A DNA stretch of 63,468 bases, the filler included, from Sphacelaria rigidula (Eukaryota): the NCBI GenBank assembly GCA_964200075.2. It is 11 parts of 11 records of this genome, joined end to end, with 100 filler letters (N's around TTAATTAATTAA, not from the genome) between each part and the next. Parts side by side here need not be neighbours in the genome. Positions count along the whole stretch, not along the records: positions 34,677 to 40,355 come from CAXNAA020025311.1; 10 more parts are not named here. The stretch is one strand, 5' to 3'. Within the stretch, counting starts at the first letter, position 1. Every line of letters begins with the position of its first letter. A program made the position numbers and the translations under genes. The notes under the pieces are model-generated. The model was not told the DNA's origin. It did not search any database and saw only the letters and a program-made list of their open reading frames with translations. Shown here piece after piece: positions 1-63,468 of the stretch.

Positions 1-12458: not shown

Positions 12459-15400
12459 AGAGAGCCAGCGGAGGGCGTGACGGCAGCGGCTGTCTCCCGA
12501 GTCAGACAGAAACAGGCTTGACGGCAACCGCTAGCGGAGGCATTTCGACAATCTGCACCGGTGCATGTGATAGCACCGGAGGTGGTGGGGGGGACGGTGC
12601 CGGCAGTGAGGATGATGACGAGAAAGATGACGACATGGATTTCCCCGATTCGGATGAGGAGGAGGATCCCGAGATAACTCTTCTGCGGGAAGAGGTGACC
12701 GGCAAAAAAATCATTTGAAGTGATTCTAACCCTGGAATTTTGGCGTCGGCGAAGTGGCCGTAATAACCACCAACTACCATGCAGCTGCAAGGCAGCTTGC
12801 ACGCAACGGTTATTTTGCATTTTGTGACACTGGAGAAACAAAACGCTCGGAAGAAAAACGGGGAATGACACCCCGACCGCCGTGCTTTTAAACATGTGAG
12901 ATCTGGAGCTGCCTCATCAACATTCGGCCTGTGTGTTGGAAGGCTGGCCGTGGGCGTTTTTGTGGCGAGTAATGATGTGAAGTGTGAAAGGGGACCCCGG
13001 GCACTCAAATCCGAGTATATTGTAGATATACGCCTACGACGACTCTCGTGTCATAGTCGCCAGGGGTCGCCGCCCTTCCTTTGCGCTTTGGGCACTCAAA
13101 TCCAAGCATATTGTAGATGCACACCTACGACGATTCTCGTGTCATGGTCGTCAGGGGTCGCCGCACTTCTTTTTCGCTTTGAGTGCGCTGATGCCACGGT
13201 ATAGGTTGGCTTCACGTTCAGTTCAGAGGATACGACTTCCCAAGGGGCTAAGTAAAGCACATGTTTTACTCTCCCCCGGAGTTATTTGCAGTTATGTTTG
13301 TCACACTTGGCCTCTCCTACCTCAGGACGAGTCGAATAATCTTGAATGACCGACCTACCTCCCCTTCGGTACTTGCTTTATAATCTATCACCCTCTATGG
13401 AGTCGACACTCTCACAGGGCGTTATCTGCCATCGAAATGTCGTTTGCTGTCAACGCACATTCTTACGTCTATGGACGACAAACACCAGAATCATCGAAAA
13501 GTTGTCCTCTGCTGAGCTTCCAACTCACGAACTCCGCCCCAAACCGGGGCACCGTCGCCATTGTTGAGTTCTGATAATTACTTGTCCTTGCCATGTATCG
13601 CGGCCAATAAATGAACGCGAATGCGGATGACACATTTGTCGATCGGTGTAATGTACACGAGGGTCATATGCATACTGTACGTCGTAACGTGACGAAAGAA
13701 GGAGCATGTCCACATACAAAGTTGTGAAAAAAAGGGGGGGGGGGGGGGCTCAACCTCCGTTCACAGCAAAAGCGGTTCGTTTAGAGCTTAGCTCTATTGG
13801 CATTGATTCTTTGCTCTATGCGACTTTTGATTTTGGTACGTAGATGATTATACAAAGATCTATTTCTAAAGTTCTCGATCGGAGAATTGTTTATCGCCCG
13901 ACGCGAGAAACCCCGTTGCAGAGCCCCGTCGATACAAGCGGGCTACCCGCTGCGTTGTGAGAGTACCACAGTGATGGGCCGCGCTAGTGTAAACGTCCCA
14001 CAGTACTACTGCTGAGATTTTGTCAATCTCCAGCCCAGTTTCGATTGTGTCGCTGCGTGTGGCAATCCAACCCGCCCTGATGTCATGAACCTGTTGGAAT
14101 ACGGTAGCGCTGCAAACGTCATCCTTTTTTGTGTTTCGAGCGTACCCCTGTCCTACTTTCCATTGCCACCTCGGTCAAGTGTGGCGTCCGCGCCAGTTGA
14201 CCTCCATAATGTTTTTCTGGGCGCCGTTATGCATTCAACCCTCGCCTTTGCGTCAAGTACTGTATGTCATTGTGTGCACTGATTCTTGCCTCTCTGACAT
14301 TATTCTGTTCGCACTTTAGAAGTATTGCCGATCACATCTCGGCTTCTTTTCAGCTACACCGTTGTACTCGGCACATATCGCCGGGCAGTTTACAACCACT
14401 TCAGTTTCATACGTTTGCCCCCCCCCCCCCGCGCCCCCCTCTTTTTCGGTTCCAGCACGCAGTCTCTGGGTATCTTCCCATCGTTCCCCCGGTACAAACC
14501 TTGCACTTAGGTATTGCGAATGGGATCAGTACTACCGTACCTCATCGACTGTCGTCATCTAGACTTTCTTTGCGACTCACGTGCTCACGTTTTCAAATAT
14601 ACCAAGTTGCTACCTTTCGGGAAAAAAAACTAAATGAATCTGCAAGCAATCGAACCCGCACTTACCCGGCCGAACATGTTTTAGCCATACAGTACCAGCT
14701 GAACCAACAGGGCGTGGGGGCAGGTTGCCGCTGTGTAGCCCTCGGCTCTGCTCAGGCGCCATCTTTGCGTGCCCCCCCTCCTCCGTCCTTCCCAGACAAG
14801 AAACGTTTCACAGCTTTGCGTTGTTGCTCTTCACTTCCGGTATGTCTCCGTGTGTTTGCCCTTGTATGATTATTTTCCCGCCATTTGGGCACGTCCGCGA
14901 CTAATAGTCTGCGGCTGCCTACAGTAGCGCCGGTGGAAACGCTAAGGGATATCTGGACATTCCAGCGTTGAGACTGGCGATGATCACTGTCCTTGGTAGA
15001 GCGATCAAGGAGGCCGAGGCGAAGTCGGTTCTCGTCGGGTTGCGAAAACGGACATTCCCGGGGCAACACAAGGTGCGACTCCGTTATGTATACTTTATAC
15101 TGTACCAAGACGGGAGTATTATGTCTGCGGGAATAATTCCGATGAAGGGTCCAGAATCGTCCGTTTATTCTTCCCGTGTATACGCCTATTGAGTCCTGAC
15201 TTGTGTCGACGCCACCTCTACACGATTCCCCGATCACAGGATCAAATCTAGAGAGCTTTTCCCGCCCGTCAAATAGTCGTTGTTTCTGTTGTTTAGTTTC
15301 CCTGTTGAGTCATTACGCTCGAAAACGCGAGCGTATTCTCGATCATGGAGATCATCCCGGCTCGTTCCATCATCAAGTATACAACAGTCCGCACGGGGGC

Positions 15401-17053
15401 ATTGCCGAATCTCGAGTAGCGGTTTCCTCACCTGCCTTCAGGCGTCTACGGCGGACCTGTATCGTATTCTCATGGCGGAAAAGGAGCAGCGAGCAATGGA
15501 AATCACAGAGCAAGACGACCACGGCCTCCCACGGGCTAGTGAAGAGATCGATCGTGATCGACCAAGTCGCACAAAAGACGACGGTGAGTCGACGTCGGAC
15601 CCTATTTGAGTGCATGAAATGTCGTGAATGTTGATGGGTGACACTCGTGCAGCATGGCACATACGCTACCTAGCGCAGCAATAGTGAAGTTGACCGGTCG
15701 ATCGTCATACGATTGGTAACTAACTGTCAACGGAGAGGGAAATACTGGTGTCTCGTGTCTGTGCTTTTTTTTGTGGTATGTTCCTTGAACTTTCCCAGCA
15801 AATCAAGATCACTTCTCGATGCTGAGACGACCAGAGCCCCACTTTTCAAATGTATATCAAGATACCATCGTTTTTGCGTGAACGTTTTTTCCCCATGTTC
15901 AACGCTCCCCCCCGAGAACGCACGTTTTTCACGCCTGTCCTTCCCTCGCTGTCATTGCGCGCACCCTGCAGCAGCTACCCAGGACCAAACACATGTTCCT
16001 CATGCTCCAACGACCTCAGCAGCAGACCAAACGATGCCAACTAAAAAACAACCGACATCTACTACACATCCGGAGGGCGACTTACCAGAACCCGTCCCAT
16101 TTTGGAACACCCCGCTGGGCCGCAGTATCGGTCATATTCCAAACACGACCGTTTCCCGGGCTGCGGGCGAGGGTGATATTCTCCATTGTCCAACAAACGA
16201 AGAGAATAGTTCTTTGACGAAGAATCACCCACGTGAGGGCGATTCTGCGGACGCCGTACATGGCGACCGCTGTGATGATACTACAGCAGAAACAGCCGAA
16301 GGTGATATTTACTCCCATGATAGAGCGGATGCTGCTCTCACCGGCGATGCGGATGGGGGCGACGCCTGTGGGTCTCGTGATGGCCGGCATCAAGATGAAA
16401 ATGAACAAAAAGATAGCGACGAAGAGTCGTCGCTGCTTAACGCAGGGCCTACAAGAACGGCTAACAGTACCGTCGCTGACAGCGACGTTGCCGAAAGAAG
16501 CAAGGCTTCTGCTGAAGGCAATGCGGACATGGCAATCACGGAGCCTTCTAGTGGACGTGACACGGCGACAAAAGAAACATTCGACGGTCCTCATCAGACT
16601 GCTGAAATAAAGGGTGCTATCACCGAGGAACGTAAAGCCGCGCGGGGAAGCAACACGACGGAGCCGTTCGATGCTGCGGAAGGTCCTGTTCCACGTGACA
16701 TGGGAAACACACTCGACGGTGATCTACAACAGCCTCCCGAATGTTGGCTGAACCCCACCGACCAACGCCGCGCCAGCGAGAAACACGCCGAAGAACCTTC
16801 TTCACCACAAAAACCAACCAAAATCTGCGATACCACTGGTCAAACGTCGCCCCTATCGGACGGGGTGTGTGAGAGAAAAATGGTGGAGCCGCACGTTGCT
16901 GCGGGCACACCGGCGCAGGGAACGGGGGCGAAAGCGGTGCGGAGATTGGCGGAGGGGTCATCAATGCGAGAATCCTCCGGGTGGACAAATAGCGGCAGAG
17001 ACTTCGGTGAAGGGATCACTCGACAAACTCCGGGTGGGATAAAGTCGTTTTGA
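12459..17053 (+). CDS. Partial multi-exon gene with an EF-hand-like segment and a long acidic disordered exon
   Basis: Candidate exons: about 12459-12694 (acidic, EDDDEKDDDMDFPDSDEEED), about 14908-15072 (NAKGYLDIPALRLAMITVLGR..EAEAKSVL), 15442-15583 (phase 0 to 1) and 15972 to about 17053 (in frame with the 446-aa ORF). The last three are phase-compatible at canonical AG/GT sites. Confidence 0.6.
14641..14718 (-). mobile_element. tRNA-like pol III head (SINE fragment or pseudo-tRNA)
   Basis: The minus strand has A box TGGTTCAGCTGG and B box GGGTTCGATTGC at tRNA-like spacing. The cloverleaf is poor. Confidence 0.45.
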
Positions 17054-17399
17054 GTTCTTGTACAAACAATAGTCAGAAACAGTTCTCTAGGCTAGTTACG
17101 CACCGTAATCGGACGACGTCCTCTGGTAAGGTTGTACGTTTGAAACCATGTAGAGGCGGTTGAAGGGGGGGGGCGTACTCATTTGTTGCTTGCCTTAGTC
17201 ATTTGACCATTGACCACGCATCCCTTTCGAGACGGAGCANNNNNNNNNNNNNNNNNNNNNNNNNNNNNNNNNNNNNNNNNNNNTTAATTAATTAANNNNN
17301 NNNNNNNNNNNNNNNNNNNNNNNNNNNNNNNNNNNNNNNTAACGGCATTAATGATCATCTCCTCCGTGCACTTTTTTGGCCGGTTCGGGGGGGGGCTAT

Positions 17400-18570
17400 C
17401 TCGGCAGCAGTCTTCCACAGCATCGTCGCTGCGGTCGGCACATCTGGCGGGGTGCCGTAGGAATGGAAAGACGGCACCATCAAGTTACTACACAAGAAGG
17501 ATGGGATCGCGTGTGGTAACTACAGAGACATTTCACTCGTGGCACATGCTGCTGAAATTCTCCTCAGAATCGTAGCGAACAGGCTCGGTGATTTCCGTAA
17601 ATGGAACGGATACCTTCCCGGAAGAACAGTCAACTTCTAAGCGGCAACGATCGACTACGATGTTCGGATCACGCCGACTACCGGAATTGAGAGGAGCGAG
17701 AAATATATCACTAGACATGTGCTTTATCGATCTGCAGAAAGCCCAAGATTCTGTAGACCGCACGCTCTTGTGGGAAGTGCTTGCTCGGTTTGGAGTCCCG
17801 CAGCGAATGATCACGATCATCCGTCTGTCTCACACGGCATGCGAGCACGAGTAAAGCTAGATGGTGGAGAAATATCAGCGTGGTTCCACGTCTGCCAGGG
17901 ACTCAGACAAGTTCGCGTTTCTTCCCCGCTGTTGTTCAATACCTCCGGCGCAGCCTCGATCGACGTGGTCGTACAGCGGTTCGCAGTGAACCCAGTCATC
18001 GTCTCGGACTTAGTTTTCCCAGCTGATGTGCCAAAAGGTAACGGTGGTTAACTCATGAAAGAGACACGGTTGGAGAAGGTACGGCACGCAGTGTAGAAAA
18101 CGCTTCATGCAAACGACGCCGGCATCGCCTCGAGGATCCCCGAGGGCCTTGCACAAATGACAGCCGTAGTACGGTCTCGGAGAGCAACACAGAGTCCATG
18201 CGCCTGTGGTCGTGCTCAGTTCCACAGAGGCCATCCTGTACATCAAGGCGGCCGATCGACGGTGTGAACAGACGGTCAAGTCGTCTACCTTGGTGATGTT
18301 GTCAGTACGGATGTGAAAATGTCCATCGACGTCAACCACCGCACCGGCATCGCGTGGGCACGTCTCCGAATATATATTTCCTATCTCTGCGATCGACCCA
18401 ACGTCCAGCTATTTTCGAAAGTCCGGCTGCTTAGCGGAGGTGGTGGAAGCTAGCTCTGTTGTACGGATGAACCACATGGGCGTTACGATCTGAAGACTTC
18501 GACAGTCTGCGCATTGCTCATCATAAGCGTCTACTGCGGGTGGTTGGATTCCACAGGAAAGATCGAAATG
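17400..18570 (+). mobile_element. Degenerate RTE-like LINE reverse transcriptase remnant
   Basis: Pieces CGNYRDISLVAHAAEILLRIVANRL, CFIDLQKAQDSVDRTLLWEVLARFGVP and GMRARVKLDGGEISAWFHVCQGLRQ..SPLLFN, with many frameshifts and stops. Confidence 0.9.
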
Positions 18571-20199
18571 GCTGCAAGACTCTGTGTTCTTTCCTGCCGG
18601 TGTACTGGGACTGACGTACATCGTGTCAGCACGCGACCAGCGGATGTATTATATATCTACCAGTGTTGATGAAATTATCGATGTCTTATGTGCAAATAGT
18701 TCGCCTGGGGATGCAACCAGGCATCGTTGGTTTTGCAGTACAACGATCGGAGGAATATTTTGGACACAAAGTAAAGAGCCGATCGCGCCACCCTCAGCCG
18801 CAAGTCCGTCTCTTGTTTGTTCCCCTCTTCATATGTTACCCATCAACGGGCTGTCGAGATAAACGTTTCGGACACGGAGCCCCCCCATCCCCCTCCCGGA
18901 GGGCAACTTTCCGAAAATTGTCATGATTGGTGTGATTTTTTTGTGCATTTCGTTTTTAATGTTTTGGTGAAATTGTTGAAAGAAATTGATCAGCAAACAC
19001 TGACAAAAACCGAAAAGTCTGGCGGGCTTTGCGAGGTTCGTATACTTGGTTCTTCTCCTTGCCCGCCCTGTCCCGATGACCTCGGATGCCAGCAACGCTC
19101 ACACACATCTATGTACACTACAGGAGCGCACGGTAGCGACAGCCTGTAGCCCAAGGAGCAACATTATAACACCCCTCGCCAAGGTTGCCCGGACTACTAG
19201 TGGTAGGCAGTCGAGGCCCACGGCACGCAACATGATCCCATAAATGTAATCATGGTAGGTGATAAGCTTGGAGGAGCGGCGCGTCCGTCATCTCAGCGGT
19301 CTCCATGCCAAGGATCTCTGTACACACCAGCTGGCCGCACCCGCCAACGCCTCGGCAATAAACTAGTGGACAGCAGGCTGGGTGTCCCCCCCTCAAAACT
19401 CGAATTTTCGATCTTGGGGCCTACGTGTCCCGAAATATATTTTTGATATACCCTTGTACCCATGCAAAATATAATAATAGCTGTAGAGACATGCATGTAT
19501 GAGGCTACTCGAGGTCAAATATCGGATGTTTTCATCCGCATGTTCTCCTTCGCGAAACGAGCCGAAAGTGCGATAGTCCTTGTACTGCCCAGATCTGCTG
19601 CAGTATCTCGTCGAGTAGGATGGTGTTCGCTACGCATAGCGCAAGCGAAGCGCGTAACTTTACGCCGCTGCGATCGCAGGGTGCGGCTGGACTAGTTCAC
19701 GTATTATCGGTAGGTCCCGGACACTGAAGTTGATTCATCTACGTTTATCCTGGTCACACGCATAACCCCCCTGATATGATGCATCAGTAATAGACGCTAC
19801 CGAATCGTCGGGAGAAAAACTCGTCACTCCGAGCAAAAACCCTGCCCCCCAAACCAACGACACTTTGCAAACGACCTCTCGACAAAAACACCGCTTGTGC
19901 TCAAAGAACATAGTCGAGGATACCCCTCCAGTACCAGCGGATGCATGATCACACAAAGGACACATCTCGGAAATTTTCATTCATGTGATGTTACGGTAAA
20001 GCTGAGCCATTGCGTACGACGGCAAAGGCGAGACGCATGCCATGTCGGGGAATGCCCTACCGAGCATATATCCGGCCTCTAAATATCGTAGGTGGCTTAA
20101 ACCCGACAGACGAGTACTTCACTTAAACATGATCACAAACATCGAGTGCTGAAACAACACACAGACACACATACACCCAGACCCAAACAAAATGATGTT

Positions 20200-20640
20200 T
20201 CTCCCCCCAGGCTCATCGGCGCATTGCCGTGTCAGTTAAAAAGTGCTACCGGTAAGGCCTTGGTCAGAAGACCAGCATGTTGCTATGCTGACAATACGTA
20301 GACTTCCCCAATCTTCTTCCTCCGACTAGCTCATGCATGAAGTTCCATTCACGCCCCCGCGTGCCTGCTGGGGTCAGAGCTGAGAGGGTTTTTGGCCGGA
20401 GCTTGGTCGCCTCCTAAAGGTGGTGCGAAAAGTCATTCCTGAAAGACTTCGTGGCCGTTCTCTCGAAGCTATCGTACCTCTCTACTGCGTCCGCACACAG
20501 CGGTCACGCCCAAGAACTGCCGACTGACTCTCGAATCGTCTGTCGAATCAGGGGATATGCCAACACCCGCGGCTTGTATGTCGCTTTCGTACTCATCAAT
20601 ACTGACCCTGCTCTCACTACCTCCAGCCCATGGCGCCGAC
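20200..20640 (-). mobile_element. Highly degenerate Ty1/Copia RNase H end
   Basis: Minus-strand fragments NPLSS..SRH...WNFMHELV and QHAGLLTKALPVALF match the Copia consensus NP..S.RSKHIDVR.HF.RELV...Q.ADILTKAL. A purine-rich tract GGGGGGAGAAA follows. Confidence 0.6.
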
Positions 20641-21971
20641 GCTAAGCGCTTCCTACAGACAGTCACCCCTTCACAGACACCATGCACCCCTGCAGACCAT
20701 CACGCACACGACAGTTGTCGCGTAAACCATACTCGCTCGCGTGAATATCGGCTTTTTTTGGCTCTATTTCGTGCCGAGTTGGCGACGCGATTGAAAAGCA
20801 GGCACGAAATCCACGGCAAATGGTCCGGAGTCGAAGGAACAGGCCTCCGAACAATTTCCCATAAAAACAGCGGGAGAGAACCGGATCATCCACGACTGCG
20901 ACTATCTCGGGAGTACGGTTCTTGTTGTGAAGTCATGGGTTCAACGATAGATAGATGTGCAAGGGCGCGGGGTCTCTCGCACTTCCCTGCGAGATGTCAT
21001 CCAGATTGCAACGGCATATTCATGAATGCCGTAAAGTGATCGTTGATGAATATTGCCGAATAGCAACTGGCGACAGTAATCGCCGATAAACTATCTACAA
21101 ATCACGAAACGACGTAGGAACAACCGGGAAGATGTGAAAGGAATTCGAGACAACCATCGATAACCACCAGCATCATTCAGATACCACATTTCAATCACAC
21201 GTTAGTTGATGATGTATGTACATACATTGCCACGCCCCGGTGACCTAATGGACCGACTGCCACCAATATATGGGTTTGATTCCCGATCCGCTGGGACTTT
21301 CAACACTACATTTACATGTATAGGAGTTAAGATTTTGGTGAAGTGTCATCCCTGCAGACAGGTGCATCTTTGCTGTATTCTTCACTTGGTTTTAGAGTAC
21401 ATATCTTTCGGGGCTAGTTCGTTCTATGAACCTCTGAGAAGCGAGCATTTCTTCTTTACTTGATTTTAGAGTACATTTTTTTGCTGATAATACGTATCAG
21501 TCTCTTCGCTTGCATTTCGCTGGGCATTAGGGTGCGTTCCGCTTCTAGGTTTGGAGTGCATACACTTTTCGCGCTGTGTTCTCCATCGTATTTTGTCGTT
21601 TGATGCATTTCCTCGTTGGACGGTGGACTCTTTCACCGTCGGAAATGCCACCTCTCACCGTACACAGGCTACACATTCATTCGTGGAACCGGAATCGTCT
21701 TGACTTGAAAATTGAATCGTAATCATGCTCAGTTGGATCGGCTGTGCGGAACGGCTCTCGGTACAATCTCGGGGCAGACCGGGGGTATGTTGTGATACTG
21801 CCCGCATGTCGCATCGTCTCGACTGTACTCCTCTTTTACTGCCTCTGGACTGCTGTTGTAGCTGCTGCTGCTGCTGCTGCTTTACCGTCCATGCGATCAG
21901 TACATGCGATTATTTCATCATGAGGCGCTAAAAGCAACGGCTTCTGTTTCATATTTGATTCAGCAGCTGGT

Positions 21972-22134
21972 TGCACCGGTGGCTCAGTTGGTAACCTCGA
22001 AACTCTCTGACGCTTGGGGCGTGGGTTCGAATGCAATCACGCGATCTGGAATTTTATGTCACACCATGCCCAACAGTGGACCATGCCCAACAGTGGAGAG
22101 CGACTATGTCGTGGGGGTAGAAAAAAATCGACAA
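21972..22134 (+). mobile_element. tRNA-derived SINE, 5' part (family also at 34677-34845 and 49680-50099)
   Basis: A box TGGCTCAGTTGG, B box GGGTTCGAATGC, then the family core CACACCATGCCCAACAGTGGAGAGCGACTATGTCGTGG with a local 17-nt duplication. Confidence 0.85.
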
Positions 22135-23943
22135 CCTGTGTGTTTTTGGTTTGCGAGGGCAATGAGATCCCCGCGTTCAATCACGCTTTGTTCTCGGTAT
22201 TCGGGGGCAATAAGTTCCTCGCGTTTACTTTAGATTTTGTTGGGTCGTTTGTCATGTGTCAAGCCTTTGCATGAGCCTCTGTCATCGGGACACCTATGTC
22301 CCTCTTCTGACTAGAAACGAGGACAAGCTTTTCATTTTTGGAACTGGCATCATTTACACTCAAATTAAGTATCGGCATCATGATCAATTGAGAAAGGTAT
22401 GAAACAGCAGCGTGCCGTCTTTCTCCACTGAACGTTAGGGGCGGGGTTGGCGCGCCTCCAGCACGTTGTGATCTTGCATGCATATCGGATTGTCTCGACT
22501 TCACTTTTTTCTTTTCCGTCTCTGGACTGCTGCTGCTACGCCATAGTACATTCAAACTATTTTGAATGAGACACTGATAATAACGGTATCTATATTTGTA
22601 TTCGAATAGTCCCCTCCGGGTTCATCGGATTCAGGTAGGAACCAACCCCCCTTTGTCGAATTCGAATCTACATAAGCTCAACGGGTGCTGACTCCTTTTC
22701 TTTGTGGTGGACGCGCGCCTCGCCCAAATCATTGTTCCTCATGGAATTCCGAAAAGGTTTGCACCAGGCCTCGAACAACGTGCTCAGCTCATGAGCTAGC
22801 TGCCACTACGGCTTTGCCAAACTGTACCGTGTACCATTAAGCAACGCACACGAGTATCAGCGCCGGTGCCCAGGTATCTTGGTTGTTGATCCATTGAACG
22901 TGGCGGCGATAGCCGCCGAAACTCTTTTTTTTTCCTCGCACTTCGAAGCCCTCTCCTTCCTCGGGATGAGTCCGTGGTCTCAAGGGATCAACCCATCCCT
23001 CCCCTGGTACGCCCCTTTNNNNNNNNNNNNNNNNNNNNNNNNNNNNNNNNNNNNNNNNNNNNTTAATTAATTAANNNNNNNNNNNNNNNNNNNNNNNNNN
23101 NNNNNNNNNNNNNNNNNNAACTGAGCTGTAGATGAAGCTCGGATACAATCAACTGCTGGATAAAAGTGTGCTATTCTGGTCTGTATTATTTACTCGTTGT
23201 CTCCTTTGTGAAACAACTGGGATCAGCCTGCGTTGCTGAACTGAGTGACCAAACAACGTACGCAGAGGTCTGAACCTGGAACAATCTCGGAGTGAACACC
23301 ATCATAATAACCCCCACAAGGTGCTTTCACCCCTCATCACTTCACAATGTCCACACCAAAAATCGTCGTCATCCGCTCAATACATCGATCGGGGGTTTCA
23401 CAAAGATTTTAGTATGGACGCTATCTCCCTCAGGTATAGGAATTACTAGACATGGGGGTTTAATCAACGAGAAAATGTGGGTCCAAAGTTTTGAGCAGAT
23501 GGGCACCTTCCCCTTGGTTAGGCGATTAATATAATAAAGTGTTTGAAAAGCTCATTATGATGTGCCCGAAACGCGCATAAAATTGGGATATTCTTTCATG
23601 CGCCTCCTGCAGCCATTGTATCAGTTGCCTGAATGCCTGAAAGTGCCCCCTATGGCCTGTGGTGTGACTCGTCACTCGTCACTCGTCACTCGTCACTCGT
23701 CACTAGACAGGCTTCAACACCCAATGCTCCAAACTGTCCTGGTTGCGGGTCTGATCCGAAAAATATTTCCATCTGTATTTCATATATTTGATACTACGTT
23801 TAATTGAAAAGTGTAATCAAGATTTTGTCAAATGGTTGTCATGGGGCCCATTCTACGTTGTCAGTATAAAGAAAAGGCTTAAAATGGGGCATAAAACAAG
23901 GGGGAAAACCCTGTATATATATGAAGAAAAAAACAGAGCTTAA

Positions 23944-24041
23944 CCCTTGGACCGCGAGATTCGTCTTTCTGGATCATGCATACTTGTTTTCGCTTGAAAT
24001 TGATGCCGATTCAACAGAAGACTAATCTCGCGGTCTAAGGG
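23944..24041. mobile_element. piggyBac-type MITE (98 bp) with TTAA TSD
   Basis: TTAA|CCCTTGGACCGCGAGATT ... AATCTCGCGGTCTAAGGG|TTAA. TIR match is 17/18, with CCC termini and TTAA on both sides. Confidence 0.9.
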
Positions 24042-25227
24042 TTAATATGAGTAAAAAACGGGCTTACGGAGCCAAAGCCTACCTCTGATTGATTGTTGAG
24101 AGAACATGCGGCGTAATTTCGTTTCAGTCCAACGGCAGATGGGGTTGGATATTTGTTCTTTGTTTTTTCACCAAACCAACAGACACAAGTACATGTCATG
24201 GGAAGCCCTGACCACAGCTTTCGAGTACAGTAAGCATACATGCAGCTCCTGACGTGGATAGTTCGCAAGGAATGTCGGGGAAGGTGAAGGGTGCATACGT
24301 GTGCAGGGTGCTCGGGATCGTAGTAGACGTGCGGCGCAATTGACCTCGGGACCTACATTCGAAGTATGTTCTTGATGTTTGTTCACCACCCTATGTGCGA
24401 TGGACAGCCCGTCTTTCAAGCAATCCAGGCAGCCCCTACACGGATCTCGAGCAAATGGATGGTCCGACATATACGCGTAGGATACTGTTGTGACATGTTG
24501 AGAGGCGGGTTTGCCAGACTTCGTCCTCGTATTATCATGAGTGAAGCATTTTGAATTTAGTTCTGACACTGGTCCCAACGCAGGGCATACTGAGAACCCC
24601 ACAGAGGAAGAAATACACGCATACGGTGTCCTGTGTAAAAGTGTGCGATGCCAGAGCTCAAATCGGCGCCGATTTGAGCAAAAATGCGTGCTGCGCTCGA
24701 TGGGAACACTCGGGACTGTCGGTCCTTCTTGGGAGATCCGAATTTGATGGTCCTGGACGGAAATCAAATATGCTTCAACCATGGTGATTTGACGACGACG
24801 TCGCGTAAGCTCTCCGGACTGCATTTTAAGGTTTCGCAGCAACACTAATGTGCGACATAGAGTAAAACCAGCCAAACACTTACCGTTCGTGGAATATCCG
24901 GATATGAGAGACTTCCGGGCGTTCGCCGCCCGAGAGAAGCTAGGGCTCATTCCTTTCGAACGGTGAGAATCAGGGCTTTTGAGCTCACGTTTGTTTGCCT
25001 GTTCGTTGACCCGAATGGACTAAATTTCTGAGAGCTCTTGAGCACGTGCCAAGATCTGCTAGCTATCGAAGCACAGTACAGGCACGTAATCCGCCATGCT
25101 GTTTCTTGTATGATTTCAAACGGCAACTATCTGAAGAATCGTGTCATGTTTGTTTTCTTGAAAATGAGGTGGACTGCTATTTTGTCCGTCCTCTGCTGGC
25201 GACGAGGCCGGTGGGGATGGAGAAGAG

Positions 25228-25950
25228 GTGGAGGAGAAAGGAACGCCCGTTCCCGTAGACTTCAGGCCACCTGGGAGCGAGAACGACGTTTTGTGTGAGT
25301 GGAGGCTTGGGTACCTGCGGGACGAAAAGAACACCAGCATATTTGCGCAAGGAACGTTTGGAAAAGTACTGGGGGTGAAGACAGAAAGCGGGAGACAGGT
25401 GGCCGTCAAGATCATGGAGAAATCGAAGATCTCCCCTGAGGAGAATATTGCTAGAGAGCTCAAGCTTCTGCAGGAGTGCTCAGTGCATCCACACGTCGTG
25501 GACCTCCTTGGGTATGTCAACACTACTAAGAGTGTGTACATGCTGATGCCGCTGGCGGACTCCGACGTGGCCGCTATGATCAAGAGCTCGACACGACTAA
25601 ACGAGGAGAGGACGAGCTACATGACCGGCCAGGTGGTGTCCGCCGTGGAGTCTCTGCACGAGAGGAGCATTGTGCATAGGGACATGAGACCCTCTATCTT
25701 CTTGTACTCTCCAACAAGCTGATTCTGACCGACTTTGGTTTGGCCACAAAAGTGGAACGTGGACAGCAGATAATGACGGGCGCTTGTGGCCCAATGCCCT
25801 ACCTAGCCCCTGAGCTGGTCCGCGACCTTCACCACGACAAAACGGTGGATATGTGGGCGGTAGGGGTTGTAGCGTACGAGATTCTTCACGGGTATACACC
25901 ACTTCAGCCATTCATGCAACGAGCGCGATCGTGGGACGGTCTGATGCCGG
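25228..25950 (+). pseudogene. Intronless Ser/Thr protein kinase (CAMK/AGC-like) with a frameshift near 25710
   Basis: Frame 1 gives QGTFGKV, VAVKIM, RELKLL..HPHVVDL and IVHRDMRP, then a stop at 25720-25722. The shifted frame continues KLILTDFGLA, ACGPMPYLAPE and VDMWAVGVVAYEILHGYTP. Confidence 0.88.
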
Positions 25951-28900
25951 AATGGCGCGTCGGTGCAGCCTCCCCGTCCTTCCTCGCGACTTCACTCTCA
26001 CCCGCTATCCCCGCCGCTCTACCTTTTTCCACCCACACCGCGTCTCTTAAACTCAGCATAAGTCTACACAACACCAGTGATACGAAAGTCTCTCCCTCGT
26101 CGATATCGTCCGCCAGCGTGAGCGAATTAAGCGGGTCTATCGTCAGCGCCCGGATGTTTGAGCGCTCGGCGCCCGCCGCCCCCGAGGTGGGGATAGACCG
26201 GGCTTAGTTGGCTGGTCAGGCGACGCACCATACGTTGCTCAAGAGCAAGGGTCACGGAGGCATAGTGGCGGCGGAGGCCGAACAGGGATGTAGTGGTTGG
26301 TGGCGGCGGCGACGGAAACTCTTGTCGTGAGGACGATAATGATCGTCCTTGTGGGGGTACGTGGAGGCGGAGGTGGTATCGATCGATGGATTACATGAAG
26401 ATGTTGGATAACATCGCGTGGGTCAAATTCAGCTTTTAGGATCGGCTCGTTGGAGAGGAAGGGCGAGACTTCATCTCAAAGCTCCTCCAGCAATGTCCCT
26501 CCCGACGTATGTCTGCTGCTCGTGCTGCGGAGCACCCGTGGATCACCGGAGGAAACCAATCGATGGTGTCCCCGCGGCGGCTCGCGGTCCGGGCGGAGGT
26601 GGCCGCCGTGACTGCAGAAAGGGCTAGCAGCACCACTAAGCGATACGCGGCCCACGCCCGCCTAATGCAGTAGAAAGAACAGCATCAGGGAAGCGTGGAG
26701 AGAATGATGGTGATAGAGGGGACGGAGGTGGCGACGTCGGGGCGGGGGACTGGGGCGGCGGCGGCGGCGGTGGAATGTATGGGCGATGCTCGGACGAACA
26801 GAGGGAACGTGGATCCCGTTTCGTCGGAAGACATATCCCGGTCCACGTCGGCATCAGAAAACACTACCGCAACCGTATCCCCACTCACCGAGATCGCCAA
26901 CCTGGCCATGATGTCTAAGGAATGATGAGCGGTGCTGGAGGATGCGAGGCTCCGGAAGAAAGAGGTAACTACCGTCGCTGATGCTGCTGGCGCCACCGGC
27001 GCCGGAGCTTCAGAGAGGAAGGCGGAGGCCGCAGTACGCCGAGCAGAGACCCTGGTGCAGGAGGTGAAGGTGGGTGCGATTGCTACGGCCGAAGCTTTCG
27101 AGGAGTGGAAACGGCCGGAAAAAATCAGAATGTCAATCGCCGCCGTGGGCGCCACTTTTGCAGATGAACGTTCGTCGCCAACGGCAGCGGCGACGGCAAG
27201 AGAAAAGGCACGATGGTGATGTTTGGGCGACGAGCTCCACGCAGAAAAACAGCAAATAGTTTCATCGGGGGGAAGGTGTGGCTTCTCCGAGCACCGTCTC
27301 CGCCGCGGACAACGCGGCAATACTCATCGCTACAATGAGCACCGAATTTAAGGCATCCAGGGGGCAGACAGCTGGCCGTTCCTCATTTCCAATCATCAAT
27401 CTGTTCTGTGTAAAGTAAACTCTGGGTTAAAGTTCACTACTCGTTTGATCCTCATGCTGTCGAGAGGCTCATTGGTACTTGTTGAGAAGATCATGCATGT
27501 ATTTCAAGTGACTCACGGTTACTCTTTGTCGCCACGCATGGAAGGGCCGGTATCCCTGTCCGTACCCCCTCCCGAAAGGGCTGCCCATAACCGATAACTC
27601 AGAAAACGCGAACAGCAGGTCATGTCGACGACTTCAAAGCTTGTCATCTCCAGCCGGGTTCCCGGATAGCTGTTGATGGCGCGGGGTAGGCAAGAGGTTT
27701 TAGGGCACGGCCTCAGTCCTCGGGCGTGGTTAGGTCGTCTCGCAATAGTCCAGTGTTCGTCGGCATCACACATCGCACCCAATTTGTTGTTGTTGTTGTT
27801 GTTGTAATTAATGTTGCAACCATTACTGTCACCGTTGTCTCGCTGTTGTTGTTGCCGTTGCTGTTGCTCCCGTGGTCATTGGTGCTATTTGTTTTTGAGG
27901 TTATGTGCCTGTGCTTATCATCCTTGATGGAGTGGTATGTGTTTCTATGTATGGTGCACAAAAAAAAGGAGAATTGAAAAAAAAAAACAGCTATGAAATT
28001 AGTCTCAACCCCAATAAAACGCTTCCCCTAGCTATCATGAAATTGATCATGAGCAATTACCCATTTATGATCTACGACCCTCCATCGCGTGGATGCTTGT
28101 GTAGCAGCTATTCATCACCTCCGTCCGCCCACAGCGCTGCGCGAGACCCTTTTCTTGCCTGAGGTTGAGGTGACTAAATCTGCAGCAAAGATTCCTCTTG
28201 GCGCTGTGATTGCATAGATTTGGTGAACAGATACCACAGGAGTATCCATGAGATGGAAAGATATTAGATGAAAATATTGTTTCCGATCACTAAGTAGTAA
28301 CACGTGAGGGGAACAGGGCACTGTTCATCGGGGATTGGAAGCTTGTTTTTGAGCCTGAACCTCATACTTGGAAAAACCTCTGTTAAAGAGACGACTCAAC
28401 TTGAACCCGAGGGTCTTCCCTGATTGGCGGGGTGCTTGAGAAATCACAAAAAAATATTCGTTTTGTCATCACGCCATCTTGAATGTAGTAGACAACAATC
28501 CCACTGTTTTTGTGCCTTCAAAAACTGGCCAATCTCGAAAGCCTATTACGAGTCTGTCTCTGTCGGAAGACGACTACTGAGTGGTTCTATGGCAGAGGTG
28601 CACAATTTCTTTTCGAGGCCCCGCACATCAGGAGCTTCTCGATGACAAATATCTAGGCCACAGTGTGCGGCCTCAGAGAGCCTTTGGACTGAAACTTGCA
28701 CCTCTACCGTAGAATTGTCATTTTATCATACCCTGGACAATAGAATACACGGTCAAAAAATGTACTGCGTACAGTATGGAATCTACTGTCTATTGCANNN
28801 NNNNNNNNNNNNNNNNNNNNNNNNNNNNNNNNNNNNNNNNNTTAATTAATTAANNNNNNNNNNNNNNNNNNNNNNNNNNNNNNNNNNNNNNNNNNNNGGG

Positions 28901-30461
28901 GGGGGGGGGGGGGGGGGGGGCGTTCGGGCTCGCCGCCGATGTGTTGCCGATTACCCGGGGAAACATCGATGTACTGGCCGCGCCAAAGGCCGCTTAAACT
29001 TTGCTGGCCGGAGCTACAAGATCACAGCACTACACACAATAGTGCACCGAGCGTACGGGCCGGGTCGGCAGTTCCCATCTGAAACGGTCTAGCACTAAGC
29101 CAGAAAACCCCTTTTTCCGACACCATGTTTCGACCTTGCGCAATACGCTAGATAGGGTTGGCTCATCATTTTCCGCAAAGCACAGCATTTTTGTCGACGG
29201 AAGGTTCTACGCCTCATACAGGTAGCTCCCGTGACTAATAATTCAACTCTAAGTATCCAGCACAGCACTGGTTCCAAGTGAATGATTTGAACGCGAAATG
29301 ACACGAATGTCTCTAATAGCCATTTACTTCAGTGGAACTCGATCGGTCCTTCCTTGCACCATGAAATTTATACTTCGAGCATATCAACGCGTAAGGCAGA
29401 TATCGTATTTCATTGCTGTCACATTTCCAACAGAAACTTACATATTCGTAGGTGTGATCGACGCCTCTACCATGGAGTTTTGTCCCGTTTGGGGGAAAGT
29501 GGATGAAACCCGCGTTGACCCGGAGAAAGGGCCTCATACATCGGTTGACGCTTTTCCCGCTCTCGAGTACGAAGAAATTGTTCAGAATATTCCAACGGAG
29601 GAGTAAACGATATCCAGGACAAATCTAGATGTTTGTCTCCTGCCACTACACCGGTAAGTTAGTGACACTTACTTTAGGATGTCGAGGTAGAGGCTGATCG
29701 CTCCCAAAATATACTCGTCGTATTGCTGGTGTTGTCAGCGGCGACACATGAAAATAGTGAGCATCAACACAGGCACCGACATAGGCACAAGCACAAGCAC
29801 AAGCACAAGCACAAGCACACCGAATATTCGAGGAGGCGGTGAGCTGCCTAGCGTTGAATTTGGTATAAAAGGAAAGGTCACTTCGGGTGCAGACGACCAG
29901 GGTGTTTTTCAAGAACATCGTCGATGCTTGCGAGAACGGTTTTCACATTCGGGAAGAGTAAATACTTAACCCACAGAGATGGTACGATTAGTATGGATGG
30001 GCGGCTGGCAACTCACGGAAAGCGGCGGACAACTTGACGCCGGTATCGTGCAGGATGTGGGAGGGAAAGGAGGTTGATGGTTGAACTAATCACCAAGTGT
30101 ACCTGCTGAACTTCGCGCCAACAATTCGACAAATCTCACCCTTGCGGAGCTCATTCTCCTCCCTTACTGTAGAAAAATAGACTGTTCACTTCGAACAGAA
30201 ATTCTCAGCGCTATCTATTTGTTTCGGATATTTATCGACATCTATAGCATAACTACCACCAGTACTCTCGGCCAGGTACACAAGGTTCACCATTCTTGTT
30301 CAGTTTAATATAAGTAAAACATATTTCTTTGTACTGCGGAAAAAAAAATCTTCAGCCTTTTCAAGGACAAGTAAGCATACCTTGAGGGAATCTACCATCC
30401 TTTACCGCGAGTTGAATAAATATATAATACAATATACTATATTTCGGTATTTGGCTCTTAC

Positions 30462-33400
30462 CAAGCGATGCATAATCTGACTCGTGTCGTACAAAATGTA
30501 GAGGGAGAAGATGATGGCGCCAGCCAGGGAGTACAAGTAACTTTGGCGGAAGCCAAATATCGCCATCACAAAGCCCCAAATCATGAGAATCCATAGCGAG
30601 GCAAATAACGCCCCCCCCTGAGGAGAATTCAAGGACGAGAGGGGAGGAGAGCAGGGAGCACGGACAAAGGGAGGGGACATGAGTGAACGCCAACAAAACC
30701 GAAGAGTGATGCTGCGATAGGGGATGGAGGGTCGTGGGTTGATTGATCGAGTTATGGCTTCATTGATTCTCTGATCGGCGATGATCCCAGTCGTGGTCGC
30801 CGGACAGACGAACCCGAGTTGGATACCCGAAAACATTGCACGGTCAAGACGAATCAGAATCCATACGAGTCGACTCCTCACGATGCGCAAGCAGTCATGC
30901 TGTATAAACCGTTGGTTCAGCCGTGGTCTCATGAGAAGTTCGTCAAAATGGAAACAGGTACACAAAGCGAAGCAAATAACAAGATATCGTAACGTCACAA
31001 GATTGAGATGTAAATGATAAATCGATGCCTTGGGTTCATCTTACATGGTCGAAGTACGACGAAACGAAACAAGCACAGTGTTTGCGACAGAATCATTCTT
31101 GCCGATCTTCAGCTACACGCATTTTGATCGCGGCGACCTCTTCGGTGGTTCTTTTGACACGCTGTGGATCTCAGTGGCCCAGCGGACAATGACATTCGTC
31201 TACCCGCACAGTGGCCCTGTAATCAACCCGAAACCAGAGTCAGGGCTACTCGGACATTGGACCTAGTAAAAAAAAAGTGCAGCAACTTCAGATGAAACGC
31301 GGCTGCTGCTCAAGCGCTTTGCATATGTCGTAGGGCCACCTGCCGAGTAATCGTTCTCAGCCACAACGTAGGTACGCGTGGGACCGCCTGATTTTAGTGT
31401 GTTCCGAGATGAGCCAGTGACGGACCGCCTTGACAGGAGCGCGACTACTACGATCAAAAAACTGTAGCGAAATTTTCTCATTCGCAAACACTTCCATTAG
31501 TACAAAAAAGTAGTTAATTTTGTGTGTACACTGTTGCAGCTGGCGCGGGGAGGCGGTTTCAGCTACTTGAAAGGGATGGACGTACGTAGCGTTTGCGATT
31601 TTGGTTCGGACAACAACGACAAAAATACGAGTACCCGCAAGTGTGCCCATGCTCGCGAGGGTCGAACCGCTCATCGGCAACCCTCGTGTGCCCACCTGTT
31701 AAATCGGAAACATCTTCCGTGAGATCACGATGAGGATTGAAATATTTTAGGGGCCAACCGTGGCGCTTGTGCAGCAACGACCAACTCGACTTTGGATATA
31801 CGTTACTTAGTGCGCTCCTCCGCAGCGCACTTTGTAGCCTATATTTTACGATCATTTGGACCAAGCGTGGACTGCAGCGGAACTGCAAACTCACCAGAAA
31901 TGAAAAGTCAATTTTGCTCTGGAACGTGAAGAGTGTCAAACCGAGGAAAACGGCCATTGTCAGCGCGACGGCCTGAATCACTACCGTCCCCTATTGAGGT
32001 TCGCGGGGAGAACAGACGAACATGGACGGGCACAAGACACACACGACAGAAGACACGAGCACAGGCAGGCGATACAAGATGACGCACGCGCGCGCACACA
32101 CACAGATATACCGATGAGGAAACTCAATTTCACACGTGAAAATACAAAGGTTTGTAATCGTGGATCATGGGACAAGCGAGGGTGAATAAACCTTATACCT
32201 TGGCACCATCGGGGGCAAATTCTACGCCACAACACAGTTGAGGGCGGACTTTGAATCGCGGCACAGTGGCGGATGGGTTCTGGACCATGACAAAGGTCGC
32301 AGGAGCACCAGCATTGTTAGTATATGAACAGTTCAATGTTGCAGTATGTCCGATTCACAGGGGTCGCACTTGATGTAACACCACATGAATCATCATCGTG
32401 TACAAATCGACCTTGATTCCATCCTTCACCGTCTCTTTTTGTGCCGTGCAGCCTAAAGGAAGAGCCCGCCAACACCAGCCGCTTGCGACAGACTTTTTGT
32501 CACACGACTTCGGTCATCAAGTAATCTGCACCCCAAACGAGTCATGGCTTCTTCTCACTCCAGCTACGTGATTTCACACTGGAATATCGTGAAGAAATCT
32601 GACCCGTGTCCTACCACGAAGCCAACACCGCCAACCAGTTCACGCTACTCCACGACATCCAAAGCGCAAACCTGACCCAACGAGCTGGTCAGATCGCAAC
32701 TCTTGGGCAAGAGGGGTACAGGATACCCTAGGCACACGCATGGGTTGGCAAAGCTCACACAGGCGCCAAGCGGTGCCGATTTCAGTAAAACGTGGTGCTG
32801 CGCACACTCGCAAGCGCTTGCCAATGGCAGCTTCCACAAGATCCGAATCTCATTATCCCCTCACGATTCGAATCTCAGTATCCCTTCACGACCCGAATCT
32901 CAGTATCCGTCCAAGATCCAACTCTCAGTATCCCTTCAAGATTCCAACATCAGTATTTCTTCAAGATCCAAATCTCAGTATCCTTCCAAGATTCCAACAT
33001 CAGTATTTTTTCAAGATCCGAATCTCAGTATCACGTCAACATCTGGGCCTTAGAACCACTTCAAGATCCGAACGTCGGTTTTCTCACTACCCCCTCAAGG
33101 CTCAAATATCAGAGTATGCACACCAAAATCTAAGCGACAACTGAGAAATTGTTGACGAACTCGCGCGAAATCACGGATGCGGTGTCACTTACCATGCCTT
33201 GGGTTGCGTACGCAGCGCAAACGACCCCGATCGTGTACGCCATCACGAACGTCCACATTCCCAGGAGGTACATGTTCAGGGGGTATTTATCGCGATAGCT
33301 GATGGCGCACACAAACACGAAGCACAGGCGAAAGCGTCTGGTTTTTAGAGGGTATTGAAAGAGACGGCGGCATAAGAAAGTACGGGTATGCACAAAACTA

Positions 33401-34221
33401 CATGTGGAAAACAATAAGTGTTTTGGCGGCGTGCCCCGGAAATAAAAGCAAAAAAAAAACATATCAATAGAGTACCCAGTTGTACAGTGTACGATCCATT
33501 AGCGCAAACACTTGAGACATGATATATTATTTTTGCTTGTACAGGACGAGCATGTTTCAACGTGTGTATCAGAGACGCGAGAGGGAGAATGAGCACAAGC
33601 AAAAACGCTCAATCAGTGACCTTTCCAACAGAGGTCTCAATCGGTTTCTGCCTTTGGAGGTCGCAGAATTGGAAAAAATGAAAATAAATAAGCTAATCCA
33701 CAAGGGACAACGGCGACAAGACAACGAACAATCGTGTCTACTTGACCCTTGGACCGCGACGGTTGTCCATCAGACCATGCATACCGTTTTCCCGTGAACT
33801 TGATTCTGATTCGGCATATGACCTACTCTCGCCGTCAAAGGGTTGGTAAACTACCACGTCTCTTCGGACGAACAGAACAGCGATCCAAAAAATCAACAGT
33901 CTTACATGATGCTACAAAATCGAACGATGCATGACAAACCTCAAAATTCATCTGTGTACTTTTTTCGAGGTGAAAAAATTACCCTGGCTTTTCTAGCAAA
34001 TAAGCACATGGTTTTTTACTCAAACCATATATTCCTCCTCAACACGGCTCACCACAGAAGGCCGCACAATAGACCGAATGATAACAAAAATCCCACCCAT
34101 GTGGTCCACAGGTTATTGAGAATGCCCTCCCGCACTGTGTCGTTCAGGACACACACGGCAGCTACGGCGGCCGTGAAAAGCAGCTGAATCGTGAGGATGC
34201 CGTACACCTTGCGGATGAACC
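30462..34221 (-). CDS. Bax inhibitor-1/TMBIM family protein (lifeguard/GAAP-like), partial, 4 exons
   Basis: Exons 34053-34221, 33193-33298, 31895-31990 and 30462-30617 are all AG/GT and phase-compatible. Product: GFIRKVYGILTIQLLFT...CYRDKYPLNMYLL...VIQAVALTMAVFLGLTLFTFQSKIDFSFLGGALF...AIIFSLYILYDTSQIMHRL. Confidence 0.95.
32838..33130 (+). repeat. 25-bp minisatellite in a BI-1 intron
   Basis: About 8 clear copies of AAGATCCGAATCTCAGTATCCCTTC plus degenerate trailing units. Confidence 0.92.
33746..33842. mobile_element. Second, degenerate copy of the piggyBac-type MITE
   Basis: CCCTTGGACCGCGA ... TCTCGCCGTCAAAGGG, 97 bp, with an interior colinear with 23944-24041. Confidence 0.75.
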
Positions 34222-34676
34222 CTGGACAATGACACATCATAGCAACGAAACCCGAGACACGTAGACAAAAACAGCCGCCGCGACATGCGTATGAATTGTT
34301 ATATTGTGTACAATTGGAAAAGATTTCGACCCACGTGCAAGTTCGAGATGAGCAACATGCCGTACGTACGTACACCTCAGCAGACGGGTCCTGGGAAATA
34401 ACACACAACATGAAGTGCAGCATGACCATGAAATGTTCTGTACCGAAAGTCGAATATGGTTTTCAACGCAATGCTTCTTACTAGCGGGGGGGGGGGGAGG
34501 GGGGGGGGGAAAGATTTGTTGCTGGCCTTAGGGGTTGGACGATTGGCCACGCGTGCTTTTGTTACTAGGGGGGGGGNNNNNNNNNNNNNNNNNNNNNNNN
34601 NNNNNNNNNNNNNNNNNNNNTTAATTAATTAANNNNNNNNNNNNNNNNNNNNNNNNNNNNNNNNNNNNNNNNNNNN

Positions 34677-34845
34677 CAGTCTCTTCCCCTCCTCGACCGT
34701 TGAGTCGAATTTTGTGTAACCACGACATAGTCGCTCTCCACTGTTGGGCATGGTGTGAGAAAAATCCCAGATCGCTCCGAGATTTGAAGCCACGACCCAA
34801 GCGTCAGAAGGTTTCGAGGTCATCAACTGGGCCACCGGGGCGACC
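34677..34845 (-). mobile_element. tRNA-derived SINE copy, truncated by the contig edge
   Basis: The reverse complement aligns with about 49680-49850 over the tRNA head and core. Confidence 0.88.
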
Positions 34846-35238
34846 GGCGTATACATTTCCAGAAATTGGTGTCGAAACAGCAATTTTGAACGCTTGAAAT
34901 CGAATGTTATCTAGGTAAACGTCCATTTCGATCAATACCACGTTCCATGAGTGACTCGTCCTCAAGAGCTGGAGGTGCAACCCAGCAAACCAAACGTACT
35001 TTGGTACTTTACTGACTGAACGCAAGAGGTACATAATCATCACGTGGTACCTACGCGGCAGAATTCCATACGACTGGGAAACCTACAACAGACGATGTTT
35101 GTTTTCATCGTACCAGAGTCAGAAGATGTGACAGCATGTTCGAGGTCCCCGCCCCCAAACACGTCCACTCCACATCTCCTGCCAAGAAGGCGCCTACATC
35201 ACTGTCATGCTTCTGAGCTCTCATGATAATGCTCGTAC

Positions 35239-38200
35239 CTCGTCGATCATGATGAGCCCGACGGAAGACACGAGAGCACCGTCGCCGCCCTTTCGAGTCA
35301 CAACATCCCATTTTTCAGGCGTTGTGACGATCACCTGTGTAAGGAAGAGGTGCGGTGGTGATAGAAATCAGCGACTCACGACAAGACGCCGCCGAGGTAA
35401 GCGGCACAGCTGAACATGGGCACATGTTAAGGGAGCACACCCGGACAAATCGGGGGACAGATGAAAAGGCCGGCGATACTACATGCATTTGACTCTGCTG
35501 AACGGTGCGATGTGATGTATCAATGAGTTAATGCAATACACCATCGGCCCCAGCAAGCAACGGAGGTGGGCGCGGACTCAAAATATTGGGGAACCGCGCA
35601 GAGCTAAAAAACAAAAAAACAGGTCGGGAGCATAGGTGCCAGGGACGAAATCAACGAATTAACAAGAAGCCTAACGCAGCAGCTCGAACAAAAGCGATAC
35701 TTTTTCCCCATTGTCTTTTTTTGGGTATTACTTTCGACCTCATGCCCCTTCCACGGGATACGACCCGCGTCTGAACACAGTGTGGAGGTTACGGATCACA
35801 AGATGAGCGTGCCGGTCAGCCCGCAGCATACCGCGTCCACGCTTCCACTCGATGTGATACCGAGACAAAAGTAGCAACCACGACGAAACGCGAAGAGATG
35901 TATGGCAGAACCTTGCCTGCGAGCCTTCGACCTCTTGCTTGCTGAGCTGCATATCTCCAGTGTACTCTCGAACCACCTGAACAAACGTGCAGAACGGAAT
36001 AAGTCCCTCCAAACCCCTTCAATAGCAACATGCGACTCAAGGCCAGTACAGTATCGGTGTCTTGGCAACCTCTCAGGAAAGAGGTCCCATACCTTCAAAC
36101 GGCCAAAACATAGCAGGTCAACCAGAAAGACAAATACCGGAAAAACTAATCGATTATCCACATTTTAATTCTACGAACGGCGGGTTGAATGCAACACTCT
36201 GAAAAACGAGAATACCCTCACCATATATCCAAGATGAACTACATGCCGGCCGCAGTATTCCGTTCACTACCCACCTTCCGACGCTTACAGATTCCGGAAG
36301 GATCACAGTTGCAAATTCGGGTATCGACAACCGATGTGGCGGCAACAAAAAACCGTCGATGAAGCAAGAGAGTAGCTTAAGCGCACCCAGGACTGTCATT
36401 TCTTCATCTCCTGTGTGTCCGGGTTAAGTAGCGGGAGCTGGACGCATCCGATTGCGCCATTGTGAGGAGATAATCTTATGTGGCTGTGTAGAAAGAGGAC
36501 AGGCTGAATCTTATTTTGTTTCAGGCTAAATACAGAAGCCAGCCCGCACTCTCTGTGGAATTCAAAAATAGATACGCTATGGCGCAGAGGGAGGATTGAT
36601 TTTTCCAGGATGGACATGCAGGGCGCTGCACAGCATGGCAGAATGCCTCCCGCGAATCGAACACCGTGCCCTCCCATGAATGTAACCATCCCTACAAAGT
36701 GAGGTCAGCCATGCGTTACGATATTGCATAGTAATATGCTGTAGTACCATCCTGAAGTTCAACTGTTGGACTGAAGCTCTAAAGGTTTGCGCCGTCAAAT
36801 CTTCCTGTTTCAGGCCACATGACATGACACTGTACTCCCGAGTGCTAACTACTCGAGAGCCGATGGTCTTTCTAGCAAAGTTCTGAAGAGACGAGAACAT
36901 TATCCACAAGCAAGCATCAAAGCCGCGCTGTCAGAGTACAATAACCCGGTTACCACGACAGCTCAGATACGCGGCCTACGCCAAAAGGTCATCGGCCGTC
37001 GCGTCCTGGTGATGTTCTGGCCGCACCCTGCCGTGTGCTCTCGATTGACCCTCTCGGCAACTGAACTCCATTAGACAGCTTTCACGGAGCACAAATGCAA
37101 AGATGGACTATGATGAGCGCATGACAGTAGTATCTGATTTCATAGGGATACATCCAGGAGCTTCTTGCGACTACCCTCGAAATCTCGTCTGCTCACCAGT
37201 CCTAGGGGCTTGAGTCTCTGCGAAAACTTGGCCACAACTTCTTGGGCCAAGGCCTTCATGGGAGCAACGTAGATGGCCTTGATACCGGTCCGGTCCAGAG
37301 CTCCGCCGATGATGTGCTGCCGAACCAACTGCATGTACATTCCGACCCAAGAACGACATGCACACGATTTGTATTCGCAAGACTTCCGACTGTGTACGGT
37401 TACAAACCGTGCAACAGTCATGCACGAACCATGCCCATGGAGCACAGTCAGCATCGGCGCTGTTGCGCTGTATCCCACGATTCCGAATTATTATCATGTT
37501 TCCCCCCATTACATAGCGTCAATGGTCAAATGACTAAGGCAAGCAAAAAATGAGTACGCCCCCCCCCCCCCATTACATAGCGCGTTTTCCCCCAAAACAA
37601 AGCGACGTCACCGGCGTCAGTCTGTCCAGTGATGCCCTGTGAACTTGCCTGCAGGAGAGCAAGCATGGCCACGTTGGTTTTACCGGCACCCGTCGGGGCA
37701 CACACCAACAGATTCTCGGACGTCTTGAATGCCGCTTGGTACACCTACCGAAGAAGAGATGAGAGAAACATACGCAGTCGGTCGATACAAAATCCGACAG
37801 AATTCCTGCGTGACATCTCGAGGGTGATGATACCCACGCACCACAACACAGAATCACACAGCAACAAGGATAGCAAGAATCGACTAGAACGGTCGCCCAC
37901 ACGTCCCGGCACACCGGCACAGCTCGAAACTTTCGTTTGCAAACCCCCGAACGATGCGGGATGATGACAACTATGAATTGAGTGCTCATGCCTTCACAAT
38001 TGGCATACCGATAACATGCAAAAATTTGGGCCCCGTGGATGGACACGAACGCCTCTGTCATGACCCCGACCTACAACCACCATCCATCACACTAACGCAA
38101 AGTACCGTACAAGCACTGATTATCCTGTAGCGATGCGCAAACACCAAAGCGCCCCGGAATCCCGACTGTTGGTATCCGTATCAACGTTTTCCACCGTTGT

Positions 38201-38541
38201 ACCGAACACGAGCACCCGGAGATCTTCGGCTTGCCTTGCTCTGCATGGGGTTGAGTCGCTTGGTACCCTTGAACGCCAGCTGCGCCCAGGCATCTAGATC
38301 GGTTATTGGCACAAGGTCGCCTTGATCCTTGATCTCAGGCTTCTTAGGCGCAGGAATATGAACCTGTAAAAAAGGGCATCCGTGAATACGAGAAGCCGTC
38401 GTGATAGTGTAGGATCGGCTCGGCCAGCGATCACGTTATGCCTTAGATCAGTACGTGAGAGAGCCGGTCAAGGCTCATGGTGAGAAAGATAAATGCGTGG
38501 GAGGGCCGGTTGGTGTGTATGGCGCGAAATACGTCAGCGGC

Positions 38542-38575
<34 letters not shown>

Positions 38576-39698
38576 GCAACAGCAACACCATGACCTACTA
38601 GCCCACCTGCTCATATTGCCCAGCCACGATAGTCTTGGTGGCCCCGAAAGGCAAGCCAGATCTCCGATCATGCCACTCGCGGGTACCCTCCGGAGCCAGG
38701 CCGGCGAGCATCATTTTTTCCTCGTCCCACTCCCCCGCCGCGCCGCCTGCGCCTGCCATGGCTCCACCCGCTTGAAGACCGAGCAGTCGTTCCTGCGCGA
38801 GATGGTTTCGTAGTTTCATGAGAAGGGCAAATATCGACGGAGGCGAAGCTATGATTGATCACGAGCGGGGTTCGTATGATGTGCACCTGATCTTTTTTCC
38901 ATGTGCAATAGATGATTATGGCAGCGAAGTGATCTGTGCGGGGGGCCAACGCTCAACACACCGCGCCCCTGACTCCAGGCGTGTCTTTTAGCAACAAAAG
39001 CTGTCTGGCTAACAGCTGCTGCCGCCTCAATCAGCTGCTTGGCTACATACCAACCAGGGGTTTACATACGATACATGCTTAGATATTTTGCCTAAAACTG
39101 GGGATACCCTTGTACTCACATAGCATCGTGACAATATTCTGGCCCTAGCAGCGTTGATTTCGTCTCCGGCGATGGTTAAAGCGCTGTGTTCGTTTTGCGA
39201 ACTGACGTTAAATGCAAAACGCACTACTTGAAGACTGAACCACGCTATTCACAAATGGAAAGAAGAGGACCGTTGAAAGCTTCTCCAAAGGTCGCCGGAA
39301 TTCCACCGTTTGCGGGTGGAACAGCTTATTCACGGCACACCAGCTGACTGTTACCCCTCCCACAAGCAAGAAACTTCAGCAATCGCCGAGCAACACTGAG
39401 CTTCAACAACTCGATTGAAGGCATTGCCACTCTTTACGATACGGCGAGTTTCCTGTTACGTTACGAGACCGCACACACCTGTTTGAGATATTCATCTTCG
39501 AACCCCACCGACTGCAGCCAGTCCAAACCGCCGCCCGCACCTGCCCCGCCGGTGCCTCGAGCCCCAACCCCACCTCCTTGCTGCTGCTGATTGCCTCCGC
39601 GTTTGTGGGCTTTTCGTTGGTCTTTTTTGCGTTGTTTCTCCGCCTCTTTTTCCGAAGTTGACCATATCTTGACCTGCTGTGATATGCTGGGACCAGCT
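35239..39698 (-). CDS. ASCC3: Activating signal cointegrator 1 complex subunit 3 (Slh1/Ski2-like DExH helicase), partial, 7 exons
   Basis: Exons 39479-39698, 38607-38792, 38235-38363, 37649-37744, 37197-37328, 35917-35976 and 35239-35334 join in frame. Product: ...[42 protein letters not shown]...[13 protein letters not shown]...[58 protein letters not shown] and TGDMQLSK favour ASCC3 over Brr2. Confidence 0.93.
38541..38588 (+). repeat. (CAA/CAG)n microsatellite in an ASCC3 intron
   Basis: Directly visible. Confidence 0.95.
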
Positions 39699-40500
39699 CT
39701 GTACACGGGACGGTGTCGACATAGACCAAAGACGGATATTTTCGGGAATATCAGCGCGATGGAAGGAATGCGGGGGGGGAGGGACATACTGTGTGTACTG
39801 TGTGCTGTAGGGGTGGAGCGGAACAATACCGACAGTTTAGTGGGCACTTTGACATTGTCTTGAATGATTTCAACAAAGTGTCCCCCAACTCCTTGCCGAA
39901 ACTCCACGTTTGGACCGTAGTTAGCTTGAGTATACCACGAATATTCGGATACTTCTGGAGCTGACAGTTTCGAGTGCTCGCCAGCTCAAACTTTGCCGAC
40001 GGCACCTTCTGATCCCCCCTTGCCCGAGGGCTCTCCATCTTCGATGGGTTGGGGCTCGACAGAACCAACTTTTGTTCAACCATGAACTGTTGGGGGCGAG
40101 ATAGGAAAACGTGCCCCCATGATCTTGCATGGTCTGTTCTCGTGAAGTTATTCGGAATTCAGGGATACATCCGACATTCAAAGCCCCCCCCCCCCGCTCC
40201 GCCCCGGCTTTGTAGGGATGCGAGGTCAATGATCTCATGACTATGGCATGCATGATCACGAACACATGAGTACCCCCCCCCCCCCCCCGGGCGGGGCTCC
40301 CCAAACCGGTACAGCACATACAGCAACCGCCGACACGCCAGAACACCGGCGGGCGNNNNNNNNNNNNNNNNNNNNNNNNNNNNNNNNNNNNNNNNNNNNT
40401 TAATTAATTAANNNNNNNNNNNNNNNNNNNNNNNNNNNNNNNNNNNNNNNNNNNNTCTATTGTGTAGTATCAGATTTATACTTTCCCCAAGTAAAAATAA

Positions 40501-40922
40501 ACAATGGATTCTCGAAAATGGGGTTGACAAAAAAATGAGATTCAACTCAAAAGTCGTGCTTTCCCTGACCTAAATTCACGACAAAGGGTTTTCATATGGA
40601 CCACTCCATCCCTCCCGACCTCCCTAAAACTATTTCGAGGGATTTTTAGCCTTCCGCTACCCCAAAGGGTGTGTGCGAAAGCACGATTTTGGGGACAAAA
40701 AAACGTCCTTTTTTCACCCCGAAATCGACGCAAAAATGTGCTTTCGCACATACCCTTTAGGGGAACGGAAGGCTGTAAATCCCCCGAAATAGATTTAGGG
40801 AGGTCGAGAGGGATGGGGTGGCCCATATGAAAGTCATTTGTTATGAATTTAGGTCAGGGAAAGCACGACTCTTGAGTTGAAGTTCACTTTTTTCTTCAAC
40901 CCCATTTTCGAGAATCCACTGT
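40501..40922. mobile_element. Foldback/palindromic MITE with arms of about 190 bp
   Basis: ACAATGGATTCTCGAAAATGGGGTTGA at the left pairs with TCAACCCCATTTTCGAGAATCCACTGT at the right. Pairing continues inward to TGTGCGAAAGCAC / GTGCTTTCGCACA. Confidence 0.9.
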
Positions 40923-42305
40923 TACTGCGACTTTTCCTGGTACTCAACGATAGGAATACGTACCCAATACACCCATCAAGCCTTGTTCTTTGCATGTATA
41001 CTCCATGCCACAGTTTGCAGTTTTTTTAGCCGCGATACACGACACGACAAGCTTGTGCCAGTCTTGCCCTTCGCGGGGAGGATGAGCGTTTCGGATAAAA
41101 TAATCCAAAAATATGGTTTTGACATAAATTTCTCCCCCATGAGGAAAAGCAGCGCAGCGGAACATATACTGTTTTCCTTCTGATAAAAAAAAATCCAAAA
41201 AGACGGCTCCAACGTAAACTTCTCCCCCAGGAGAGAAAGCAGCGCAGTGGAACATGTGTTATTTTCCTTCTCTTGTTCAAATGCGATTTTCTTCCAAGGA
41301 GAAGAGAATTTGGCCCCAATTTCGCCGTGATGGGAAACACAAACAGAGGACCCTTTGTTTCCGTTATACTCTCGATCGAGCCCCCCCCCCCCCCCCCCGC
41401 CCTCCCTTCCCTCCTCGGGATAAGTTGGTAGTCTCAGGAGAACAGCTCATCACCGCCCGGTACGACAATAGTTTTCTGGGTGGGAAAAATTGCTTTCACT
41501 TGTAGCCCTGTTTCAACAGTTCAAATATTGCAGCGGAATCACGCGTAGTACAACACACCGGTACATTGGCTCCCGGCCCAAGTCATGCAGTACTACATTG
41601 TGACCTCACCAAGCTCCCATTACACAATAAGGGTTAGGAACAACGGTACTAGAGTAGTACAATAGTGTTGTCAAACGAACCAGGGGCTTACTTTTCGGAG
41701 TACATCTTCAAATACAAGGCACGCAGAGATTCAACAACAGTCCGCTGTGTTGACGCCAGAGTACCCCCCCTGTGAGGATCGAGGACCACCGAAACGTAGC
41801 GAGTAGACCGTCGCGTGGTACGATCGCTAGTGCGGCTGCCGTCTGTCCGAACAGCTTTGGTATTTGTCCATGACAGTACCTGGGGTTGTTGATTCGACCC
41901 TTGCTCTGCAGCCATTCCAATCCCCCTGTCTTTTTTTACTTCAATCTATTTTGGTAGCAGACGTTGGTGACCACGGGTTCGAGAGATCGGAGTACAGTGC
42001 GGACGCAATAATAAAGGTATCTCAAACTCGAGGTTCCTGGTATATTTCACAGTAATTTACAATCAAATATACCGGGAACCTCGAGATTGATATACCTCTT
42101 ATAATAATGATCGTGATAATCACGGTATTAAATTATGATATTACAAAATGATCCTACATGATGATGTCACATGGTGACGCTATATGATGTAACAAAAAAA
42201 CTGATAATAACGACGACGACGACGACGACGACGACAACAACGACAACAACAACAACAACATAATAATAATGTTTATTTTTTACCATACAAATACACCAAA
42301 TATAC

Positions 42306-43332
42306 CTTAAGGTTGATCTGGGCCAGTAGGTGTACCCGAATGAGCTGCCAAGACAATCCGAGAATGCTGGCTGGTCTACCGTCGATGATATCTTGAGCTC
42401 CGATGTTCACCACCTGGAGTCCTGCTGCCTCCGCCGCGGTGAGCGCGGCGTTGAGGTTTTCCGTCGCTTTGTACAGTCCCACCGGCTCGGACCCCGACGG
42501 AACATTTATCCTAGAATCGGCTGTGCCATGAGGTAGGCATGAAAATCACACACAAAAAAGGCAAGGTAACATACGGAAAATAAAAAGGACAAGAATATAT
42601 GAGCGTGTGAGTACAGAAGTTATGTACCCCAAAAAGTTGGGGAAAAAGGCGGGAAAGTATATGTATATATATATATTGCCGTATTTATGCAGAGTGATTT
42701 ATTTATTCATGTATATGGGTATATATATACTTTTCTGCACATGATGTTTGCATTTATTACCTTGAAAAACGAAAAAAAAATCCAGCGCTGAGAAATATAA
42801 TCAGTTTACTCGTCGGAAAATACGAATGACCATCTAGACGGCGAACGTACTTGCAACCTTTTCAGACTTCCTTCACGGTCCAACTTTGGCCAGTGAGCTC
42901 ATCGCAATTTCGAGGGCATAGCGGCGACAAAATGTTCGTCGAACGAGACAGCGACGAGGGGGGTGGGGTGTGCTCATGACCTTGCATGCCGTACTCATAT
43001 GACCGTTGACCTATAGAGGCCCACGAGAGATAAAGGTATTATTTCAGAAATCCAGAGCCATGAGAAGGCTGATGCAAGGAAATGGAGGAAAGAGATACAC
43101 AAAATAAAGACGAAGAGAGAGAGAAGACAACGAGATGACACCGACAGCGGCACAGTGAGCAGATGTATCATTCACCTATAGAGCCGGGGATCGCCAGGCA
43201 CACGAGTCGACACATGAGCACGCCGTCACTGAACTTGTCGAAAAAGTCCGCTCCCTTGGGATCCAGTGGCAGCAGATGCTGCAGGAACTTATCCCCCTCC
43301 AGATGGGCGTTGAGATGAGACGCAAACGCCTC
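42306..43332 (-). CDS. Fimbrin/plastin actin-bundling protein, first calponin-homology domain, partial, 2 exons
   Basis: Exons 43176-43332 and 42306-42520 join at phase 1. Product: EAFASHLNAHLEGDKFLQHLLPLDP..FFDKFSDGVLMCRLV..AIPGSIADSRIN...ATENLNAAL..A.AAGLQVVNIGAQDIIDGRPASILGLSWQLIRVHLLAQINLK. Confidence 0.93.
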
Positions 43333-43744
43333 CTGCATGGTATAGAACACCGAACGCCGCAGGAGAAAGGGGAAGGTAGAACGTGGGGAGGAGGGGACCG
43401 GAGGGGGAGGTGTGATTCGAACCCTGCTTCATTCAACTACTCTCGTACCTATTCCTTCTTCTGTAGAGTCTCTTGTAGAGAGGAGGGGGGAGCGAATGAG
43501 AGCTGCCACTTTGGAGTTCATAGACTGCAAAAGAGTAGAATAAGATAAAACAATGAGGTTCTTATCGCGATGGTTGGCGATGGTTGGTTCCTGGGTTTGG
43601 CTTCATTCCTGTGTGGCTTCGCGTGCCGAGTGGAAACGTTGAGCTCTGCCTCCAGCAGTATGAACGATCGCCTGCGGCACCGGAAATCGTGAGGTCAGCA
43701 GTATACATATAACAACGTTTTCGGGAGATAGAGAGTAGAGCGCT

Positions 43745-44010
43745 GATTGAGAGTGGCTTCGGTAGTTTGCCTTAACCTAGTCAATGTTTCCTTCCGTGTG
43801 TGCTTTTCTTTGCCTCTATCACTAGCGTGTGCTTACAGCTACACGTCGATATCCTGCTCAGGGATATCAACGGCCTCAGTGGCAAGCTACTGCAGAAAGC
43901 ATATCGGGCCTCGTGGAGGGGCATTTCGGAACTGAAACGATTCATTCACTAATCGACCGCTTTTTACTCTCAATCGCATCCTCTACTCTCAATCTCACGA
44001 AAACATTGTT
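43745..44010 (+). repeat. Copy of the dispersed repeat at 505-775
   Basis: Colinear, strongly similar sequence. Both copies even give the same spurious peptide (SLACAYSYTS..SGIS). Confidence 0.85.
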
Positions 44011-44530
44011 ATATTTATTTTGTATCGCGTCTGGGTGAATTTTCTGGGTCCTATATACATATATTCTTCTCAGGGTACTTCATTTTGGGTAGTTAGCCTG
44101 TGACCGCGGAAGACATCCGCATCAGATGCCCCGTGCAGAGTACTGGACATATATCGACCGTTTGTTTTCAATGTGAAAGCAACAACAGTTGACCCCCTCA
44201 AGTTACGGGGCTCATTGCGTAGGCGTGATATTTGGCTTGACCTCTGCAGACCTTTCAGTACCAGCTAGCTCGTTGTAGACAGTACGTATACCACAAGAGA
44301 AGATGACTCTCTTTTACCGTGCAGCACAATTTGAGACCGAATTTTTTTTGTCGACCAGTGTTTTTTTTTTGTCCAGAGGCGATTTTCGAAACCTCGGAGT
44401 CAAACGAATCGGAAAAGTGCGCTAAACTCCTGTCGATGGGACGATGCACTGTGTCCAAGATATGTCATGGGATTATTCCGTGTTTGGGGGCCAAAAAACT
44501 GTGTCAAAGGTCCCAGAGGTGGAAAAACAC

Positions 44531-45530
44531 CAAGGTTGAGTTTTGTAGAGTACGGTTTATTGTAACCCGGGGGTATTTCCCTCGGTGTTACCTGTACCCA
44601 AAATTCTGTGACTTGTGTGACACTTCCATACTGGTACCCGACAGTTCTGTACCTTCTAAAATACTTTCATACCCCTACACGATAGTTGAGTAAGTTTGGT
44701 AAGCCTCCGATACCCTAACCGGGAGCATGGGCATACCCTTATAAAATGCCCACAGCTTTCTGTGCAACCTCCATACCCTACCCGACATATTCTGCAACTT
44801 CTGTATGACTTTCATACCCATATCCGAGAGTTCTGTAACGTCGGTACAACGTTCATATCCTTTACCCGACAGTTCTGAAAGCCTCCCATACCATTACCCG
44901 GGGTTAGGGTATACCCTTGTATATATATATATATATATACCCGATACAGGTACGAGTACAGGTGTATACCCTGGGGAGGTATGGGTATAGATTCAATCCC
45001 GACACAATTTGACGACCTGAAGGTGTACCCCGAACCCCCTTTGAATCATACCTCCCTCGTTCACTCAATACTCAATACCGCATACCCACACAAAATCAAA
45101 ATCGTCAATTTCGTACACCGGCGGGCTACGGGGAACCGAGTGGAAACACGGAACATCAACGGCAATGCAGACGGTCAGGACGGATCACCCTCAGACTCGA
45201 GTGGTGGCTCGAGTGCCGGCGGTTCATCTGCGCCACAAGGGGGATAAAGTAGCAAGGTGCAGATCATCCACCTTGATGGTCATGTCGAAGGTTGCGTTCT
45301 TTGGGGTACGGTTTTTTGTACAACCGGGGTATTATCCCGGGTAAAACCGGTACCCGATATTTTTGTGAGTTGCGTATGACCTCCATACTGGTGCCCGACA
45401 TTTCTGTAAGTTCTACAAGACACCAACACCCCTACCCGATAGCTCCATGAGTTCTGTAAGACTTCTTTACCGGTACCCGACAGTTCTGTAACTTTTGTAC
45501 AAAAACCTCACTCTTACCCGGCGGGTACCG
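44531..45530 (-). mobile_element. hAT-like family element (44531-45287) with a second terminal copy abutting it (45288 to about 45530)
   Basis: Starts CAAGGTTGAGTTTTGTAGAGTACGGTTT, the reverse complement of the 9280 end. It has TACCCGACAGTTCTGT motifs, and a second AAGGTTGCGTTCTTTGGGGTACGGTTT end begins at about 45288. Confidence 0.75.
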
Positions 45531-46234
45531 CCAAGTTTCGGAAATTCTCCAAGCTTTTTATATCCTACGAGCTGGGTCAACTTGAAAGCTGCTAAAACTT
45601 GCTCACACCACAGCTTCCCCAGTTTCTCGAATAAACCCGATGTAAGCATATCACTGTGAAATGCAGACCCATCTGATGACAAAGGACTGCGTTGCTGATC
45701 GATTGGCGTCGTATTGCCGATGACGTTATTGTACTGCATAGAGTATAGGGTGGGTCTAATATCGTTGAGCGATAGCGTGTCGGTGTGTGTGTGTGTGTGT
45801 TTTAATGCGGCGGGTTCACGTCAGCAATCCCCCCGCACTGGGTATTAGTGGGGTGCAGCAGCGTCACGGAAAATGTTGAGGGGCACGGCCCAATTCGACT
45901 AGTCTTGAGCTGAAATTTTAGGAAGACCTTCTGCACCCAAGGAACTGATACTTCACGAGTCCAGCTGCGGATTCCCTTTTTTTCCTGGACTTGAGACATT
46001 ATCTAGTTTTTTTCCGGGAGATTTCGAATCCCCATAACTTCCTCATTTTTTATTTTCTTCTTTGCTGCTCCCGTGATCTTCTGTATTTCGATCATGAAGA
46101 GCTGCTGTCAAAATTTCAGCGTCCAACTCCTAATNNNNNNNNNNNNNNNNNNNNNNNNNNNNNNNNNNNNNNNNNNNNTTAATTAATTAANNNNNNNNNN
46201 NNNNNNNNNNNNNNNNNNNNNNNNNNNNNNNNNN

Positions 46235-47205
46235 CGACGACCAGAAGAGTGTGGCTCCCCTGTTGGTTGGCCCGAGAACCCGGAAGATCCAACGATGCAT
46301 ACAGGTCCCTTGTGTGCCGGACCTCACGAAGATCCAACGAACACGGGTGAACATCTTGCCGGCACACCAGCCCGAACGGCACCACGCGGGCGCGGCAGCG
46401 CTAGACCGTTGCCGGATCTGCAACTTGCCGCTCGGAAACGGAGATGGACACCGACCGGATTTCGGGTTAAAGCAAAAACGCGTGAATCCAACGCCGTAGA
46501 CTGTAGAATCAGCTCTCTTCCTCAATCAGAATGCGCACAGGGTAAACCGGGTTCGAAAATACAGCATACATGAACAACGGAATAGTCGACGTTTGACTGT
46601 GTACACGAGGCGGTGCATGCGACTGCACAGATCTGGCCCACGTCTGTGACCCTTCCATAATGTATCGATACTCAGAGCCGGTGAATCTCCTTTTCTGTGG
46701 GGGTGTGCCGAGGTGAACAAATTTGCTGTTAGGGGAATGATCGGCGCCAGCATAACACCATTCGTGGGGGGCATTGTCATTACTCCGGGGCGGTGTGGCG
46801 TGTTGACCTTTGCTGCTCATGATAATCTGAAGGTTTTCTGTACGTGTTGCTTGGGTTGTGGGTCTCACGGCTTCGGGTATTCCGAGTTGTGGTTGGAGGG
46901 CGCGTGTTTTGCGATTAGAGGAGGACAGCTGGTTGTACAGTCTGCGGCGTTGGATTCACGCGTTCTCGCTCCAACCCGAAATCCGGTCGGTGTCCATCTC
47001 CGTTTCCGAGCGGCAAGTTGCAGATCCGACAACGGTCTAGCGCTGCCGCCCCCGCGTGGTGCCGTTCGGGCTGGTGTGCCGGCAAATGTTCACCCGTGTT
47101 CGTTGGATCTTCGTGAGGTCCGGCACACAAGGGACCTGTATGCATCGTTGGATCTTCCGGGTTCTCGGGCCAACCAACAGGGGAGCCACACTCTTCTGGT
47201 CGTCG
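46235..47205. repeat. Long inverted repeat, arms about 290 bp, spacer about 385 bp
   Basis: 46235-46527 is the reverse complement of about 46913-47205. The outer part is nearly identical and the inner part is more diverged. The left arm is cut by the contig start. Confidence 0.96.
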
Positions 47206-48862
47206 TGTTTCGGCCTTTTTTGGCGGGGTGTAGGTTTACCGAAAATGGCTATGGTTGTGACTGCTCGGGGTAACTTGCGCTGAGACGGCGGTACGGTCAC
47301 CACTTCACAAAAAAGGGTCACCATTTGACAGAAAAGGGACAGCAGTAGAACAAAAAAGGGTAGATATTTTTTTCAGCAGAGGGCAGGGTGTACCCTTCTG
47401 TTTTGCTTACAAAAAAGGGTATTCTCCCAGGCTCTCATTTTCGGCGCGGTAGTTTAGCCCAGTAACACTTGTGAAAGTGAAAAAAAAATGGTAGGGTATA
47501 CTGCCCGGGGACCTTGGGCGTGGGGCTGAGGTGCTGGAACGTGTTTTCGAGGTGTTCAGCCAGCGTGCAGCGCCGCGCCCCAAAGCGAAAAAGGGGCTAC
47601 CCGTTTTTGCTCCAAAAGCACCAGGGTATACCCCCTTCTTGTATATTGCCCAAAAAATATGGCTTATCGGAGTAAATCTACCAAGTTTGCGAGCCGTTCC
47701 CAATAGAAGCACAGGTTTCGACGGCATGGCGGGCGGTGTTGCCACCGAATCTGCTGAGATCGTCGAGGGTGCGAAAACTTCCTCAGAGCGTCATTCCCCG
47801 TCATCAAGAATATTTCATTTCGAAATCTCAAAACGACCCGTAGTTAGTGCGACTTTGAACAGGGTTCTTATTGCTCAACAGTAGACAGCCGCAGCCACAT
47901 CTGTGGAAATACTCTCTCACCATATATTGATAGTCGAGTGTTTGACGGAAATACCGCAGGGTACTGAAAACTGCACTGCGCGGCACTGTGGAAGTGGTCC
48001 ATAGTTGGTTCAAATCCTTGGATAAGCTTGCGGTGTTGTGCTGTACGGAATGTGCACACCGCTTACTGCCTTCACAGCTGTTGCGCTTGAGATGCGCCCC
48101 TGTCGTTGGGATAGGGATGCATGTCTCAGCCGTCATAGGTTGTACGCGCTTTATGGTAGCGGTTGCTGCTAGAAGGGGTGTATCATCCTGTCTCTATAAA
48201 TGACTTAAACGTACTCTACACTGACTGTGAGATCACTGTTCTGCGCTTCAGTATGTGGCAGCGTGTGCCATTATATTCCCGACAATTAACTTGAGCAACC
48301 TCGGACTTTATCCTCATGTGCACAGTACGACACAATTTCTTGCGTGCGCAAATCATGGGGTAATCTTCAATTTCTACCGTGGGTAGCATATTGGGCGGTG
48401 CATGTGTGACTTGAAAGGTATCTAGCACGCACGCCGTGTGTCCTGCTAGTATTCATGAGGTGCTGCTGTGGCGCTCGAAGATGTCAATCTGTCAAACGCC
48501 AAAACAGGGCGAGTTCAGCCTCTTCCCAACAATCGAAGCACAAGAAGTTGTTTTTCGTGAATAGCTGTTGTACCAACGTCTGGGAAATTCGTTCGAAACT
48601 GTCACAAGACCTGGCGATGCTTGCGATTTTTTCTCTACGAGTGGCAGATTCTCGGCCGATTTCTGAGCATTTTTCGTGCGGGTTCCGATGTTCTCCGAAT
48701 GCCTAACACGTGAGGTTTGCAGTGAAGAAATGCTTTTCATTCTCTTCTGTTGTATGTGTACTTGTGCAGTGCCAAGGTCCCTCAAATCAGCGGTGTACCG
48801 CAGGTGGGCTATTTGATCTCTTTTCGTTTTGTTTTCCGTGGAAAACAAATGGTTTATGTTGA

Positions 48863-49122
48863 GAGTGATGCTGCGATAGGGTCTGCACTTTTGGGGGCCA
48901 AAACCGGCCTGAGAAAATTCAATATCTGAATGTCGCCTACTTGAATGCGACTACATGTGCCATATTCTGTCCAACCCGTGCGACATCGGCTCAATGGGTC
49001 ATGGATGCATGTCCCACCCTGAGGCTCTAAGAACTGTGGTGAGAGTCAAAGGTGATTCGACATGCCGAAATCCCGATTTCCTCTCAGGCCGCAAAAGCGC
49101 AGACCCTATCGCAGCATCACTC
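48863..49122. mobile_element. MITE with GAG-initiated TIRs and 4-bp TSD (Sola-like)
   Basis: TTGA|GAGTGATGCTGCGATAGGGTCTGCACTTTT ... AAAAGCGCAGACCCTATCGCAGCATCACTC|TTGA. The same TIR start occurs alone at about 30704-30722. Confidence 0.85.
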
Positions 49123-49679
49123 TTGAGCTGTATTTTTTTCGAGTCAAAATATCGATATCTGATGGTCAGTCGCGTCGAACCAATGTGTCAACCCAGTCCG
49201 AATATCCCAAGGAACACGCTTGGAAGCACATGTGATGAAATTGCACCAACTATATATCCTGACAGCATTCATGCTGAAAATGAAAGAGATAACTTTAGAA
49301 GATCGGACTAAGATGCTTCGATCGCCACACACGTAGCTGTCTGAATCGTAGTTAAGAGTATGTCATCATGCATTTTCCCAGTTCAAAGTGTGCATGAGTG
49401 TCTACGAATATTACGGAGGGAATGCTACGAGATGGGTCGGCCAAGAGTCGGGGGATTTGCCCCTACCGCCCCGTGCGGCTCATTTGCTCGGGTGTAGACT
49501 TACGGTTGACTCGTGATTTGCGAGGTACTCGCCGACACATTACAAGCAACCCCCGTTTTCTTTTTTCGGCGAGATATGACCAACTCAATCCTCCAAAAAA
49601 TAATTGCTGATCATATCTACAATGCAAACAAAGACGAGACTCGCACGCCAAATGTCGGCGAGTACCTTAAGAGGCGTAC

Positions 49680-50046
49680 GGTCGCCCCGGTGGCTCAGTT
49701 GGTAACCTCGGAACCTTTTGACGGTTGGGTCGTGGGTTCAAATCTCGCAGCGACCTGGGATTTATTTATCACACCATGCCCAATAGTGGAGAGCGACTAT
49801 GTCGTGGGTACACAAAATTCGACTTAATGGTCGACGAGGGAAAGGGACTGCTGAACCCCTCTCGCGATAAAAAGTAAAAGGCAAGCACCGCAGAAGGAAG
49901 ATGGAGTATTCAAAACAAACAGACAAAAAACAAACAAACGAACAAATTCCTGTGTTGACCTTCCTCCTGTGGTGACCCTGGCTGGTGCGCCCACATTCAC
50001 CGAAAGGTGTAGGCTGGCGTCCAGAATAGATGGGACGACAACATAC

Positions 50047-50099
<53 letters not shown>
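49680..50099 (+). mobile_element. Apparently full-length tRNA-derived SINE ending in (CA)n
   Basis: tRNA-like head 49681-49755 (GTCGC..GCGAC acceptor stem, A box TGGCTCAGTTGG, B box GGGTTCAAATC), then the shared core, an A-rich middle and a (CA)n tail at 50048-50099. Confidence 0.88.
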
Positions 50100-50101
<2 letters not shown>

Positions 50102-50392
50102 TTGCAAATCATACGTGAAACATTTCAGGTCTCGACCCGAAAATTAAGTCGCGCGCAGTGATAATTACGGGTATGCGCACCGAGATTGCTCTGCATACAA
50201 ACTTGCGCGCAACTTGAGTTTCGGGTCTAACTTCCGAACGACGATGAATCACGGGATGAAACCTTCACCGCTATTTCCTCCCCTCGGGAGTTGGACGCTC
50301 TGAAAAATGGGATTGTTTGAAATGATTGTCTTTTATTGAAAAATTTCAAAAGGATCGGCACAAATGGCTGATACAGAAAGTGGAAAAACGGA

Positions 50393-50577
50393 GACTCAAG
50401 GTTTGCCACACCGACAGGGAAAATCCCTGAGCTAGATGACTGCGCGTAACCGCCTTGACTAGCCGATTACAACGATATTCTCCATGACTCGAGGTTTGTC
50501 ACACGAACAAGGGGAATTCCTGAGCTGGATGACTTGCGCGTGACCGCCTTGACTAGCCGATTACAACGATATGCTCA
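50393..50577 (+). repeat. Tandem duplication of about 93 bp
   Basis: Two copies, each containing ACCGCCTTGACTAGCCGATTACAACGATAT. Confidence 0.9.
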
Positions 50578-52236
50578 ATTCGTCCTGTTCAGCGCCGTTC
50601 AAAATATATCATATGATGAAATTCAGATTTCTTGGTCGGCCCGGCTTGTACACGTAATATGTATGTACTTCGTATGTCTTTAAAAAGTAGCGTGCTCATT
50701 TCAAAGTCATCATTCTACCTGGTATCTAGGGAGAAACAATTCATAGCATTATTACTAATATCGTCATCGCACCATGTACAAATGGTACGTGTAGGCTACT
50801 ATACTGCAAATGTACACATCTTTCTAAGTTCACAGCTGGTGCTTTTGCACTCGATGCGCTTCTTGAGATGCTGCGTTTCGTCGCTTCAACAAACCACGAT
50901 ACTGTGATCGTACTGTGCCGAGGTTACGTTATATCCGCCACAGTCTCCGCTCACTATTTTGCGCTTTCGCAAAATATGTTTTTGAAGGCTGATCGAAGCT
51001 GTTCGAAATTTCCTCCGTTTTTGTGGCCCACTTAACTTTGGCGCTTTCATGAGTGACGTGTCGTGAGTTGTTCAACTTCACACGAGGAATGAACTAACCA
51101 AATACTAGATGAATGCACCATGCAAATGTTTCCCCGGAAAACGTCACGTGGCAGAATTTCTCAACACCGTTGGCACCGAACCTCCTGACGTGAACCCTAG
51201 GTGAACCATCTGCAGTATGAGATATTAGAACAGCGCTTTGGTGCTCCCTTTGATTATAGACCATTCCTTTTGAGTCCCATCTACGTCAACGTGTAGGTTT
51301 TCTGTCGTGATGTACTCACTCAAATGCTCCTGCACCATGCACTACTTGTAAATACTCCAGAAGCTTCGTGGTCGAAGGACAGAACAACTACACGAGTAAG
51401 GAATTGGCGACCACGGGGTGCACTGTATGCTGTCATCGTTCGGGTGCTCGCAAGCTGAGAGAAGTTGCTCGGCTGTGGCGTCGAGGTTACCGGTGTTAAA
51501 GATCAGCCTGTGATATTGTTCGAAATTTGGTGCCCACGGGGCTTATAACCAATAACGATGCGCGCACAGGATTGTTTTTTTGTGCTGTCGAACCGTTTTC
51601 ATTCCCGGTGCCGTAGTGTGCCCTACTACGCCGACATCCGCCCTCACGTGGACACCGTATGCCTTTGGTAGACCCGCAAACGCTCATACGGCCGGACGCG
51701 CCCTTGGCTTTGGTTGGGTGCAAGTGATACGACCGTACGTTGTGAGAGCCGTTCTCAGCGATGGGGAAGTTTTTTTTTCTCCCATCTTTGCATGTTTTGC
51801 AGGCACTTCTCCTTTTTTTTTTTCAATATTTTCACTTGGAAACATCCGCGACTTCCCCCCCCCCCCCCCCCCCCTCCCCCCTTCCCCCCCCCACCATAGC
51901 ACCGCTCTTGCCNNNNNNNNNNNNNNNNNNNNNNNNNNNNNNNNNNNNNNNNNNNNTTAATTAATTAANNNNNNNNNNNNNNNNNNNNNNNNNNNNNNNN
52001 NNNNNNNNNNNNCCTGGAGGGGGGCAAAATACCTGCAAAATACGGCCTTTTTCAGGCCGACTGGTTTTTCCTCGGCCGCTCATGCACGCGGGGTGGTGCG
52101 TGCAACAAAAAAAAAAGGACTTTAACAAAAAAAACTTCAAAGATTTTAAAAAAATGGTCGCCGGCGGCATCGGACACCGCTAAAGGTCTGTGTAAACATA
52201 TGTCCGTACTCGTTTGAAACGTACATTTTGCGCCAG

Positions 52237-55200
52237 GTTTCAGGTGGGCGAACTCCGCAAGCACCAGCTGCTCGAGACACGCGTACGCTGCTACGCACTG
52301 CGACACGAACGGGTCGCTCAGCCCCACCCTCGGCCTCCTCCGTCGGCGAAAGCCGCAGAGAATGGGGACCTAGAGGCGGGCGGTATCTCCTCTGCTAGTC
52401 TGGAGGCGAAATTGCCTGACCAGGTACGCTGTGCAGGGGGTGTATCGATGAATATGGAGTAACGGAGTGATGGGGTAATCAAACCTGTACTCATTTGTTT
52501 CTTGTGTAGTGTTTTTTTTTTTTTAAACAAGAGAGCTATGCGCAGGTCTTTCTTTTATTGTGGGGTAGACACCCGTCGATATATTCAGATATGTATATAT
52601 GCAGGCTGGTTCCGGGTGAAGACCCCATATGCACCCGTCCGCGAAACTTAACTACGGTTTTTGGAGGTGGATCATGAAAATTTCCACTCATGAACTTTCG
52701 GTCATTGCGAAAATATTCAAGGACGTTTCTTTATTTTCTTAATTTGTTCGCCGGTTACTGGAGGTCACAGGGATTTGGCTTTTTGGGGGGGATCACATGC
52801 CGTTCTGGGACCCCTGATAACCCGACGAAATAAAAAGTAAGAAGTCCGTCCTTGAAAAGTTCTTCATGATCTATAGTACATGCGTGTAGATTTTTAGAGC
52901 CTTAACTCGAAAATCCGGCGCTGAAGTGTACCGCGCCCGGCACAACCTCCCAACCAGTCGATTTTCACTATTGTAATGCGTTTTTCGACGTGAAAATAAC
53001 CCCCCTTGCATCAGTTTATCGAGTCTCGCAACGAACCTTTGTACGAATATTGCGTGGACTACCCTGGGACGAGTACATTTTTTTACATATGCCTGGGGCG
53101 TCCTGTACCGGCTTCCGGGGGTCCTCGTGTGGAGGCCCCTGGAAGCCGGTAAAGAGCGGAGAATCTTCGGAACACTTTTCAAAAACATTTGTTTCACATT
53201 TGGAGCACCAATATACACCGAACTGCCGAGTTTTAGGATGAGCTGAGCATTTTTACAACACATACAAGGGAAACCGTCTCGAGGCTTTCTGGGTGTTTGG
53301 CGCACGTCATCTTCCGACGACACCAAATTCCGACGTCGCCGAGCTACTACAACTTCGATTCTATAGTAGCCGTTTATAAATATGTTTTTGTCCCGTTAGA
53401 TTCCCGAGCTGATGGCGGTCAGTACGATATAAAGCATATGGAGGGAGGGTATGAGTTGGCTTGGAAGTTCGTTTTTTGCATTTCAGCAGAGTTTGCAGGC
53501 GCCGATTGGTCGAGGTCCCTTTTGCGCTCCTAGCGACACCCCTATGACGTTGAACCATACCCTGGGTTCGTCACCCTCTTCACTTGTTCATGGCGATCAG
53601 TGTGATACAATGTGTGGGACAGTTAGATAGTCACTACGAAAGGCATTCGCTAATGACGCAGTTTGTTTTGGCGCTCACCGTGAACCAGCCTGTATATATT
53701 TATACATGTGTGTACGGTCCTCTATATTCATATGTATGGGGAAAAACCGTAATCGGTGTGCGGGTAAGGGGCCTAACTCTGACGACAACCAGCTTTACTC
53801 CAACCCGCTCATCGTGTGGGCAAGGAAGCGAGGCAGACCGGGGGGGGGGGGGGGGGGGATTGAGTCGCATAGAGCAAAATAATTGCGTATTTGTTGAGTG
53901 CCAAACGCGTCCAGAAAAGGCCCAATTTTGTCTACGCCTCTTCACTGCCACCGCTCAAGTTTTTAGGTCAAACGCGGTAATATTGTGGGTATAGTACAGT
54001 GACCAGCGGCTTACTCATGCCCCAGATTTGGGAACAATGTTAGGATTTGGAATGCCGCTTTTTGGAGCACGTGCTACGTGTCACCCAAAGGAAACACAGC
54101 CGGTCATCTTTTCACATGCACCTTCTGTAGAGAACGCAAGCTTCGACTGACTTGTAGTAGTGGCGACATGGTGATATTTGGAGGGTGAGAAGCATTTGAA
54201 CGAATGGAAAACACCCAAACGTCTCCCTCGTCTCGGTGCGACTGCCGCGACATGATCATATTTGTTTTCGTTTCAGGTGTTTTTCCAGTGTCACAACATG
54301 CGGCTGCAGCACCCCGATGACGAGCTAGGCGGCAACCTTCTTCTTGTCCTACCACAGGTAATATATCCGTGATCGCGGTTGACGGATCAACAGGCCTCTC
54401 GTCCCGTTGTTCGCTTTCAAGGGGTCCTACGTCGTTTCAGAGGGTTTCATGGGGATGAGAGGGTGGGGGGTGGGGAGTTGCCTTGAATTCCAGAGTTACG
54501 TGTTTGCTTTTGCATGTTTTTTTCTTTTTTGCGGTGTGGTCTGCCGCAGAATATGAGTGTTCCGTGTTCGCTCCGATATTTTCTTTGTTTCAGGCATGTT
54601 CGTGTAGTGTTCGCAGTCGGATGGAAGCACATCAGCCTTTTCTCGCCTTGAGGTGAAGACAAAGGCAAGACAACGACAGAAGGAACGCTTTCTGAATGTC
54701 GTCCCTAAGACCTAAGTTTAGAGCTTACAATATTGAGCCGCGGAGCCGTTCTGGCTCGACTGAACACTGGCTAACGTACTGGTTCCCGGACCGTTCCTGT
54801 TGATACCTTGTACTAAACCGTACTGGCTCCTACCAGGCTGGTTGACCACATGCCCGAGAATCTACGTATGAGATGCATGTCCAATATATAATCTGCACCG
54901 GACACGAGAGGTAGAGAGCGGATGTGTTGCGCATGTTTGCTCTTTGGAATTGCCCCCTTATCACCCCTGGGTCTGTGACAGTACAGCCCTGTAGATGTAG
55001 CTTTGCTTGCGCTCGACCTCTGGATCGTGTTGACTGTTTCTGGCCAGTGCCCCTTCCGCGCACTGCTGTGCGCTGATGATCTTGAGGGCATGCTCGAAGG
55101 CAACTACTGTAGTTTATAGCATGACTTTTATCATCATACTGGAGCGTATGGATGGAAAACATGAAGTTTACGACCATGTGACCCCACTCGCAGCTGCTCA

Positions 55201-55742
55201 CTGTGTGTCCGGGTCTAAGAATCCCGCAGGCGGCGAAGGCGTCAGCCAGCAAAGGAAGAATATCTCGCTCAAATAATTTCTTCAGCAAGTCTTTCAGTCC
55301 TGTTTAGCCTCGGGTACGTCTGTCATGTGACCACGGTTGGGTCCCCGGGGAGTCAGTTGAAGTGCGACAATCAGAATAAAAATGAAAACGAAAATATCTA
55401 TACCCGAAATCTTCAGTCACAGCTCTTCAAGTTAGATATATCCAGTACAAAATGGGCTATTGCCAAAGCTCACGAATGAACAGTAGAAGCTGCCCCCTCC
55501 AAAAAAAACCCCGCAGTGTCTTATACCTCCTCGTCTTCTCCAGGTGCTGTAGATTGTGGCACAACAAATCAACCATTTGTCGAGAGTAAACGTTCTCCTT
55601 TCTCATTGTTTTTCTCCGACTGCTGTGTTGCGGATTTTGCAGACTGTGGTTCACCGGATCGACGCGTGGTCTCCCATGATGCCCCCTCCCCGATGGATCT
55701 CAGCTAACGGAATGGTTCAATGGGGCCTCCACCAGGACAAAG
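52237..55742 (+). CDS. Inward-rectifier potassium channel (Kir/IRK) cytoplasmic domain, partial
   Basis: Exons 52237(or 52244)-52423 (FQVGELRKHQLLETRVRCYALRH), 54277-54357 (VFFQCHNMRLQHPDDELGGNLLLVLPQ) and 55643-55742 (TVVHRIDAWSPM) join in frame at AG/GT sites. They match the Kir motifs MFRV.NLRKSHLVEAHVR and P.TIVHEIDE.SPL. Possible further exons lie at about 57008-57111 and 57417-57490. Confidence 0.85.
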
Positions 55743-58700
55743 GTATGCTGTGCTATGCCAGAATATTAGGTCGGGTTGTGCGCGGAAATATACGTGGAGA
55801 GCTCGTTGCTGATGTTTCTGGGGTTCCTGGACCCTGGTACCCCGCACCAACCCCATGTGCGGTTTTTGCATGGATCAGACACCTTCTCAGCTGACGCCGA
55901 TGCCCCTGAAAAAACCGCCTTCGACGATTTCAACCCTGTGCGTGGCCCATGCGAACCCTAGACTGAACGACTGGAGTGTAAGCATAGCCTCCGCGGCAGC
56001 TTCAGCTTTCTCACGTTTGACTTGTCGATGTCCTTGGATAAAATGATTTCGTGATGAGGCAGAAGAGCATGTCACTTCACGCGCTTTTCTTGAGTACTTG
56101 GAATCGTTGCTGCTCGGAGCTCTGGATGCAGGAGGCATTTTGATTCCCCAGCGTGTCAACGCACCAGGGCGGTGTGTTGCGCGGGCTCACCAGTGCATAC
56201 CGTACTGCCCGCAAACAAGTGCAGGAAGGGTTCACCCCTGAACGAGCGAGGGTTTCCGATTTGCCTTCGTTGAGGTTGGGACTAGAGTTCCGGTTATGAT
56301 TGGGTTTGCCCTGAGGGGGAATCGGTATGTTGGAAATTGTTCTTCAGAGGATAATCTCGACTCAAGGTAGGAGGACGAAGATCCGCACTATATGATACAC
56401 CGATCACCAATGCTTTCGAGCCACGAGTCAGCCGCTAGCTTTCAGGTCAGCCGATGAAGTAGCACCTCCACCTACCTACCTCAGCGCCGTCATTCCAAAG
56501 GTACCGTGTACTCCAGGGAGCCATGTTTCCAAAATGTTTTATTAAAGTGTTTTCTTGTGTATTGCTTAGTCAAAGAGATGCAGGGTGGTGTTGCTGCTGC
56601 CCGTGAGTGCTCGCTGTACAGAAATACAGACGTCTTCAGTTTTGGACGTGGTCTCTCATACCCGCCGATCTATCCATCCGTCCACGCACCCGCCTTGCCG
56701 ATATTGAGGGCCCAGACATGATGAACTCCCATGGTGAATATTGTGCTTGCAGTTTGTCGGATCCATTTTGGAGGACGGCAGTAGTTTTGTACACATTGTG
56801 ATCACCTCAGCCCCTCATTTCTTATCTCAGATGGTACTTTCGGCAGCTATCGTATATACATCTGCTCTGAGCTCCGCCTGGGATTCACTCGTGCACGACC
56901 CCGCTAAAGTCAACATGCGGGCAGCCCCCCCCCCCCCCGAACCCGCACACACACCTACGCCCGTTCCGGTTCAACATACCACTGGATTTCTGGATCGAAT
57001 GACACAGACATCCTGAAGGCGCCGTGGGAACAGAAGGAAGGTAACCTGGGAGAGGGCCAACCGGAAGACCAATCATATCCCGGTGCGGACAGCATCTACG
57101 GCGGCCCCAAGGTGAAGTCGACCCTCGTTTCATTGGTGCTTACATGGGATTATTTGCTTGCACTTGTCATGTTTTGCTTCTCTCTGCTCGTTATTGTTAT
57201 CTTCTCGTCGTGTTCCTGTGCTGCTCCTCTGTGCGCATTGCGTATCCTGCTATCCCGCTCGCTTGCTCGCTTGCTTGCTTGTTTCTTTCGTTGGCCTGTT
57301 CTTCGGCGTTTTAACTGGTGTGATCATTATAATCTCGCTCGTTTGTTAGTTTCTTCTTCAGCGTGTTATTTCGTTCCCGCGTGCTTCTACGCGTTTGCTT
57401 GATGCCCATCATACAGTCTGGGTGCGACGGTTCCATCAGGAGAGACAGCCTGGGCAGGGGGGTCGACAACTACTGGGAGGGGTCATCCAAGTACGGGACT
57501 GTCGAAATATTGATGTTTACCAGTGTTTGTTTCAGACATTTGTGTCGGAATGCCCACGATCTCTACTCAGAAAATAGAACACGAACAAATAAATCAAACG
57601 GACTCCCCCCCCCCCCCCCCCCCCCCCGCCAGACACACGCGGAGGAGCCCGCGCGCGCGGCGAGAGGGAACAAGTGCAGCCCCACAGGACNNNNNNNNNN
57701 NNNNNNNNNNNNNNNNNNNNNNNNNNNNNNNNNNTTAATTAATTAANNNNNNNNNNNNNNNNNNNNNNNNNNNNNNNNNNNNNNNNNNNNACCATTGACC
57801 ACGCATCCCTTTCGAGACGGAGCACCGTTCCTACTCCTAATAGAGACACCTCCAACTTCCTATTCGAGGGGGGGGAAAGTACTCATGATCATGCATACCA
57901 CAGTCGTAAGACTATTGACCTTGAATTCCTACAAAGCCGGGACGGAGCGCGCCGGGTTTTCGCCGGACCAGGCTCTCACTCAAACCACCAAGCGCGAAGT
58001 GCCGTGGTGTGTTCGGCGAGTAGCATGAAGGGCGAGCTCCACCCTGCCAAGATTGTTCGGCCGGAGGCGTACTGATTATCTAGCATATGGATGACAACCT
58101 CCAATAAGTTGCTTTACTTTCTGGCATCGCCACTTCCAGTGGGGGGAGGGAAGAGGGGACGAGTTGCTTCCGAAACGTGCAAATCGGAAAAAATAAACTG
58201 GAAAAAAAAGGACAATCAACATTCGAAATCTAGTGTTGTTATTGTTGTTGCTGTAGGAGTACTACCATCACCATATACCAACGAGCAAAATCTTCGTCGT
58301 TCCACGCCGGGCCGTGTCCCTACTGGAAACACACAATTGTTCTTTCTGACAATTTTAGGGCCGGCTTGGGGGAGGACGGGCTATCTCGCCATCATTCGGC
58401 AAAGAAACATATTCCACGACACCGGAACGTTGGACACCAACGCATCACCTCACGACTCAGGTCTTGTTCGTACTGCCGGGGATAAATTCAAGCACGTCAA
58501 CAACGAATTTCTCGTAGATTGCTGCAGTCGCATACATGCTCCATGCGGGTACACACTGATGAAGTGAATATTATATACCGCAAACGCCCTTCGGCACTAC
58601 TGTGCAGAAACCACCAACCATTATCATAACTATTTCTTATGTGGAGATCGCCATTTGGGCATGTGCGGAGAGATTTCCTTTTATGACGTGTAACCTAGTG

Positions 58701-59055
58701 AACGGCTGTTACAGGGGTAAGTTCGCAGGAGCCCCGAAACTTCCATATCTGTACAGCCGGATCTGGGACCCCAAGGTAACAGGGATCTTCCCAGCGAACT
58801 GCTGGCTATCCCTGGGGATCACTCTTGACCAAGACTCTCAGACTTCGTCATCGGGCTAACTCGCTCGCGCTCGTCGAGCTTTCCCGAGTGATCCACTTTG
58901 CCTCAACCCCACGACTTACGGTCAATCCTTGACTAGATAACCCGAGGGAAATCATCGGCCACCTTCGACGGTTTCTACCGTCACCGGGAGTCTCACGACT
59001 TCCACATTGGCATTTATTCCCAAAAGCTGAAAGAATAGAGGAAAAAACCTTTCAC

Positions 59056-62000
59056 ATAGTTGAGGAAAGACATGAGAGGCACCGGATCTTGTCAGCTGTA
59101 GCATTGGCGAAGGAAAATTTGCACGAGCGCGTCGAGGGACCTTCGAGCTCAGAAGCACTCCTTTTGTTCGTTAACGGGGTTTTATCACTAGACCAAGTAG
59201 TCAGCGCTGGTTGCTTCGTCCATCTAGTGGTAAAATCCCGACGACGGACACCGCTTACACTCGATAATTGACAACAGGTATAGACACGAGAGAGAGCAAC
59301 GAGGATTAATCTAGAGAGAGAACAACGACCTCCTTGTGTGATCAATATGGGTACCTATACCCAGGCGTGAACCTGAAATGAAGAGGCCTTGTCTTCCCAT
59401 GATGAAAACAAAACAGCGAGAATCGAAACAAGCGTCCAAACCCAGCACGCTGATGGGTCGCCGGGCGGGAAAAACAATCAACGTGCTGCTTTTGGGCGCT
59501 TGTTCCACTTCCCGTCTTTATTTTATCCCGTAGAGAATTGTCCCAATCCTTTAGATATGTTTTGAATTGCGCGCAGTGGATTTGTTCTCTACTGTGCCCG
59601 GGTCTGAACCCCATTGCAATCAACGCAAAGTAGTGACTCGTGCGCCGCCTCGGCGATGCCTGCCCACCACCACCCTGCCCCTCTGCTTGTTAGTTAGTCA
59701 TCCTGCAATAGGGAGGGGGTATTCTGTGTCATATCTTCCTCGAAATTTCACGTCGAATCGACGTTGAAAGCAGAAACTACTGTTCGAACTCATTTCTCAC
59801 TAATGAGACACACTCATGCGTACTGGTTGACACCGATCTCACCCAAATACAAGTGCACTGCGAATGTGTTAGGTCATCTGACACACACCTATGAGCCCCT
59901 GTTTTTCGTGCAACCAAGCACCACAACACCCCTTATCGCAGGATCACTCTAGTGGAGGATCCTGGTCACGGTTGGCACAAAAGAGATGTGCGCCGTCTTT
60001 GAGGTCAAATGACCGAAGAAAATTGGGGCGTCAGCCAAACGCGCACATTTCCGGGCGATTTCGTGATCAGCTGTGTAGCTGACGTTTGACTATTTCCGCC
60101 CACTGTTGTCCCGTTTGTAAGCTCATCTGCCGCAAAAACACTCGCCTAGAATGACTCCAACAGTACCACCCTTTCAGCAACGTCTGTCAGCAGGGTTTCG
60201 CTTACCCTAGAAGAATCCGTATAATAGAGCCCTCCGCTGGTAAGTACAGAATCCAGCTATACGCTTCAATCGTAGTAATCTACGGCTACAGCGACAGGAT
60301 GGCGCGAATTTTCATAGACATACACGTGCGGCAATGGGCCGAATAGGCGAAAAGCTAACGCTCAACCGGAGGGGGAAACATGCACCGCTTGTCGTCAAGC
60401 AACACATGTTGCAGGATGCACCGTGCCCTTGCCCTGTTGTTTTCACCCGTTTGCAGTCTTTTAGAGCACTTGCGGTTCTGAAGTGTGATAGTGTAGCTCA
60501 TGCCCTAGCGCTTGTGATGCGTACATCACTCCCACTTGTGAAACATATGATGGCAGTGTGCATCCTATATTCTGAAGAGTACTCGTCACTAGCGATTATG
60601 TTGGCGACTTTCCTGGAACAAGACGGCGCGTTCAGTGTAGCGCACACCGTACGCTCTACGCGAGTTCGCCTGTGCTGCCGTGCATTGTATATACTCGCCG
60701 ATACGACATGTCCCACAAACTCTGTAGAACGCCGAAATGTAATACTTGAAAGCTTTATCAGCAACTCTACGTGCCCGGCCTCTATCAGACAGTGTTGACT
60801 GAGCGATGGGGAGTTCTTGATCAAAGAAAAAAGAAAATAGTGTAGGCACATGTACTCCATCATTGATGAACAGCGTACTGGTCTGGCGTCTTTTCAAATT
60901 TTTCAGTCGCTCAAGTGTGTCTCTCTGACCGACAATTTATGTGGGTTCCTTCTGTACCAAAGTGTTCAACTCACCTATGATATTGTTACACAAATAAACG
61001 CCACGCATTTCCAAGCGGTCTCACATACTCAAGTCCTCACCTCGAGTTTGCCCTTTCGTGTACTTGTTGAGGTGCAGCTGAGGCGGGATCTTGACCGGGG
61101 CTCGGATCTTCGTCATCTTCACCTCGCCGCCACGATGGACTCTGATTACGTAGTACCCACAAGAACGGTGGGGCGGGGGCGGGGGAACAACAAATACAGA
61201 GAAGCACGGCTAGCCTAAGCGGTGCGGGGTAAAAGCCAAGGATAATTGGTGTGTGAATACATGCTATAGCGGCAGAGGGGGGGAAATATCCCACGAACAT
61301 GAAATTATTGGCCGGGAAGATTTTGACTTTGGAGCCAACTCGGCATTGCGTGTCGTTTTGCAACATGTCGTGTGATCCCAAACATTTAGACGCGAGTGAC
61401 GCCGAGATAGTCCCCGCCGATCAATTGCTGTTTCGAGGAGGCAACATCTACATGAAAACCAAAATAGACGAAAGCCGGGCGGACCGAGCAGCTGGGAGCC
61501 CCTATTCTTGGGATCGGTGTGGCCACTATTGCCCATATGAGGGGCTTCATGAAGTCTGCGACCGGTTATCATGTACTGTACGACCGTTTTCTTCGTGGCT
61601 GTTTCGAGTCTGGTTTAGGGGGGGAAAGGGGGGGTCGCGGCATCACTCTCACGCGTCCACATTGGAGCACGACTTTCTCACAGCATGAAACCATGGTGGG
61701 AGTATTGATCGAGTGTTCTTGGCTAGTCACACAACGAGGGACATATATTCCACGTGATGCAACGTATCGAAGTAAAACGGTATTCGCTCAAGTGCGGCTT
61801 GGGAACCTTTCTACCACACAAGTGATGAGTGCAGAACACGTTGGCGCGAAGGCGACAAACTACCAATCAACAAGCGAAGAACCGTAACCCTCAGTATGAT
61901 GCATACAGAGTGCCGAAGTAAACGCAACACGCAATCTTATACTACAGAAAACAACTTCGGAAGATGGTCGGCACCAGCTATTGAGTTGCATAGGTATATT

Positions 62001-62301
62001 CGCGGCGCACTAATATGGCGACTGGTGGGAAAGTGGCATACCCTCGTGCGCTTAGACGCTTTTGCATAATATTCGTACTACTGTATAGGCCTTGCAAGAA
62101 TGGATGCAAGTGTGAGTCACACTTGCACAGAAGCCTACAAGACGTTCTGCCAGCGCATTAACACGTGCTCTTGGCTGTCAGCCATAAGCATATGTGCCAG
62201 TCTCACCCCTTGAAACGCATGAGGTGGATCACCAGTGTTTCCGGCAGCTTGCGGCGACATCCCGTCGACGACGATCCATCCAAGTCTTTTCGGGTCACAT
62301 C
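59056..62301 (-). CDS. Ubiquitin-specific protease (peptidase C19) fragment
   Basis: Exons 62207-62301 and 61041-61141 join at phase 2 to give KLPETLVIHLMRFKGVHRGGEVKMTKIRAPVKIPPQLHLNKYT, matching the USP LP..L.IHLKRF...K....V.FP..L.L..Y boxes. Phase-compatible downstream candidates 60746-60815 and 59056-59223 are less certain. Confidence 0.72.
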
Positions 62302-63468
62302 CTGGGTAAGTACGAAGTGGGGGTGCGCAAACCCGGCTATCTCATATTTCCAGTCATCGACGTTACACACCTGGTCGTACGGAGCCTCGTGCAGGGTGGC
62401 TGTGCAGGGTGGTTGTGCCAAGTGGTTGTACAGGATTCAACCCTGCATAAGGTTTGACACAGGGCAGGGTTGCAACGCTCTACGCAGTAGTGTAATCCTG
62501 AACAGGGTTGAGCACTGCACAGGGTCACGGATTTTTTGTCCTCTCCGTTGGATGCGTCCGGGACCAGGTTTAGGTCAGGGCTGGATACATACGTGGAACC
62601 CCTGCTTCTACGAACTGTTTTTTTTTGCGGTGTCTCTAAAAATATACATTAGCTTGTAGGGGAAACCCCTTTTCGACACTGGGTGCTGTGGGGCTTCTGG
62701 TCGCGTTTGAGAGTTGCCACATGTGTTTCTGACTTTCAACATAACATATGTTCACATGAAAAGTATGGTAGGGGACAACGAGTTGGTGCAGGGAGGCACA
62801 TTTGTCTGCCCCGCAGTCACTTTCAAAGAACTTAGCTGACTTCTGCGCACGCTCTTCCAGGCCCTTGACTGCGACCTTTTGGCAGCGTTTTTTCGCCCCT
62901 TACCATACAAGCAGTGCCGCTAATTCGATATGATCGTATGTGTTGCAATATCCAGCGCCAAATGCTCCTGGAGAAGGATGCGGTAATTGTTAGCGTGGGA
63001 GAGGTTTCTGCCCCGCAGTAGGAATTTACGGATAACTACGTGGGCTCCAGAATCTGCCAATATGCACGGAGCATATAAGACTGGGGGAGACCTGCTGCAT
63101 GATGATCGTTCCGGTTCATCTCAATTGAGGGTCTTGCTATTTACGTCAGCGTTGACATACTCTGTTACATCCGCCAACGTTGACGCAATCTGTTACATCC
63201 GTCAGCGTTCAGCATCCGTCCCACAAGCCCCGCATGACTAATGCCGAGATGGCCCCCCCACAAAAAGTGCACGGGAGACCGTCCGACAAATTGGCTGCAA
63301 CCCCACTTGTGGGCTCCTTTGCAGCAATGCCGCCCACATGAAAGGCTTGTAGCAGTCCGAAATCAGCTATAACGCCCAAATAGGTCGCGTCGTGGAACAC
63401 GAAACCAGCTCTAACGGCGTTCATGATCATCGCCTCCGTACACATTTTTGGCCGATTTGGAGGGGGGG

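Follow-up and report, generated by a model that had tools for sequence, protein, structure and literature searches.

GC-AG introns make up 0.37-0.87% of introns in animals and plants, as counted in five model species (PMC1557818). The mismatch that a GC donor makes with U1 at position +2 is compensated there by better matches at other donor positions (PMC1557818), and an orthologous donor may be GC in one species but GT in another, switching between the two states being common (PMC1557818, PMC2490688). In the brown alga Ectocarpus the genome annotation is reported to assign 95.3% of introns genome-wide to GT-AG and the remainder (4.7%) to GC-AG (PMC3787667), roughly fivefold what animals and plants show (PMC3787667, PMC1557818). 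A survey of 60 new brown-algal genomes describes an overwhelming share of splice sites as GT-AG, and reports that the minor spliceosome has been lost in this lineage (10.1101/2024.02.19.579948). Brown algae appear to carry an elevated GC-donor background. Here we describe one stretch of a brown-algal ASCC3 helicase gene, from Sphacelaria rigidula, in which three of seven donors are GC, as against less than one intron in a hundred in animals and plants.

The ASCC3 contig and its surroundings

The window, by which we mean the whole stretch of DNA that was analysed (63,468 nt, ~49% G+C), contains the ASCC3 gene part on one contig (34677-40355, minus strand). Logan contigs of four of the eleven sequencing runs listed were compared with this contig: X1 and X4, which are DNA, and X6 and X7, two samples of one study and two of the four RNA-like runs. 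The records of X6 and X7 bear no RNA label; both were taken as RNA because they contain exon joints that are absent from the DNA runs. In each of them a single contig spans all seven exons with normal joints (15 of the 88 joints were listed). The resulting map is given below, with a slash at the exon-intron boundary. Exon 1 is supported by a transcript-contig piece at 39478-39700, and its acceptor is presumably the AG at 39700-39699.

39479..39698, minus strand: exon 1 on the contig (internal in the gene), donor CAG/GT, phase 0; open frame
38793..39478, minus strand: intron 1, GT-AG, 686 bases; X6 and X7 both have the joint, and its cut is resolved
38607..38792, minus strand: exon 2, donor CAG/GT, phase 0; transcript contigs and homologs
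38364..38606, minus strand: intron 2, GT-AG, 243 bases; exon pieces adjacent in the record positions of X6 and X7, cut resolved
38235..38363, minus strand: exon 3, last codon a conserved Lys (AAG); transcript contigs and homologs
37745..38234, minus strand: intron 3, GC-AG, 490 bases, donor AAG/GCAAGC; joint in X6 and X7
37649..37744, minus strand: exon 4 (96 nt), Walker A of the N-terminal helicase cassette, last codon Gln (CAG); Pfam DEAD, E = 2e-6
37329..37648, minus strand: intron 4, GC-AG, 320 bases, donor CAG/GCAAGT; joint in X6 and X7, ends CT..GC on the plus strand
37197..37328, minus strand: exon 5, last codon Leu (CTG), GT donor; match to the human ASCC3 structure
35977..37196, minus strand: intron 5, GT-AG, 1220 bases; X6 and X7 both have the joint, and its cut is resolved
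35917..35976, minus strand: exon 6, 60 bases, last codon Gln (CAG); 95% identity to P0009 over 20 aa
35335..35916, minus strand: intron 6, GC-AG, 582 bases, donor CAG/GCAAGG; joint in X6 and X7
35239..35334, minus strand: exon 7, up to the DE of Walker B, donor GAG/GT; the gene runs on beyond the contig

Along the gene the donors run GT, GT, GC, GC, GT, GC, GT, all seven in phase 0, and at five of the seven the exon ends in (A/C)AG, which here encodes Lys (AAG) or Gln (CAG). The seven exons together give an open frame of 306 aa. The contig's share is ~920 nt of a 6-8 kb transcript. It occupies record positions 1313-2235 in transcript contigs whose lengths, 6137 and 8090 nt, are compatible with a long gene of which the remainder lies off the contig. 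With phase 0 at every donor (35239-39698, minus strand), any internal exon could be skipped without a frameshift. A high-copy short dispersed repeat lies at ~37518-37567 within intron 4 and occurs also at 17165-17214 and 10529-10567.

When exon 5 was compared with solved structures, human ASCC3 was the top match (41.4 bits, E = 5.9e-10), ahead of the best BRR2 (35.7 bits) and human BRR2 (27.6 bits), and the ortholog from Discosporangium mesarthrocarpum (P0009) scored 1298 bits against ASCC3 and 1185 bits against BRR2; ASCC3/Slh1 is the closest solved structure for both. The 306-aa translation agrees with P0009 in 207 of 267 aligned columns, and with a Hapterophycus fragment (P0031) in 81 of 98, as expected of a brown alga or a very close relative. 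Judged by the structure matches, the gene is the Ski2-like helicase ASCC3/Slh1, as the initial annotation had it, and not its paralog BRR2. Compared with full ASCC3/Slh1, which has two helicase cassettes with Sec63 domains, this contig encodes only ~306 aa, from the N-terminal part of the protein, and no odd protein features were seen in that part.

The window as a whole is a series of size-sorted, unrelated contigs of ~5.68 kb, so that adjoining genes are not genomic neighbours. Between the contigs stand linkers, ten in number and all alike, each a 12-base spacer with 44 N on either side, at intervals of 5,778-5,780 bases:

5681, 11461, 17240, 23019, 28798, 34577, 40356, 46135, 51913, 57691: linkers

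Two further genes have homology-supported exons. A Bax inhibitor-1 family gene (29673-34221, minus strand) has five exons in one open frame, with all donors GT and none after (A/C)AG, and a gene with a calponin-homology (CH) domain (42306-43395, minus strand), which we take to be fimbrin-like, has two exons, both with GT donors. An ab initio exon scan with Pfam on the other contigs matched 0 of 13 candidate pieces. Candidate GC-donor-like sites were seen at 6809 (plus strand, CAG/GCAAGG) and 54665 (plus strand, AAG/GCAAGA), each ending a short open frame behind an AG. An intronless protein-kinase-like sequence at ~25200-25950 (plus strand), with a single frameshift just past the HRD motif, is possibly a processed pseudogene or an assembly error. 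Frameshifted reverse-transcriptase-like fragments at 10500-11460 and 17360-18600 (both plus strand) presumably resemble non-LTR retroelements.

Splicing at the GC donors

Every in-frame, stop-free pairing of a GT or GC donor with an AG acceptor near each of the six introns was scored against three homologs, and the proposed junction scored highest at all six. For introns 3, 4 and 6 it reached 750, 884 and 649, respectively, vs 693, 818 and 592 for the best GT alternative. The three junctions concerned (38235/37744, 37649/37328 and 35917/35334) are all found as joints in the transcript-like contigs of X6 and X7, where they skip 490, 320 and 582 bases, and all three are absent from the DNA runs X1 and X4. 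Among the equivalent cuts that each joint allows, GC..AG is the sole standard pair (GT-AG or GC-AG) in 3/3 cases. The cuts fall exactly at the donors that the initial annotation had proposed, AAG/GCAAGC (38234), CAG/GCAAGT (37648) and CAG/GCAAGG (35916). Phase 0 and the AAG or CAG exon ends at these donors, which it had also described, are upheld by the open 306-aa frame, and the first two donors do flank the Walker A exon (37744-37649) consecutively. Its count of three in six complete introns is correct as such; the seventh donor (35238) is GT, and the proportion of donors is hence 3/7.

We observed 0 differences between X1 contigs and the window over 34812-37546 and 37559-38529, intervals that cover the three donors. 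X4 derives from a diverged individual sequenced in another study and carries 55 substitutions; none of the 40 places listed among these 55 is at +2 of a GC donor (38233, 37647, 35915). Neither a T at +2 in these DNA contigs nor the use of a nearby GT donor, both of which had been entertained as grounds for rejecting the GC donors, was found, the X6 and X7 joints falling on the GC sites and the homologs favouring the GC junctions. It is therefore highly improbable that GC was called through errors of assembly or that neighbouring GT donors are the true ones: the assembly is fragmented, an in-frame GT lies 15-42 bases from each GC donor and the Laminaria digitata gene model cuts 30 nt downstream in intron 3, but the joints in two runs, the matching DNA contigs from two runs and the homolog alignments contradict such a reading. 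Taken together, these results confirm that the three GC-AG introns are real and correctly spliced out.

Of the eight U1-type consensus positions outside +2, the donors of introns 3, 4 and 6 agree at 6, 8 and 7, respectively, vs 6, 5, 5 and 5 for the four GT donors of ASCC3, and all three GC donors continue with AAG at +3 to +5. These features, with the minor spliceosome reportedly lost in brown algae, point to U2-type GC-AG introns that would be excised by U1 and U2. Many GC-AG introns of Aureococcus and Micromonas are copies of mobile introners. The introns here are unlike introners and this origin was rejected: they are unrelated in sequence, with no blastn similarity among the six, and introns 3-5 lie at positions common to relatives among other algae. 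A U12-type GC-AG class was likewise rejected, as the donors GCAAGC, GCAAGT and GCAAGG do not show its motif GCATCC (PMC1557818).

GC and GT at the same introns in relatives

In an unspliced ORF, a GT donor in phase 0 shows up as Val after the exon and a GC donor as Ala, and the state of each relative was read out in this way. For intron 3, 34 proteins were obtained when the exon alone was used as query, and the seven closest of them (72-81% identity) were scored together with the L. digitata model. Ala was found in 3/7 and Val in 4/7 of the closest proteins; with L. digitata, which has Ala, the count becomes 4/8 GC and 4/8 GT. Two more distant proteins from the same search read Val. The best five of 49 matches at intron 4 comprised four with Ala and one that was spliced, and P0003, from another search, read Val, so that GC was scored in 4/5; the query contained the window's own read-through, which may bias this count toward Ala. 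Intron 5, where the exon ends in CTG, was used as a control and gave Val, hence GT, in 5/5 close unspliced ORFs among 29 matches. The residue following Ala was Ser or Arg in 8/8, as from GCA-AG, and we therefore read these rows as genuine GC donors; after Val, Trp or Leu also occur.

Pooling introns 3 and 4 gives GC in 8/13, vs 0/5 at intron 5 (p = 0.036), among rows that are not independent: P0199, an unspliced ORF, is like the L. digitata model (P0034), to which its intron start is very similar, P0203 is like P0204, and P0202 and P0033 sit on equally long contigs. On a tree of exon 3 the two states require four changes (3-5 in the bootstrap; 0% of 200 trees with a single change), the tree being built from 43 columns with one well-supported branch, which leaves a single origin formally open. 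For intron 6, the 120 matches listed of 237 were all full-length across the region, with no unspliced brown-algal ORF among them, and a pattern scan of metagenomes gave 18 loci, among which no brown-algal counterpart of the gene could be recognised. The corresponding scans at introns 3 and 4 yielded 0 loci in metagenomes, 0 in viral contigs and one in a bacterial genome. As read from these ORFs, this species is not alone in having GC at introns 3 and 4, and the state is not fixed among its relatives. The comparison with orthologs proposed in the initial annotation thus gave a divided answer, relatives having either GC or GT at these two introns.

The L. digitata model (CAN0236181.1) carries on for 10 residues within intron 3 and terminates after four residues of intron 4, which is the read-through expected from missed GC donors. 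The prediction that these donors would break standard gene finding is therefore upheld in a public model. A search for GT donors only disrupts ASCC3 midway through the ATPase core, and brown-algal annotation should accordingly admit GC donors.

Origin of the GC cluster

At the Ectocarpus rate of 4.7%, the probability of at least three GC donors in six is 0.0019, and at 1% it is 2e-5. The former corresponds to ~35 non-overlapping or up to ~200 sliding runs per genome of 111,742 introns, the Ectocarpus total obtained by summing the intron classes in the supplement of PMC11347168, a table without a GC-AG count. Restricted to donors that follow (A/C)AG, 3/5 has a probability of 0.009-0.027 at a conditional rate of 10-15%, which is assumed and not measured. 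The initial annotation had stated that other genes in the window use GT. This stands for the homology-supported donors, which are GT in 7/7 (five in the Bax inhibitor-1 family gene and two in the CH-domain gene), but as a control it is weak, because the contigs are unrelated and only 1/7 of these donors follows (A/C)AG vs 5/7 in ASCC3; the difference from 3/7 GC donors in ASCC3 gives a Fisher p of 0.19.

The observed junctions, their sequence context and the occurrence of both +2 states in relatives are best fitted by a reading that the initial annotation missed, namely that these are probably ordinary, constitutively spliced U2-type GC-AG introns at "permissive" donors. Conserved Lys (AAG) and Gln (CAG) codons would supply the exonic half of the pairing with U1 snRNA, and an intron start of G-Y-A-A-G would make this pairing strong enough for C at +2, so that T and C could interchange there at little cost and nearly neutrally. 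Once C is present at +2, selection would hold AAG at +3 to +5, the site would stay permissive, and GC would persist or recur. Permissive sites clustered in the highly conserved, intron-dense helicase core, together with a raised background, could then produce a local cluster of GC donors. A fully permissive site at ~50% G+C would be expected to be GC in about half of species, as intron 3 is. What we infer here is the compensation by U1 pairing, the near-neutrality of +2 and the species' own background rate. Of the alternatives offered in the initial annotation, lineage-wide tolerance of GC donors is partially supported, by the 4.7% GC-AG reported for Ectocarpus (PMC3787667). Against permissive sites it counts that 3/6 is still locally rare at 4.7%, and GC in 8/13 at introns 3 and 4 far exceeds that rate; selection for the GC state could be a cause. 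The sites offer a small natural test of whether exon ends fixed as (A/C)AG by the protein make +2 nearly neutral.

It is unlikely that 3/6 is a plain sample from a species or order in which GC donors are far more frequent across the whole genome (15-25% or more). At 20% the probability of at least 3/6 would be 0.10, and the ochrophyte Aureococcus reaches 39.6% (PMC3033335); the two candidate GC-donor-like sites stand at plausible exon ends (+6809 and +54665), and the donors available for comparison are few and mostly lack (A/C)AG. However, 0/7 of the homology-supported donors of other genes are GC, the brown-algal survey finds sites overwhelmingly GT-AG (10.1101/2024.02.19.579948), and ~49% G+C is unlike the GC-rich genomes in which very high rates occur. 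In addition, the same introns are GC in L. digitata and other relatives, which argues for a property of the site and not of the species.

The finding would be weightier only if the GC state were selected or regulated. Selection of the GC donors as a gene-specific control of ASCC3, acting from weak donors on either side of the Walker A exon through retention with decay or through skipping of that exon and aimed at its ribosome quality-control or alkylation-repair role, is in our judgement quite unlikely. Several lineages again have GC at introns 3 and 4, L. digitata at both of them, and in other eukaryotes alternatively spliced genes are enriched for GC donors (PMC2490688). Introns 3, 4 and 6, if retained, would run into a stop after 17, 40 and 58 codons, and skipping of exon 4 would leave the frame open. 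These last two properties are not special, because early stops are common to the GT introns and skipping is in frame for all five internal exons. GT is present in half of the close relatives at intron 3 and in one relative at intron 4, the GC donors are near-consensus otherwise and not weak overall, and Ectocarpus is reported to make little use of alternative splicing (PMC3787667). One contig per RNA-like run crosses all seven exons with normal joints, and no coverage was found in the bins within GC introns 3 and 6; assembled contigs drop rare forms, so that this is uninformative on retention, and minor isoforms and the levels of retention and skipping are beyond their reach. The sole listed intronic piece within the six introns falls in GT intron 1. 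Gene-specific splicing control, the other explanation in the initial annotation, is thus not borne out, GC being unfixed in relatives and the normal form being the only one among the 15 of 88 joints listed. In its boldest version, in which the two donors flanking the Walker A exon date far back in brown algae and are kept by selection as a splicing rheostat for ASCC3, we give it little credence; if true, stress would lead to retention or to removal of the ATP-binding exon without a frameshift, within a lineage otherwise regarded as poor in alternative splicing.

We prefer permissive donor sites, and the described systems bear the following relation to this locus. Like their U2-type counterparts in animals and plants, the introns here run GC..AG with a stronger consensus elsewhere offsetting +2 (PMC1557818). 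Ectocarpus belongs to the same algal class, and there GC-AG is the sole non-GT type and introns are of similar size, with a mean length of 776 bp vs 243-1220 bp here (PMC3787667); the splice-site passages of that account give a genome-wide rate without per-gene clustering or comparison across species. In Aureococcus and Micromonas GC donors are frequent too, with 22-40% GC-AG in genomes of 66-70% G+C as opposed to ~49% in the window (PMC3033335). Literature searches, in which subscription papers were poorly covered, found no report of GT/GC switching in brown algae or of GC donors in brown-algal ASCC3, and PMC10639083 contains no brown-algal passage. The same pattern of GT/GC switching is described for mammals and nematodes, with neutral fixation in a strong context deemed the more plausible route (PMC2490688), whereas the organisms here are brown algae and the gene is ASCC3. 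GC-AG introns and GT/GC switching are a known phenomenon, of which the ASCC3 gene of brown algae is a new instance.
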